From a virus (lineage: Duplodnaviria > Caudoviricetes), in IMG/VR virus record IMGVR_UViG_3300042923_000379, positions 1 to 53,273 of that record: a stretch of 53,273 nt of DNA. One strand, 5' to 3'. The translations under genes and the position numbers were made by a program. Within the stretch, counting starts at the first letter, position 1. Every line of letters begins with the position of its first letter. The notes below the pieces were generated by a model. It did not search any database. It saw only the letters and a list, made by a program, of their open reading frames with translations, and was not told the origin of the DNA. Positions 1 through 53,273 of the stretch are shown here, one piece after another.

Positions 1-75
1 GTTTGGTAAGAGAGCGAAATTCCTTCCAATAGGGGGGTACTTTACCCATCCAACTTAGTAATTTCCTACCTAAAC

Positions 76-774
76 CTACTCAGAATACCTTTCAAACCAC
101 TTATTAATGTACTTTATCCATTCATCTTTTCTATATTGTCTATCAACATCTATGCTTAATCTATCTATACACTCTTCCTTAGTAGCTTCACAATATATTA
201 ACTCTGCTCCCAGCTCCTCAGCTAATCTTTCTCTCTTATACTTATCTTCATATCCACCTATTATCCAAGCGTTGTTCCATTTACCATACCTTGTCTTTAT
301 GTTATCTATTAGAGTATTATGTATCTGCATTACATTACTTAATAGATTGTCTGGCTTATCATAATGAGGTAGATAACTTACTGCTTCATATAATCTATCT
401 ATATCTATTACTATATCTCCACGCTTCGCTTGATCTCTTACTAATGTTTTCTTTCCTGCAAGTGGTGGACCATATACTATATATACTTTCTTCTTAGGTT
501 TATATCCAAATCTATAATGTTCTTTATCGTGGCAATCCCTACATGTAAGCTTTATATTCTTAGGATTAAGAGATATATTCTTATCTTTAACATTCTCCGG
601 AGTTAATTCTATAGGATCATGATGTGCATGTATCTCTATTGACTTAGGCATATCTTTTCCACATATCTCACATCTACATACACCATTAACACTTCTCTCT
701 ACTATTAACCCTATTCTAAATGTTATCCACTCTTTAGATGCATAGAAGTTCTGTAATATAGCATACTTAGCCAT
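76..774 (-). CDS. HNH endonuclease fused to a C-terminal P-loop domain (packaging-associated)
   Basis: CEIC...HAHH...N...CRDCHDKEH HNH zinc motif, then VYIVYGPPLAGKKT Walker-A-like motif; lies next to the genome end. Confidence 0.85.
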   Translation of the reverse strand: MAKYAILQNFYASKEWITFRIGLIVERSVNGVCRCEICGKDMPKSIEIHAHHDPIELTPENVKDKNISLNPKNIKLTCRDCHDKEHYRFGYKPKKKVYIVYGPPLAGKKTLVRDQAKRGDIVIDIDRLYEAVSYLPHYDKPDNLLSNVMQIHNTLIDNIKTRYGKWNNAWIIGGYEDKYKRERLAEELGAELIYCEATKEECIDRLSIDVDRQYRKDEWIKYINKWFERYSE

Positions 775-776
775 AA

Positions 777-971
777 CTACTTCCTCTCTATTGTATCTAC
801 ATAACTTAGATTGTTTTCTATTATAACAACCTTACAGCCAAACTTATTAGAATACTTTTCCTCTAATTCTTTTATCTTAGCTTCATCACTAGATCCATTT
901 AATAGTTTAAGAATTATAGTTTCTTTATTTACTATCTTAGTTTCTTTAACCTTCTTAACATCTTCAGTCAT
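777..971 (-). CDS. hypothetical protein
   Basis: ORF packed in operon with GGTG RBS. Confidence 0.6.
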   Translation of the reverse strand: MTEDVKKVKETKIVNKETIILKLLNGSSDEAKIKELEEKYSNKFGCKVVIIENNLSYVDTIERK

Positions 972-979
972 TTATACAC

Positions 980-1822
980 CTACCAATTATTATTCTTATC
1001 TACTTCTTTAACATGCTCAAATCTTTCTCTTTCAATCTGTAGTTTCTTATAATCCATTTCTCTTTTATGTTTAAACTCAGGATTCATTTCAAAGAAATTA
1101 GACAACCATTCTAAAGCCTTCATCTTATCAAATAGTTTAATACTAGCACCTTGCCTACTTGATTTAATTTCACTTACAAGAGTACCATCCATATCATTCT
1201 TAAACCTCATAAAGTTATCTTCTCCCATGATTGGTAACCCTTCTTTGCTATATCCTATTATCTGTTCCTCATAACCATAATCTAAGAAATCATTCATATT
1301 AGCAAATGCAATATCAATATATTTTTGGAGTATATCTTCTTTGCCTAATAAAGCTCCAGCTAGTCTACTATCCTTTATCTTTTCTATCTCAGCCTTTATC
1401 TTAGGCTTGCTTAGTAGATTGCATCCATTAACCATTGCTGTCTCATAAGCACAATCATAGGCTTTCTGATAAGCTTTAGTTGCATTAAATGTCTTTGAAT
1501 AATATATACAAAAAAGCCTTTGTTTATCGTTCAAATCAGCTTTCTTAATATTCTCAATTATTTCTTCAACTTTATTTTTAGTTATACCAACTATGGTTCC
1601 ACTTCTCTTTTTGGCAACGTTACTTTTAATTCGTTCCGTATCCTTTTGTTTTGGTAACGCTCCTTTTAATTCATCTTCCCATTTATCTTGATTCTTCCAT
1701 TTCCTAACCTGAGTATCTAATACGCCTAATGTATCTGCTATATCTTTTAATTTAATATCTCCCTTAGCTTTAAGGTACATATCCTTTGCTATGTCTCTAT
1801 TGGGACTTCTACTTCTAGGCAT
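980..1822 (-). CDS. terS: terminase small subunit (N-terminal HTH + Terminase_2-like domain)
   Basis: MPRSRSPNRDIAK...VRKWKNQDKW N-terminus; LNDKQRLFCIYY..FNATKAYQKAY; DKMKALEWL. Confidence 0.85.
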   Translation of the reverse strand: MPRSRSPNRDIAKDMYLKAKGDIKLKDIADTLGVLDTQVRKWKNQDKWEDELKGALPKQKDTERIKSNVAKKRSGTIVGITKNKVEEIIENIKKADLNDKQRLFCIYYSKTFNATKAYQKAYDCAYETAMVNGCNLLSKPKIKAEIEKIKDSRLAGALLGKEDILQKYIDIAFANMNDFLDYGYEEQIIGYSKEGLPIMGEDNFMRFKNDMDGTLVSEIKSSRQGASIKLFDKMKALEWLSNFFEMNPEFKHKREMDYKKLQIERERFEHVKEVDKNNNW

Positions 1823-1859
1823 CTTATCACCCCTATCTTAAGTAAATAAAAAAAAGAAC

Positions 1860-2204
1860 TTATTCTTTCATAAGTTCATCTAATTTATTATTTATATTTT
1901 CTTTTAAATCTAAAGGTACTCTTTCATCCGTTACTATTCCCTTTATTATATCTATTAGTCCATTAAATTGTTTTGTATCTTTTAATGCTACATTTACAGT
2001 AATATCTTTTAATGTTTGTTTTGGTGGAACTTCTGGTGGTTCGTATTGCGCTGGATTAACTTTTATAACCGAACTATAATCTTGTTTTGGAGGTTTGTTT
2101 GGTGGTGTAATATTGCAAACTCTAACGCCTGGTTTATGACTTGCAACACCCACCCAAATTAGACATGCTATTATAGCACCTCCATATATAATTATTTCAT
2201 CCAT
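1860..2204 (-). CDS. hypothetical membrane-anchored, proline-rich protein
   Basis: N-terminal hydrophobic helix and PP repeats; GGAGG RBS. Confidence 0.6.
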   Translation of the reverse strand: MDEIIIYGGAIIACLIWVGVASHKPGVRVCNITPPNKPPKQDYSSVIKVNPAQYEPPEVPPKQTLKDITVNVALKDTKQFNGLIDIIKGIVTDERVPLDLKENINNKLDELMKE

Positions 2205-2443
2205 TACTTATCCTCCAGTGATTCATTTATAAAGTCAACACTATAAACATGGTTGGTATCTCTGCCTAATACAAAGTTATAACCTTTAGATATTTTATTC
2301 CATCTTTCTTCTATGTCATCTTTTGTCTTTCTATTTAACAAACAATTAAGAACATATTCGCCTTTAGTAATTACCCTTAATGGTAATTCTCCACACTTAA
2401 AATGATTAGCATCCAACATAAGCGTTCTTTCATTAAGATGCAT
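2204..2443 (-). CDS. hypothetical protein
   Basis: ORF coupled to the next gene by a 1-nt overlap. Confidence 0.55.
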   Translation of the reverse strand: MHLNERTLMLDANHFKCGELPLRVITKGEYVLNCLLNRKTKDDIEERWNKISKGYNFVLGRDTNHVYSVDFINESLEDK

Positions 2444-2497
2444 TCTACACCAGCTTTAAGTAATTCATCACCAATTTGAGATAGCTTTTCATTAATA

Positions 2498-2776
2498 TCA
2501 CTCATTCCCCTCAACCTTCCCTTTTAAATTATTCATTAATACTTTTATTTCACCTTGTAGCTTTTCAATCTCTTTTATTTTCTTTTGACTTCCCCATAGG
2601 TTTCTTATTCTAGTTTGTTTAACTCTTATTAAAGGATCAGTATAATATGATATATATTCTTCTCCACAAAGAGGACATTCAAAGTATACTGCTCTTATCA
2701 TATTAGGTAATTTCTTTTCTTTAAATCCAGGATGCTCAAAATCTTTATTACATCCCTTATTACATCTTACTACCAT
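2498..2776 (-). CDS. zinc-ribbon protein with C-terminal coiled coil
   Basis: CNKGC...CPLC. Confidence 0.65.
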   Translation of the reverse strand: MVVRCNKGCNKDFEHPGFKEKKLPNMIRAVYFECPLCGEEYISYYTDPLIRVKQTRIRNLWGSQKKIKEIEKLQGEIKVLMNNLKGKVEGNE

Positions 2777-3003
2777 GATTTTAACTCTTTCAAAATTATT
2801 TCAGCTACTTCATCAGGAGTTAAGTAATTGCTTATAGGTACATTTATATTAGCATCTTTTATTTTTTTATAATCGAAATTCATATCTACAGTTTTTACTA
2901 CTGTTGTTTCTAATTCACTTCCTATGTAAAACTCATTATGATTATAAGTAATGCTATTAATCTTAATTCCTTCATATTCCTTATTTTTAAATAAATTAGA
3001 CAT
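2770..3003 (-). CDS. hypothetical protein
   Basis: AAGGAGG RBS upstream. Confidence 0.6.
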   Translation of the reverse strand: MSNLFKNKEYEGIKINSITYNHNEFYIGSELETTVVKTVDMNFDYKKIKDANINVPISNYLTPDEVAEIILKELKSW

Positions 3004-3317
3004 GTTATTCCTCCTTAAATCATAAATAAAAACGAAGGAGAATTTGCAAGTTTTATTAATACTAGAAATTTAAAAAACTTTCCGTTTACATTAACTTTTC
3101 TCCATCTATTCCACTTTTTAAAATATTGAATCATTTTATTCATTTCTCCTATAAATCATATTACTTATTCTTAAATAAATAGCTATTAATATACAGAATA
3201 TAGCATTTAATATAAGCCCCTTAAATTGAAGGTATACTGCAATAATAAAAAATGCTAATGGCAATAATTCATCAAGTTCCTTTGATATCTTCCTCATAAT
3301 AAACCTCCTAAATAAAA

Positions 3318-3340
3318 AAGATGTGATAATATCACATCTT
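3318..3340 (-). terminator. intrinsic terminator
   Basis: AAGATGTGAT-aat-ATCACATCTT hairpin followed by a T run on the minus strand. Confidence 0.6.
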
Positions 3341-3557
3341 AATCTCCTGTAAAGCTCCCAAGTATTACTGATTCTTCATTCAAATCTATCTTTTTTATTT
3401 CAACCTTATCTCTTTTAAATACACTATCGGCTCCTCCTGCATCCTTAGCTAAATTAAAAGCACTTTCTTCATCTTTTGCAACAACAACAAAATCTGCCCA
3501 TTCTCCATCTCCATAACGTACATCATCTGTTCTTGATACCAAATAAACATTCAGCAA
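3339..3557 (-). CDS. hypothetical protein, tandem paralog of 3598..3831
   Basis: LNVYLVSRTD..FVVVAKDEESAFNLAKDAGG..KIDLN; probable TTG start after AAAGGTG. Confidence 0.7.
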   Translation of the reverse strand: MLNVYLVSRTDDVRYGDGEWADFVVVAKDEESAFNLAKDAGGADSVFKRDKVEIKKIDLNEESVILGSFTGD

Positions 3558-3597
3558 AATTAAACCCACCTTTTAACTACTTATTATTTTTTTATTA

Positions 3598-3831
3598 TTA
3601 TAAATCTCTTTCTAATATTATAGATTTTTTATTTAAATCTATTTTTTCTATTCTAACTTGATTTCTTTTAAACATATACTCTTCAGCTCTATTGCCGAAT
3701 TTATCATAAGTCCCTCCAGCCTCTTTAGCTAATTCAAAAGCTTCTTCTTCATCTTCTGCAACTACTGCAAAGCTATCAGGTTCTGTATGATTTACATTGT
3801 CAGTTCTTTCTACTAAATATACATTTAACAT
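3598..3831 (-). CDS. hypothetical protein, tandem paralog of 3339..3557
   Basis: MLNVYLVERTD..FAVVAEDEEEAFELAKEAGG..KIDLN; GGGGAG RBS. Confidence 0.7.
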   Translation of the reverse strand: MLNVYLVERTDNVNHTEPDSFAVVAEDEEEAFELAKEAGGTYDKFGNRAEEYMFKRNQVRIEKIDLNKKSIILERDL

Positions 3832-3859
3832 ATTTAATTGCTCCCCTTTATATTATAAC

Positions 3860-4552
3860 CTAACTAATTAACTTTCTTTCTGGTAAATACATTAATTCTA
3901 TCATTAAATTACATTTACCTTTGCATATTTGATATATATCTTTATAATAAGCGCCCTTTTCGACTTCCTGAGCTATTACATTCTCTATTAGGTTCTCTAG
4001 GTTGAATATTACATCTAAAGTTCTCTGAGTAGCTTTCTCGCGGCTTTTAGAGGGTATTCCAACGCAACCATTAACTAACTTGCTATAAGTCATATAAAGC
4101 TTACCTGCATTCTTACTTCCTTGGGACAGTGCTAAAGGAATCAGCTTATTCATAATTACATCTGTTTCATTTCTTCTAGCTAATTTCCCCTTAATTCTTG
4201 TTTCTTGCCACTCACTAGATATTCTTTCTCTTATAAATGATTCCATGGAGTTAAAAGCTTCTATATAGTCTAATTTCCACTTAAGAGCCTTTTTACCTGT
4301 AAACCCCATAGCTAATAAGCTAAATCCATCTCTAGTAAGAAAATATTCGGTCTGTTTCCTGTTTATAGTGTCTTTATAAGAAGTTTTGATGAAATAAGAT
4401 GCGCTCATTTTTGAGCCAATCTCTAAAGCTAGTTTGTCAATGTCTCTAAGTACATTCTTATGTTCTTTCTCGAATTTGTTAGCTATTATCCTACTGCTAA
4501 CTAATACTCTTTCTTCTTTTGTTGTTAATCCTAAATTAATAAGTTGATTCAT
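3860..4552 (-). CDS. rha: Rha family phage regulatory protein
   Basis: VSSRIIANKFEKEHKNVLRDI...YFLTRDGFSLLAMGFTGKKALKWKLDYIEAFNSME. Confidence 0.92.
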   Translation of the reverse strand: MNQLINLGLTTKEERVLVSSRIIANKFEKEHKNVLRDIDKLALEIGSKMSASYFIKTSYKDTINRKQTEYFLTRDGFSLLAMGFTGKKALKWKLDYIEAFNSMESFIRERISSEWQETRIKGKLARRNETDVIMNKLIPLALSQGSKNAGKLYMTYSKLVNGCVGIPSKSREKATQRTLDVIFNLENLIENVIAQEVEKGAYYKDIYQICKGKCNLMIELMYLPERKLIS

Positions 4553-4630
4553 TTTAACACCTATCCTTTCTTTTATTTATGGATAGGACTTATTGCTGTC
4601 TCACGACATGAGCCTATTCCTCTACAAATT

Positions 4631-4663
4631 AAAAACACCCCAGTACCTAAACCGAGGTGTCTT
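4631..4663 (-). terminator. intrinsic terminator after the tRNA-like cluster
   Basis: minus strand GACACC-tcggtttaggtactg-GGTGTT followed by TTT. Confidence 0.6.
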
Positions 4664-4711
4664 TATTTATAGGGAGGTTTAATCTTTTGTTTGGAGGATT
4701 CCATGTTAAGT

Positions 4712-4755
4712 AGGAGATTTAAGGATTTACACCTTACTAGACTAACTCAATCTCC
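4712..4755 (-). ncRNA. tRNA-like minihelix (acceptor-like stem + T-arm only)
   Basis: GGAGATT-12 nt-TAAGG TGTAAAT CCTTA-AATCTCC: 7-bp stem stacked on a 5-bp stem with a 7-nt T-loop. Confidence 0.6.
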
Positions 4756-4824
4756 ATACACAACTTTGTTTAATGGCACAAAGCCGAAAGCCATTTATAT
4801 TAAATTAAAAGAGGGCTTATTTAA

Positions 4825-4961
4825 TAGAGTAGGTTAGGATTTGCACCTAACAGTTTTACCATGCCTTTACCTATCAAAGAAATTACTCAGGGAGGATTTG
4901 AACCTCCAATGCCTGGTACCTATCTTATTTCGGTTATGTCTACCTATTCCACCACTACTCT
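4825..4961 (-). ncRNA. tRNA-like RNA (Leu-type D-arm) with an expanded middle carrying a second T-arm
   Basis: AGAGTAG/CTACTCT-A acceptor stem, GTGGAATAGGTAGACAT D-arm, TTAGG TGCAAAT CCTAA T-arm, internal GGAGG TTCAAAT CCTCC; no canonical anticodon arm, no encoded CCA. Confidence 0.7.
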
Positions 4962-4965
4962 AATT

Positions 4966-5313
4966 TTAAACTACACACTTATTTTCATTCACTAGCCTTC
5001 TGGGAGTGTCCCAGGTAATTAAACCTGATACCTCTTTATTAATAACTATGTCACCACTTGGCAATGTCTTATAAGCTGTTCTATTCTTTAATATGAATGA
5101 TTTATCACTTATCCATCTGTTAGCTTCATAGTTAGTAGCCTTAACTTCTTCTTTCTTTTGAATTAATGAGATATCATGTTTCTTCTTTAAATGCGAAAAA
5201 TTTCTTTGAATGCACTTTCTTACTGCTTCTTTACTTTTCCCGAGTTTCTTAGCTATCCGCACAGCATCATAGCCTTTCAAGTAAAGTTCTTTTACTAATT
5301 CTTTATCAAGCAA
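4966..5313 (-). CDS. HTH DNA-binding protein
   Basis: VKELYLKGYDAVRIAKKLGKSKEAVRKCI. Confidence 0.75.
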   Translation of the reverse strand: MLDKELVKELYLKGYDAVRIAKKLGKSKEAVRKCIQRNFSHLKKKHDISLIQKKEEVKATNYEANRWISDKSFILKNRTAYKTLPSGDIVINKEVSGLITWDTPRRLVNENKCVV

Positions 5314-5423
5314 CTAATCACCTCATTTTTGAGTATAGTTTACCCAAACCATTTGACTGGACATTTCTATACTTCTATTATAAGATGATTAGTCTATACT
5401 TAACAGGCTTTGAATCGGCTATT

Positions 5424-5642
5424 TCATAGGCTATTCTTATATTTTATTTCATTTTCCAATCTTCTTACGTGCCTTTCCCCTATGCCTATTAATTCTGCCG
5501 TTCTTTCTTGGGTATATCCCTTCACTATTCTTAAATAAGCCACTTTTTCTTTACTAGTATCTAATTTTCCTATATATTCTTTATCTACTTGCTCATTCTT
5601 TATAGATAATTCCAAATCTCTTAGTATCTTTTCTTTATCCAT
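5424..5642 (-). CDS. HTH regulator (possible late-gene activator)
   Basis: GYTQERTAELIGIGERHVRRLE; followed by an intergenic TATAAT at about 5377-5382 on the minus strand. Confidence 0.7.
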   Translation of the reverse strand: MDKEKILRDLELSIKNEQVDKEYIGKLDTSKEKVAYLRIVKGYTQERTAELIGIGERHVRRLENEIKYKNSL

Positions 5643-5657
5643 TCTTTACCTCCTGCA

Positions 5658-5945
5658 TCACTCTTGATTTAAGTCAAAAAACCTTCTATTTGCATTAGCA
5701 CTAATACCGTTAAACCCTTTAAAGAAGTAATTATCTTTCTTCCAACTAATTTGAGATATATCAGACATACATACAACAAATTCTTCCTTAAAATCACCCT
5801 CAAATACCCTTGTCATATCTTTAGTCTTAAATATCAATGCAAAATCTCCATCACTTAAATCTATTAACATATTAATCATTTTCTTCATTCGTTCTTTCTT
5901 AAGCTTGTCTAAATGTTCTTTAGGAAATTCTATTATATTGTCCAT
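5658..5945 (-). CDS. hypothetical protein
   Basis: ORF in operon. Confidence 0.55.
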   Translation of the reverse strand: MDNIIEFPKEHLDKLKKERMKKMINMLIDLSDGDFALIFKTKDMTRVFEGDFKEEFVVCMSDISQISWKKDNYFFKGFNGISANANRRFFDLNQE

Positions 5946-6308
5946 TTATTCAACATCTATAGCTTCATATTCAGCTTGTAAATTATAAAATTCATCAAGC
6001 ATCGTTTCAGCATTATTGCCCATTCTTATTTCTTTTATTAATTCATCAGAAAATCCTGCTTTTTTTAGATTTAAAATCATTTCTTCTAAATCATCTTCAA
6101 TACTGGTTTCTAAGAAAGCTTTTTGCATATTACTAAATTCTATCTTGGTTCCAACAGGCATAAATGAACTCAATAGATTAATAAGTAGTGTTTTGCTTTC
6201 CTCGTCTATAACTGGTAATTCTTTGTCGGTAGCAAGATTTATAAGTTCTTCATCATGTAGTTTAAATTCTCCTCTTATATTTACATCCATTCCAAATTTA
6301 ATAATCAT
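5946..6308 (-). CDS. hypothetical protein
   Basis: GGAGG RBS; operon context. Confidence 0.6.
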   Translation of the reverse strand: MIIKFGMDVNIRGEFKLHDEELINLATDKELPVIDEESKTLLINLLSSFMPVGTKIEFSNMQKAFLETSIEDDLEEMILNLKKAGFSDELIKEIRMGNNAETMLDEFYNLQAEYEAIDVE

Positions 6309-6319
6309 AATTAATCCTC

Positions 6320-6556
6320 CTAATCTCTATCTCTTAATTCCCAATGCTTACATACATAATTTCTATCCATTAGTAAATTACCCCTTGTAGGTAACCAATT
6401 AACCTCATTCTCGCACTCCATTTCATATTCTGGCATAACCATCTTTGAACCTGTCATATTAAAAGAGAATGAGCCATTTGAGATTGTATTTGATTCAATT
6501 GTTGGTTGATTTAATTCACCTACTGTCGAGTATCTGCAATTATCACAACATTTCAT
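6320..6556 (-). CDS. Cys-rich hypothetical protein
   Basis: CCDNC...C...CKHW; GGGTG RBS. Confidence 0.6.
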   Translation of the reverse strand: MKCCDNCRYSTVGELNQPTIESNTISNGSFSFNMTGSKMVMPEYEMECENEVNWLPTRGNLLMDRNYVCKHWELRDRD

Positions 6557-6949
6557 ATTATCACCCTATCCTATAAGCTACTAAAGTTAACATAGCCATT
6601 AATATGGTTGCTACTAAATACTTTATATCCCTACTCTTTGTATCAGCTAAAGATAGTAGAGCATAGAATATTGTTATTATTAAAAATACTACTTTCAATC
6701 TAATATCCTCACTTCCTATTCAAATTTAACTCCATAGATATCTAATCCTTCATGGTAAATAATATCTGTCAATTCATAAGTATTGTTTTCTTCATCAAGG
6801 GCAACAATATAATAGTCACCAGTTCCATGTTTTTCTTTTATTTCTTGAAGTTTTTTTATAAGTAAATCAACTTTCATTATTAATTCCTCCTATATACCTA
6901 CAGGAGTTTTAATGTCCTGTAGGTTGATTTTTTTGTATTGCTAACTTAA

Positions 6950-7114
6950 TTAAATATAAGTTGATATAAACTGCTCCAGTTTTATATCAAAAGATTTAAA
7001 CTGTCCTACCACCATATATTTAGTATTATTACGTACCAGTGTTATACTTTCAACACCTTCAAGCACTTTAATATTTCCATTTTCATCATAGTATTTAAGT
7101 TTCATATAAATCAT
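6950..7114 (-). CDS. hypothetical protein
   Basis: AAGGGG RBS before ATG at 7114. Confidence 0.55.
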   Translation of the reverse strand: MIYMKLKYYDENGNIKVLEGVESITLVRNNTKYMVVGQFKSFDIKLEQFISTYI

Positions 7115-7163
7115 ATAAACGTCCCCTTTATTCATAATAATTTCATTAGTTCAAGTTATCATA

Positions 7164-7403
7164 TTATTCTTTCATAATCTTTAAAGCTATTTCTAAACCA
7201 TCTAATACCCCTCGGTTATATGAGGTCTTTTGTATTCCTAACTCAAATTTTTTTTGCTCTATAAATCCTTCAAGCCTTACTAAATTATCAGTTTTTCTAT
7301 ATTCACATGTAACCAAATCTTTTAATCCTTGATTGGTTTTTCTAGCTTTACACCATCCGTTATTGTTATAAACGCATCCATTACATATTTTATCTTTACC
7401 CAT
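7164..7403 (-). CDS. Cys-rich hypothetical protein
   Basis: CNGC..WC..C; AAGGAG RBS. Confidence 0.6.
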   Translation of the reverse strand: MGKDKICNGCVYNNNGWCKARKTNQGLKDLVTCEYRKTDNLVRLEGFIEQKKFELGIQKTSYNRGVLDGLEIALKIMKE

Positions 7404-7423
7404 ATAAACAAAACTCCTTTACA

Positions 7424-7609
7424 TCAATTTTCTTTTAAAAACATTTCTAAATCTCTACACATATTCCTAATTTCTTCTTTATTGCCCTCAATAGAAAAAT
7501 CCGTATCTCTTATTAACCCATCTAATTTCTTTGCTATTTCACTTCCAAAGTTTAATTTTTCTTTTATTCTTCTTGCTTCAAAAACTAATCTCATTTCTAC
7601 TAAATTCAT
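7424..7609 (-). CDS. hypothetical protein
   Basis: GGAGG RBS. Confidence 0.55.
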   Translation of the reverse strand: MNLVEMRLVFEARRIKEKLNFGSEIAKKLDGLIRDTDFSIEGNKEEIRNMCRDLEMFLKEN

Positions 7610-7620
7610 GCTATTCCTCC

Positions 7621-8046
7621 TTAAAATGGAATTTCACCATCGTCCACTGGACACATATCTTCATCATCAAAATTCATTCTATCCCCAAATGTATCCTGTT
7701 GTGGTTGTGAGAATGAAGCATCAGCTTGTTTACCTTTGCTTAGAAAACTAACTTCATTGGCTACTACTTCAGTTACATATCTCTTAGTGCCGTCTTTAGC
7801 ATCATAAGTTCTTGTTTGTATTCTTCCACTGATAGCCATTAAACTACCTTTACTCATGTAATTAGCCGTAGATTCAGCTTGTTTACCCCAAATTGTTACT
7901 GATATAAAATCAGCTTCTCTTTGTTTGGTAACTGAATTATATTTATCTACTGCTAGAGTTATTGTTGTTACTGCTGTTCCATTACCTGGAGTAAGTTTAA
8001 GTTCTGGATCTTTTGTTAATCTTCCAATAAGTACCACTTTATTCAT
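7621..8046 (-). CDS. ssb: single-stranded DNA-binding protein
   Basis: MNKVVLIGRLTKDPELK...GRIQTRTY...DDGEIPF acidic tail. Confidence 0.97.
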   Translation of the reverse strand: MNKVVLIGRLTKDPELKLTPGNGTAVTTITLAVDKYNSVTKQREADFISVTIWGKQAESTANYMSKGSLMAISGRIQTRTYDAKDGTKRYVTEVVANEVSFLSKGKQADASFSQPQQDTFGDRMNFDDEDMCPVDDGEIPF

Positions 8047-8066
8047 ATTTTTATCCTTCTTTCTTT

Positions 8067-8306
8067 TTATAATTTATTGAATATTAGTTTTGAATAAACA
8101 TTTGCTACGAATATTATTAGAGCATTAAGAGCTATGAATACTATCAAACCATTTTTATTTATTGATTGATTTATTGTAAAAATTAATGCATTTTCTCCAG
8201 TTGTTGTTTGTCCACCTATAAAGAAAATCATAATTACCATTCCTAACATAGAAGTTCCTGCTATATAGATTTCAAATACCTCTCTTAATACCTTTTTAAA
8301 CTTCAT
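8067..8306 (-). CDS. small membrane protein (2 TM helices)
   Basis: two hydrophobic segments. Confidence 0.55.
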   Translation of the reverse strand: MKFKKVLREVFEIYIAGTSMLGMVIMIFFIGGQTTTGENALIFTINQSINKNGLIVFIALNALIIFVANVYSKLIFNKL

Positions 8307-8395
8307 TTCTTTTCATCCCTCCCTGCTGCTATACATAAACACCAAAATGATAAAACTATTAGTATATAAACAATTCCACCTATTACCCATCCCAT

Positions 8396-9118
8396 CTAAT
8401 CACTTCCCATTAAACCAATATAGTTTTCTATATAGCTTTCATTAATTTCCGTTGCCACCCAATCACGCTCATTTTTTATACAGTTCTTTATTTCACTTCC
8501 GGAACCTGCAAAAGGTATATATATCAAATCACCTTTGTTACTAGATACTTTAATTATCCTATCAGATAATTCCAAAGGCTTTTGCGTTGGATGTCCTGTA
8601 AATTCTTTCGCATTTCTTTGTACCCTGGACACCCTCCAAACTGTTCCACAAGTTTTCCCTAGCACATTATGTGTTCTCCCTCCACCGGGTCTTATGGCTT
8701 CATATGGAACCCTTATAAAGTCAGCGTTATATGTGTACTTATCTGATTTGGTTAAAAATAAAATGTTCTCGTGCTCAATTCTAAATTTTCTAGTACCGCC
8801 TTGTCCTGTTGCAAAGTGCCACACTATAGCATTTTGAAATCTAAACCCTATTTCTCTTGATATATCACATAGTTTGAATATATGAGGAGAGCCCCCATAG
8901 ATGTAGATACTTCCATTATCATCTAATATCCTATAACAACATTTAATCCATTCCTCAGACCATTTATAAAATTCTTTCTCTGTTTTCCATTGGTTGTCCC
9001 ATTCGTCTTTTACCATCTTATAATATGGAGGATCTGCTATTATTAATTTTGGTTTTATATCAGTTTGTTTCATAAACTCTATACAATCTTCATTTAATAT
9101 AATTCCCAAGAGCATCAC
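8396..9118 (-). CDS. orphan N4/N6 DNA methyltransferase (beta class)
   Basis: DPPY motif IV, HPTQKP and PFAGSGS motif I; no cognate endonuclease adjacent. Confidence 0.92.
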   Translation of the reverse strand: MMLLGIILNEDCIEFMKQTDIKPKLIIADPPYYKMVKDEWDNQWKTEKEFYKWSEEWIKCCYRILDDNGSIYIYGGSPHIFKLCDISREIGFRFQNAIVWHFATGQGGTRKFRIEHENILFLTKSDKYTYNADFIRVPYEAIRPGGGRTHNVLGKTCGTVWRVSRVQRNAKEFTGHPTQKPLELSDRIIKVSSNKGDLIYIPFAGSGSEIKNCIKNERDWVATEINESYIENYIGLMGSD

Positions 9119-9714
9119 CCCTTAAAGAACTTATTTTTAGTCTTAAGGTTATTTAGTATCTCTTTGTGTCTTTTCTGCTGCTCTGGTGTAAATTCGCTTA
9201 AATCACATGCATATGGACAGTTAGGTTGTTCCCCTAGTCCTGGTAATAAAATATCCTCATATACTTTGTGTAAAGCACATTCTCGATAATCTTTAGTGCA
9301 TCCTACACAATTTACTTGTGCCATATCCTCGATAATGTTATTAAAGTTCTCTCTATCCATTACAGCATATTTAAAGTGATCTTTTATATCTCTATTTACC
9401 TTTTGCATTGTAAAATCATCTATAAGCCTGTAATCAAATTTTTCAAGCTTTTTATCTAATTTTTGAACTTCCTCTTTATCTAAACTTTGAAGCATTTCTT
9501 TTTTAAACTTTTCCATGTAAGTATGAGCTGTTTTAAGATATTTCTTAGCTTCTGGAGTTAACATTCCACGTTTAGACCAATCTTCCCACATAGGAACTTC
9601 TGAAGGTCTACCGCTTATGCTCCTTAATCCTTCTAATTGCTGCATAACTGCCATAATGCACATCATTGTATTTGCTTCGTCTCTATTCAGGTATCCCCTC
9701 TTTAATTTCTTCAT
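9115..9714 (-). CDS. conserved Firmicutes phage protein (DUF5651-like)
   Basis: YLNRDE N-terminus; CVGC..C...CPY C-terminus. Confidence 0.6.
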   Translation of the reverse strand: MKKLKRGYLNRDEANTMMCIMAVMQQLEGLRSISGRPSEVPMWEDWSKRGMLTPEAKKYLKTAHTYMEKFKKEMLQSLDKEEVQKLDKKLEKFDYRLIDDFTMQKVNRDIKDHFKYAVMDRENFNNIIEDMAQVNCVGCTKDYRECALHKVYEDILLPGLGEQPNCPYACDLSEFTPEQQKRHKEILNNLKTKNKFFKG

Positions 9715-9964
9715 GACTAAACCTCCTATCTACTTCAGTACATATTTCATTAACTATTTTCTTAACTCTTTGGTCTGATATTCTATTATTTTTAAGAACA
9801 TCTGTAATAACTTCCGACATTACTAAACTAAGCTTGTTAGTTTTTTCTTTAATTTGACTATTCAGAAACTCAACATTAGTTGCTTTTTGAAAATGTTCAT
9901 ATTGTGTTTTAGTTAATTTCTTTTTAACATTCTTTCTCGCTTTTCTAGTTTCAGCTCTTCCCAA
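9683..9964 (-). CDS. hypothetical protein
   Basis: basic N-terminus; operon context. Confidence 0.55.
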   Translation of the reverse strand: MGRAETRKARKNVKKKLTKTQYEHFQKATNVEFLNSQIKEKTNKLSLVMSEVITDVLKNNRISDQRVKKIVNEICTEVDRRFSHEEIKEGIPE

Positions 9965-9968
9965 AATA

Positions 9969-10733
9969 TCACCCCTTTAAGGCTGCTTTAAGCCTATCTG
10001 ATATAGATAACTCTGTTTTATCCATTGTTTTAGCTATTGAAGCACATGAGTAGCCTTGATTATATAACTCAATCATTTTCTTCTTTTCTTCATCTGTCCA
10101 TTTAATATGATTGTCTCTAGGTACTGGTCTATATGGTGTTCCTAAATCCATTAATCTTCTTTTTATTGATGCTTCGGTTCTTTTAAAGGTTGCTGCTAGA
10201 TCTTTGTATGTGTATCTATTACTCTTAGTAAGTTCTATTAAAAGAAGTTCATCTTTCTTTGACCATGGTCTATTCCAGTTATTTTTACTTGGATGCATTT
10301 GGTCAGCTTTTCTTTTTATATCTACCCACTCGGGTTCTTTCCCTAATGAACCTTTTTCAAATCTAGCAAAATTAAGAAGCTGCTTGTTATTTTCTGCCCA
10401 TGCCCAAAACTTTTCTATGCTTATAACTCTAAATTTCTTTTGAATAACTTTCTTGTATCTCCATGGGAATCCATAATCTTTAAATTTCTTAATATACCAA
10501 GTCATGCTATTTGTTAATCCTATGGCTATAAATAATTGATTTAGCGTTATTTCTTCCCCACTATGCAAGTTATCTTCATAACCTAGTCTATTAGCTTTTA
10601 ATTTGATAGCATTAACACTTTTACCTAGTTTGTTAGCTATATATGTTGTTGCCACTACTCCCCATTTACTTTCTAAATAATCAATTTCTTCTTGTGTCCA
10701 TGGTTTACCCACCTTTATCCTCCTCCAGTTCAA
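9969..10733 (-). CDS. DNA-binding protein with repeated WT/WS-xxE Myb/HTH-like modules
   Basis: WTQEEIDYL.., WSKKDELLL.., WTDEEKKKM.. repeats. Confidence 0.7.
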   Translation of the reverse strand: MNWRRIKVGKPWTQEEIDYLESKWGVVATTYIANKLGKSVNAIKLKANRLGYEDNLHSGEEITLNQLFIAIGLTNSMTWYIKKFKDYGFPWRYKKVIQKKFRVISIEKFWAWAENNKQLLNFARFEKGSLGKEPEWVDIKRKADQMHPSKNNWNRPWSKKDELLLIELTKSNRYTYKDLAATFKRTEASIKRRLMDLGTPYRPVPRDNHIKWTDEEKKKMIELYNQGYSCASIAKTMDKTELSISDRLKAALKG

Positions 10734-10935
10734 ACTTTATTTGCCCTTTAATTAACTCAGCTTTACGTTTCTTTTCTTCAAGTTTTTGTTTTCTCTTTTT
10801 CTTTTCTTCTTTATCTAATTTCATTAATTTCTTTTTACATGTACTTCCTAAACCTAATTTTTTAGATTCTTCTGTTTTGAGCTTTCTTTTGCATAGTAAA
10901 CATCTTTCATGCAAGGTATCACCTTCTTTATACAC
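10705..10935 (-). CDS. DUF6011-like zinc-binding protein
   Basis: RCLLCKRKLKTEESKKLGLGSTC. Confidence 0.65.
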   Translation of the reverse strand: MYKEGDTLHERCLLCKRKLKTEESKKLGLGSTCKKKLMKLDKEEKKKRKQKLEEKKRKAELIKGQIKFELEEDKGG

Positions 10936-10941
10936 CTAAAG

Positions 10942-11145
10942 TTAACAACACATAATGGTTAACGTTATAATCTTTTTACTTCCTTTTTTACGATAATACT
11001 CATATTCATTTAGAAAGTCGCAATCTTGATTTATCTTCCTATATCCTTGTACTCGTAATTCGTGTACTTTTTTACGAAATTTCTTGCTAGAGCCTTTTTC
11101 CCAAGCTGCAAAAACAAAATCGCCTTTAACTATACTAATGTGCAT
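10942..11145 (-). CDS. hypothetical protein
   Basis: GAGGTG RBS. Confidence 0.55.
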   Translation of the reverse strand: MHISIVKGDFVFAAWEKGSSKKFRKKVHELRVQGYRKINQDCDFLNEYEYYRKKGSKKIITLTIMCC

Positions 11146-11207
11146 GTTTTCACCTCTAATTCATATGAGAATATATTGTTATACCCTCATATGAAGTTAT
11201 TTTTAAA

Positions 11208-11750
11208 TTATTTTACATAGTCAAAGAACTCTTGACCTCGTGTAGAAAATTCTTTAACCATAGAACGCACCAAGTTAAATGACATTTCAGAATGATTTTG
11301 ATTTTCTATTTCCTTTTTAGCTTCTTCGAGCGTTCCATCCTTAAGGATTTTTATAATATCTAAACAACACTTTAATTCCATTCCTTGATATAAGTCATTT
11401 AGTCTGATTGGAACTATTTTGTCCCAAAGTTCTAATTTATCTTTCTCTAAAATTTCTCTACCTTTTTGCATCCACATTTTTGTTTTTTCTGGTATTGAAT
11501 CTATATGTTCTTGTTTTTGTCTTTCATATTCCTCATTTTGTTTTCTAATATTTTCATCAAATTCTTTTTTAATACTTCCTGTTATTTCCTTATAAACACT
11601 ATCTATTGTTACACTATCCGAATATAGTTTGTGCCCATTAAAATTACCAAAAACTAACTCTCCTTTATTTTTATAAACTAATAATTCATTAACACATTCA
11701 TCTATGTTTCTACCAACACAAAATTCTATTTCTTTATATTGATTATCCAT
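11208..11750 (-). CDS. conserved phage hypothetical protein
   Basis: GGGAGGG RBS; 180-aa ORF. Confidence 0.65.
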   Translation of the reverse strand: MDNQYKEIEFCVGRNIDECVNELLVYKNKGELVFGNFNGHKLYSDSVTIDSVYKEITGSIKKEFDENIRKQNEEYERQKQEHIDSIPEKTKMWMQKGREILEKDKLELWDKIVPIRLNDLYQGMELKCCLDIIKILKDGTLEEAKKEIENQNHSEMSFNLVRSMVKEFSTRGQEFFDYVK

Positions 11751-11794
11751 GTAAAACCCTCCCTATATTTATTAATTATCTTTCTCTAATTCAT

Positions 11795-11980
11795 CTACCA
11801 ACTTTTTGTTTTACTCCAGTTTTTAAAATCTAAACATTTTCCAAAAGTCCAATTTTCCCTATCACTTTTCCAAAACGAGTATGCAATTCTACCTCTTTTT
11901 TGAATATTTTGACTTTTGTAAAGTTCTTTTTTAGAATCATCTTTCGCCATTTGATAAGCGACTTTTTGAAACTTATTCAT
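11795..11980 (-). CDS. hypothetical protein
   Basis: coupled to the upstream ORF. Confidence 0.5.
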   Translation of the reverse strand: MNKFQKVAYQMAKDDSKKELYKSQNIQKRGRIAYSFWKSDRENWTFGKCLDFKNWSKTKSW

Positions 11981-12186
11981 CAGCTTTCTCCATTCATTTT
12001 TTCTAAATCTTCTTGTGCATAGATAACATTCTTTCTACAGTTTGCACATGTTTTTATTAGCTCCTCTGTTCCGCAATCTATATATCCATGGCAGTAATAT
12101 ACGGGCTTGCCATTAGTGTCATGATATTCAATACTTGGTTTGCCTTTTTGTTTAACTTCTCCTTTTTTAACCGCCTGACAACTCAT
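11980..12186 (-). CDS. Cys-rich hypothetical protein
   Basis: GAGG RBS; several Cys residues. Confidence 0.55.
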   Translation of the reverse strand: MSCQAVKKGEVKQKGKPSIEYHDTNGKPVYYCHGYIDCGTEELIKTCANCRKNVIYAQEDLEKMNGES

Positions 12187-12216
12187 TTATTAACCTCTCC
12201 CATATAATAAACTATT

Positions 12217-12510
12217 TTAAGCTTGTAAGTATTTTTCTTTAAATCTAGCATAAGCTTTGTCAAAATCTACATATTCATCAACATCTATAATAAGGTCTGC
12301 TATTTCTTTATCAGCATCAGCAACTTTAAAGAAATCTAAATCACAACATTCTCTTTGAATATCTCTATCAAAACCAATGATTAAATTTTCTTCTTCATCA
12401 CAATCTTTATACTCAATGCAAGTTAATTCACTAGAATATACTGCTCCAAAATCACTATCACCAACTTCTTCTTGCTGATAATGACAACAAAATCTACAGT
12501 TTCTATTCAT
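12217..12510 (-). CDS. Cys-rich hypothetical protein
   Basis: GAGGTG RBS. Confidence 0.55.
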   Translation of the reverse strand: MNRNCRFCCHYQQEEVGDSDFGAVYSSELTCIEYKDCDEEENLIIGFDRDIQRECCDLDFFKVADADKEIADLIIDVDEYVDFDKAYARFKEKYLQA

Positions 12511-12533
12511 TATTAATACACCTCTTTATCAAA

Positions 12534-12773
12534 TTACTCATTAGCTTCTTTTAAACACTTTAAACAAACATGTTTACCCTTGAAGTTAACTATTCTATCA
12601 ACTTCCCCGCAGAATACGCAACCTGGAGCATACTTCTTTAAGATTATTTGTTCACCTTCTGTATAAATCTCTAGTGGATCTCCAACTTCTATATTCATTG
12701 TTCTTCTTAATTCTTTTGGTATTACTATCCTTCCTAACTCGTCTACTCTTCTTACTATTCCTGTACTTTTCAT
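12534..12773 (-). CDS. abrB: AbrB family transition-state regulator
   Basis: MKSTGIVRRVDELGRIVIPKELRRT...GDPLEIY...IILKKY..CVFCG. Confidence 0.95.
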   Translation of the reverse strand: MKSTGIVRRVDELGRIVIPKELRRTMNIEVGDPLEIYTEGEQIILKKYAPGCVFCGEVDRIVNFKGKHVCLKCLKEANE

Positions 12774-13016
12774 TTAATTTTCCTCCTCAATATAAAAATC
12801 ACTTAAATCTGATTCTTGGATATTACCTCTTTGTGTTTGGTCTACCATGTGCCAATTTACTTCCGCTATCTCACATACCTGTTTACCTTCATCATCAACT
12901 AAATCCAAAGGTAAATTAGCATTAAACAATTTTTCTTTTGCTTCTTCTTCGTTTTCAGCTTCAATCCCATAACATATTCTTGCAACTATACTTGCCTCTC
13001 CATAAAAAGTTTTCAT
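12774..13016 (-). CDS. acidic hypothetical protein
   Basis: IEAENEEEAKEK motif; GAGG RBS. Confidence 0.6.
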   Translation of the reverse strand: MKTFYGEASIVARICYGIEAENEEEAKEKLFNANLPLDLVDDEGKQVCEIAEVNWHMVDQTQRGNIQESDLSDFYIEEEN

Positions 13017-13047
13017 TTAATTTTCCTCGCTTTCATTTTTTATTTTT

Positions 13048-13296
13048 TTAAGATTCTATCCAACCTAAAACTCTGCTTTTTCTATATTTTTTATTTTTAG
13101 CAATTTTGGCTTCATAAGTAATTCCAAAACTACTATCACCTAATTTGTCATTTTCATTTTTCTTTATTTCTTGCAATATTTCATGAACTGAATAACTATA
13201 ATAAGGAGCAATTAATTTTATAGCATGTTTTAAACTTTTAGCGATAATTACTCCATCTAAACAATCGTTTAATTCGAAATATTTAAGTGTTTTCAT
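13048..13296 (-). CDS. hypothetical protein
   Basis: AAGGAAG RBS. Confidence 0.55.
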   Translation of the reverse strand: MKTLKYFELNDCLDGVIIAKSLKHAIKLIAPYYSYSVHEILQEIKKNENDKLGDSSFGITYEAKIAKNKKYRKSRVLGWIES

Positions 13297-13398
13297 TCTT
13301 TTTTCTTCCTTTCTTTAATTTTGATTATTAAAACCTCGATTAATTTCATTGCAAAAAATCCACACACTACAATTCCAATAAACTTTAATTCCAATTTT

Positions 13399-14013
13399 TC
13401 AATCACCTTCCTTTATTTTTATAGGATAAACTTTGTGAAGTTCGCTCATTTTCTTCATTCCTCGTAAACTCACTTCATCAAAATGTTTTGAACATAAACT
13501 TATCTTAAGTTCATCTTTTCCGACCTTGTACAATGTTCCTTGACTTCCACAGATACAACAAGCATGTCTCTTTATGCAGCTGTACAAATAGGCTGAGATA
13601 TCATCTGTATACTCTATAGGGTTATTAGCTAAAGCAATATCGTTATCTATACAAGTATCTATTAAGAACGTTATAAACTCCTTAGCTATTTCTAAATTGC
13701 AATTTGATAAAGAGAACATTTCTATATCATTTTTCATACAAAATTCTAGTGTTAGTATGTCTCTTAATTGCTCTGTAACATATCCTGTTACAAATGACAT
13801 TTCTTTAAATATTGCAAATATTTTCGCTCTTTGCTCTGCTGAAATTCTTCTTGGATCATCAAACTTTATTTCTCCAGATAATCCTTTTTCTGTTTTATAT
13901 CTTAATATTTCCTCTTTGCTTAAATCTGTTTCTAGTTGCAATATTGACTTTCCATTGACTTCTTTTATTCCTGTTACTTTGAATGAGTTCCATAATTGTT
14001 TTAATTTCCTCAC
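13399..14013 (-). CDS. putative HNHc nuclease (DUF968/HNHc_6-like)
   Basis: DDPRRISAEQRAKIFAI...CCICG...ISLCSKH. Confidence 0.75.
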   Translation of the reverse strand: MRKLKQLWNSFKVTGIKEVNGKSILQLETDLSKEEILRYKTEKGLSGEIKFDDPRRISAEQRAKIFAIFKEMSFVTGYVTEQLRDILTLEFCMKNDIEMFSLSNCNLEIAKEFITFLIDTCIDNDIALANNPIEYTDDISAYLYSCIKRHACCICGSQGTLYKVGKDELKISLCSKHFDEVSLRGMKKMSELHKVYPIKIKEGD

Positions 14014-14242
14014 CTTCTTTTATCCACTTGTAAAGTTTCCAGATTCCTATATTCCAAACCTTATTACACTTAATCTTTCTATCTTTTTTTGTATAGTGCT
14101 TATAATCACCTTTATAACCATGTGTTTTTAACATTATCCACTTTATAGCTTCTTCTATATATCCTGCCATTCCATACAAGAATAGAATTGTTATTAATAC
14201 ATAGAAGGTTTCTAGCCTAAATTCAATCGTTTGATATGACAT
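13895..14242 (-). CDS. hypothetical membrane protein
   Basis: own promoter and GAGGTG RBS; N-terminal TM helix; 3' end overlaps the next gene. Confidence 0.45.
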   Translation of the reverse strand: MSYQTIEFRLETFYVLITILFLYGMAGYIEEAIKWIMLKTHGYKGDYKHYTKKDRKIKCNKVWNIGIWKLYKWIKEGEEIKTIMELIQSNRNKRSQWKVNIATRNRFKQRGNIKI

Positions 14243-14272
14243 AAACTCCACCTCATTTACACCTTTTTACTT

Positions 14273-14332
14273 TATACCATTATTATACCACTATGGTATC
14301 ACCTTTACAACACTTAATTAAAATGTTATTAT
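14273..14332. promoter_or_regulatory. divergent sigma-A promoters with ATACCA/TGGTAT repeats
   Basis: plus: TTTACA-17-TATTAT (14304-14332); minus: TTGTAA-17-TATAAT; both have a TGn extension. Confidence 0.7.
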
Positions 14333-14350
14333 ATTTTTGAGGTGATTTTA

Positions 14351-14503
14351 GTGTCTATAAGTGATAAAAACTTGAGAAGAAATATTACATTTCCAAAAGA
14401 ATTATTAGCTGAGCTTCAAAAAGCCGCTAAAATTGAAAATAGAAGTTTAAATAATTTAGTAATAACTGTTCTCATGGATTATTTAGCCAAGAAGGAAAAT
14501 TAA
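14351..14503 (+). CDS. ribbon-helix-helix (Arc-like) regulator, 50 aa; not in the ORF track
   Basis: GAGGTG RBS, GTG start, MSISDKNLRRNITFPKELLAELQKAAKIENRSLNNLVITVLMDYLAKKEN. Confidence 0.85.
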   Translation: MSISDKNLRRNITFPKELLAELQKAAKIENRSLNNLVITVLMDYLAKKEN

Positions 14504-14982
14504 ATTCCTTCTTTTTCTTTGCCCATAAATTCAAGATCATATCTATATCTAACTTTCTTTTTATGCTGAGGAATAAGCGTTCCATGTTCTTTTAAAAAGT
14601 CTATTGGAATCGATTTTCTAGTAGATAATTCTATGAATTTATTTATCTTGGCCGCATCTATAAAATAAGTTTCTTCCACATCTCTAAAGTTAAATATATA
14701 TCCTGCATCTACTCCAAGTTTTGAAGCTGCTTCTAATCCTTTGATTTGATTTTCTCTTATGCAACTTAAAGGAATTGACTTACCTTTATGGCTTTTAAGT
14801 TCCAGTAACCATAGTTTATTGTTATAAACTATAAAGTCACATATATTGGTTTGTGTGAATCTTGCTTTTTCTCCGCCTTGCCAATTTCCTGCACTATCCC
14901 TTAGCTTATATTTAAACCAATTTACTGGTACTGAATCCATAAAGTCTCTTTCAAATTTCTTTCCATCATTCATTTGTTTCAC
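14500..14982 (-). CDS. recU: RecU-like Holliday junction resolvase
   Basis: GKKFE...CDFIVY...LELKS...IRENQIKGL PD-(D/E)XK pattern. Confidence 0.85.
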   Translation of the reverse strand: MKQMNDGKKFERDFMDSVPVNWFKYKLRDSAGNWQGGEKARFTQTNICDFIVYNNKLWLLELKSHKGKSIPLSCIRENQIKGLEAASKLGVDAGYIFNFRDVEETYFIDAAKINKFIELSTRKSIPIDFLKEHGTLIPQHKKKVRYRYDLEFMGKEKEGI

Positions 14983-15372
14983 CTTCTATTTCATCTTCTA
15001 ATATCATTTTCCCACCCATACAAGCCCTTATTATGTCTTTCCTTATATATTTACCCTTGTCCATAGTCATAAGCTTACAAAGGCTTCTAGTGGCATTAAA
15101 ACTTATTTGTAATACATCTTGAATTTCTTCTAGTTCATATTCATTTTTCAACAATCTCATTTCTACCAATTTTGAAATTTTAATCTGTATTTTTTATCCA
15201 ATTCACTATTAAAATGGATTCCATTGCTATGATCTCTATGATGAACATTACATAAGTCTACGTGATTTCCTGGACATTTATCTAAAGGCTTTACTTGTGA
15301 TTTGCGTATTATATGGTGATCTTCTATCCAATAACTTGTACCGCATTCTGCACAATATCTTATTTCTTTCAC
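14966..15372 (-). pseudogene. HNH-domain gene split by an apparent 1-nt frameshift near 15165
   Basis: CAECG..EDHHI..N.VDLCNVHH..GIH ends ..FQNW*; the adjacent frame continues EMRLLKNEY..; adding one T gives FQNWLEMRL. Confidence 0.6.
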
Positions 15373-15657
15373 TTAATCACCTCTCTCCTACTCTTCTTTT
15401 TCCTTTGCTGCTACTTTTAACAGATCTTGAAACACTTCTAAATACTACTGAGTTTATATCTCTTTCTAATTGTCTTTTCTTTTCTGCTTTCTTCTCTTGA
15501 TCTTTAAAATACTTTTCTTTAAATTGTTCTACTGTTAATTTTGGCATCTTCCTCACTTCCTATCATTTGATTTTCATTAGTACCTGAGAATAGAAAGATA
15601 TAACCTTTGCTGATTTACTCTCTATTCTCTTGTTCAGATTATTTTTGTATTGCGAAA

Positions 15658-15966
15658 CTATTTGTTGTCTGAAATTCTAGTAATTGAGTACAAGACATCT
15701 TCTTCACAATTGAAATTCCAGTATAGTTCCCACAATGAAATAAAATTGTCATTATAGCATCCATGATAATGATTTCCACAGCACCAATCACTTTCATCCA
15801 TTTTAGACTGTATTTTTTCGTAGTCTATGCCTTCTAAAACAGCAATTCCATAAGCACCGCATTCAAATACAACTTCCCCAACATCTCCAGTTATAAGTGA
15901 AACCCTCTCTCCTAAACAGATTTCATTTCCATCTTCATAACATAAACCTATACCATGAGTTTTCAT
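15658..15966 (-). CDS. YopX-like C-terminal domain protein
   Basis: GLCYEDGNEICLGERV..GEVVFECGAY. Confidence 0.55.
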   Translation of the reverse strand: MKTHGIGLCYEDGNEICLGERVSLITGDVGEVVFECGAYGIAVLEGIDYEKIQSKMDESDWCCGNHYHGCYNDNFISLWELYWNFNCEEDVLYSITRISDNK

Positions 15967-16011
15967 AAATTTCCTCCTTAAAACTTTCTTCGCATTAATT
16001 TCATTTTCCGA

Positions 16012-16197
16012 CTAAACTCGCCCCATTTTCTTTCTTCTCTCAAACAGAACTTGTCTATTCTTTATCCTTCTTAAACCTTTTTCTTTAGCTGCTTCTTTCT
16101 TTTTTATTAAATCTTCTTTAGCTTTCTTTTCAGAATCTTTTAATCTAGCTTGTTTCATAACTCTCGCCCACATCTCAGAAGTATAAAAACCTGTCAA
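16012..16197 (-). CDS. basic hypothetical protein
   Basis: GGGGTG RBS, TTG start. Confidence 0.5.
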   Translation of the reverse strand: MTGFYTSEMWARVMKQARLKDSEKKAKEDLIKKKEAAKEKGLRRIKNRQVLFERRKKMGRV

Positions 16198-16210
16198 GAT
16201 TAATCACCCC

Positions 16211-16669
16211 TTACAATTCTTTGTAATATTTTTCAGTTATAGACCTATCAAGTAAATATTCAACGCCTTGTCTTGTGAGCCAAAAATATATATTTCCATC
16301 ATTATTTGGACTTTCCATACTTTTATCAGCTAAACCTTTTTTAACTAACTCATTCCAATCTTTATCCATAAAGTTAGTAAAGAAATAGTTTCTATAAGGC
16401 TTCTTTTTCTTCCAACTTATCCCTATGCAATGTTCCATTAATTCTTTCTGATATTTACTTACTTTTATCCATGAATTCTTATAGAGTCTTTTAAAATCTT
16501 CAGCTCTTTTTTCAGTATTTACTATTGGGAATCTATTGCTTATATATCCAAGGTCTGCATGGTCTATATCATTGCTTGGAGCAGAAAAGAAACTTCTATT
16601 CTCTCTTTTCCCTATCTTTGTACACACATAGAATCCACCTTGCCTATTAGGTTCTTTCCAAACTCTCAT
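16211..16669 (-). CDS. hypothetical protein (possible C-terminal winged helix)
   Basis: PYRNYF..WNELVKKGLA..YFWLTRQGVEYL. Confidence 0.6.
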   Translation of the reverse strand: MRVWKEPNRQGGFYVCTKIGKRENRSFFSAPSNDIDHADLGYISNRFPIVNTEKRAEDFKRLYKNSWIKVSKYQKELMEHCIGISWKKKKPYRNYFFTNFMDKDWNELVKKGLADKSMESPNNDGNIYFWLTRQGVEYLLDRSITEKYYKEL

Positions 16670-16680
16670 TTAATCACCCC

Positions 16681-17295
16681 TTATAACCTATTTAGCACAT
16701 AACAAGTTTCTGCTGAACCATTATCGTGACCCTTAAATTCTAAAGCCACTTGTTTAACTTTATAATTTCTATCTACTAAAAGCTTTTTATTATGCTTTGC
16801 TAGAGCATCCCATAACTCACTTTCTGAAAAACCTAAAACTTCTACTCCAGTTGAAACAACTATTTGAATCATATCTAACCATTCTTCTTTTTGGTTATCT
16901 TCATCACCATTAATTAAAGAGTCTTCAAATTCATCAACTTCTTCACGTATTTTTTTTACATAATACGCCTTAGGATAGTTCCCTTTTTGTTCAAGGATAA
17001 ATATTACCTTAGAGGTGTCTAAAACCTCTCCTGTGACCTCCTGTTGCCCTTCTAGGTGATTTATAGCATTGTTTATTATCCTATTTATATATTCATCTGA
17101 TAAATAACTTCTTTTTTGGCTAAAATCTTTTAAACTTTCTAATCCTTCTAAAGTTTCTTCTTTAGTCATATAAGCATTAAACATTTCTACAGCTTTTTTC
17201 TTAGCTTCTTCTATGCTAGATGCCTTTCCATCTTTTATTAATCTAAAGGCTTCTTTTTCTATTTCTGTTTCATCATAATCTTTATACATAATCAC
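16681..17295 (-). CDS. protein with a MazG-like NTP pyrophosphohydrolase domain
   Basis: KKIREEVDEF...KEEWLDMIQ EExxE..ExxD pattern. Confidence 0.6.
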   Translation of the reverse strand: MIMYKDYDETEIEKEAFRLIKDGKASSIEEAKKKAVEMFNAYMTKEETLEGLESLKDFSQKRSYLSDEYINRIINNAINHLEGQQEVTGEVLDTSKVIFILEQKGNYPKAYYVKKIREEVDEFEDSLINGDEDNQKEEWLDMIQIVVSTGVEVLGFSESELWDALAKHNKKLLVDRNYKVKQVALEFKGHDNGSAETCYVLNRL

Positions 17296-17430
17296 ACCTC
17301 ACAATTTAATTCCTTTTTCATATCATTTAGTTTTCTGATAATTTGATGGTTTTCTAATTCTCCCTCATCAATGCTATCTTCAACTAATTCAATTAACCAA
17401 TCTATCTCAGCTTCATATAAAGGTTCTTTT

Positions 17431-17820
17431 TTATTCTTCATTTTCTACCTCAACTTTCACCCCTAAATACTCTGGGTTTTCATAAATATTCCCTATAATT
17501 TCTCCTCTTTCCCATACCTCATGATGAACACAACTTTTATGATGATTTATAGCTTCAAGAGTAAATCCCTTAGTGTAACAACTCATTTCATACACAACTT
17601 GCCATAATAGACCATCACACTTTATAATGTGTCCTTCGCATATTTCTCTCCCATCAATGTCTTTTTCTCCAGTACATTGCATTAATGGAAATACTCTTAT
17701 ATCAAATATTTCTTTTTCTCCCAAGATGTTGTGATAAGTCGCACATTTACATTCAAAATCAACGCTTTCAGCCTCTATAATCCCTTCTAGTGTACATGCA
17801 AAAAACTTAATTTCTCTCAT
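17431..17820 (-). CDS. YopX family protein
   Basis: MREIKF...LMQCTGEKDIDGREICEGHII...EIIGNIYENPEYL. Confidence 0.9.
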   Translation of the reverse strand: MREIKFFACTLEGIIEAESVDFECKCATYHNILGEKEIFDIRVFPLMQCTGEKDIDGREICEGHIIKCDGLLWQVVYEMSCYTKGFTLEAINHHKSCVHHEVWERGEIIGNIYENPEYLGVKVEVENEE

Positions 17821-17822
17821 TT

Positions 17823-18197
17823 CTATCCTCCTATAACCTTAATTCCTTGCTTCTCAGCAATCTTTATTATTTCTCCAACGCTGAGCACATCTTCAATGTT
17901 TTCTAGTGCCCAATTTTTTAATTCTGTTTTAGTCATTTCATTTTTGCCAAGCTGAGTTAATTTAGTTACACATAATCTTTTTGCATATTTAGTTCTGTCT
18001 TTCTTGTAATCTAATTTAACTTTAGCTTTCTTCCAAAGAGGTTTATCTATAAACTCACATTGTTCTATATAGTTTCTAACAGTGTTGTAATTATAGTGAA
18101 CAGTTCTTGAATAAGCTGTTAAACTTAAATCTGTGTCGATAAAACCTTGTGTTATTTCTTTTATTGTTTCATTGCTTATTTTAGTTATATGAATCAC
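17823..18197 (-). CDS. hypothetical protein
   Basis: operon context. Confidence 0.55.
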   Translation of the reverse strand: MIHITKISNETIKEITQGFIDTDLSLTAYSRTVHYNYNTVRNYIEQCEFIDKPLWKKAKVKLDYKKDRTKYAKRLCVTKLTQLGKNEMTKTELKNWALENIEDVLSVGEIIKIAEKQGIKVIGG

Positions 18198-18220
18198 CTC
18201 CTAATACCAATTTAAATTAA

Positions 18221-18412
18221 TCACTTTCTCATGCTTGGTACTATTGCCTGAAGGTAATTTATAACCGCTTCTTTAACATCATCAGATTTCATATTTTCTA
18301 TATCTTCAATGGTTATTAAACTATTTATCTTTTGGATATGACTTTCTATTGTTAGCGGAATATTATTATCTTGCCTTGTTAATTTTAAAGCTGCATAAAG
18401 CTTTTCCCACAT
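18221..18412 (-). CDS. hypothetical protein
   Basis: GGAGG RBS at the end of dnaB. Confidence 0.55.
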   Translation of the reverse strand: MWEKLYAALKLTRQDNNIPLTIESHIQKINSLITIEDIENMKSDDVKEAVINYLQAIVPSMRK

Positions 18413-18413
18413 A

Positions 18414-19745
18414 TCAAAACACCTCCGTTATTTTTTGAGTATCTGCATCCCATTTCATTGAATATCTTGCCGCATTAGCATATCTTGCTTTTAATAATAA
18501 AACTTCTATCCTATCAGGGTTTTCATCTGGATTTTTGGAACTGCAGTTTAACTTTCCACTTCTTGATAATTCATCTCTGACAAATTTATCTTCAAGCTTT
18601 CTGTTTCTATAAAGTCCTATTACTAAATCACTATCTTCAGCTATTGATCCAGATTCTTTTAAATCTGCTAATTCTGGTCTTTTATCTTGTCTTTGTTCTA
18701 CAGTTCTTATAATTTGAGCTGTAATGACTATAGGTATTTTTAATTCTAATGCCAGTAGTTTTAATCTCCTGGTTAAATAACCTATAAACTCTGATCTGTT
18801 ATTAGTTTTGTATTCTTTACTTGTAACCCTGTTTATAAGGTCAACGTATGCTATATCTATATTGGTTTTAAGCTTGTCTTTTCTTATTTGGCTACAAATA
18901 TACTCGATATTAGATTTCGCTTCGTATATGTCGAATTTCTTTGTGCTTAAGAAATTTAAAGCATTTATTATACGTTCTTTTTCAAGTTCAGAAAGATTTT
19001 TAGTTCTTATTGCTTTAAATTGCAATGAACACATATTCGCCATAAACTTATTTATTATCTCTTCCTTGGGAACTTCTAAAGTGAAAAACGAAACTTTATA
19101 TCCATTTCTGATTTGATTTAATGTTGTGTTCATAGCTAAAGTTGTTTTTCCTATTCCACTTGCAGCGGCTATAGTAATAAGTTCTCCTTTGTTAAATCCT
19201 CTCGTTTGTTCATCTAGCTTTTTATACCCTGTTAAAACTCCAACCTCAACATTAGGATCATAAATCTTTTGCAAATAATCCGCTAAATAATCTATCATAT
19301 CTTGTTCTACTTTTTCATCTTGATATATTTCATTTAACTTAGTTAGCATTTTATCTTTTATTTCATCAGCATTATTAGTAAAGTCTATTTCTTTATAAAT
19401 CAAATCTTTAAGTTGCCTTTTGTAATAATAATCCTGCAATAAATTTAGATGTGTTTTAAAATTTGAATTTGTGGTTATACTATTAGTTAAATCAGCTACA
19501 TAAGTTACAGTGAGGTTTTTAGGTTTATTTTTAGATATATAAGTGGCTAGTGAAACCATATCTATATTAGTTTGTTTATTCCTAAAATCTTTGAATATCT
19601 TAAATAGTTCTTGGTGTCTTGTTTCATAGAAAGTATCTAAGGGGAATTCTATAAATCCATCTAGTAAGTTATTATCATGCATAACTCCCCCTAGAATATT
19701 TCTTTCTAAATCTGAATTGAATAAAGTATCTGGAGTTACATTCAT
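18414..19745 (-). CDS. dnaB: replicative DNA helicase, DnaB family
   Basis: GELITIAAASGIGKTT Walker A; DKRPELADLKESGSIAEDSDLVIGLYR. Confidence 0.95.
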   Translation of the reverse strand: MNVTPDTLFNSDLERNILGGVMHDNNLLDGFIEFPLDTFYETRHQELFKIFKDFRNKQTNIDMVSLATYISKNKPKNLTVTYVADLTNSITTNSNFKTHLNLLQDYYYKRQLKDLIYKEIDFTNNADEIKDKMLTKLNEIYQDEKVEQDMIDYLADYLQKIYDPNVEVGVLTGYKKLDEQTRGFNKGELITIAAASGIGKTTLAMNTTLNQIRNGYKVSFFTLEVPKEEIINKFMANMCSLQFKAIRTKNLSELEKERIINALNFLSTKKFDIYEAKSNIEYICSQIRKDKLKTNIDIAYVDLINRVTSKEYKTNNRSEFIGYLTRRLKLLALELKIPIVITAQIIRTVEQRQDKRPELADLKESGSIAEDSDLVIGLYRNRKLEDKFVRDELSRSGKLNCSSKNPDENPDRIEVLLLKARYANAARYSMKWDADTQKITEVF

Positions 19746-19755
19746 TTAATCACCT

Positions 19756-20442
19756 CTAGTCATAGATATAATTATTGGTATTAGAGTTTAATCCTTCTTT
19801 CTTTACTCTTTCTACTACCCAATTTAATATTGTTCTATAGTCACTTTTATATTTCTTACCACTAGAACCTTTATAGTTATCTAATATTTCAATCATTCTT
19901 TTTGTCATAGGTTCTCCATATTGTTCTATTAACTTTTCATATTCTTTAGTAGTCATAGATACATAATCAGCATATTTATTCTTTTCAACTTCTTCTTTTT
20001 TCATCTTATTATTAACCTTATCTAATCTAATCTTATCTAATCTTATCTGTGCTTCCGAAATGGAATCATTTTGCGTACATTCTGTGTCCATTTTTTCGAC
20101 ATCTGATATTTCATAGGTTCCTTTATTCTCAATTAGTTGTTTTTTTTCATGCATATAAAGCGTTTCATTGTATCTATCTTTTTGAATGTAATTGTGAACT
20201 CTCCAATGTTTTATAACGCATACTCCATTTTCAAAAGGTATAATAAATTGTTTGGCTATCAATAACTTCATATCATCATCAGAACAACCTATCATCCTTT
20301 GTATTTTCTTGGGAGAGCCAACAAATCCATCATCATCAGCTCTCATATTTAGGTCATAATAAAGAAGTCTTGCAGTAATGGGCATATCTAAAAATAAATC
20401 TGTATCTACTATTTTCATTGAAAACATTCTTTTTTGAGCCAT
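19756..20442 (-). CDS. phage replication initiator / replisome organizer
   Basis: MAQKRMFSMKIVDTDLFLDMP..RADDDGF; YKSDYRTILNW; internal TCTAA/TCTTA tandem repeats at about 20021-20048 (possible ori). Confidence 0.85.
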   Translation of the reverse strand: MAQKRMFSMKIVDTDLFLDMPITARLLYYDLNMRADDDGFVGSPKKIQRMIGCSDDDMKLLIAKQFIIPFENGVCVIKHWRVHNYIQKDRYNETLYMHEKKQLIENKGTYEISDVEKMDTECTQNDSISEAQIRLDKIRLDKVNNKMKKEEVEKNKYADYVSMTTKEYEKLIEQYGEPMTKRMIEILDNYKGSSGKKYKSDYRTILNWVVERVKKEGLNSNTNNYIYD

Positions 20443-20446
20443 TCAA

Positions 20447-20764
20447 TCATCTCCTGTACTTTTCATCTAAAAATCTTTGATGCCAATCACTCTTCTCACT
20501 TCTTATTTCCTCGATTGTATCTAGTAGTTTAGAGTTTTCTTCTTTTAGTTTTTCATTCTCTATTTCAAGTTCTTTAGGGATAGGAAGATTTAATTTTCTG
20601 CATCTTTCATTAAATGTCTCTACATGCATTTCGTCAGTTATTTCATATTCAAGTGTATTATCATTTTGAGTATCTGAAATTCTTATAAGATTGAATGTGA
20701 AACCTCCTAATTGTCTTAAATTTACTTCTGTTTCATTAGCTCCATTTAGGTTTAAATATCCCAT
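20447..20764 (-). CDS. hypothetical coiled-coil protein
   Basis: GGAGG RBS. Confidence 0.55.
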   Translation of the reverse strand: MGYLNLNGANETEVNLRQLGGFTFNLIRISDTQNDNTLEYEITDEMHVETFNERCRKLNLPIPKELEIENEKLKEENSKLLDTIEEIRSEKSDWHQRFLDEKYRR

Positions 20765-21415
20765 TTATTTACCTCCTTTTTGGCATTTAAAGCATAGAGG
20801 TTTTCCAAAGTTAGATTTTGAGTAGTTATATATTTTTTCTGTTATATCATCATCACATGCACTACATTTCATTATCTGATTGTTATTAGCCATTGTGCGA
20901 GGTTCTGTAGATGTATTTGGTGTATTTGCATTGCTTGTTGCCAATTGTCCTGTACGTGACTGAGAAGTGCTTTTATTTCCTGCTCTATCATATTTAGTAG
21001 AATCTTTGTCCCAATAAACATCTGCCCCAAATCCTAGAGCTTTACAACTAACTGATATAGCATCTGTAAGGGCCATCTTAAAACATTCATCACTTACATA
21101 TGGTCCGTTCTTTTCATTAGCTACAAAAGAACTTCCTCCTGTTCCTGGTATTGCTTCAGACCACGCTCCATCACTTTTAACAAAAAGGTCTATATTCACA
21201 AAAGCTGCTATTTCATCTTTTCCGCCATGTTCAATCCATTGCTTGGTTATTACATATTTCCAACCTATCCCGCATACTCCAAATATCTCAGTTAGTTTTT
21301 TTATTCTCCACATAGGGTTGATATCTGTTTTCCCTTTTAATCTCCCTGCTTGAATATCTTTTTTTGCTTCTTTTGGTACTTCTCTAACTTGATCATATAT
21401 CTTTAAATTTTCCAT
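20765..21415 (-). CDS. Rad52/Sak-like single-strand annealing protein with C-terminal zinc finger
   Basis: DINPMWRIKKLTEIFGVCGIGW...FKMALTDAISVSCKALGFGADVY; CSAC..CFKCQ. Confidence 0.8.
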   Translation of the reverse strand: MENLKIYDQVREVPKEAKKDIQAGRLKGKTDINPMWRIKKLTEIFGVCGIGWKYVITKQWIEHGGKDEIAAFVNIDLFVKSDGAWSEAIPGTGGSSFVANEKNGPYVSDECFKMALTDAISVSCKALGFGADVYWDKDSTKYDRAGNKSTSQSRTGQLATSNANTPNTSTEPRTMANNNQIMKCSACDDDITEKIYNYSKSNFGKPLCFKCQKGGK

Positions 21416-21424
21416 ATTTTCCTC

Positions 21425-22057
21425 CTAATCCATTCCATCATATAAACTTTTGCTTATGCTATCAGTTTCATTATCTGTTTTTCTTATACAATCAATTAAT
21501 CTAGCTTTACTTTCTCTGCATAGTGAATATCCATAACCCTTATATCTTAATGACCTCTCAAATGTGCTTATAGGGAATTTTAATTCATCCTCTATTACCA
21601 ATCTTTTAAAGAAAAGATGTTCAAAGAAATCTTTATGATGAATTACTTTTTCTTCTATGTGAGAATTTTCTCCAAATTCATCATCTTCGTCTTTAACTTC
21701 TTCCTTGTAATAAGCAAATTTAGTTATAGTAAAATCAAAACTATTTATTATTTTCTCTGGAGTTCCAAAGATTGTTCTTATCAGCTCAACACACACTCCA
21801 GTTTTAGTATTTTTATAAGACACAACCTTGGGATTTTCATAATGATCCATATAATCCTCATTGTCTCTAAAGCAATTCCTAGCTTCATTGAAATCAAGTT
21901 CAGAATTGAAAAATAAATCAACATCTTTTACTTTTTCATCACTGAATATATTCTTAAAACAACCTCCTGCTGCAAATCCTTTATGTCCTACTAAATACTT
22001 ATCTAAAATCCTAATTTTGCTTAAATTTTCAATATCTCTTATAATAAACTTATCCAT
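21425..22057 (-). CDS. nucleotidyltransferase, CCA/poly(A) polymerase head-like
   Basis: AAGGCFKNIF..KDVDLFF (GG + DxD) and SFDFTI. Confidence 0.7.
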   Translation of the reverse strand: MDKFIIRDIENLSKIRILDKYLVGHKGFAAGGCFKNIFSDEKVKDVDLFFNSELDFNEARNCFRDNEDYMDHYENPKVVSYKNTKTGVCVELIRTIFGTPEKIINSFDFTITKFAYYKEEVKDEDDEFGENSHIEEKVIHHKDFFEHLFFKRLVIEDELKFPISTFERSLRYKGYGYSLCRESKARLIDCIRKTDNETDSISKSLYDGMD

Positions 22058-22058
22058 A

Positions 22059-22637
22059 TTATTCTCCCTTCTCTATAACTCTACTTGCCCACATATCAGC
22101 AAAATGGAGTAACATTTGAAGTGGTCTTTCTTTACCACTAAGTTGATATTTTAAATCCCCATATAATCCGTTATGATGAAGTATTGCAAAGTTTTCTTCC
22201 TCAGTAAGTTCAATAAATTGTGATGCTATCTGAATACTTCTAATCTCATGAGGTATTGGTAATAAGTCTTTATTAGTTTCATAAGGTTTCTTTTCAGACT
22301 GTATAAAGCCACCTTTTCTATCTGATATCATGTTAGGAACATAGTTAGGTTTTCCAAATTGTCCTATTTTCCCTAAGTCATGAAGGAGAGAAACTATTAT
22401 TATTGAATTTGAATCTATACCAGTATCTAAAGTATTGTTTAGCGTTAGGGCTGTACTACATACATTTAAACTGTGTTCTAATAGTCCCCCTTCTTTGCAT
22501 AAGTGATATTGCCCTGAGCATGGAGCTTCAAAGAAACCATGTTCTTCTATATAATCAATAAGATCATCTACGCTTTCTCTTTCAGTGCATTTTAATAAGC
22601 CTATAAAGTTATCTTTGTATTTTATTTCCATAATCAT
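22059..22637 (-). CDS. HD-domain hydrolase (YhaM-like)
   Basis: APCSGQYH..GGLLEHS..LLHDLGK..ILHHNG..LHFAD. Confidence 0.9.
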   Translation of the reverse strand: MIMEIKYKDNFIGLLKCTERESVDDLIDYIEEHGFFEAPCSGQYHLCKEGGLLEHSLNVCSTALTLNNTLDTGIDSNSIIIVSLLHDLGKIGQFGKPNYVPNMISDRKGGFIQSEKKPYETNKDLLPIPHEIRSIQIASQFIELTEEENFAILHHNGLYGDLKYQLSGKERPLQMLLHFADMWASRVIEKGE

Positions 22638-22797
22638 TCCTCCAATTTCTTTCTAATCTCTAATGGTTCTATCTCTATATTTAATCCATTATCTTCTCTG
22701 TATATCTGTCCATCTTGAATGTTGTATTTATAGTCTTTTTCTGTTATATTTAACTTGGATTTTAATTTTTGGCTGCTTAGGCAGTCTTTTTTATTGC

Positions 22798-23064
22798 TCA
22801 TAACTTCCCACCTTGTATCCTGCTATGCATATTGTAAGTTGCAAGTCCTAACATCTTCTTTTTTCTAAGTTCAGAAACTTTTTGTTGTATTGCTTTGATT
22901 GTTCTTTCAAGTGCAAAACTCATTTCTTCTGGACCGATAATATCGTACCAATTTATAAGATAATCTATATCATCTTTTGACCATGTTTTCCCATCATTAG
23001 CGTGAAACTCTGGATTATATTTCATCCTCCCATAGCAATCGTATTCTATTTCCTGAGTTTCCAA
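22798..23064 (-). CDS. small phage HTH-like protein
   Basis: GRMKYNPEFH..WSKDDIDYL..MSFALERT. Confidence 0.65.
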   Translation of the reverse strand: METQEIEYDCYGRMKYNPEFHANDGKTWSKDDIDYLINWYDIIGPEEMSFALERTIKAIQQKVSELRKKKMLGLATYNMHSRIQGGKL

Positions 23065-23070
23065 TTTCCT

Positions 23071-23352
23071 TTAAGCCTCCTTCTTTTCTTCCTCATATTT
23101 ATTCCCGCAGAATGGACAATAAGTGTAATTCATATTTGACTTTTCTTTCTTGTGCTTAAGCTCACCTTTTTTATTTAAAGCATCATACTCTATAGTCATT
23201 GGTGAATAAAGTCTTTTTCCAGAACCATCAAAGAACCATGCTACATTTGAAAAGTCTACATCTGTTATATTTCTATCCTTCCATTCTTCATTTTTAGTAG
23301 ATAGATTGTTTTTCACATAATCTATGGTTTCATTTATACAGTTACAAGCCAT
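23071..23352 (-). CDS. zinc-ribbon hypothetical protein
   Basis: CNC...YCPFCG. Confidence 0.65.
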   Translation of the reverse strand: MACNCINETIDYVKNNLSTKNEEWKDRNITDVDFSNVAWFFDGSGKRLYSPMTIEYDALNKKGELKHKKEKSNMNYTYCPFCGNKYEEEKKEA

Positions 23353-23634
23353 TAATTTACCTCCCTTAATTTACTGTTAATTGATACATAGCATAGAATA
23401 AAAGTAATATTGCTATAAGACTTATAAAGTAATCGAATTTAGTTATTTTATACTTCATAACTACTCCTCATTTGTAAACTTTTCAGATAGTTCGAAAAAC
23501 TCTTTCTTGCTGATTTCTCTAACTTCACATTTCATATAATTTGAAACATATTCATTGGTTGGGATAAATCCTTTTTTAAAATTCAATTGACACACCATTC
23601 TTTGTCCAATAAGTTCGTAATATCTAATCATTTT

Positions 23635-24072
23635 TTACTCCTCCAAATACCATTCTCCATATTTTAAGATTTCTGCAATCTGTTCTGAATTGAATAAGAC
23701 ACCAAATAACTCTAAAAGATTGCTTAAGAACACATAACCATCATTAAAAATACAGTTTCGTATAATTTCTATATGAACTGGTAAACGATTTTGAGTTAAG
23801 AATCTTTCACTTTTGAGATAGGGATGAATAACTTTTACAGGTTTTGTACATAGTTTTTCATCAGATATATCAAGGAAATTTTTGGATTGTTGTTGTAGTA
23901 TCCATTTGCTCTCTATAACTGAAAGTACCAATGGATAATCTATGCCTAACTTTTCATAAATTAATATTCCTTCTTTATCCACAAGAGCTATTCCACCAGT
24001 TTCGTCTTGAAATTCTAGTTTAGGATTATTTTGAAGCAATTTAACAACTTCTGAATCTGTGTATTCTCTCAA
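23635..24072 (-). CDS. hypothetical protein
   Basis: GGAGG RBS, TTG start overlapping the previous stop. Confidence 0.55.
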   Translation of the reverse strand: MREYTDSEVVKLLQNNPKLEFQDETGGIALVDKEGILIYEKLGIDYPLVLSVIESKWILQQQSKNFLDISDEKLCTKPVKVIHPYLKSERFLTQNRLPVHIEIIRNCIFNDGYVFLSNLLELFGVLFNSEQIAEILKYGEWYLEE

Positions 24073-24302
24073 TTTAAAACCTCCTTAGTGATTAAACATT
24101 CACATTTCTTTTTATTAAGTCCACATCTTGGGCACTGTTCTTTCATAGCCTTATTAACTAGCCTGTCTAACTCTGAATTTATCTCAATAGTGTTTATATG
24201 CTGCCTACCATAATCGTCAATGCTTTTATAAAGTTTTTCTCTTGTTATCTCTATTTCAGTATTAATATCCATGATCTTCTCCTTAATCTTCAATGAAGCC
24301 AT
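24069..24302 (-). CDS. Spo0E-like aspartyl-phosphate phosphatase domain protein
   Basis: EIEITREKLYKSI...TIEINSELDRLVNKAM resembles the Spo0E SQELD two-helix signature. Confidence 0.65.
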   Translation of the reverse strand: MASLKIKEKIMDINTEIEITREKLYKSIDDYGRQHINTIEINSELDRLVNKAMKEQCPRCGLNKKKCECLITKEVLN

Positions 24303-24741
24303 TTTTCTTTAATTGCTGATTTTCACATTCTAAGTTTTTAATTTTATTCTCTAGACTTTGTATATAACAAATTAATCCTGCTACATAAGCCTTAACATCA
24401 TCTAAACTTTTGATATTTCTTTTTAAAACTTCTAATCTATCACTCATAATCTACCTCTTAATTTCTTCATGAAATTCTTTAACTGATTTTTTAGCACATT
24501 CTATTTCATTGCATCCTGGAACATAGTTTTTAATTGTTATTTGCATTAATCTATAAGCTTCTTGGTTTGTTAAATTTCCTATCATTGTTCTTCACTCCTT
24601 AAATATTCTTCTATTGCTTTTTTTAGAGAAAAATAGTCTTTATGAATTAACATCATTCCACAAATAATACTATCTGCATTATCGTGTCCTTCTTTCTTTG
24701 CTAACTTTTTTATTAATCCTACTAAATTTGCTTGTTTCATA

Positions 24742-25068
24742 TTAACACCTCATTACTCTTGTTTTTCTATCGCAACTTTGTATTACCTTAATCCCTATTC
24801 CTTTAACATCTTTCTTTGATTCAACATCATCTATTTTTATAGCTCCAATACCATCAAATTCTGTTACATCATCTTGGAATTGTTCAGCTATATATTTAGC
24901 TAGTTCTGGTAGATTTTCTTTACCTTCAATGTTTAAGTTAGCTTGTATTTTGTTAAGATTTTTTAATGTGGTTGGGTTTATATCGAATGTAATCTCGATA
25001 AGATCTTGCCTTGTTACTTTGCAGCTGAAAGTTACTTTTTCTTGTTTTAACTCAGTTATTTCACACAT
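24742..25068 (-). CDS. hypothetical protein
   Basis: GGTGAGG RBS. Confidence 0.55.
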   Translation of the reverse strand: MCEITELKQEKVTFSCKVTRQDLIEITFDINPTTLKNLNKIQANLNIEGKENLPELAKYIAEQFQDDVTEFDGIGAIKIDDVESKKDVKGIGIKVIQSCDRKTRVMRC

Positions 25069-25163
25069 TTATCCTCACCTTCTATAATTGATTCTAAATA
25101 AGCTTTTAACCCTTTAATTTTCCCTTTGTAGCTGTATACTCCTACTTTCATTGTTTAATCCTC

Positions 25164-25538
25164 CTAAATCTCTAATTTGTCTAGTAAATCAGTTTTTATA
25201 TATCTGCTGAAATTCTTATCTATATATGCCTCTAAGCACTTCTTAACTCTTAAAAATTGTTTTTTCTTCATTTTAGAAGCTGTAAAAATATACCCTTCAA
25301 GTCTATCTCTTTGACAAATTTCACTTTTGAAATGATAACAATTAGGTATTGACAGTGATGGATTAAGTTTGTAGGGATCTTTTTTTATACTAATTCTTGA
25401 AAAATCTTCATCATCTATACAAAAGACTTTTTCATTTAATCCTATTATTTTACTTGTCATGACTTTTTTAGTGGCTTCATTTTCAATAAAATCAAGTTTG
25501 ATTCTATATTCATAAATCTCTTGTCCTATTTCTAACAC
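25164..25538 (-). CDS. hypothetical protein
   Basis: GGAGG RBS, GTG start. Confidence 0.55.
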   Translation of the reverse strand: MLEIGQEIYEYRIKLDFIENEATKKVMTSKIIGLNEKVFCIDDEDFSRISIKKDPYKLNPSLSIPNCYHFKSEICQRDRLEGYIFTASKMKKKQFLRVKKCLEAYIDKNFSRYIKTDLLDKLEI

Positions 25539-25540
25539 GA

Positions 25541-25756
25541 TTAATCCTCCTTATCTTTCTTTGTATCTACTGATAGTTCTTTACTCCATAACTTTTTAGC
25601 ATCTTCTTCACCATTAAATATTGTTACTAAATCTTTAATCATATCTCTTTTACCAAGTTTATATTGTTCTTTTATAGAATCCTTAGCTGTAAATGCTTCA
25701 TTGTTATACTTCATATATAGGATACTGAAAAGTTCTATTTGCTTTGAATTAAACAT
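25541..25756 (-). CDS. hypothetical protein
   Basis: GGAGG RBS. Confidence 0.55.
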   Translation of the reverse strand: MFNSKQIELFSILYMKYNNEAFTAKDSIKEQYKLGKRDMIKDLVTIFNGEEDAKKLWSKELSVDTKKDKED

Positions 25757-25758
25757 CT

Positions 25759-25971
25759 TTAATCCTCCCTACCCTCAAATATCTCGTCAAAGTCTCCATC
25801 TAAAACCTCTATAAGTTTCTTTGCTGCATCTGCTCCTATAATTCCTCGTGATAAGGATTTGTTTAAGTACGGTCTGCTCTTGCCAATTTTCTTAGATAAA
25901 GCACTATGGGTATATCCATTCATGATTACTAGTAATTCAAAAGCTTTTGGGTCTTTATAGTAAATCCTCAT
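25759..25971 (-). CDS. XRE-type HTH protein
   Basis: NGYTHSALSKKIGKSRPYLNKSL..AKKLIEVL..FDEIFE. Confidence 0.75.
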   Translation of the reverse strand: MRIYYKDPKAFELLVIMNGYTHSALSKKIGKSRPYLNKSLSRGIIGADAAKKLIEVLDGDFDEIFEGRED

Positions 25972-26116
25972 AATCTTCCTCCTTCAACTTTCTATATATT
26001 TCTAACTTTTCATTTAATATTTCTTCTCTACGTTCATCTTTACTTGATACAAGTTCTATACTTAGTTTTTCATTTATTTTCATAAGTTCTTCTTTAGTCA
26101 TTGTTTTCTCAGCTCC

Positions 26117-26344
26117 TTATTTAAAATACTTAAATAAATCGAAAACGCCTTTTAAATCCACCTTAAACCCTCTAAGACCAAATGTAATTAGTAGCAATAG
26201 GATTAATCCTTTCTTTAATACATCTGCTAAATTCAAAGGCTTAGGCTCTTTTCCTTCTGAATTAATTCTTCTTATAGCTCGTCTTGTTGCACCTTGTATT
26301 TCATCTAAAGCAATGTTTGTAGTTCTTTCTATTTCATCATTCAT
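26117..26344 (-). CDS. small membrane protein
   Basis: C-terminal hydrophobic helix; start uncertain. Confidence 0.5.
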   Translation of the reverse strand: MNDEIERTTNIALDEIQGATRRAIRRINSEGKEPKPLNLADVLKKGLILLLLITFGLRGFKVDLKGVFDLFKYFK

Positions 26345-26588
26345 TAGATTCACTCTCTAAAATTGCTTCAAAACATGATTTAAAGGTTTCTTTTGTAACT
26401 TCAATCCACTGGAAAGTTTTCTCGTCAACTTCTCTTTCAAGTTTTATTTCTCCGCCAATCATTTTGTCTTCACCATCATCTAAATCCCATATAGTATCTT
26501 TTTCAACATCAAAATATTTATTTTCTATAGAAAAACCATTATCATCCACACAAAATACTGAAAAGCCTGATACGCACTTATATTTCAT
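26337..26588 (-). CDS. hypothetical protein
   Basis: GGAGGG RBS. Confidence 0.6.
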   Translation of the reverse strand: MKYKCVSGFSVFCVDDNGFSIENKYFDVEKDTIWDLDDGEDKMIGGEIKLEREVDEKTFQWIEVTKETFKSCFEAILESESNE

Positions 26589-26610
26589 CCTCTATCCCTC
26601 CATCACATTC

Positions 26611-27153
26611 TTATTTATTGTCTCCACATACGAATAATTTTGACTTGTCTATATCTGCAACTAAAGCTGTTTGTTCTTCTTTTTCTAGGTTTGATAAATC
26701 GAATCCTAAACCTTTTAAATACTCTGCTACTTTCTTTCCGTTTTCTAATCCTTCACAAACTACTCTGACTTTCTTGTAGTTATCTTTAACTTCTTTTATT
26801 TCCTTATCTCTTTCTGCATATATTAAACTTGTTGAGTTTTCAAAGTCGCAGTTACTTAGGATTAGTTCTACTGCTTTAACGCCTTCAAGTTTTCTTAACA
26901 TTCCTTCAACTGAGTTATTATATCCAACTGAATAACCTGTATTTTTATCTTCTTTCATTGGAATAACTAAATTTTGAACATCTGTAAATATTGAATTGAT
27001 TCGTTTTTGAATAGAATCTATTTTTGATTGATAAGGTTCAAGTGCTTTCTTTTCTGCTGCATCAATTAAAGGTTTGTATTTCAAAGTAACACTTCCAATC
27101 GCCTTATTTTCAACTAGTCCTAAAAACATTAATAAATCTTTTTTCTTAATCAT
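26611..27153 (-). CDS. hypothetical protein
   Basis: GGAGG RBS; 180 aa. Confidence 0.65.
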   Translation of the reverse strand: MIKKKDLLMFLGLVENKAIGSVTLKYKPLIDAAEKKALEPYQSKIDSIQKRINSIFTDVQNLVIPMKEDKNTGYSVGYNNSVEGMLRKLEGVKAVELILSNCDFENSTSLIYAERDKEIKEVKDNYKKVRVVCEGLENGKKVAEYLKGLGFDLSNLEKEEQTALVADIDKSKLFVCGDNK

Positions 27154-27209
27154 TGTTTATATCCTCCAAACATAATTATTGTTAAGTAAAATTTCTTTAG
27201 TAGGCTATA

Positions 27210-27362
27210 CTAGCCTTTTAATTCCTCCAGTGCTTGTTTAACTGTCTCTTGTCCAAATTTTTTTATTAATATCTCTGCAAAAACTTCTGAAGCTTTTCTG
27301 TTAAATCTTTCTCTTCCTTCTTCGCTTAGTTCTTTGACATTAACTTTAATTTCTCTTTTCAT
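27210..27362 (-). CDS. small hypothetical protein, 50 aa; not in the ORF track
   Basis: GGGGG RBS; MKREIKVNVKELSEEGRERFNRKASEVFAEILIKKFGQETVKQALEELKG. Confidence 0.6.
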   Translation of the reverse strand: MKREIKVNVKELSEEGRERFNRKASEVFAEILIKKFGQETVKQALEELKG

Positions 27363-27434
27363 AATATCCCCCGAAAAAATGTTGTTGTATTATATGAAAT
27401 TGAGTTAGATTTGGTTCTATTAAGTTTTCAAGGA

Positions 27435-28214
27435 TCACGCTATATCGTATAAATTTCTTGCTAATTCTTTTACGTCATTCTCATAAAGCTTACAAGCTAT
27501 CTCATAAAGTTCTGATACTTTATCCATAACCTTATCTATATAGTCAATTTTGCTTTTCATTTTAGGTTTATTACTTAAGTTATAAGCTTCAAATCTTCTT
27601 GTTAGGTCTATGTGATACTTCATTTCAAATTGTCTATAAAGTTCTCTCCATCTTTCTTGGAAGTTTGCTCCTTTATATCTAACAACCCTATTTAAAATCT
27701 GTCTCTTTTCTGCTAAAGTAACTTTATCTACTAAAGCGATTATTACGCCCTCTTTATGTTCGATAGATTTCTGCTGCTCTATTATCAACTCATTTTGCTT
27801 TCTTACAGTTTCTAAAGTTTGTTTGAACATTAATTTGGTTCCATCATCTGCAAATTTCAAATAAGTATTAACAAATAGATCGTCATTATTTACATATCCG
27901 CCAGTTTTTCTTATAGTTGGTAATACTTCATCAAATATCCATGATTCAAATTTATCAGCACCAGGTAATTCAGATTTAGCAGCTAACCTATAAATATCGC
28001 CTTCGGCTATGCAATTCATTAGTTGTTCACCGCTATTGGTAGGGACTAGGCGTTTCACCGACCCCTTGCAATGTCTTTTAATTGCACTATTTGGATCTTT
28101 GTAACCTAATGATTTTGCTATATCAATTCCTACTGCATAAACTTTATTTTCAATTTCTAGCCATCTTACTTCTCCAAATTGTTCATTTTTAAATATTTGT
28201 AAGTTCAAACTCAT
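27435..28214 (-). CDS. BRO-N domain antirepressor
   Basis: LQIFKNEQFGEVR..DIAKSLGY..EGDIYRL..SELPGADKFESWIFDEVLPTIRKTGGY. Confidence 0.92.
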   Translation of the reverse strand: MSLNLQIFKNEQFGEVRWLEIENKVYAVGIDIAKSLGYKDPNSAIKRHCKGSVKRLVPTNSGEQLMNCIAEGDIYRLAAKSELPGADKFESWIFDEVLPTIRKTGGYVNNDDLFVNTYLKFADDGTKLMFKQTLETVRKQNELIIEQQKSIEHKEGVIIALVDKVTLAEKRQILNRVVRYKGANFQERWRELYRQFEMKYHIDLTRRFEAYNLSNKPKMKSKIDYIDKVMDKVSELYEIACKLYENDVKELARNLYDIA

Positions 28215-28219
28215 TCCTC

Positions 28220-28423
28220 CTATCCTCTAATTGCTTTTATAACTTCATCTGTAGAAGCATTTATTGTTGTACTAATCTTTTCTAAAACGTCAGTACTTGG
28301 GTTCGAATAAAACCCAGTGTTAAGTCTTGATAAATATGGTATTGATATATTTGCTTCTTCTGATAGTTTTGTAAAAGTATATCCTCTGTCTTTACAAAGT
28401 TGTCTTAAACTCACATCCCACAC
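28220..28423 (-). CDS. Cro-like XRE regulator
   Basis: GYTFTKLSEEANISIPYLSRL..NPSTDVLEKIS; divergent from the repressor; true start may be slightly downstream. Confidence 0.85.
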   Translation of the reverse strand: MWDVSLRQLCKDRGYTFTKLSEEANISIPYLSRLNTGFYSNPSTDVLEKISTTINASTDEVIKAIRG

Positions 28424-28435
28424 CTCCTTTCAGCC

Positions 28436-28494
28436 AAAATAAAAAGAGCCATTCAGCTCTCATGCTCAATTTGCACGAGTAACTAAATGGCTCT
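28436..28494 (-). terminator. terminator/attenuator between the Com-like gene and cro
   Basis: AGAGCCATT...AATGGCTCT stem followed by TTTTATTTT on the minus strand. Confidence 0.7.
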
Positions 28495-28669
28495 GAGTTC
28501 TGACCTCTCTCAACATTGTTGAACTGGGTTCTGACTTCCGGCACTTTACGTTATTTATTTCTACTTCTCTTTTACAACCTGTACATTTAACATATACACC
28601 TTGTATTTCATGGTCATTGTCTATCATTGCTAGTTTCCTACCACATTCACATTTAAACCATTCTCTCAT
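28466..28669 (-). CDS. Com-like zinc-finger protein
   Basis: WFKCECGRKLAMI..GVYVKCTGCKREVEI. Confidence 0.75.
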   Translation of the reverse strand: MREWFKCECGRKLAMIDNDHEIQGVYVKCTGCKREVEINNVKCRKSEPSSTMLREVRTQSHLVTRAN

Positions 28670-28867
28670 AATCTAATCACCTTTAACATATTAATCAATC
28701 CTCTCTTAAAATAATGTAATAGAATTTGTTTCTGTGTATTTGCACTAGTAATCCTCCCCAATCGTTAAATAAAAACCCTCATATGTTTCTGATAAGCTCA
28801 GCTGTCATTGTACATGTTCTTTACCTCATTTCATTTTGTTGTGTCCTTGTCCATGTCTATATATTAA

Positions 28868-29014
28868 AGCATACTTTAAATAAAGTAAAAGCCTATTTTA
28901 AAGTATATTTTAAAGTTAATGCCAATTATCTTTTATTTACGCTTTAAACCTTTAATTTTCTTTAATTTAAAAACTTTTTGTGATATATTATTTTTAGCGT
29001 ATACTATAAAGTAG
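28868..29014. promoter_or_regulatory. lysis/lysogeny control region
   Basis: repeated (TA)CTTTAAA/TTTAAAG(TA) boxes; plus-strand TTTAAT-17-TATATT (28961-28989) with TGn upstream of the repressor. Confidence 0.55.
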
Positions 29015-29024
29015 GAGGATCATT

Positions 29025-29456
29025 ATGTCTATAATAGGTGATAATTTAAGAAGAATAAGAAAAGAAAAGAATATTTCTCAGATGGATCTATATAGAATTA
29101 CTAAAGTGAGTAATGTATATATTAATAAAATCGAAAAAGGTGTTTACGATAACCCTTCGTTTGATGTAATTGAAAGACTTGCATTTGGATTAAATTGTAC
29201 TATAGATGATTTAACTAGAAATACAGAAGAAGATAATGAAAAAAATATATATGAAATGATAGAAGAAATACTAAAGAAAAATAATATGCATAACGAAGAA
29301 ACTCAAGTAGCAGCTCTTTTACTAGCGAAATTACGTTCAAATAATTTAATAAATGAAGATTTTGAAATGACACCTAGTCTCGTGAAGCTACTTGAAGAAG
29401 CTATTCGTTTAGATGCAAAAATAGAGAAAAATATCAAGAACGCAGAAGATGAATAA
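29025..29456 (+). CDS. CI-like XRE repressor
   Basis: IGDNLRRIRKEKNISQMDL..YINKIEKG..NPSFDVIERLAFGL; AGGAGG RBS. Confidence 0.88.
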   Translation: MSIIGDNLRRIRKEKNISQMDLYRITKVSNVYINKIEKGVYDNPSFDVIERLAFGLNCTIDDLTRNTEEDNEKNIYEMIEEILKKNNMHNEETQVAALLLAKLRSNNLINEDFEMTPSLVKLLEEAIRLDAKIEKNIKNAEDE

Positions 29457-29708
29457 TTTTACTTATATCAATAGAATTAGTAGACAATAGAGAATTAATA
29501 AGAATAACAGCTTGGACTATATTTTTAGATTTATCAGTTTTTTTCATAAAAACAACCCCTTTGTTATTTCATTAACATAATTATACTACGAATTTTTATG
29601 CATGCCGTGAATAATTCCGACAAATTAACACACGCTTAAAACTTCTTGTAATTATTTTCTAGTATTATTTATTTTAATAATAATGTATAATTCCTCTGAT
29701 TATTATTT

Positions 29709-29715
29709 TGTCGAA
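29709..29715 (+). promoter_or_regulatory. Spo0A box (0A box)
   Basis: perfect TGTCGAA between TATAAT (29686-29691) and the RBS of the HTH-recombinase operon. Confidence 0.55.
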
Positions 29716-29731
29716 ATACGGAGGAATAAAA

Positions 29732-30040
29732 TTGGAATACATAAGAAAAGGATTAAGATTAACGCAAGAAGAACTAGCAAAAAAAATGGGAGTAAGTCAA
29801 TCTAAAGTAAGTAGATGGGAAAGGGGGATTAATTTAGAACATATGTCCATAGGAGAAATGATAAAGATATCAGAATTAGTCGGCCAATGCCCTATATCTG
29901 TAATGTGCATGTTTGTAAATAGACTTAAATATTGTAACGCCATGATGGGACAAATAAACTTTAGTGAATGCTATCTTATGAAAAAGTATCATAAGGACTT
30001 TATGGAGGAAATAAATGAAAGTAGCGATATATTCTCGTAA
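29732..30040 (+). CDS. XRE HTH protein overlapping the recombinase start
   Basis: GGAGG at 29720-29724 then TTG; LTQEELAKKMGVSQSKVSRWERG. Confidence 0.85.
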   Translation: MEYIRKGLRLTQEELAKKMGVSQSKVSRWERGINLEHMSIGEMIKISELVGQCPISVMCMFVNRLKYCNAMMGQINFSECYLMKKYHKDFMEEINESSDIFS

Positions 30041-31619
30041 AAGTAAATTTACTGGTAAAGGTGAATCTATAGATAATCAAATCCAAATTTGCAAGGATCA
30101 TATCAAATATAAATATCCTGGGGAAAATATTGAGTTTTTAGAATATGAAGATGAGGGGTTTTCTGGAAAGAATATAGATAGACCATCCTTTTCTAAAATG
30201 ATGAAAGATGCTAAAGAAAAGAAGTTTGAAGTATTAATATGTTATAGACTTGATAGAATAGCAAGAAATGTTGGTAGGTTCTCCGATACTGTAGAAGTAT
30301 TGATGGAAAAGAACATAACTTTTATATCTGTAACTGAAGATGTTAACACTAATACTATAATGGGTAGAGCTGTAATGAATATATCGGCTGTATTCGCCCA
30401 AATGGAGCGTGAGACTATTGCTGAACGTGTTAGAGATAATATGCTTGAACTTGCTAAAACAGGTCGTTGGCTAGGGGGACAAACTCCCCTTGGCTTTAAA
30501 AGTGAGCAAATAGTTTATCTTGATGAAAATTTTAAAGAAAGAACTATGTATAAATTATCTCCGCTAGAAGAAGAACTTAAGCTTGTTAAACTGATTTATG
30601 ATAAATACATTGAATTAAAATCCTTAAGACAAGTTACAACTTATCTTTTAATTAATAACTTTAAAACTAAGAATAATTCTAACTGGAATACAAAGGCTGT
30701 ATTAGGCGTTCTAACAAGTCCAACTTACGTAAAAGCCAATGATAAGGTTAAAGATTATTTAACCTCTCTTGGCGTTGTTTGTGTAGGTAAAATGGATAAT
30801 AAACACGCTATATTAACTTATAATAAGAAAAAAGGTACTGAGTTTAGAAATATGTCAGAATGGATTGCGGCCGTAGCTAAACATGAAGGGATAATTGATG
30901 CTGATATATGGTTATCTATTCAAGATACATTAAAGGATAATAAATCAAAAGCACCTAGACTTGGTAAAACTAATAAGGCGATATTAACAGGTTTATTAAG
31001 ATGCGGTGATTGTGGTTCTAGTATGGGCATTGTGCATGGTCCATTAAGAAAAGATGGTACTAAACTATATTATTATTCTTGTACCCTTAAAATGAACTCT
31101 AAAGGCATTAGATGTAGTTCTAAAAATGTTAATTCAAACCTTATAGAAAAAGCTGTTATAGATAAAATAAAAACATATGCAAAAGATGATTCCACGTTAT
31201 TAAAAGACTTGGATAAAAATTTAGTTAAAAATACTAATAATAAAGTTGAAATAAATAATCTCGAAAAATCTATAGATGATAAGAAAGCAGCTATTAAAAA
31301 TTTAGTTAATCAACTTTCTCAAAATAGTAATTCTATAGCATCTAAATATATCATAGAAGAAATCGAGAAGTTAGAAAAAGATATTATTGAAGCTACTAAA
31401 CAACTTGAAGAAATAAACTTTAAAAATAAAGAAATGGAAAACCATAAAGCAAATATAGATCTATTAAAAGAATATATAAAGAAATTCTATGAAGAAATAG
31501 ATAATTTAGATAATGAGGATAAAAAGAAAATACTAAATACCTTAATAGATAGGATTGATTGGTATTCTGAAGAAAATGAGATTAACATAACTTTGTTTGG
31601 AGACACTAAAAAAAACTAA
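30015..31619 (+). CDS. large serine recombinase (integrase)
   Basis: VAIYSRKS catalytic motif, YEDEGFSGKNIDRP, YRLDRIAR, recombinase domain, LRCGDCG..YYSC..C zinc ribbon, coiled coil. Confidence 0.96.
   Translation: MKVAIYSRKSKFTGKGESIDNQIQICKDHIKYKYPGENIEFLEYEDEGFSGKNIDRPSFSKMMKDAKEKKFEVLICYRLDRIARNVGRFSDTVEVLMEKNITFISVTEDVNTNTIMGRAVMNISAVFAQMERETIAERVRDNMLELAKTGRWLGGQTPLGFKSEQIVYLDENFKERTMYKLSPLEEELKLVKLIYDKYIELKSLRQVTTYLLINNFKTKNNSNWNTKAVLGVLTSPTYVKANDKVKDYLTSLGVVCVGKMDNKHAILTYNKKKGTEFRNMSEWIAAVAKHEGIIDADIWLSIQDTLKDNKSKAPRLGKTNKAILTGLLRCGDCGSSMGIVHGPLRKDGTKLYYYSCTLKMNSKGIRCSSKNVNSNLIEKAVIDKIKTYAKDDSTLLKDLDKNLVKNTNNKVEINNLEKSIDDKKAAIKNLVNQLSQNSNSIASKYIIEEIEKLEKDIIEATKQLEEINFKNKEMENHKANIDLLKEYIKKFYEEIDNLDNEDKKKILNTLIDRIDWYSEENEINITLFGDTKKN
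31610..31616 (+). other. candidate -1 frameshift heptamer A_AAA_AAC
   Basis: directly before the recombinase TAA; the -1 frame opens at 31610 and runs to 32080. Confidence 0.6.
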
Positions 31620-32080
31620 ATGATACATTGCAGTTTGTTGATACAAGCATCTGCTCTAGTAGACAAAACACAATTATTAAAGTTGAAAAAGCAAATACAA
31701 TTAATAAAGAAACTTTTGGGGAATATCTTAGATATTATAGGATTGAAAAGAATTTATCTCAACAAGATTTATCCGAGCTTACTGGAATATCAAGGTCATT
31801 TATTGATAGCATAGAAAAAGACAATCACATACTTTCTAAAGATACTTTGTTAAAACTTAACAAGGTTTTTGATATATATAAATTCCCTTTAGATGATTAC
31901 TATAAATTTATATTACAAGATACTTCCGAATATTTTAAGAGTTGGAGAAGTAAAAATAAATTATCTTTAAGAGCTGCGGCCAACATATTAAATGTTCCTC
32001 ATTCTACTCTACGTTATTGGGAAAAAGGAAATATAATAAATAAAGAAACTTATTTAAATATAAAAAGCTTGTTAAAATAG
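31616..32080 (+). CDS. tandem XRE HTH domains; probably a -1-frame extension of the recombinase
   Basis: FGEYLRYYRIEKNLSQQDLSELTGISRS and FKSWRSKNKLSLRAAANILNVPHSTLRYWEKG; no RBS before TTG 31628. Confidence 0.75.
   Translation, partial: LNDTLQFVDTSICSSRQNTIIKVEKANTINKETFGEYLRYYRIEKNLSQQDLSELTGISRSFIDSIEKDNHILSKDTLLKLNKVFDIYKFPLDDYYKFILQDTSEYFKSWRSKNKLSLRAAANILNVPHSTLRYWEKGNIINKETYLNIKSLLK
31627..31674. other. candidate attP site
   Basis: 48-bp imperfect inverted repeat ATTGcagTTTGT..AGCA-TC-TGCT..ACAAAacaCAAT around a central dinucleotide (31650-31651). Confidence 0.55.
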
Positions 32081-32103
32081 AATACTCTACTAACAAGCTT
32101 TTT
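32062..32103. terminator. bidirectional terminator between convergent genes
   Basis: AAAAAGCTTGTTA...TAACAAGCTTTTT. Confidence 0.75.
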
Positions 32104-32106
32104 GCT

Positions 32107-32580
32107 TTAGAATCCTGTTACTTCTTTAATCTTATAAGACGTTGCGTTTTTATCAAATATCATTGCCTTAAAAGACCATACTCCATCTTTTTCAAGGTTG
32201 TTGATATTATCCATAGTACTGCCTGTTTGATTTCCATCTTTATCATACAAATTAATTTCAATCTGTAGATAAGACCTATCCTTGCCAGAATTATTTTTAA
32301 TTTTACCTACTACGTATCTAGTGTATTGATCTCCTTCTATTTTTTCTTCTAGGATTTCATATTTCTTTGTCTGTTCCTCAATTTGCTTTGCTGCTTTATC
32401 CTCTTTAGGTGTTTTATCGCCGAATATAGCACCTAGTATCACAAGGAATAATATTATACCTATTCCAATCCCTAGAACCTTTAAACACCCTCCTGCGTTT
32501 CTTTGTCCACATTTAGGACATACCTTTGCACTTTTAGAAATAGTTTCTCCGCATGCTTTACATTGTTTTAATTTTGCCAT
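32107..32580 (-). CDS. zinc-ribbon + TM + FxLYD-domain membrane protein (lysogenic conversion / possible superinfection exclusion)
   Basis: CKACG..CPKCG, TM helix, VVGKIKNNSG..INLYDKDG. Confidence 0.85.
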   Translation of the reverse strand: MAKLKQCKACGETISKSAKVCPKCGQRNAGGCLKVLGIGIGIILFLVILGAIFGDKTPKEDKAAKQIEEQTKKYEILEEKIEGDQYTRYVVGKIKNNSGKDRSYLQIEINLYDKDGNQTGSTMDNINNLEKDGVWSFKAMIFDKNATSYKIKEVTGF

Positions 32581-32682
32581 TAATTATCTCCCCTTATTAT
32601 CTTAAAGTTATTATTCAATTTTAAGTATATTATGAGAAAATAAGACAAGCAATATATTCGACAAATTATCCTAAAATAAAAC

Positions 32683-32710
32683 AAGCCTAGAGAAATTAAT
32701 CCCTAGGCTT
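32683..32710 (-). terminator. hairpin terminator after the endolysin
   Basis: AAGCCTAG..CTAGGCTT followed by GTTTTATTTT on the minus strand. Confidence 0.65.
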
Positions 32711-32714
32711 ATAA

Positions 32715-33518
32715 TTATTTCTTAAATAGTTCTGAGAATGTATTAGTTCCCACTATTTTATCAGCTGTTAATCCTCTATCTTTTTGGAATTGTTCAACTG
32801 CTGCTTCAGTTAATTTACCAAAATCATTGTCTATAGCACCTTTATAATATCCTAAAGCTTTTAATCTTTCTTGTATTATTCCAGTTATATTACCATAGGC
32901 ACCTCTGCTTACAGTTATTCCATGGGTAGCTTTAATGGATAAATCTCCAAAGAAGCTATCTTCATCTAATCCTCTGTTAAATTGAATGTTAAGCTCATGT
33001 TGGAATCTTTTTATTATATCTCCATCGATATAGTATTCCCATGTAGCTTTTTGAGTTGGAACTTGAACTTCTTGTTTTACTGGAGTACCTGAACAAAGAG
33101 AACCTATATAGTTATAAAATGATCCTGGGCAGTCTGTAGACATAAAGTCTTTATGCCCATATTCTCTTATATCTCCATAAATGCTTCTTAAGTATGATCT
33201 TAATTCTTTAGCACTATTTAATTGAGCATCTGTAGGCTGTTCTACGGTGAATTTACCTTCAAAGCATATTCCAATACTATCTGAATTTTGACCTAGCGTA
33301 TGAGCTCCTATTGCTGTTAAAACTCTGCCTTGATATATTGAACCATCTTTTTTTACAAAGAAATGATAACCAATACCGCTCCATCCTCTATTAATATGTG
33401 ATCTATGAATATCTTCAACCGTACAATTATCCCAATCCGCATGATGGTATACAATCTTACTTGTCCATGTTCTATTGCTTAAATCTCCGAATTTTAAATT
33501 CTTATCTATTATATGCAT
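32715..33518 (-). CDS. endolysin: Amidase_2 + peptidoglycan-binding domain(s)
   Basis: IVYHH..RGWSGIGYHF..GAHT..SIGICFEG..GHKD..TDCPG; IDNDFGKLTEAAVEQFQKDRGLTADKIVG. Confidence 0.95.
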   Translation of the reverse strand: MHIIDKNLKFGDLSNRTWTSKIVYHHADWDNCTVEDIHRSHINRGWSGIGYHFFVKKDGSIYQGRVLTAIGAHTLGQNSDSIGICFEGKFTVEQPTDAQLNSAKELRSYLRSIYGDIREYGHKDFMSTDCPGSFYNYIGSLCSGTPVKQEVQVPTQKATWEYYIDGDIIKRFQHELNIQFNRGLDEDSFFGDLSIKATHGITVSRGAYGNITGIIQERLKALGYYKGAIDNDFGKLTEAAVEQFQKDRGLTADKIVGTNTFSELFKK

Positions 33519-33526
33519 ATTATCAC

Positions 33527-33778
33527 CTATTCATCTTTCTTAAGTTGTTTCATTAGTTGATTGCTATATACTGCTGCTCCTGTTACTAGTATCCCTTGAA
33601 TAGTTGCTTGTACAGTAAATCCACCCAATGCCACTGATCCTAAAATCCCAAGTGGAAGTAATATCAAAGGTATATTCTTATCTGCAATTCTCTCAGTTCC
33701 CTTTAAAATCATTCCCAATACATATAATGCAGGTATTAAAACTAATGCGTTTTCAGTGATGTATTTTACAAAATCCAT
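33527..33778 (-). CDS. holin
   Basis: LIPALYVLGMILK..IPLILL..IQGILVTGAAVYSNQLMKQ; immediately upstream of the lysin. Confidence 0.9.
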   Translation of the reverse strand: MDFVKYITENALVLIPALYVLGMILKGTERIADKNIPLILLPLGILGSVALGGFTVQATIQGILVTGAAVYSNQLMKQLKKDE

Positions 33779-33793
33779 AATAATCTCCCCTTT

Positions 33794-34120
33794 TTATTTC
33801 ATTTTAAAATAAGTAAAAACAATGCCTGCAATACTAGTAATTATAACTCCTAGTATTTGCAACCTAATTTTATTTGCATTGTCTCTTTGCGTTTTATCAA
33901 AGTCTTTCCAATTATCATTCAGCACATTGACAGAACTTAATATAGCTTTTATATCTCCTTTAATCTCAGTCATTTCTATAGTTGTCTTAACCTGTTCTTT
34001 ATTAAAAGAAGTCATATCTCTTTTCATTTCTGAAATATCTTTTGTATTTTGCTCTGTATTAGATTCAATCTTGATAGTTCTTTCCTCTAATCGACTAATT
34101 CTTCCTTCATAATTTTCCAT
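33794..34120 (-). CDS. XhlA-like coiled-coil + C-terminal TM lysis protein
   Basis: RISRLEER coiled coil and C-terminal TM helix; upstream of the holin. Confidence 0.7.
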   Translation of the reverse strand: MENYEGRISRLEERTIKIESNTEQNTKDISEMKRDMTSFNKEQVKTTIEMTEIKGDIKAILSSVNVLNDNWKDFDKTQRDNANKIRLQILGVIITSIAGIVFTYFKMK

Positions 34121-34121
34121 C

Positions 34122-34226
34122 TTATTTCTCCTTGTCTTTCTTAGATTTAAACAAGTTTGATAGTAATATTTTTATTCCACCTACTCCGCCACGAGGCAGT
34201 AATATCTTTTTAATCCACTCCAACAC
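34122..34226 (-). CDS. 34-aa cationic amphipathic peptide; not in the ORF track
   Basis: GGAGGTGAGG RBS, GTG overlapping the previous TAG; MLEWIKKILLPRGGVGGIKILLSNLFKSKKDKEK. Confidence 0.55.
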   Translation of the reverse strand: MLEWIKKILLPRGGVGGIKILLSNLFKSKKDKEK

Positions 34227-34477
34227 TAATCCTCACCTCCTAAGTTTCCATTTACATTTTGCACATCTTGATAGACGTTACCTTCACCATTTTCAACGTA
34301 ATTTTTTGTAAGATAAGGCGTGTGAAAATACAAAAATAAATAAACTACCACTACAATGCACAAACATACTGTCCTAACAATAGATTTTATTGTCTGCATT
34401 CTCATAATCTTTTCAAGGCGTTTAAAATATTCTTCTTGGTTTTTCTCCAATAATTTGATTACTTCGTCGATGTTCAT
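34226..34477 (-). CDS. small single-TM membrane protein
   Basis: IVRTVCLCIVVVVYLFLYF TM helix. Confidence 0.7.
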   Translation of the reverse strand: MNIDEVIKLLEKNQEEYFKRLEKIMRMQTIKSIVRTVCLCIVVVVYLFLYFHTPYLTKNYVENGEGNVYQDVQNVNGNLGGED

Positions 34478-34550
34478 TCATACACCATTTTGTAACCTTT
34501 CTGTAATTAAAATTTAATCTGTTTTTCTATATATCCGTGTATAATTAAGC

Positions 34551-34617
34551 TACATTCTTTACCGAATGTAACCTTTTGAAGGAACTACTCAGGCTTCACA
34601 CCAGTAGTTCCTTTTTT
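34551..34617 (+). ncRNA. candidate antisense small RNA
   Basis: TATAAT at 34540-34545, hairpin TACATTC/GAATGTA, terminator AAGGAACTACT/AGTAGTTCCTT followed by TTTT. Confidence 0.5.
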
Positions 34618-34792
34618 GCATAATAAAAAGAGAGTATTTCTACTCTCTAAGTTCGTAATAATTTTCTCTGATTCCTTTTATCCACTTATAACCATTGGTA
34701 TGACTTACTTTACACTAATCTATATTAATAGCTACAAATACGAATCAATTATTATATATAAGTTTAAATTGAAAGACACCCTTTCGGATGTC

Positions 34793-34963
34793 TCATTTCT
34801 TATTATTTTTTATTTCCTCCAGGAGCTTTTTTTCTTCAACAAACTCCTTCATCTTAATAGTTACCCAAGTTGATATCTTTATCCCTTCTCTTCCTGCGTA
34901 TTTACAAAACTCTTCAAACACTACTGGATCTATAGTAATGTTTTGTCTTTTTACTGCTGACAT
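34793..34963 (-). CDS. ribbon-helix-helix-like regulator
   Basis: GAGGTG RBS; MSAVKRQNITIDPVVFEEFCKYAGREGIKISTWV. Confidence 0.75.
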   Translation of the reverse strand: MSAVKRQNITIDPVVFEEFCKYAGREGIKISTWVTIKMKEFVEEKKLLEEIKNNKK

Positions 34964-35013
34964 ATAATCACCTCTTAAGATAATTATACCCAACATGTAA
35001 TTTCAAAATATAC

Positions 35014-35035
35014 TAGTGTGTATTAATACACACTA
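35014..35035. promoter_or_regulatory. perfect 22-bp palindrome, candidate operator of the RHH gene
   Basis: TAGTGTGTATTAATACACACTA. Confidence 0.6.
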
Positions 35036-35095
35036 ATTCGCATTAATTTTCTCATTTATAATCGACTAATTTTCTTCGTATACAGATTCGATTTA

Positions 35096-37258
35096 TTAGG
35101 ACTGAATTACTCCAAAGCCTTTCCAAGTTCCTGGAGTTCCTGCTGTTGTACAAATCCAACCTTCGTATCCACTAGCACTTGGATTCATATTTTTAGCTCT
35201 ATCTGCCTTTAGCCATGTTCCTACTGTTGGAACTCCAGTCCCATAAGAAACTATATTCGTACCATGCATTTCAAAAGCATATGAAGCATTTAAAGTATCA
35301 ACAGTATTTGAAACATTTGTTTTCCATGCGAAACCATTGACATCTTCACCTGTATCAAATAAAGACCTAGACATTGGATATGGTATATCAACATATTTAT
35401 CATATACACCAGTAGAAGTTCCTCTATATATTCTAATCATAGGTAGGAATATAGCTGAACTTCCAAATACAAATTTTACATATGAATGAGAGTTTGTTAC
35501 TGATATGGATTTCTCACCAGAATTGTTTACAACTCCCATCATCCTTCCTTTATCTAATATAGATGCAATTCTATAATAATAAGTAGTTAAGGATGCTTTA
35601 AAATCTATATTTGCATTTTCATAAGTTCCTATATTACTTAAATAATAATATCCATCATCATTAGCTCCGTTTATAATTTTATCATTTTTTACAACTTTAT
35701 TTCTTATATTTAAATTATTAGAGTTGCTTAAAATATTTGTACCAGAACCAGTTTTAAGCGAAATCCCTGAATTATAGGCATATGCATATGGAGCACCATA
35801 ACTTTCACACTCTCTAAAGACATTATTTAAAATCAATTCTCCTGCATAGGATGATATATCTATTTCGTCATAGTCAGAACTATATGAATATACTTGATAT
35901 TTTAATTTAAATGTAACATTATTTAATGTAAAAGGTCTATTAATCTGACCGCTATATTGCAATTGACTGTCAACCAATGTAATGCATGATTCATTTGGTT
36001 TTTTCCAAAAATATGAATTATTAATTTCTCCACTACTATCTTGAAGCAATATATTTCCTTTTTCAAAATGACAATTATCAAAGCTAATACTTTCACAATT
36101 ATTTATCTTATAGTCTCCGTTCAAACACCCTTCAATTCTGCAACCTAAAGAACCACTTACTGAAACACCCTTCAAGTAAGCTTCTGATAAATAGTTTACA
36201 CAATGTACGCCTTTAAATGTTACGGAATCACCTTGCCCAACTTTTTCTATAGAATAGTTTGTTGGTGACATATGGTCTACAACCATAACAAAATTAACAT
36301 CAAATAAATCTATATATAGAGAACCTGTTTTGATTGTTTGATAATATCTTCTTGAATATACGTCAACTGTTCTTAATGGACATGCCGCAAATATAAGTTT
36401 AAGATTGTTTATTAAGTTTACATTATCACTCACTAAATGTCTAAATTCAACAAATTTATAAGGATATTGCTCATCCCATGTGCTTACATTAGAGCTATTG
36501 CAACTAAATACAAACCCATTCGTAAATGTTCCTCCACTTGCTGGAATTATAGGGCTATAATTAAGTTCTATAACAGTACCTACAGGTGCAAATATAGTAG
36601 AAGATACTTTATAGTTCTTACCTTTTTCAAATATAATCTTTTTACCTGTTCCTGCCGCAGTTATAGTATTTTGTATTGCTACAGTATCGTCGGTAGTTCC
36701 ATCACCAATAGCTCCAAAACTACTAACATAGTACGCTGTTTCTTCCAATTGCGACTTAACCGTAGTTAATTCAGTTGCATATTCTGCTTCTAACCCATTG
36801 TATTTTGTTTCAAATTGTTGATTCCAAGTTTCTACTAATGCCAAAGCCTCAGTTAATGCGCTAAATTCATCAGTAGACTCTATAGCATTATCATCTCTTA
36901 AAACTTCTAATACTTCAAAGGTAAATGATATAGTTGCTATAACTCCTCCTGTAGTATCATATAGGCTTAATTCACATTCCACATTGCCAGGGTAAGTTAA
37001 AGTTTGAGTTGTTAATATTAAACTTAATTTTCCTGCTGTAGCATTATCTATAGTACAAGGAGAATAAACTTTATGTCCATCAGCTTTATAAAAATAGGCA
37101 TTCGCAGTTAATCCTGTAAGGTCATATACTAAGGATTGATTTAATAATGTAAACTCGAATTTTCTTGAATTAGTATCATATTGTTTTAATCTATATTTAG
37201 GAATTGAGGTGTATTTATTGGAAAGATCTATTTTGTATGGATGTATAATTGGATTCAT
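35096..37258 (-). CDS. baseplate/receptor-binding protein: BppU N-domain + pectate-lyase-like beta-helix
   Basis: KQYDTNSRKFEFTL..DLTG..KADG; VSSFGAIGDGTTDDTVAIQNTI; GWICTTAGTPGTWKGFGVI C-terminus. Confidence 0.85.
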   Translation of the reverse strand: MNPIIHPYKIDLSNKYTSIPKYRLKQYDTNSRKFEFTLLNQSLVYDLTGLTANAYFYKADGHKVYSPCTIDNATAGKLSLILTTQTLTYPGNVECELSLYDTTGGVIATISFTFEVLEVLRDDNAIESTDEFSALTEALALVETWNQQFETKYNGLEAEYATELTTVKSQLEETAYYVSSFGAIGDGTTDDTVAIQNTITAAGTGKKIIFEKGKNYKVSSTIFAPVGTVIELNYSPIIPASGGTFTNGFVFSCNSSNVSTWDEQYPYKFVEFRHLVSDNVNLINNLKLIFAACPLRTVDVYSRRYYQTIKTGSLYIDLFDVNFVMVVDHMSPTNYSIEKVGQGDSVTFKGVHCVNYLSEAYLKGVSVSGSLGCRIEGCLNGDYKINNCESISFDNCHFEKGNILLQDSSGEINNSYFWKKPNESCITLVDSQLQYSGQINRPFTLNNVTFKLKYQVYSYSSDYDEIDISSYAGELILNNVFRECESYGAPYAYAYNSGISLKTGSGTNILSNSNNLNIRNKVVKNDKIINGANDDGYYYLSNIGTYENANIDFKASLTTYYYRIASILDKGRMMGVVNNSGEKSISVTNSHSYVKFVFGSSAIFLPMIRIYRGTSTGVYDKYVDIPYPMSRSLFDTGEDVNGFAWKTNVSNTVDTLNASYAFEMHGTNIVSYGTGVPTVGTWLKADRAKNMNPSASGYEGWICTTAGTPGTWKGFGVIQS

Positions 37259-37273
37259 AAAACCACTTCCTTT

Positions 37274-37579
37274 CTAAATATCTTCTGCATTAGCAAAGAA
37301 TTCATTATTTTCTTTAGTAAATTTATAGATCTGCTCTAATGGATTAGTTTCTTTATCCAGTGTTTCGGTTGAGAAATATGTATCATACTTATCCGCTAAA
37401 CATCTAACCTTTTTAGTTTCTACTGGACTATAACCTTTATCATGTTTATCTTTATCTAACCATCCACCCATGGTTATATCAACGCTTTTAAATTTCAATA
37501 GTGGATGATAGTCTGTGATTTTCCAGTAAGCTACAGGAACGCCACTTTCATTTATATAATTATTAAGTTGTAAAGCCAC
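37274..37579 (-). CDS. hypothetical tail-associated protein
   Basis: lies between Tal and the RBP. Confidence 0.6.
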   Translation of the reverse strand: MALQLNNYINESGVPVAYWKITDYHPLLKFKSVDITMGGWLDKDKHDKGYSPVETKKVRCLADKYDTYFSTETLDKETNPLEQIYKFTKENNEFFANAEDI

Positions 37580-39903
37580 TAAACATCCCCTCCTAATCTT
37601 CTAACTTCATTTTCAAGTCTTTCAACCTTTTTCATCATTTCTTGCATTGCTCCCATAAGCATAGTGGTATAGGAATATAAATTTACACTCTTTTCGTTAT
37701 CGTGATTCAACATTTCAATAGGAACTTCATCAGCCATGACACCTGCAAAGAACTCTTTTTCATTTAATTCTTGCAATTCTGCTATTTTAGCTTTTTCTTC
37801 TTCTGTAGTATCTTCTGTAACTACTGGAGGTATATATTTATATAAATAAGCTTTTAAATTCTTTATAACATCATAGGAGTAGTCTGTTTCTAACTCGTTT
37901 ATGTTGTACTTTTTTGCTCTGTCTGAAGCTTGATTAAAAGCAAATGAATACATACCCTTCCAACACATTCCCCATTGGCCAACGTCATATACATCATCTA
38001 AAGAAGGTTGTATATCTCCATGCATAGTTAATTGTGTATAAATATCTGTAGCACCATCTATTCTCACAACATCATAAAACCTAGTACTTTTCTTTATATC
38101 TACTTTGCCAAGATTACCATATGCTCCAGTATCTATAAATATTGCATGTTGAAACCCGCCAGTATCTTCATATCCTAAGCTTATATATTTACCACTTCTA
38201 CCAACTATACTTAACCCACGTTTGTCTTCTTCGCCTATAAGCTTTCCGGAAAATATTCTTGCACATTCATTACTTGAATCCCAATCTTTAAAGGATTGTA
38301 TTCTTTTAGTAATTTCTATGGCTTTATTTCCTGTATCTGCATCATATGTTGTATAGTCGCCTGTTAAAGATAAGGTTGTTCCATCAAAAGTTAATCTATC
38401 AGCAAAATTGAAAGTTCCTTCATCTAAATTAAGAAGTAAATTCAAACCAGATATAGTGCCTTTATTAAACTCAATTTCCCCTGTATTTAAATCTATTTTT
38501 ATATTATTACCTAAAATAACCCCAGCTACTATTAAATCAGCTATAAAGCCTTTACCTGTGCCAAAAGTTCTAAATATCCAATCTGTACCTTCTGGATTTA
38601 ATGTATCTGATATCATAAAACCTTTTGTACCTATACACATGCAACCAAAAGTATCACTGTCTGGATCTCTATCTTCAAATAAAATAGCTCTTTCCTTATG
38701 TTTAACTGCTACATCTGCCATAGCATGCATAGAAACATTAACAAAGTCAATTATGCCTTGTAACATTCCAGTATTCACGGTTCCATTTTGATTTAATATA
38801 CCTTCAGCTTTATTTAAAATATCATTATTAGATTGTATATAATCTTTATTAAATGAACCTAGTTCTATGCTTGCATATCTTTCGGCAATAGAATCATAAA
38901 CCCATTTTACAACCCTAGCTTCTAAATCAATTCCTAAATTTTCGTGTTGAATCACTACAGTGTCACCCATAGAAACATCTTCAAAAACTGGAGTATCTTT
39001 ATATTCCTCCATTTGTGATAAAAGCACTATATCAGCTTTATAACTGTATTTTTGAGGTATATCTATACCGTCTTCAAAGAGTTGGTTACTTGCAGCAATT
39101 AGAGCTGCTTGCGCTAATGCTAAAGTTGCATAACCTTCCTCGTCTGGATCGCTAGGATTATTTTTAACTTTTATATTATCAAATTTAATTTCTCTTACAA
39201 TTATATGAGGATATGAATTTATTTTTGGACTATCTACATAAGGAGTTGTACCACTTAATGTAATTCCATCAAACCCAACTGGAATTATTCTAGTAACTAC
39301 AGAATCCATATCCATATCTTCTTCTAACGCTACTAGATTTTTACCATATGCAATTTTAACTCCATTATCGGAACCAACTCTATTGTTCATATAAAGATTA
39401 AAGTTATCTCTAAAGATTTCTCCACCCCATCTTTTTATAAAAGAATTTTCATCATCACCCAATAAAGCTTCTATAGGGTTTTTTCTTACATAATAAGCTG
39501 TATTTACAGTTGTTATATCGCTAGAAACAGTAAAATTATGAGGATTTAATGTTCGGTTAAATATATATGGTAATGCATTTTGACCAGTTAAATTAGTAGG
39601 TCTAACATCTAATAACATGTTATCTAGTAAATCATAAGAAATATGTCTCGCATAAACTGTTATTTCAGACATGGTTTTAACTTTTCTATATATTCTAAAT
39701 AACTGCAATCCATTAGGCGTTGGAGCTTTAATTATTCTTAATTCCTGTATATATTTCCATCTTCCTTCTTCATCTAAAGGATGGTCTAATTCTAGTTCAT
39801 AAAGACCATTTGCAACGCATGTTGGTTGTGCGAAAGTTGGTTGTAGAACTTGTAAGCCTAAATTATTAAAGTTAGTTTCATTTGATTCATATATAGTAAT
39901 CAA
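37579..39903 (-). CDS. tail endopeptidase/spike (Tal) with C-terminal S74-like chaperone
   Basis: NGLYELEL..QLFRIYR..RWGGEIFRDNF..YGKNL..VTRIIPVG; SDRAKKYNI..GVMADEV..coiled coil. Confidence 0.88.
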   Translation of the reverse strand: MITIYESNETNFNNLGLQVLQPTFAQPTCVANGLYELELDHPLDEEGRWKYIQELRIIKAPTPNGLQLFRIYRKVKTMSEITVYARHISYDLLDNMLLDVRPTNLTGQNALPYIFNRTLNPHNFTVSSDITTVNTAYYVRKNPIEALLGDDENSFIKRWGGEIFRDNFNLYMNNRVGSDNGVKIAYGKNLVALEEDMDMDSVVTRIIPVGFDGITLSGTTPYVDSPKINSYPHIIVREIKFDNIKVKNNPSDPDEEGYATLALAQAALIAASNQLFEDGIDIPQKYSYKADIVLLSQMEEYKDTPVFEDVSMGDTVVIQHENLGIDLEARVVKWVYDSIAERYASIELGSFNKDYIQSNNDILNKAEGILNQNGTVNTGMLQGIIDFVNVSMHAMADVAVKHKERAILFEDRDPDSDTFGCMCIGTKGFMISDTLNPEGTDWIFRTFGTGKGFIADLIVAGVILGNNIKIDLNTGEIEFNKGTISGLNLLLNLDEGTFNFADRLTFDGTTLSLTGDYTTYDADTGNKAIEITKRIQSFKDWDSSNECARIFSGKLIGEEDKRGLSIVGRSGKYISLGYEDTGGFQHAIFIDTGAYGNLGKVDIKKSTRFYDVVRIDGATDIYTQLTMHGDIQPSLDDVYDVGQWGMCWKGMYSFAFNQASDRAKKYNINELETDYSYDVIKNLKAYLYKYIPPVVTEDTTEEEKAKIAELQELNEKEFFAGVMADEVPIEMLNHDNEKSVNLYSYTTMLMGAMQEMMKKVERLENEVRRLGGDV

Positions 39904-39907
39904 TTTA

Positions 39908-40594
39908 TCACCTCCAATTAGGTGTTAATTCAATTTTAGAAACAGTACCAGTAAAACTTATTTCATTTAATCCTTTATCTAAATAAGGATAATTATTAAG
40001 TTTATAGTTTTGATTTTGATTCGTGTCTCTAAAGGCCTTCTCTAAATCTGAATTAATATTAATATAATTTGCTACTGAAGTTATTATTGTAGTTCTTCCA
40101 TTTATAGTTAGATTTATAGTTCCTTCACCAGTTATTTTTATAAAAGGTTTTGAAATAAAATATCCTGGATTATATAAATTTATAGCTGAAGATATTTCAA
40201 TAATCTCTTTACCACTATCGAAATAGTTGTATGGATCAATTGTAAAATCTACTGTAAATTTTCCATGGTATCTTAAAGTTCTTTCTAAATTTCCTATATC
40301 AACTTTTTTAATTTTATAGAAAATATCAAAATCATCACTAAACTTTAATTCTTTACCTTCTAGCCATGATTGAATATTTCTAGCTTTTTCGTTCATATTG
40401 TTAAAGTCAATAGTTTGGAAATTAATAGAGACAGTTCTATCTTTCCTACGCTTTCTATCGTAAGTAAGCGAACCATCTCTAGCTTCAACTTCTTTTAATT
40501 CAACATCTTTTTGAGAGAAAGGAATTATAACCCTAGAGGGTATTGTAAGTCCAAATTCTCTACAGCTTATTCCATCTATTAAGTTATAATACAT
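39908..40594 (-). CDS. distal tail protein (Dit)
   Basis: follows the tape measure gene; RDGSL..FTIDPY..YNPG..KPFIKITG..LDKGLNEISFTG. Confidence 0.85.
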   Translation of the reverse strand: MYYNLIDGISCREFGLTIPSRVIIPFSQKDVELKEVEARDGSLTYDRKRRKDRTVSINFQTIDFNNMNEKARNIQSWLEGKELKFSDDFDIFYKIKKVDIGNLERTLRYHGKFTVDFTIDPYNYFDSGKEIIEISSAINLYNPGYFISKPFIKITGEGTINLTINGRTTIITSVANYININSDLEKAFRDTNQNQNYKLNNYPYLDKGLNEISFTGTVSKIELTPNWR

Positions 40595-42528
40595 TATTTC
40601 ACCCCTCTTGATGTATTATCAGATATTCTTTTTCTTTCTAGTTCTGCGGCTGTCATATCTACTGTAGCTCTAGCTATTTCTCTTCCGTTAATAGGGATTG
40701 ATATTTCAAATCTATATATAGCCCCTTGGTTAGTTGAGTTTGAAGTGTATGAATCAGTGTTATAACTTCCATATCCTCCAGTGGTTGCTAGGCTTGGTGT
40801 TGATATAGTTGGGTTTATTGAACTAGCTATAGCTCCTAATCCGTTTATAGCTTTTGACACCATATTCTTTTTGTCTGATATACCTATTGCATAACCTTCG
40901 GTTGTATATTCTCCCATTTCCATCATTACACGTGAAGGAGAACGGATTCCCATAGCATCTTTAAATCCACCGACGAATTTATCAGCAATTGTTTTAGCTA
41001 TATTCCCTATACTAGACAAAGAATTTTTTACGCCGTTAACTAATCCTCTTATAATATCAGAACCCATATCATATAATCTGCTTGGAATATTAGCAATTTC
41101 ATTTACAATAGATGAAACTATGTTCCTTCCAGCTTCTAAAGCTCTATTTCTTGCTTCAATAGCAAAAGAACTAAGGTTACTTAAAGCGTTACTAAAATAT
41201 TCGTATAGTCTAATAGGTATATTAGAAACATACCCAGTAACAGCACTTACCATATTAGAACCAGCTTCGGAAGCCTTATTCCTTGAATTTTCTGCCCATG
41301 TAATTAAATTATTTAAGGTATTACTTAAAAACGTCATTACATTACCAGGTAATTCACTGAAAAAAGTAATAACATTAGCTATTCCAGTTTGTACAGTTAT
41401 TATCATATTCCCTATTCCATAACCAACGTTATAGGGAATTTGAACAAAAAATAAATCATAGAGATATTGCCCTATGACTACTGGTAAATTAGCTACAAAT
41501 GCTATGAAATTATTAAATTGTGTAGGGATAGTTTGTGTAAAAAATATAGAAATGGATTCTCCAATGTTAGAAAAAAATGTTCCTATACTTTCCATTCCAT
41601 CTTGAAAGCCTTCTTTGATATTTGTCCATAATTCTGAAAAAAATGTACCTATTGTTTGTACTAAATTTGATGCCCCTTCTTTTATTTTATCCCAATTTGC
41701 TACTAAAGCTACTCCAATAGCTATCAATGCCGCGATTCCTGCTACAACTCCAGCTACTGCCCCAGCTATTGGTAACCCTACCGCCATTACTGCGCCTACC
41801 ATTGATATTAAACTTCCTAGTAGTACCAATACTGGACCTACCACTGCTGCAATTCCTGCAATAACTAAAATAGTTTTTTTAGCTGCTGGAGATAAATCAC
41901 TAAACCATTTTGCCACTTTACTTAAAGTTTCAGCAAAAGACATTAATATAGGAACTAGAATCTCACCTAATTGCAAACCTATATCGACAAATTGATTTTT
42001 TAATATTTTAAGCCTTGATTCTGTAGTTTGATATCTTTGATTAGCTTCATTCTGCAATGCTGTATTTTCTTGCCATGCTTTATTGCCTATTTCTATTGAC
42101 TGATTAAATAAGTCCCCAGCTCCTGCTGCTCTTAGTATAGAATCTCTAAGCCTTATTTCAGTTATTCCCATATCATCTAATACTTTAATTGCGCTTGTGC
42201 CTCTTTGTTCTGCTGTTCCTACACCGTTTATAAATGCAATTATCGCTGAAGCTGCATCTTCTTTAAAAGCTTGTTTAAATTGACTTGCGCTCATTCCGGC
42301 AACATTTGCAAACTCTGTTAATTTATCAGAACCTGTTTCGGTAGCAAGTTCTATTTCCACCATGAGCTTGGAAAAAGCACTTCCACCCGCCTCGGCCTCA
42401 ATACCAACAGAACTTAAAGCACCTGCAAAAGAAACTATTTGAGCATTTGTTAATCCTACTTGTTTTCCAGCTCCTGCAAGTCTTAAAGCCATGTCAGTAA
42501 TTTCAGATTCGGTTGTAGCCAGATTATT
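40594..42528 (-). CDS. tape measure protein, exon 2 (644 codons + stop)
   Basis: NNLATTESEITDMALRLAGAG..EAEAGGSA..GIRSPSRVM; continues the exon 1 reading frame after splicing. Confidence 0.9.
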   Translation of the reverse strand, partial: NNLATTESEITDMALRLAGAGKQVGLTNAQIVSFAGALSSVGIEAEAGGSAFSKLMVEIELATETGSDKLTEFANVAGMSASQFKQAFKEDAASAIIAFINGVGTAEQRGTSAIKVLDDMGITEIRLRDSILRAAGAGDLFNQSIEIGNKAWQENTALQNEANQRYQTTESRLKILKNQFVDIGLQLGEILVPILMSFAETLSKVAKWFSDLSPAAKKTILVIAGIAAVVGPVLVLLGSLISMVGAVMAVGLPIAGAVAGVVAGIAALIAIGVALVANWDKIKEGASNLVQTIGTFFSELWTNIKEGFQDGMESIGTFFSNIGESISIFFTQTIPTQFNNFIAFVANLPVVIGQYLYDLFFVQIPYNVGYGIGNMIITVQTGIANVITFFSELPGNVMTFLSNTLNNLITWAENSRNKASEAGSNMVSAVTGYVSNIPIRLYEYFSNALSNLSSFAIEARNRALEAGRNIVSSIVNEIANIPSRLYDMGSDIIRGLVNGVKNSLSSIGNIAKTIADKFVGGFKDAMGIRSPSRVMMEMGEYTTEGYAIGISDKKNMVSKAINGLGAIASSINPTISTPSLATTGGYGSYNTDSYTSNSTNQGAIYRFEISIPINGREIARATVDMTAAELERKRISDNTSRGVK

Positions 42529-42858
42529 CAAATTGTTATTATCGCTAGGCTTTTTATCCTAACCTCTGGAGGTTTCCCTCATTTGCATCGAATAGTCTTT
42601 TCTATTCCAGTTTGGCATATATTTTCACCTTCAATTTAATTGTTAAGGTGTCGAGTACTCTTGGGAATATTATATTCTGCTTTTATATAAACAGGTTCAA
42701 TTCCTATGCTCTACGGTGAATACATATATTATTATGCATTTTACCTCGGTATTGACTTAGTTATTTCAATGCTTAATTTCAATAAAATAACGTTAATTAT
42801 CTACCGATTTTACTCGATTTTACGCTACTTGTTTCCAAGTAGTAGGGCAATAATGTTC
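42529..42858 (-). ncRNA. group I intron, 330 nt, no homing endonuclease ORF
   Basis: 5' exon ends in U, intron ends in G; P1 GGGU/GCCC, P10 AUUAUU/AAUAAU, P2 with GAAA loop, P3 UCGAGUA/UACUCGA, P4 UCGGU/ACCGA, P7 G(A)GCAUA/UAUGCC, P8 CACCUU/AAGGUG. Confidence 0.9.
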
Positions 42859-43710
42859 ACCCAAGGCTACAATTGTACTTCCTAATCTGTCAAACTCAGT
42901 TTGAGGTATTTGAGTAATATTAGCTAATCTTGCTAATGCTGTTGCGGCTTGGTCAGCACTTAAATTAGTAGAATCTCCTAACATAACCATTGTCTTTGTA
43001 AAACCTAAAATGTTTTCTGTCTTTATACCTAATTGTCCTGCTGCTTCTGCAACTCCTGCAATCTCACTTGCAGCCGGAGGCATTTCTTTAGCCATATCTC
43101 TAATACCTTGATTTAATTGTGAAAATTGTTCTTCTGTTGCATCTACTGTTTTTCTAACTCCTGCAAAAGCACTTTCAAAATCAATAGAACTTTTAACTGC
43201 TGCGGCACCTAATCCAACTATTGGTGCGGTAACTGCTACACTTAATGTTTTACCAACGCTTTGTAACTTACCGCCAAACTCTTGTAACTTAGGACCTAAT
43301 ACTTTTAAAGATTCATCTATTTTATAAAATTTACTACTCTGCTTATCCAGTGCATCATTAGTATCTTTAAGTTGTGATTCCATCTTGTTATACTCTGCAA
43401 CTGCTTTATTTAACTGTATAGCAAGTCCCTGAGTAGCTTTATCGTCTTCACCTTTAACTTTTACACTTTGGTCATAAGAACTCTTTAAATTGTCTATTTT
43501 AGCCTTTTGAACTTCTAATTGACGATTTAAAATATCACTTTTATTCTTTAAACTATCTGTTGAATTTCCGAAACTATCTGTACTAGACTTAGCTACATCC
43601 ATTTCAGACTTAAGAACTCTCATATTTCTATTTAAGCTTGTTATCCCATTCTGAAAGTTAACAGAATCCATCCCAAGCTTAACAACTAATTCACTTAAGG
43701 TTGTTGCCAT
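42859..43710 (-). CDS. tape measure protein, exon 1 (284 codons)
   Basis: LVVKLG..IDFESAFAGVRKTVDAT..AEAAGQLGI..FDRLGSTIVALG (TP901-type core). Confidence 0.9.
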
Positions 43711-43721
43711 TTGCTCACCTC

Positions 43722-43934
43722 CTAATCATCTTCTGGAAGCCCTTGGAGAGTTTCTTTATTTTCATTTTCATTATTGTTTCTGTCATGTTCTTCATCATAA
43801 AGCTTCATAAGTGTAAATAACTTTTTAGGTTGACTTATCCAAAATTCTTCATCTGAAATATTTAGTTTTTTTCTGCATTTATAATAAACCCACTGCCAAT
43901 CTATTTCACTATTGGAGTGGGTTCCTGGTTTCCC
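43722..43934 (-). CDS. tail assembly chaperone -1 frameshift extension (gpGT-like)
   Basis: slippery G_GGA_AAC at 43934-43928; -1 frame open: ..EIDWQWVYYKCRKKLNISDEEFWISQPKKLFTLM..PEDD*. Confidence 0.8.
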   Translation of the reverse strand, partial: GKPGTHSNSEIDWQWVYYKCRKKLNISDEEFWISQPKKLFTLMKLYDEEHDRNNNENENKETLQGLPEDD

Positions 43935-44344
43935 TCAGTATTTTCTTTTTCTTCTGTAGCCATGGACATACCATCAAACAATATTGTAAGTAAAGATTCT
44001 TGTATGTAAGAAAGATCTTTAGGGGTAATGTATTGAGCTAATTCTTTTGAAGTATAATCTTCGCCTTCTCCGGAGCTTATTACAGCTGCTAAAATAGTAT
44101 TTAGCATTCCCATCATTGGAGTTTTAGGAGTTTCTTCTTCTTTATTTTCTTTTTTATTAGATTTTTTATCTTCTTGTTTATCTTCAGCAGATAAATCTTT
44201 AACTATTTCCAAAAAACTTTTTCCAAGTTCATTTTCCATTTTCTCGATTGCATTCATGTCTAAAATTGCATTAAATTCTATATCTTGAATTTTAATTAAT
44301 CCAGTTTTCCTTTTAAGTAGTGCCAATTTACTTTTCTTTGACAT
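43901..44344 (-). CDS. tail assembly chaperone (gpG-like)
   Basis: between major tail and tape measure genes; LDMNAIEKMENELG. Confidence 0.8.
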   Translation of the reverse strand: MSKKSKLALLKRKTGLIKIQDIEFNAILDMNAIEKMENELGKSFLEIVKDLSAEDKQEDKKSNKKENKEEETPKTPMMGMLNTILAAVISSGEGEDYTSKELAQYITPKDLSYIQESLLTILFDGMSMATEEKENTEGNQEPTPIVK

Positions 44345-44360
44345 AATTCCTCCTATAATA

Positions 44361-44385
44361 AAAAGACTAGGTTTCCCTAGTCTTT
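44361..44385 (-). terminator. terminator after the major tail gene
   Basis: AAAGACTAGG-gaaa-CCTAGTCTTT with a T run on the minus strand. Confidence 0.7.
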
Positions 44386-44397
44386 AATAATTTTTAA

Positions 44398-44985
44398 TTA
44401 AGGTGTTACTGTTCCAAGTTCTTGTACTGCTGTAAACCATGCCGCTTCTTTAGTTTCATCTTTATCTTCTGCATTTCCGTATAGTTCAGCTTTAGGTCTA
44501 TTATCTTTTAATCTACAGTCAAATGTACCTGAGATTGTCTTTGATTTTACATCTGGAGCTTTCTTTTTAGTCCCGTTTTCATCTGTTGGTTGTCCAAATG
44601 TTCCAACATAAAAAACTCTTTTCTTATAATAATCAGTACCAGTAGTAAGATCCCTACATAATACTTCATCTAAATATGCAACTGTTTTAGGTTGTTGATT
44701 GTCTGAAGGTACATATATACCATCTATAATTTGACCACCATATAAAACTAATTGAACTTCTGGTGTTAAATCATCTACTTCCACTTCGATTCCGTAAGAA
44801 GCTGGTCCATATATTTTACCTTCAACTCCATCATCTGATTCTAATTCAACCATTTCTTGTGAAGGAGTAACAGTACAATTTATACCTCTTCCTAATTTTA
44901 CTGGTGTTCCAGCGGTGTAAGTTGTATCTGAATTAACAGTTACAGGAGCTACATAAGGTTTTCTAAATCCTATTTCTCTAGCCAT
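44398..44985 (-). CDS. major tail protein (phi13 family)
   Basis: IGFRKPYVA..YTAGTPVKL..ESDDG..AWFTAV. Confidence 0.85.
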   Translation of the reverse strand: MAREIGFRKPYVAPVTVNSDTTYTAGTPVKLGRGINCTVTPSQEMVELESDDGVEGKIYGPASYGIEVEVDDLTPEVQLVLYGGQIIDGIYVPSDNQQPKTVAYLDEVLCRDLTTGTDYYKKRVFYVGTFGQPTDENGTKKKAPDVKSKTISGTFDCRLKDNRPKAELYGNAEDKDETKEAAWFTAVQELGTVTP

Positions 44986-45325
44986 TTAAATTCCACTTCC
45001 TTTCTAAATTATAACGAATACTAACCCAATATTCTGGAATATCTGGGATATACTCAGGGCCATTTTCTAAGGCCCATTCAAAATTATTTGATTCCATATT
45101 TTGATTTACTTGATTTATAAAAGTATCTTCAATAGATGCTTTTGAGAAAATATCTACTTGCCATGTCTGTATTTCACTTTCTGGTTCATCATCAGAATAG
45201 TTTTGTCTATCCTTATCTATTCTTTTATAAACTATATAAGTTGTGGCAGAACCACTATAAGATAGGTGTTTAACTGGAATATTAAATGGAGTTAATATAT
45301 TGTAAATATCATCTTTTATACTCAT
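44978..45325 (-). CDS. tail completion/terminator protein
   Basis: YSGSATTYIVY..YSDDEP..WQVDIFSK. Confidence 0.75.
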   Translation of the reverse strand: MSIKDDIYNILTPFNIPVKHLSYSGSATTYIVYKRIDKDRQNYSDDEPESEIQTWQVDIFSKASIEDTFINQVNQNMESNNFEWALENGPEYIPDIPEYWVSIRYNLERKWNLNG

Positions 45326-45780
45326 AATCCTAATTCATCCTTTAAAGTTTTTTTAATAATTTCTAAAGCATCACCTTGTTTAGCATTCATTGCTGGTTGC
45401 ATAAATGGTCTTGCAGGTATTTTAGTACCACCAGCCTTTAATGTATAAACTTTTCCTTTTACTGTTCGCTTAAATGGAATAGACCACCCAAACTCAGCAA
45501 ATTTTAAATAGAACGCTTCAGAATTATCAGCTCGGGTAATACCTATGCCAACCTTTTTAACTCCATCTTCAGTTTTGATATTTCCGATTTTTAAAAATTC
45601 CCTTGCATGTTTTTTACTTGCATTTGAAACAGGAGCATTTCTAATCATTTCTTGTAAAATTGGTTCAGCGCCTTTTTTTAATACTTTATTTTCAATTCCA
45701 GATATTTTATTTTTATCTCCAATATTTAATAAGGCTTTTTGAAGTTCTTCTAATCCATCTAATTCAAGATTGAATCCCAT
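45322..45780 (-). CDS. HK97 gp10 family protein
   Basis: LDGLEEL..FYLKFAEFG..IPARPFMQPA. Confidence 0.88.
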   Translation of the reverse strand: MGFNLELDGLEELQKALLNIGDKNKISGIENKVLKKGAEPILQEMIRNAPVSNASKKHAREFLKIGNIKTEDGVKKVGIGITRADNSEAFYLKFAEFGWSIPFKRTVKGKVYTLKAGGTKIPARPFMQPAMNAKQGDALEIIKKTLKDELGL

Positions 45781-46105
45781 TTTGTGTTACCTCTTTGGCT
45801 CTTAAATAATAAAACTTATGTTCATAATTAATATCATCAACGCTTATAATATCAAAAACTCTTGCCAAATTATTTTTAAATTTTAATTGCATCGATGCAT
45901 CTATATTCACACTTGTATATTTAATTTTGAGCTTTATTACCTTCTCATTTTGATATGCTGAAGCTTCAAAAAATTCTTTATCTCTTAGATTTTGAATTTC
46001 TGCCCAACATTCTCTAATTACTTGAAATTCTTTTATATCATCTGGACCAGGAACTTCAACCATTTGTCCTATTAATATTTTGGATTGTCTCTTAGGACTA
46101 GCCAT
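45764..46105 (-). CDS. head closure (head-tail joining) protein
   Basis: CWAEIQNLRDKEFFEA..FDIISVDDINYEHK. Confidence 0.85.
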   Translation of the reverse strand: MASPKRQSKILIGQMVEVPGPDDIKEFQVIRECWAEIQNLRDKEFFEASAYQNEKVIKLKIKYTSVNIDASMQLKFKNNLARVFDIISVDDINYEHKFYYLRAKEVTQNGIQS

Positions 46106-46376
46106 TACTAAATGCCTCTAGTTGTTTAGATAAAGATATTCTTAAAGGACTTATTTTTGCTGAACCACTCCTATTTTCATATAAATCATTTATGACTATT
46201 TTTAAGTAAGTATTATACATTGCAAGAGCTTTTTCATTATCTTCTACATCTTCAAAAGCTATTCCAGTTTCACTTTTAGTTATATATTCTGCTGTAGTAA
46301 TAAGAGAGGACAAAGTATCATCTTCATCCTCTCCATCAATTCTTAACCATTCTTTTACTTGATCTATGGTTAGCAT
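46098..46376 (-). CDS. head-tail connector (gp6-like)
   Basis: VKEWLRIDGEDEDDTLSSLI..LYENR. Confidence 0.88.
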   Translation of the reverse strand: MLTIDQVKEWLRIDGEDEDDTLSSLITTAEYITKSETGIAFEDVEDNEKALAMYNTYLKIVINDLYENRSGSAKISPLRISLSKQLEAFSNG

Positions 46377-46386
46377 ATAACCACCC

Positions 46387-46995
46387 CTAAACTACATAAT
46401 AGATATCTACTTTATTTCCATCTAAAGCACTGTTTAAATCTACTGTGTTGCTTTCTAAAGCTGAAGCTGAAACCGCAACTGTAGGAGCTGTTCCCTCTTT
46501 AACATTATTTAAAAATGCCATTAAAACAGTATTATGAGGTAATTTATTAGGTAATCCTAATTTATCCCCAAATCCTATTGCTGTTGTTGCTCCAGTACCA
46601 TCATGAGCAGGAATAGTTATTTTAGTTACTGTCTTGAAAGCCTTACTTCCTTGTACAGTTCCAGCAGTATCAACGGTAAAGACTGGTAAAGTTTCTGTTA
46701 TAACTTCATTGTTATAGTTGGTACCTTCAACTATTACTTGAATAGCTTTTATATCTCCCGCTGTTCCTCCTGCTGTAGCTGTAATGTTTCTTGGTACATC
46801 AGGATTAGTTATAGCAGTTGTAACTACTTGTGTACTTGCTGTACTTGTAACTGCTGCATGTACTCCATCAGTATCAGCTACTAATGGACTTTCTGAGTAG
46901 TGAGCAATAAACCCTCTATCTATTCCGACTCCATCAATATCGGTTCTTAATTTTTGGTTTTTATCATTATAAGGAAATAAACTCAATTTCATCAC
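46387..46995 (-). CDS. putative virion structural protein (head decoration?)
   Basis: Thr/Ala/Gly-rich, beta-strand-like sequence directly after the capsid gene. Confidence 0.55.
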   Translation of the reverse strand: MMKLSLFPYNDKNQKLRTDIDGVGIDRGFIAHYSESPLVADTDGVHAAVTSTASTQVVTTAITNPDVPRNITATAGGTAGDIKAIQVIVEGTNYNNEVITETLPVFTVDTAGTVQGSKAFKTVTKITIPAHDGTGATTAIGFGDKLGLPNKLPHNTVLMAFLNNVKEGTAPTVAVSASALESNTVDLNSALDGNKVDIYYVV

Positions 46996-47033
46996 CCTTT
47001 CTATTATTTAATAGGTGAGGTTAAAACCCCACC

Positions 47034-48317
47034 CTATGCCTTTTTAACTCTTATAAAGCCTTTATACATAGCTGTGTTACCACCTGCCCATACTGAGCCT
47101 CTATAAGCAATTTGTCCTGTTCTGAATTTGAAATCTCTTGATTCTTCAACAGTTAAAGGAGAATATATTGGCATTTCATAAGCTGATAACATACCATAAG
47201 CCATTGTGAAATCTCCGCTTGAAGCTGTAGCAAAATCTTTACAAGCACTGTTAATTATAAATGGAACTTGGAATGAATCTGAACTAGATATAGTTCCTGT
47301 ATTTCCATTTAAAGTGATCTTATAAAGTTTTTCTCCTGTTGAAGTTCTTATAGCTGCAAACTTAGCTAAATCCTTTTTGTTAAGTATTAAATATCCAGTT
47401 CCTTCAACATCTTCATCCCCACCGTAACCTAATACGATTTTGTCTAAAGTATCTGCATCTATTTCTGATATTGCAATGTCATAATCTGTTGGGATAACTT
47501 TAGTAGGAGCGTTAAATATACCAACTATTGCATTTGCTCCACCAGCACCAGCAATTATTTGTTTAGTAAGTTTCTTTCTTATTGCTGTCACGATATTTCT
47601 TCTTACAACTTCTTGATAGTTGATATTAGGAAGTTTCATTGCTTCATCTGACATTTCAGTATAAGCTGTTATTTTAGCTTTATTGATTGAAATATAATCA
47701 AAAGTTGCATCAGTTTCATTGTAATTTCCAGTTTCATCTGTATAATCAGCCTCACCGTATCCAACTATAAAGCCTTTTTCATATGCATTACCACCATTTA
47801 AAGGAACAGCATTAACCATATCAACTAATCCTGATACTTGATTAAATGTATCATTTAAAGTATTTGAATATTTAGTTTGAACTACTAAATCTCCAGAACC
47901 TATAGTTGTTGCTCTTAATTCTGGCATTTCATCCATTTCATAAGTAACTGATCTTTTTTCTTTTAAGTCAGCTCCTCTTTTTTCATATGCTTTTTCTAAT
48001 GCTGCTCTTGCTTCTGAATCTTCTTTAGAATTTTGAACTCCAAATGATCCTAAAACAGCTTGTTTACCAACCGGTTGACTTCTTTGTTCACCTTTTGCTC
48101 CAAGTTCTTCTCCTTCATCTGCTTTTGCTCTTTTTTCTGCTTCTTCAATCTTTTCTAATTCGCTTCTTAATTCCTTTATTTCTGGAATTAAAGTTAAAAG
48201 TTCCTCATTTATACCTCTTAATTCTGTTGCATCATTTGATTCATTGTTTTTCTTTTCAAGTTCTGCTTGTCTAGCCTCTTTAGTTTTTAACATTTTTAAT
48301 ATAAATTCTTTTCCCAT
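47034..48317 (-). CDS. major capsid protein, HK97 fold with N-terminal delta domain
   Basis: coiled-coil N-terminus; follows portal and protease. Confidence 0.92.
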   Translation of the reverse strand: MGKEFILKMLKTKEARQAELEKKNNESNDATELRGINEELLTLIPEIKELRSELEKIEEAEKRAKADEGEELGAKGEQRSQPVGKQAVLGSFGVQNSKEDSEARAALEKAYEKRGADLKEKRSVTYEMDEMPELRATTIGSGDLVVQTKYSNTLNDTFNQVSGLVDMVNAVPLNGGNAYEKGFIVGYGEADYTDETGNYNETDATFDYISINKAKITAYTEMSDEAMKLPNINYQEVVRRNIVTAIRKKLTKQIIAGAGGANAIVGIFNAPTKVIPTDYDIAISEIDADTLDKIVLGYGGDEDVEGTGYLILNKKDLAKFAAIRTSTGEKLYKITLNGNTGTISSSDSFQVPFIINSACKDFATASSGDFTMAYGMLSAYEMPIYSPLTVEESRDFKFRTGQIAYRGSVWAGGNTAMYKGFIRVKKA

Positions 48318-48328
48318 TATTTTTCACC

Positions 48329-48988
48329 TTAACCTTTCATTAATAAAATATTTTGATTTTTTTGTCTTAAAATTTCCGCTTGATTCTTTTTAGTAAAGTT
48401 ATCCAACTCTTGTTTAGCGTTATCCAACGCCGCCCTGGCATTATCCAATGCACTTTTATCGCGGGCATTTATATCTGTATTGGAGTAAGCTGGCATATTA
48501 ACCGCACTTACTTCATAGACTTTTCTAATTTTTAAAATGTGTCTACATGGAGTATCTGTGTCTAAATCAGTCCACTTGGCTTCAGCAATAGTAAACATAA
48601 AAGACATTCCATCTATATCACCACGCTTAATTGAGCTGTATAAGCTCTTGGATTCAGTATTGTTTTCAATGTCTAAAGTAGATTTAATAAACAAACCTTT
48701 TTCATCTGTAGATAATTGCATAGTTGAATTGCCATTATTTCTTCTACTTCTAGCTAAAGGAATTTTTCTAGTATCATGATTTACAAAAAATAGGACATCA
48801 TCAAAATCGCAACCATCAAATGCGCCACGCTCTATAATTTCATCAAACCATCCACCGATACTAACTTTTTGGTCATAAACTGCGGCATGCCCTTCTACTG
48901 TAGAACCTTCCTCAGCTGCTCTAAAATCAGCAACGCCAAAACTTCTTACAGCCACTTCATCATTTTTAGGTAAATTCTTTTTATTCAT
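48329..48988 (-). CDS. HK97 family prohead protease
   Basis: VEGHAAVYD..EIIERGAFD..VNHD..GDIDGMSFMF..EVSAVNMPAY. Confidence 0.95.
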   Translation of the reverse strand: MNKKNLPKNDEVAVRSFGVADFRAAEEGSTVEGHAAVYDQKVSIGGWFDEIIERGAFDGCDFDDVLFFVNHDTRKIPLARSRRNNGNSTMQLSTDEKGLFIKSTLDIENNTESKSLYSSIKRGDIDGMSFMFTIAEAKWTDLDTDTPCRHILKIRKVYEVSAVNMPAYSNTDINARDKSALDNARAALDNAKQELDNFTKKNQAEILRQKNQNILLMKG

Positions 48989-49023
48989 TTCATATCTCCT
49001 TTCAAGCAAAATAAAAAAACACC

Positions 49024-50271
49024 CTAATTAGGCGTTTTCTCTTTTAAATTAGATTTTTGCATCTGATATGCATCCGCTAATTCAACATTTATATAATTTA
49101 AAGACATTGTTCTTCTATCCCCAGTACCATCAGGCAATGGAGGATATCCAAGTAATGCAAGTTTTTGATCGTCTTGTAATAATCCTTGTTCTCCAGCTGT
49201 TTTAATAAGTTCTAATTTAGTTTTTGTACTTAAATACATCATATCTCTTTGATAAAAGATAATTTCATTCCCAAAATTAAGCTCATTTTCTGTAAAAATT
49301 GTTTTTGAAAATGCTTGGCCTAAACTTATTATTAAAGGTTCAAGAGTTTTTTCATAAAAAGCTTGATATTGTTCATCATTAAAATCACCATTTAATATCG
49401 GTAATGAAACTCCAAAATATCTTAATATTTTATTGTCTATAAATTCTAATGTAGCTTTATCAATTAATTTAGGATCACTATTAACGGGAATATATTCGCC
49501 TTTTAAATCTAAAGGTAAAATTCCAGTTTTACCAGAGTTTAAAGCTTCTTCAAATTTCTTTTTTTCTTCCATCATTAATGGGCCATCCATCATTGTATTA
49601 AATTTCATTACACCTCTTACGGATAAACTTGTACCTATAGCCTTTTCAACGCCTTGTAAGAGAGTGTCGTTAATATTTAATACCTTTAATAATGCAGCGT
49701 TATCTGGTCTACCATCTAAACCTCCACCCATAATGTCATTTACTCCAAATTTCTTTCTTAAGTGAATTACATCAGAATAAGCTAAAGTAAAGCTCTGTCC
49801 ATTGCTGAAAAAGAATTTAACAAACAATTTGTCCGAAGCATCTTGAATAAAATCAACTTGAACTGGATTCAATGGATATAATCCTGTGTATTTTCTTATG
49901 TTATTATTATTTGAATCTTTAGTAATTTCATAAATAGGATAAATAAAACAATTTGAATTTAGATATAATAACCATATTGTCTTTTCTAAGAAATCCCTAG
50001 TTGTCATTAACTCATTAGGAGCAAATTTAAAGAGTCTATTTATACTGCTATTAATTTCAGATTGTTTTTTGCTATCCCCTCTTATGTGTCTAGGTCTTAA
50101 TTTACTGCATTCTGTTGCTATAACATCTATACACATTTGAACTACATCACTTGCAAATATATCATTTCCAAACTGACTAAATATAGGAACTGATCCATTT
50201 AAGAAATCTGCAAATTTCGCATTTTTAAAATTATTAGTAGATTGTTTATTGACTAAACTTGAAAGTAACAT
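49024..50271 (-). CDS. HK97 family portal protein
   Basis: PNELMT..LYPLNP..DVIHLR..FGVS..FYEKTLEP. Confidence 0.93.
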   Translation of the reverse strand: MLLSSLVNKQSTNNFKNAKFADFLNGSVPIFSQFGNDIFASDVVQMCIDVIATECSKLRPRHIRGDSKKQSEINSSINRLFKFAPNELMTTRDFLEKTIWLLYLNSNCFIYPIYEITKDSNNNNIRKYTGLYPLNPVQVDFIQDASDKLFVKFFFSNGQSFTLAYSDVIHLRKKFGVNDIMGGGLDGRPDNAALLKVLNINDTLLQGVEKAIGTSLSVRGVMKFNTMMDGPLMMEEKKKFEEALNSGKTGILPLDLKGEYIPVNSDPKLIDKATLEFIDNKILRYFGVSLPILNGDFNDEQYQAFYEKTLEPLIISLGQAFSKTIFTENELNFGNEIIFYQRDMMYLSTKTKLELIKTAGEQGLLQDDQKLALLGYPPLPDGTGDRRTMSLNYINVELADAYQMQKSNLKEKTPN

Positions 50272-50274
50272 CTG

Positions 50275-50448
50275 CTATCCTCCTTTCCTAGCTATTAAAA
50301 AGGCTAATGCTATAAGACATAATCCTAAAACTATGTATCCAGCAGGAATATAAATTAAAAAAACTCCTAATGCTAGAGAAGAAACTCCAACTATTACGAG
50401 AAAATCATCAATGTATTTTTTTATGAAGTTTTTGACTTTTTCAAACAA
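50275..50448 (-). CDS. small 2-TM membrane protein; not in the ORF track
   Basis: TTG start; KYIDDFLVIVG..IYIPAGYIVLGLCLIALAFLIAR. Confidence 0.7.
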   Translation of the reverse strand: MFEKVKNFIKKYIDDFLVIVGVSSLALGVFLIYIPAGYIVLGLCLIALAFLIARKGG

Positions 50449-50460
50449 TTTATCACCGCC

Positions 50461-51759
50461 TTAAGCTGTCCTTTTTATTAATTCTAAGAACGTAGGTCTA
50501 TTATCTATATAAATTCTATAAGCTATAATCATTGTTACAGCACCATCTATTTTCTTTTCTTCTTGCCCTTCAATTTTACATGGCATTATATCTTGTCTCT
50601 TATTTAAAACAAAAGCTGTATTTTCTAAACACCATTTATCAATAGGATTATTGTTATAAACTATTAATTTCTTTTTAAGGTCATTTTCAACTAACTTCAT
50701 AGCTTCAGACATAGTCCCAAAATCTTGATTTACTCTTGTACAATCAAAACCGTAGTTCTCCATATCTTTTACCCAATAAATAGCTGACCATTTATCATAA
50801 CCAGTATTGAAAACTCTAATATTATAGTCTTTATAAAGTCTATAATACCAAGCTGTTACTAAGCTAAAGTCATTTTCATTACCTGGAGAAACTGTTATGT
50901 AACCTTTTCTTATCCAGCCTTCATATTTAGCCTTAAGTTCTTTGTTTAAGATTTCTAATTTAGATTGTGGAATGAAATACTGCTGATAGAAATATTTCTT
51001 TTCATCACCTGGTTTCATAAGCATTATTCTTGCGCTTGTTAAGTCTCCAGTTTTCGATAAGTCGGATGCTCCAATAGCGAAACAATTTCTGAAATCTTCA
51101 ATTTTAAAAGTTTCCTCGTTAATTAAATCTTCTGGCATTAACCAAGCTGCTGAATTATTTTGTTTTATATTAAAATCTTTGCTTAGTACGAATACTCTAG
51201 TAGGTTTACTTGTTTTAGCTTCTTCTAACATTTGTCTTAAGAAACTACGCTTCTTTACTATTCCAAGGCTAGGATTGGATTTATACCAACTATCTTCATC
51301 TTGATATATCTCAGCCTCACTATCTTGTGTATAAAGCCATATAAGCCATCTAGGACGTTCTAATTCTCCATTTAATACTTGTCTAGCTTCTTTAAGTCTA
51401 TTATCTAAATAACCATCATTGACGATACCTTCTGTAGTTAATTCAAAATACAAAGGTTCTTCTTGTGTAGATAAAGCTTGTCTAATAGGCATTATAGAAC
51501 TATTGTCTTTAAGTTCATGTACTTCATCAGCTGCACCAACTCCGATATTTCTACCTTCTTTAGCACCTGTTTTAGCTGATATTCTTTTGATAGTACCTTT
51601 GTTTTGCCATGAGAACTTTCCTTTCTTTCGGGATTTTTTAATATCCCCAAAGAACATTCCTTTTATATTTTTACGAGTTACTTTTTCAAGTGAAGGACTA
51701 TCTTCTCTCATAGAATTTATAGCTTGAAACATTAAATCGGCTGATTCACTCATAGTCAT
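50461..51759 (-). CDS. terL: terminase large subunit, C-terminal part (Walker B + nuclease)
   Basis: AADEVHE, KSNPSLG, DLSKTGDLTS, YDKW, KIDGAV. Confidence 0.9.
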   Translation of the reverse strand: MTMSESADLMFQAINSMREDSPSLEKVTRKNIKGMFFGDIKKSRKKGKFSWQNKGTIKRISAKTGAKEGRNIGVGAADEVHELKDNSSIMPIRQALSTQEEPLYFELTTEGIVNDGYLDNRLKEARQVLNGELERPRWLIWLYTQDSEAEIYQDEDSWYKSNPSLGIVKKRSFLRQMLEEAKTSKPTRVFVLSKDFNIKQNNSAAWLMPEDLINEETFKIEDFRNCFAIGASDLSKTGDLTSARIMLMKPGDEKKYFYQQYFIPQSKLEILNKELKAKYEGWIRKGYITVSPGNENDFSLVTAWYYRLYKDYNIRVFNTGYDKWSAIYWVKDMENYGFDCTRVNQDFGTMSEAMKLVENDLKKKLIVYNNNPIDKWCLENTAFVLNKRQDIMPCKIEGQEEKKIDGAVTMIIAYRIYIDNRPTFLELIKRTA

Positions 51760-52198
51760 TACTTGAACATAATATCTTTAAACCCATCGGCCCACAAAAC
51801 CATTCTGCCAAACATATGGCCGAAATAAGGGGCGTTTTTCCATTTTTTCTACCAACTAAAAATATAATATCTTGGTAAAGTCTAATTTGTCTCCCTATCT
51901 CTTCATCATAAATTTTAAATGAATAAATAGCCTCTATAAAAGCTTTTTGATAATGAAGTAATAAAAAGGGTTTACCGGCAAATGGTGCCTCGCTATGTTT
52001 ACATTTGCTTTCTATAAAGTTAATTCTTTTATGAGCTTCAGAAAATTCAACACTGATTTCTTCATCATCAAAATGATCTAACAATATATCTAATTGCTGC
52101 ATCAACTCTTTACCAATAATTATTTCTTTATCCTTACATTTTTTTATGTAAGATAGTAAAAAAGATTCTGGATATTTTTCTATCAATCTATCAAGCAT
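51746..52198 (-). CDS. terL: terminase large subunit, N-terminal part (Walker A)
   Basis: GKPFLLLHYQKAFI..VGRKNGKT. Confidence 0.9.
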   Translation of the reverse strand: MLDRLIEKYPESFLLSYIKKCKDKEIIIGKELMQQLDILLDHFDDEEISVEFSEAHKRINFIESKCKHSEAPFAGKPFLLLHYQKAFIEAIYSFKIYDEEIGRQIRLYQDIIFLVGRKNGKTPLISAICLAEWFCGPMGLKILCSSNDYE

Positions 52199-52240
52199 GA
52201 CTATGACATCACCTCCCTCTTGAAAGAGTAAAAACTCTAA

Positions 52241-52567
52241 TTATTCGTATTCCTCTAAATCATCATCATCTAAATCCTGCTTTACCACTAAAGCACTAGA
52301 TAAGCTTTTTATTACAGTTGCATAAGTATTTAAATTTTGTCTATATTCTTTAGCAGCTGGAATAGGTTTTTGCATTGTAGGATTATCAGGATTTATTTTA
52401 ATCATTCCTGTTTTATCAAGTAATTCTCTTAATACTTGATTTTCAGCAAATAAAAAAGCTGCTTCATGTATTAACCCACGATTCAGCTCTTTAACAGATT
52501 CATCTACACCCTCAAATATTTTATTTATTCTTTCTAGTTCTTGATTATAAATTTCGTTCTTAGTCAT
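52241..52567 (-). CDS. terS: P27-like terminase small subunit
   Basis: LIHEAAFL..TGMIKINP..QKPIPAAKEY..Y..VIKSL..DDDDLEEYE directly upstream of terL; start uncertain. Confidence 0.75.
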   Translation of the reverse strand: MTKNEIYNQELERINKIFEGVDESVKELNRGLIHEAAFLFAENQVLRELLDKTGMIKINPDNPTMQKPIPAAKEYRQNLNTYATVIKSLSSALVVKQDLDDDDLEEYE

Positions 52568-52850
52568 ATTCATTTCTTCCAACTACTAAAGCTGTATGTA
52601 TTAAAATTCCACTTACTGTTATTGGCTTATACTGTACTTCAACTTCTTGATTGCTGTCTTGTAACTCTTTTATTTTTGATAACAATGTTAAATTGAATTG
52701 CTCATTGTCAATATGGACAACATTAAATATGCCTTTTATTTTTTTCACAATATCACCTCTCCTCTTGTTTTGAGAATTGTTTATTGAACCTGGTCTTTTA
52801 GGTCTTTCATATGTAGGACTAGGTCCATATTCAATTTCCCCATTTCTCAC
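52560..52850 (-). CDS. hypothetical protein
   Basis: GGAGG RBS; may be a fusion of two short ORFs. Confidence 0.5.
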   Translation of the reverse strand: MRNGEIEYGPSPTYERPKRPGSINNSQNKRRGDIVKKIKGIFNVVHIDNEQFNLTLLSKIKELQDSNQEVEVQYKPITVSGILIHTALVVGRNEYD

Positions 52851-52934
52851 CCAATAAACCTCCTAATTAACAATTTCATAACCACTTCGCCGATTGCATT
52901 TAAAATTTAATAATTTGAACCCATATATTTTGAA

Positions 52935-53156
52935 TTATTTGCAATTGTGCTTAAATATTTCTTGTTGCTTATCAATATATTCAGCAGATAGTCCATATTG
53001 GGAACTTACTTTAGCTACTTCAATGGCATTTTCAAAAAACTCTTCTGCGCTTATTTTCGTATCTATAACCAAACATGCAGCCATTCTTTTGTTTTTACAA
53101 TCTTCTTTATATGAACATTTTTCACATTTAGCATCTAACTTAGTTAAACTACTCAT
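52935..53156 (-). CDS. Cys-rich hypothetical protein
   Basis: GGAGG RBS; CEKC..C..C. Confidence 0.55.
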   Translation of the reverse strand: MSSLTKLDAKCEKCSYKEDCKNKRMAACLVIDTKISAEEFFENAIEVAKVSSQYGLSAEYIDKQQEIFKHNCK

Positions 53157-53273
53157 ATTAAACCTCCATATTTTACAACATTTCTAAGTACTTCCCTAGA
53201 TTTCATTTTGTTTCAGCCTTTTTAAAAAACCTTCTGGAGATTTTTAAAAATTAAGGTCTGTGTGTAGATTGTG

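What the first reader, a model, noticed from the sequence alone, without database searches (positions are those of the whole stretch)
31595..32080. Recombinase frameshifting through its own putative attP into a tandem-HTH domain: a possible integration-state switch
Seen: the serine recombinase ends ACT AAA AAA AAC TAA. A_AAA_AAC (31610-31616) is a canonical X_XXY_YYZ heptamer. The -1 frame has a stop at 31607-31609, then stays open to 32080 and encodes two XRE HTH domains that lack their own RBS. GGAG lies just upstream (31599-31602). About 10 nt after the heptamer a 48-bp imperfect inverted repeat with core AGCA-TC-TGCT begins. Known: serine integrase att sites are ~50-bp inverted repeats around a 2-bp core; attP-in-gene switches exist in mycobacteriophage repressors. 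Inference: the free phage makes both a 534-aa integrase and a ~688-aa integrase-HTH2 fusion. Integration at this site would cut the HTH part away, so the fusion (a directionality factor or regulator) would exist only in the excised state. I do not know of a described system like this.
Basis: partly seen in the sequence, partly recalled or inferred. Interest (0 to 1): 0.88.

Follow-up and report, generated by a model that had tools for sequence, protein, structure and literature searches.

The report
Integrase recoded across attP into HTH
A Clostridium-type phage integrase gene ends in a slippery run of A's, and its -1 frame runs on through the phage attachment site into a DNA-binding domain, so a long integrase form can probably be made only while the phage DNA is not integrated.

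Summary
The 534-aa large serine integrase (30015-31619) ends ACT AAA AAA AAC TAA. The -1 frame is closed until 31609, then open to 32080, and encodes a disordered ~30-aa linker plus two XRE-type HTH modules. It has no ATG and no Shine-Dalgarno.

Evidence from relatives:
- 68 of 120 homologues end KKK or KKN, and 42 of 155 loci carry A9 at that spot.
- In 23 of 25 lineages the -1 frame stays open at least 20 codons past the run, against 4 of 25 for +1.
- The HTH is in -1 phase in 8 of 9 resolved A-run-plus-stop cases, including prophages whose int and HTH lie at opposite ends.
- In-frame Int-HTH fusions of about 689-700 aa occur interleaved on the integrase tree.
- The Clostridium magnum prophage junction shares 19 of 21 bases with window 31628-31648 and breaks at the equivalent of 31650/51. 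attP therefore lies inside the linker.

Not shown: the fusion protein itself, the slippage mechanism (ribosomal or transcriptional), and the function of the HTH domain. My searches found no paper describing this.

The parts
30015..31619 (+). Large serine recombinase (integrase) gene, 534 aa, zero-frame product ending ...LFGDTKKN
   Evidence: ORF list. Pfam Resolvase 6e-34, Recombinase 2.6e-18, Zn_ribbon_recom 2.5e-14. PHROG 95 integrase 3.5e-115. GGAGG-type Shine-Dalgarno before the ATG.
31599..31602 (+). GGAG, a Shine-Dalgarno-like tetramer 7 nt upstream of the heptamer. It lies in the Gly codon of the conserved (W/F)G motif.
   Evidence: Sequence. Relatives have TGGGGA or GGAGG at the same place. 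A role as a frameshift stimulator was not tested.
31608..31616 (+). Recoding site: A8 run (31608-31615) plus C, containing the heptamer A_AAA_AAC (31610-31616). It fills almost all of the stretch between the -1-frame stop (31607-31609) and the zero-frame stop (31617-31619).
   Evidence: An A-run at this spot is found in 61 of 155 homologous loci, 42 of them A9.
31610..32080 (+). -1 frame ORF of 156 codons plus stop. It encodes a linker of about 30 aa followed by two XRE/Cro-C1 type HTH modules. There is no ATG and no Shine-Dalgarno.
   Evidence: Translation. Pfam HTH_3 in 2 stretches. AlphaFold2 gives pLDDT 52-56 for residues 1-30 and 87-98 for residues 31-156, with nine helices. Shine-Dalgarno scan.
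31628..31673 (.). attP: P arm 31628-31648, centre ATCT 31649-31652 (inferred crossover TC 31650-31651), P' arm 31653-31673. It lies inside the linker-coding part of the -1 ORF.
   Evidence: The P arm matches 19 of 21 bases of the attR P arm of the C. magnum prophage, and similarity ends at the centre. The C. magnum attL carries the matching P' arm followed by the HTH ORF. The arms are 12 of 21 complementary.
31706..32077 (+). Tandem HTH domain proper (residues ~33-156 of the -1 ORF)
   Evidence: Pfam stretch 40-89 and a second HTH at about 117-144. Confident AF2 model. Foldseek finds only generic XRE-type repressors such as HipB, SinR, C-proteins and P22 c2, all with E above 0.001.
29025..30040 (+). 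Upstream genes of the same + strand block: an XRE repressor-like gene (29025-29456) and a small XRE gene (29708-30040) that overlaps the int start
   Evidence: ORFs, Pfam HTH_3. A small HTH ORF abutting the int start recurs in many homologous loci.

Best explanation
The window is a temperate Clostridium-type phage genome in its non-integrated arrangement.

Its lysogeny operon ends with a large serine integrase whose last codons form a slippery A-run. Most ribosomes stop at TAA 31617 and make the 534-aa integrase. A minority of products shift to the -1 frame inside the run. This could happen by tandem or P-site tRNA slippage on A_AAA_AAC, by RNA polymerase adding one A, or by both. Those products continue through a flexible linker into a tandem XRE-type HTH domain, giving a fusion of about 688 aa.

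The linker is encoded across attP, with the crossover at about 31650/51. Integration therefore moves the HTH-coding half to the far end of the prophage. The long isoform can be made only from excised, circular or infecting DNA. The short catalytic integrase is made in both states.

Shown: the anatomy, the position of attP by homology, the splitting of int from HTH in integrated relatives, the conservation of the run and of -1 openness and phase, and the existence of in-frame fusions.

Inferred: that recoding occurs, how efficient it is, and what the extra DNA-binding domain does. My best guess is that it gives the pre-integration or post-excision integrase an accessory DNA-binding or regulatory activity, such as binding beside attP or at an operator of the lysogeny operon.
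For: Homologue endings:
- 60 of 120 best integrase homologues end KKK and 8 of 120 end KKN.
- At DNA level 42 of 155 loci have A9 and 8 have A8 at the int 3' end. In 30 of those 50 the zero-frame stop lies 0-1 nt after the run.

Frame openness: in 25 lineages, each below 80% identity over the last 200 aa, the -1 frame stays open at least 20 codons after the run in 23. The +1 frame does so in 4. The sign test gives 22 against 3, p = 1.6e-4, and the background probability of such openness is 0.31.

Free-form relatives: L008, L028 and L050 have the homologous tandem HTH in the -1 frame, open from the run.

Integrated relatives:
- In four genomes the HTH lies about 36-44 kb upstream of int on the same strand.
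- In G002, G005, G009 and G006 the shared att core is read in the same codon phase by the int -1 frame and by the HTH frame.

In-frame fusions: P0027, P0076/L010, P0098, P0152, L073, L159 and the L006/L170 pair. They are interleaved with -1 forms on the integrase tree; starred branches force at least 4 changes of the -1 state (quick tree).

Independent starts: candidate starts in the linkers have no Shine-Dalgarno (at most 4 of 6), while the int starts have 5-6 of 6.

attP: the window P arm matches the C. magnum attR P arm at 19 of 21 bases, and similarity breaks at the centre. L010 (fused) and L011 (integrated) diverge at a palindrome inside the ORF.

Linker: predicted disordered, so it can tolerate att-site sequence constraints.
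Against: - No RNA or protein data exist, and no RNA run holds the sequence.
- No stable downstream RNA structure was found (z = -0.5).
- A8-C is a weaker slip site than A9 or A_AAA_AAG.
- One resolved integrated pair (G008: L105/L173) puts the HTH in the zero frame behind TAG, or in +1 under another reading of the core.
- L135 has the HTH in the zero frame behind TGA, with an ATG 6 nt after the stop, which looks like translational coupling rather than recoding.
- L078 and L144 have the long open frame in +1.
- Run-length variants exist at DNA level, inferred from protein tails (P0004 and P0016 A8-like, P0013 A11-like) and seen in L102 and L144. Heritable run-length change could therefore do part of the job.
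- TTG 31628 lies 8 nt after the int stop, so termination-reinitiation cannot be excluded for this window.
- The window phage's own lysogen was not observed.
Confidence: 0.6

Rival explanations
1. The HTH ORF is a separate ~150-aa protein. Ribosomes that terminate at the int stop re-initiate without a Shine-Dalgarno at TTG 31628. The protein still spans attP and is still lost on integration, but it is never fused to the integrase.
For: TTG 31628 is 8 nt after TAA. L135 has TGA followed 6 nt later by an in-frame ATG before a homologous HTH. L028 has an ATG about 10 nt after its stop. Gene callers list many stand-alone proteins of 140-170 aa.
Against: In G005 the -1 frame has no ATG/GTG/TTG between the run and the att core, yet stays open and in phase. 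-1 openness starting exactly at the run in 23 of 25 lineages is not needed under this model. In-frame fusions in at least 7 lineages show the fused protein is a working form. Most stand-alone calls come from prophage attL ends, where the caller takes the first start after the junction. TTG 31628 is simply the first triplet of the conserved P arm.
Confidence: 0.2
2. The switch works at DNA level. Replication slippage changes the run length (A8 to A9 here), so a subpopulation of phage genomes carries a true in-frame Int-HTH gene. This would be phase variation rather than recoding of the message.
For: Run-length variants occur among close relatives: A8 in L102 and L144 where sisters have A9, and protein tails consistent with A8 and A11 in P0004, P0016 and P0013. 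Fused and -1 forms interconvert repeatedly on the tree.
Against: None of the observed variants of the A9-plus-stop type is the length that would fuse the frames. The zero-frame stop right after the run is itself conserved, in 30 of 50 loci within 0-1 nt, which argues that the short form is the default product. The one assembly check showed a single length, but contigs hide minor variants.
Confidence: 0.12
3. The window carries a broken gene. An ancestral in-frame Int-HTH fusion lost one A, by mutation or assembly error, and the HTH part is a dead remnant.
For: In-frame fusions exist. One extra A would restore a single ORF.
Against: The same split layout with an intact, stop-free, homologous HTH ORF recurs in independent assemblies and isolate genomes. 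The HTH model is confidently folded and invariant residues are kept. A second assembly gives A8. The immediate zero-frame stop is conserved.
Confidence: 0.04
4. The startless ORF is a replacement end for the host gene that the phage interrupts, so that integration rebuilds a host protein.
For: Relatives integrate inside a host GIDA-family FAD protein gene. Phage-borne gene ends are a known way to preserve a target gene.
Against: At the attL junctions examined the HTH frame differs from the host gene frame, and the host ORF meets a stop within 0-12 codons after the junction (L048, L170, L167 and L171; C. magnum). The host protein has no HTH domain. In-frame Int-HTH fusions are unexplained by this model.
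Confidence: 0.02

Closest known systems
Integration-dependent immunity of mycobacteriophage BPs and relatives (attP inside repressor gene 33)
   Same: attP lies inside a coding sequence, so the free phage and the prophage make products with different C-termini. The integration state is read out as a protein isoform (abstract of PMC4557955).
   Different: There the gene is the repressor, the integrase is a tyrosine recombinase (this detail is recalled), the part removed is a 33-residue degradation tag, and no recoding is involved. Here the gene is the serine integrase itself, the part removed is a whole tandem-HTH domain, and in most lineages the long form needs a -1 shift at an A-run.
SSV-type 'suicidal' archaeal tyrosine integrases
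   Same: [quoted passage not shown]
   Different: There integration splits and inactivates the integrase gene. Here the catalytic integrase stays whole and only a C-terminal accessory domain is detached. The recombinase family and the domain of life also differ.
-1 programmed frameshifting on A-rich heptamers: IS1 insA-insB' at A6C, IS3-family orfA-orfB at A6G, E. coli dnaX (recalled, no call)
   Same: A slippery A-rich heptamer sits in a minimal overlap between two frames and gives a short and a long isoform of a DNA-transaction protein. The window's A_AAA_AAC is the IS1 motif.
   Different: In IS elements the HTH part is upstream and the catalytic part needs the shift; here the order is reversed. 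No downstream structure was found here. No att site lies in the overlap region of those genes.
Programmed transcriptional slippage on A9/T9 runs: IS elements, Thermus dnaX, Shigella mxiE (recalled, no call)
   Same: Relatives conserve exactly A9, which in those systems is about the shortest run at which RNA polymerase slips efficiently. One inserted A is equivalent to a -1 shift.
   Different: The window itself has only A8 followed by C. Slippage was not measured.
Myxophage Mx8 intP/intX (recalled, no call)
   Same: attP lies within the 3' part of the integrase gene, so integration changes the C-terminus of the integrase.
   Different: That is a tyrosine integrase with no added DNA-binding domain and no recoding.

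Membership tests
Large serine recombinase (serine integrase) | N-terminal resolvase-type catalytic domain with the conserved Arg/Ser motif | tested here: met
   Pfam Resolvase, 117.7 bits against a cut-off of 23.3. Y6, R8 and S10 are invariant in 38 aligned homologues.
Large serine recombinase (serine integrase) | Recombinase domain followed by a zinc-ribbon domain | tested here: met
   Pfam Recombinase 66.6 bits and Zn_ribbon_recom 53.8 bits, both above cut-off.
Large serine recombinase (serine integrase) | An att site of about 40-50 bp, an imperfect inverted repeat around a central crossover, next to the gene | tested here: met
   Arms 31628-31648 and 31653-31673. The P arm is 19 of 21 identical to a relative's attR arm, with the break at the centre. 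The exact cleavage dinucleotide was not determined.
-1 programmed ribosomal frameshift site | X_XXY_YYZ heptamer in the zero-frame register within the overlap of the two frames | tested here: met
   A_AAA_AAC at 31610-31616. The overlap is bounded by TAA 31607-09 (-1 frame) and TAA 31617-19 (zero frame).
-1 programmed ribosomal frameshift site | Conservation of the slip site and of the downstream frame among homologues | tested here: met
   An A-run of 7 or more in 61 of 155 loci. The -1 frame is open at least 20 codons in 23 of 25 lineages. The -1 phase holds in 8 of 9 resolved cases.
-1 programmed ribosomal frameshift site | Stimulatory element: a downstream hairpin or pseudoknot, or an upstream Shine-Dalgarno-like sequence | tested here: inconclusive
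   The downstream fold is no better than shuffles (z = -0.5). GGAG lies 7 nt upstream, but its effect is unknown.
-1 programmed ribosomal frameshift site | A trans-frame protein is demonstrated | not testable with these tools
   No RNA or proteome data are available for this phage.
Programmed transcriptional slippage | Homopolymer run of about 9 or more A or T (threshold recalled) | tested here: inconclusive
   The window has A8. 42 relatives have exactly A9.
attP-in-gene integration-state switch | attP lies inside a translated frame, and integration changes the product | tested here: met
   In relatives int and HTH lie at opposite prophage ends. The fused form L010 differs from the integrated, truncated form L011 at that point. 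For the window itself this follows by homology only.
XRE / Cro-C1 type HTH DNA-binding domain | Match to HTH_3 above the curated cut-off, with a five-helix fold | tested here: met
   HTH_3 at 63.7 bits against a cut-off of 23, in two stretches. The AF2 helices and the Foldseek top matches are all XRE-type.

The most novel reading that the evidence does not exclude
A whole clade of clostridial phage serine integrases uses a conserved recoding site to make two isoforms. The long isoform's reading frame is physically completed only when attP is intact. The Int-HTH fusion is then a built-in protein sensor of the excised state, which steers recombination direction or the lysis-lysogeny decision. 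This would be a control layer for serine integrases separate from the known stand-alone directionality factors.
Probability: 0.45. Interest if true: 0.88.

Novelty: new variant of a known kind. Interest (0 to 1): 0.8.

Why it matters
Serine integrases are models for directional site-specific recombination and are widely used genome-engineering tools.

- A conserved recoding site at their 3' end, and an accessory DNA-binding domain that exists only before integration or after excision, would be a new way to couple integrase activity or phage gene regulation to the physical state of the phage DNA.
- It adds a phage integrase to the short list of bacterial genes with conserved -1 recoding.
- It shows that att sites can be embedded in translated, disordered linkers.
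- It warns that automated annotation cuts these integrases short and calls the far-end HTH ORFs as orphan regulators.
- It gives a simple sequence rule for locating attP in this family: the first inverted repeat after the KKK stop.

Tried and rejected
Searches that gave nothing:
- Megablast of 29000-33600 against the phage collection: no match.
- The search for related loci with the single HTH protein: no relative. The alignment A2 found 8 loci.
- The search for homologous proteins, 'longer', with the HTH ORF: none scored. This is weak evidence because of the word filter; fused forms were found by other routes.
- No RNA holder is listed for the stretch. Only contigs could be laid, so minor run-length variants and transcript ends could not be seen.
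- The RNA fold downstream of the heptamer showed no special stability.
- The promoter and terminator scan found no + strand promoter between int and the HTH, and the counts were not above shuffles.
- Foldseek on the HTH model returned only generic XRE repressors. No link to known directionality factors was found.
- The representative search with A2 was dominated by multi-HTH repeat proteins. I used only the single-stretch rows.

Corrected and unresolved readings:
- I first read the G005 junction as zero-frame, because I took the perfect palindrome arms as abutting the crossover. The direct-repeat core shared by attL and attR gives the -1 phase.
- G008 remains an exception under every core I could propose.
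- The idea that the ORF completes a host gene was rejected on frames.

Incomplete or not run:
- The careful tree search did not finish, so the quick tree is what I cite.
- Complex prediction, a second structure job, the metagenome-contig scan and the look-up of encoding contigs were not used.
- Supplementary files of papers were not consulted.
- Literature searches found nothing on frameshifting, transcriptional slippage or XRE-HTH fusion in serine integrases. I saw only listings and abstract starts, the abstract of PMC4557955 and two passages of PMC8371274. Subscription-only papers are not covered.
Full report
**What is in the window.** The window is a complete 53,273-bp IMG/VR virus record. 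Its gene order is that of a non-integrated phage. Terminase, structural and lysis genes run on the minus strand from about 52 kb down to 32.7 kb. A plus-strand block follows: an XRE repressor-like gene (29025-29456), a small XRE gene (29708-30040) and the integrase (30015-31619). The early genes then lie on the minus strand below 28.4 kb. The lysis module and the integrase are adjacent, so attP must be intact.

The integrase is a large serine recombinase; Resolvase, Recombinase and Zn_ribbon_recom all score above their cut-offs. It ends ACT AAA AAA AAC TAA. The -1 frame has TAA at 31607-09 and is then open for 156 codons to 32080. It encodes two XRE-type HTH modules (HTH_3, two stretches). An AlphaFold2 model built on 22 aligned relatives gives pLDDT 52-56 for the first 30 residues and 87-98 for the rest. 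The first ~30 residues are therefore a flexible linker and the rest is a compact nine-helix domain. Foldseek matches only generic XRE repressors.

The -1 ORF contains no ATG. Its only canonical start is TTG 31628, with no Shine-Dalgarno (2 of 6), whereas the int ATG has GGAGG. The exception is that the inverted repeat alone is weak: 12 of 21 complementary, matched at 0.5% of window positions, and not listed by the repeat finder.

**The A-run is conserved.**
- Of the 120 best integrase homologues, 60 end in KKK and 8 in KKN.
- I fetched 160 homologous loci. Together with the window, 155 could be analysed.
- 61 of these have a run of 7 or more A at the integrase 3' end: 42 are exactly A9, 8 are A8 and 11 are A7.
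- In 30 of the 50 runs of 8 or more A, the zero-frame stop lies 0-1 nt after the run.
- More distant relatives without a long run often have A_AAA_AAG in register, for example L009, L052, L072, L092, L103, L108 and L123.
- The window's exact ending, A8-C-TAA, recurs in two isolate genomes, L089 and L118.
- A second assembly of the probable source sample reproduces A8 with no difference.

**The -1 frame is kept open.** I took loci with A8 or longer, a zero-frame stop within 9 nt and at least 100 nt of downstream sequence. That gave 29 loci, or 25 lineages after removing integrases at or above 80% identity. The -1 frame stays open at least 20 codons in 23 of 25, against 4 of 25 for +1. The -1 frame is the longer in 22 and the shorter in 3 (sign test p = 1.6e-4). 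The chance of such openness from random positions in the same gene-dense loci is 0.31. The exceptions are L078 and L144, where the +1 frame is the long one. L144 has A8 where its sisters have A9.

**Where the -1 frame leads.** Three other loci have int and the tandem HTH adjacent: L008, L028 and L050. In each the HTH is in the -1 frame, open from the run. None of their linker start codons has a Shine-Dalgarno.

In-frame Int-HTH fusions also exist:
- P0027 (689 aa), P0076/L010 (695 aa), P0098 (692 aa) and P0152 (700 aa);
- L073 (696 aa), L076 (cut by the contig end) and L159.

Their length matches the 688 aa predicted for the window. On a quick maximum-likelihood tree of 44 integrases, fused and -1 forms are interleaved. 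Starred branches force at least 4 changes for the -1 state and 5 for the fused state. The two layouts have therefore interconverted repeatedly. This is what one expects if both encode the same functional unit.

**attP is inside the linker, and integration splits the unit.** The window groups with L084 (Clostridium magnum) and L083 on the tree (support 95). After its A9-TAA, the C. magnum integrase is followed by a 21-base stretch identical to window 31628-31648 at 19 positions. Similarity stops at the centre, and host DNA follows: a GIDA-family FAD protein gene. The homologous tandem-HTH ORF lies 36 kb upstream on the same strand. It is preceded by the matching inverted arm and then by the other part of the same host gene. 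The two junctions share the core AGCTTC.

The same layout holds elsewhere, with int at one prophage end and the HTH at the other, about 40-44 kb away on the same strand. This was found in G005, G008 and G009. In G006 the two ends lie on different contigs.

In the in-frame family, the fused L010 and the integrated L011 are alike up to a palindrome inside the ORF and then diverge. L011 stops after a few codons beyond that point. L006 and L170 are the two ends of one record; there the zero frame of int, which carries an in-frame A9, is in phase with the HTH across the core.

**Phase test.** For integrated pairs I compared the codon position of the shared att core in the int-side frames and in the HTH frame.
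- The match is the -1 frame in G002, G005, G009 and G006.
- With the four free forms, that makes 8 of 9 A-run-plus-stop cases in -1 phase.
- G008 is the exception: zero frame behind TAG, or +1 under another reading of the core.
- L135 has no A-run. Its HTH is in the zero frame behind TGA, with an ATG 6 nt after the stop, which suggests coupling.

**Mechanism.** The two frames overlap only within the A-run. The zero-frame stop and the open -1 frame are both conserved. The downstream ORF lacks initiation signals, and fused versions are functional genes elsewhere. Together these are the usual signature of a recoding site that makes a short and a long isoform. I cannot tell ribosomal -1 slippage from RNA-polymerase slippage:
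- A_AAA_AAC is the motif I recall from IS1;
- the A9 of relatives is the length I recall as sufficient for RNA-polymerase slippage;
- no downstream RNA structure was found;
- GGAG sits 7 nt upstream.

Run-length variants at DNA level exist, so heritable switching may contribute.

The linker crosses attP, so the long isoform can be encoded only by non-integrated DNA. In lysogens the HTH ORF begins just after a stop in host sequence and is out of frame with the host gene.

**Function.** The role of the HTH domain is not shown. In the in-frame lineages the fusion is the only integrase a newly infecting genome can make. The fusion must therefore be competent for integration, and the truncated prophage form must suffice for excision. 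I therefore favour an accessory DNA-binding or regulatory role tied to the pre-integration or post-excision state. A classical excision factor seems less likely.

**Comparison with known systems.** The nearest known logic is integration-dependent immunity in mycobacteriophage BPs, where attP lies inside the repressor gene (abstract). The 'suicidal' archaeal integrases carry the att site inside the integrase gene (passages). The recoding part resembles IS1 and IS3 transposases and dnaX (recalled). Seven literature searches found no description of recoding or XRE-HTH fusion in serine integrases.

**Verdict.** The fusion protein, the mechanism of slippage and the function of the domain remain to be shown experimentally.

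Noticed in passing
L048:2924-3736, L171:1080-1370, L170, L167, L084 and L110 downstream of int: One host gene, a GIDA-family FAD protein (PF01134), is hit by several related integrase lineages at two sites, near the peptide motifs FPGHxHA and VGHTEA, and in both orientations. L048 shows a fragment of this gene flanked by two different prophage ends.
   Followed up: partly
L094, L110, L096, L105, L085, L028, L080, L100 and L102, around the A-run: In many relatives a G+C-rich inverted repeat of 6-8 bp encloses the A9 run and the stop codon. Its left arm is the Shine-Dalgarno-like GGGGA/GGAGG of the WG codons. The window lacks this repeat. Its role is unknown; it cannot act as a classical downstream frameshift stimulator.
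   Followed up: no
P0004, P0013, P0016; L102, L144: Among close relatives the run length at this site appears to vary (A8, A9, A11), which shifts the integrase tail into other frames. The A8 and A11 lengths for the P proteins are inferred from their tails.
   Followed up: partly
window 29708-30040: A small XRE-type gene overlaps the integrase start by 26 nt. A similar small HTH ORF abuts the int start in many homologous loci (for example L007, L023, L028, L040, L057, L080, L083). It may be a regulator or directionality factor of the module.
   Followed up: no
window 31762-31734, minus strand: This is the best promoter-like match of the region (TTGAGA-17-TATAAT, 11 of 12). It lies inside the HTH ORF and points towards attP, so in a lysogen it would read out of the prophage end into host DNA. 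Promoter-like sites in the region were not more frequent than in shuffles.
   Followed up: no
window 32051-32084: A palindrome spans the stop of the HTH ORF and the gap before the convergent minus-strand gene 32107-32580 (zinc-ribbon membrane protein). It is probably a bidirectional terminator.
   Followed up: no
L135:7630-8133: A free-form relative has the tandem HTH in the zero frame, directly behind the integrase TGA, with an ATG 6 nt after the stop. This layout looks like coupling or readthrough rather than an A-run.
   Followed up: partly
window 31000-31074, 31971-32121, 32203-32353: A second soil-metagenome run (X2) holds three identical 151-nt contigs of this phage at depth 2-3, so the phage occurs in more than one sample. 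The A-run is not covered there.
   Followed up: no
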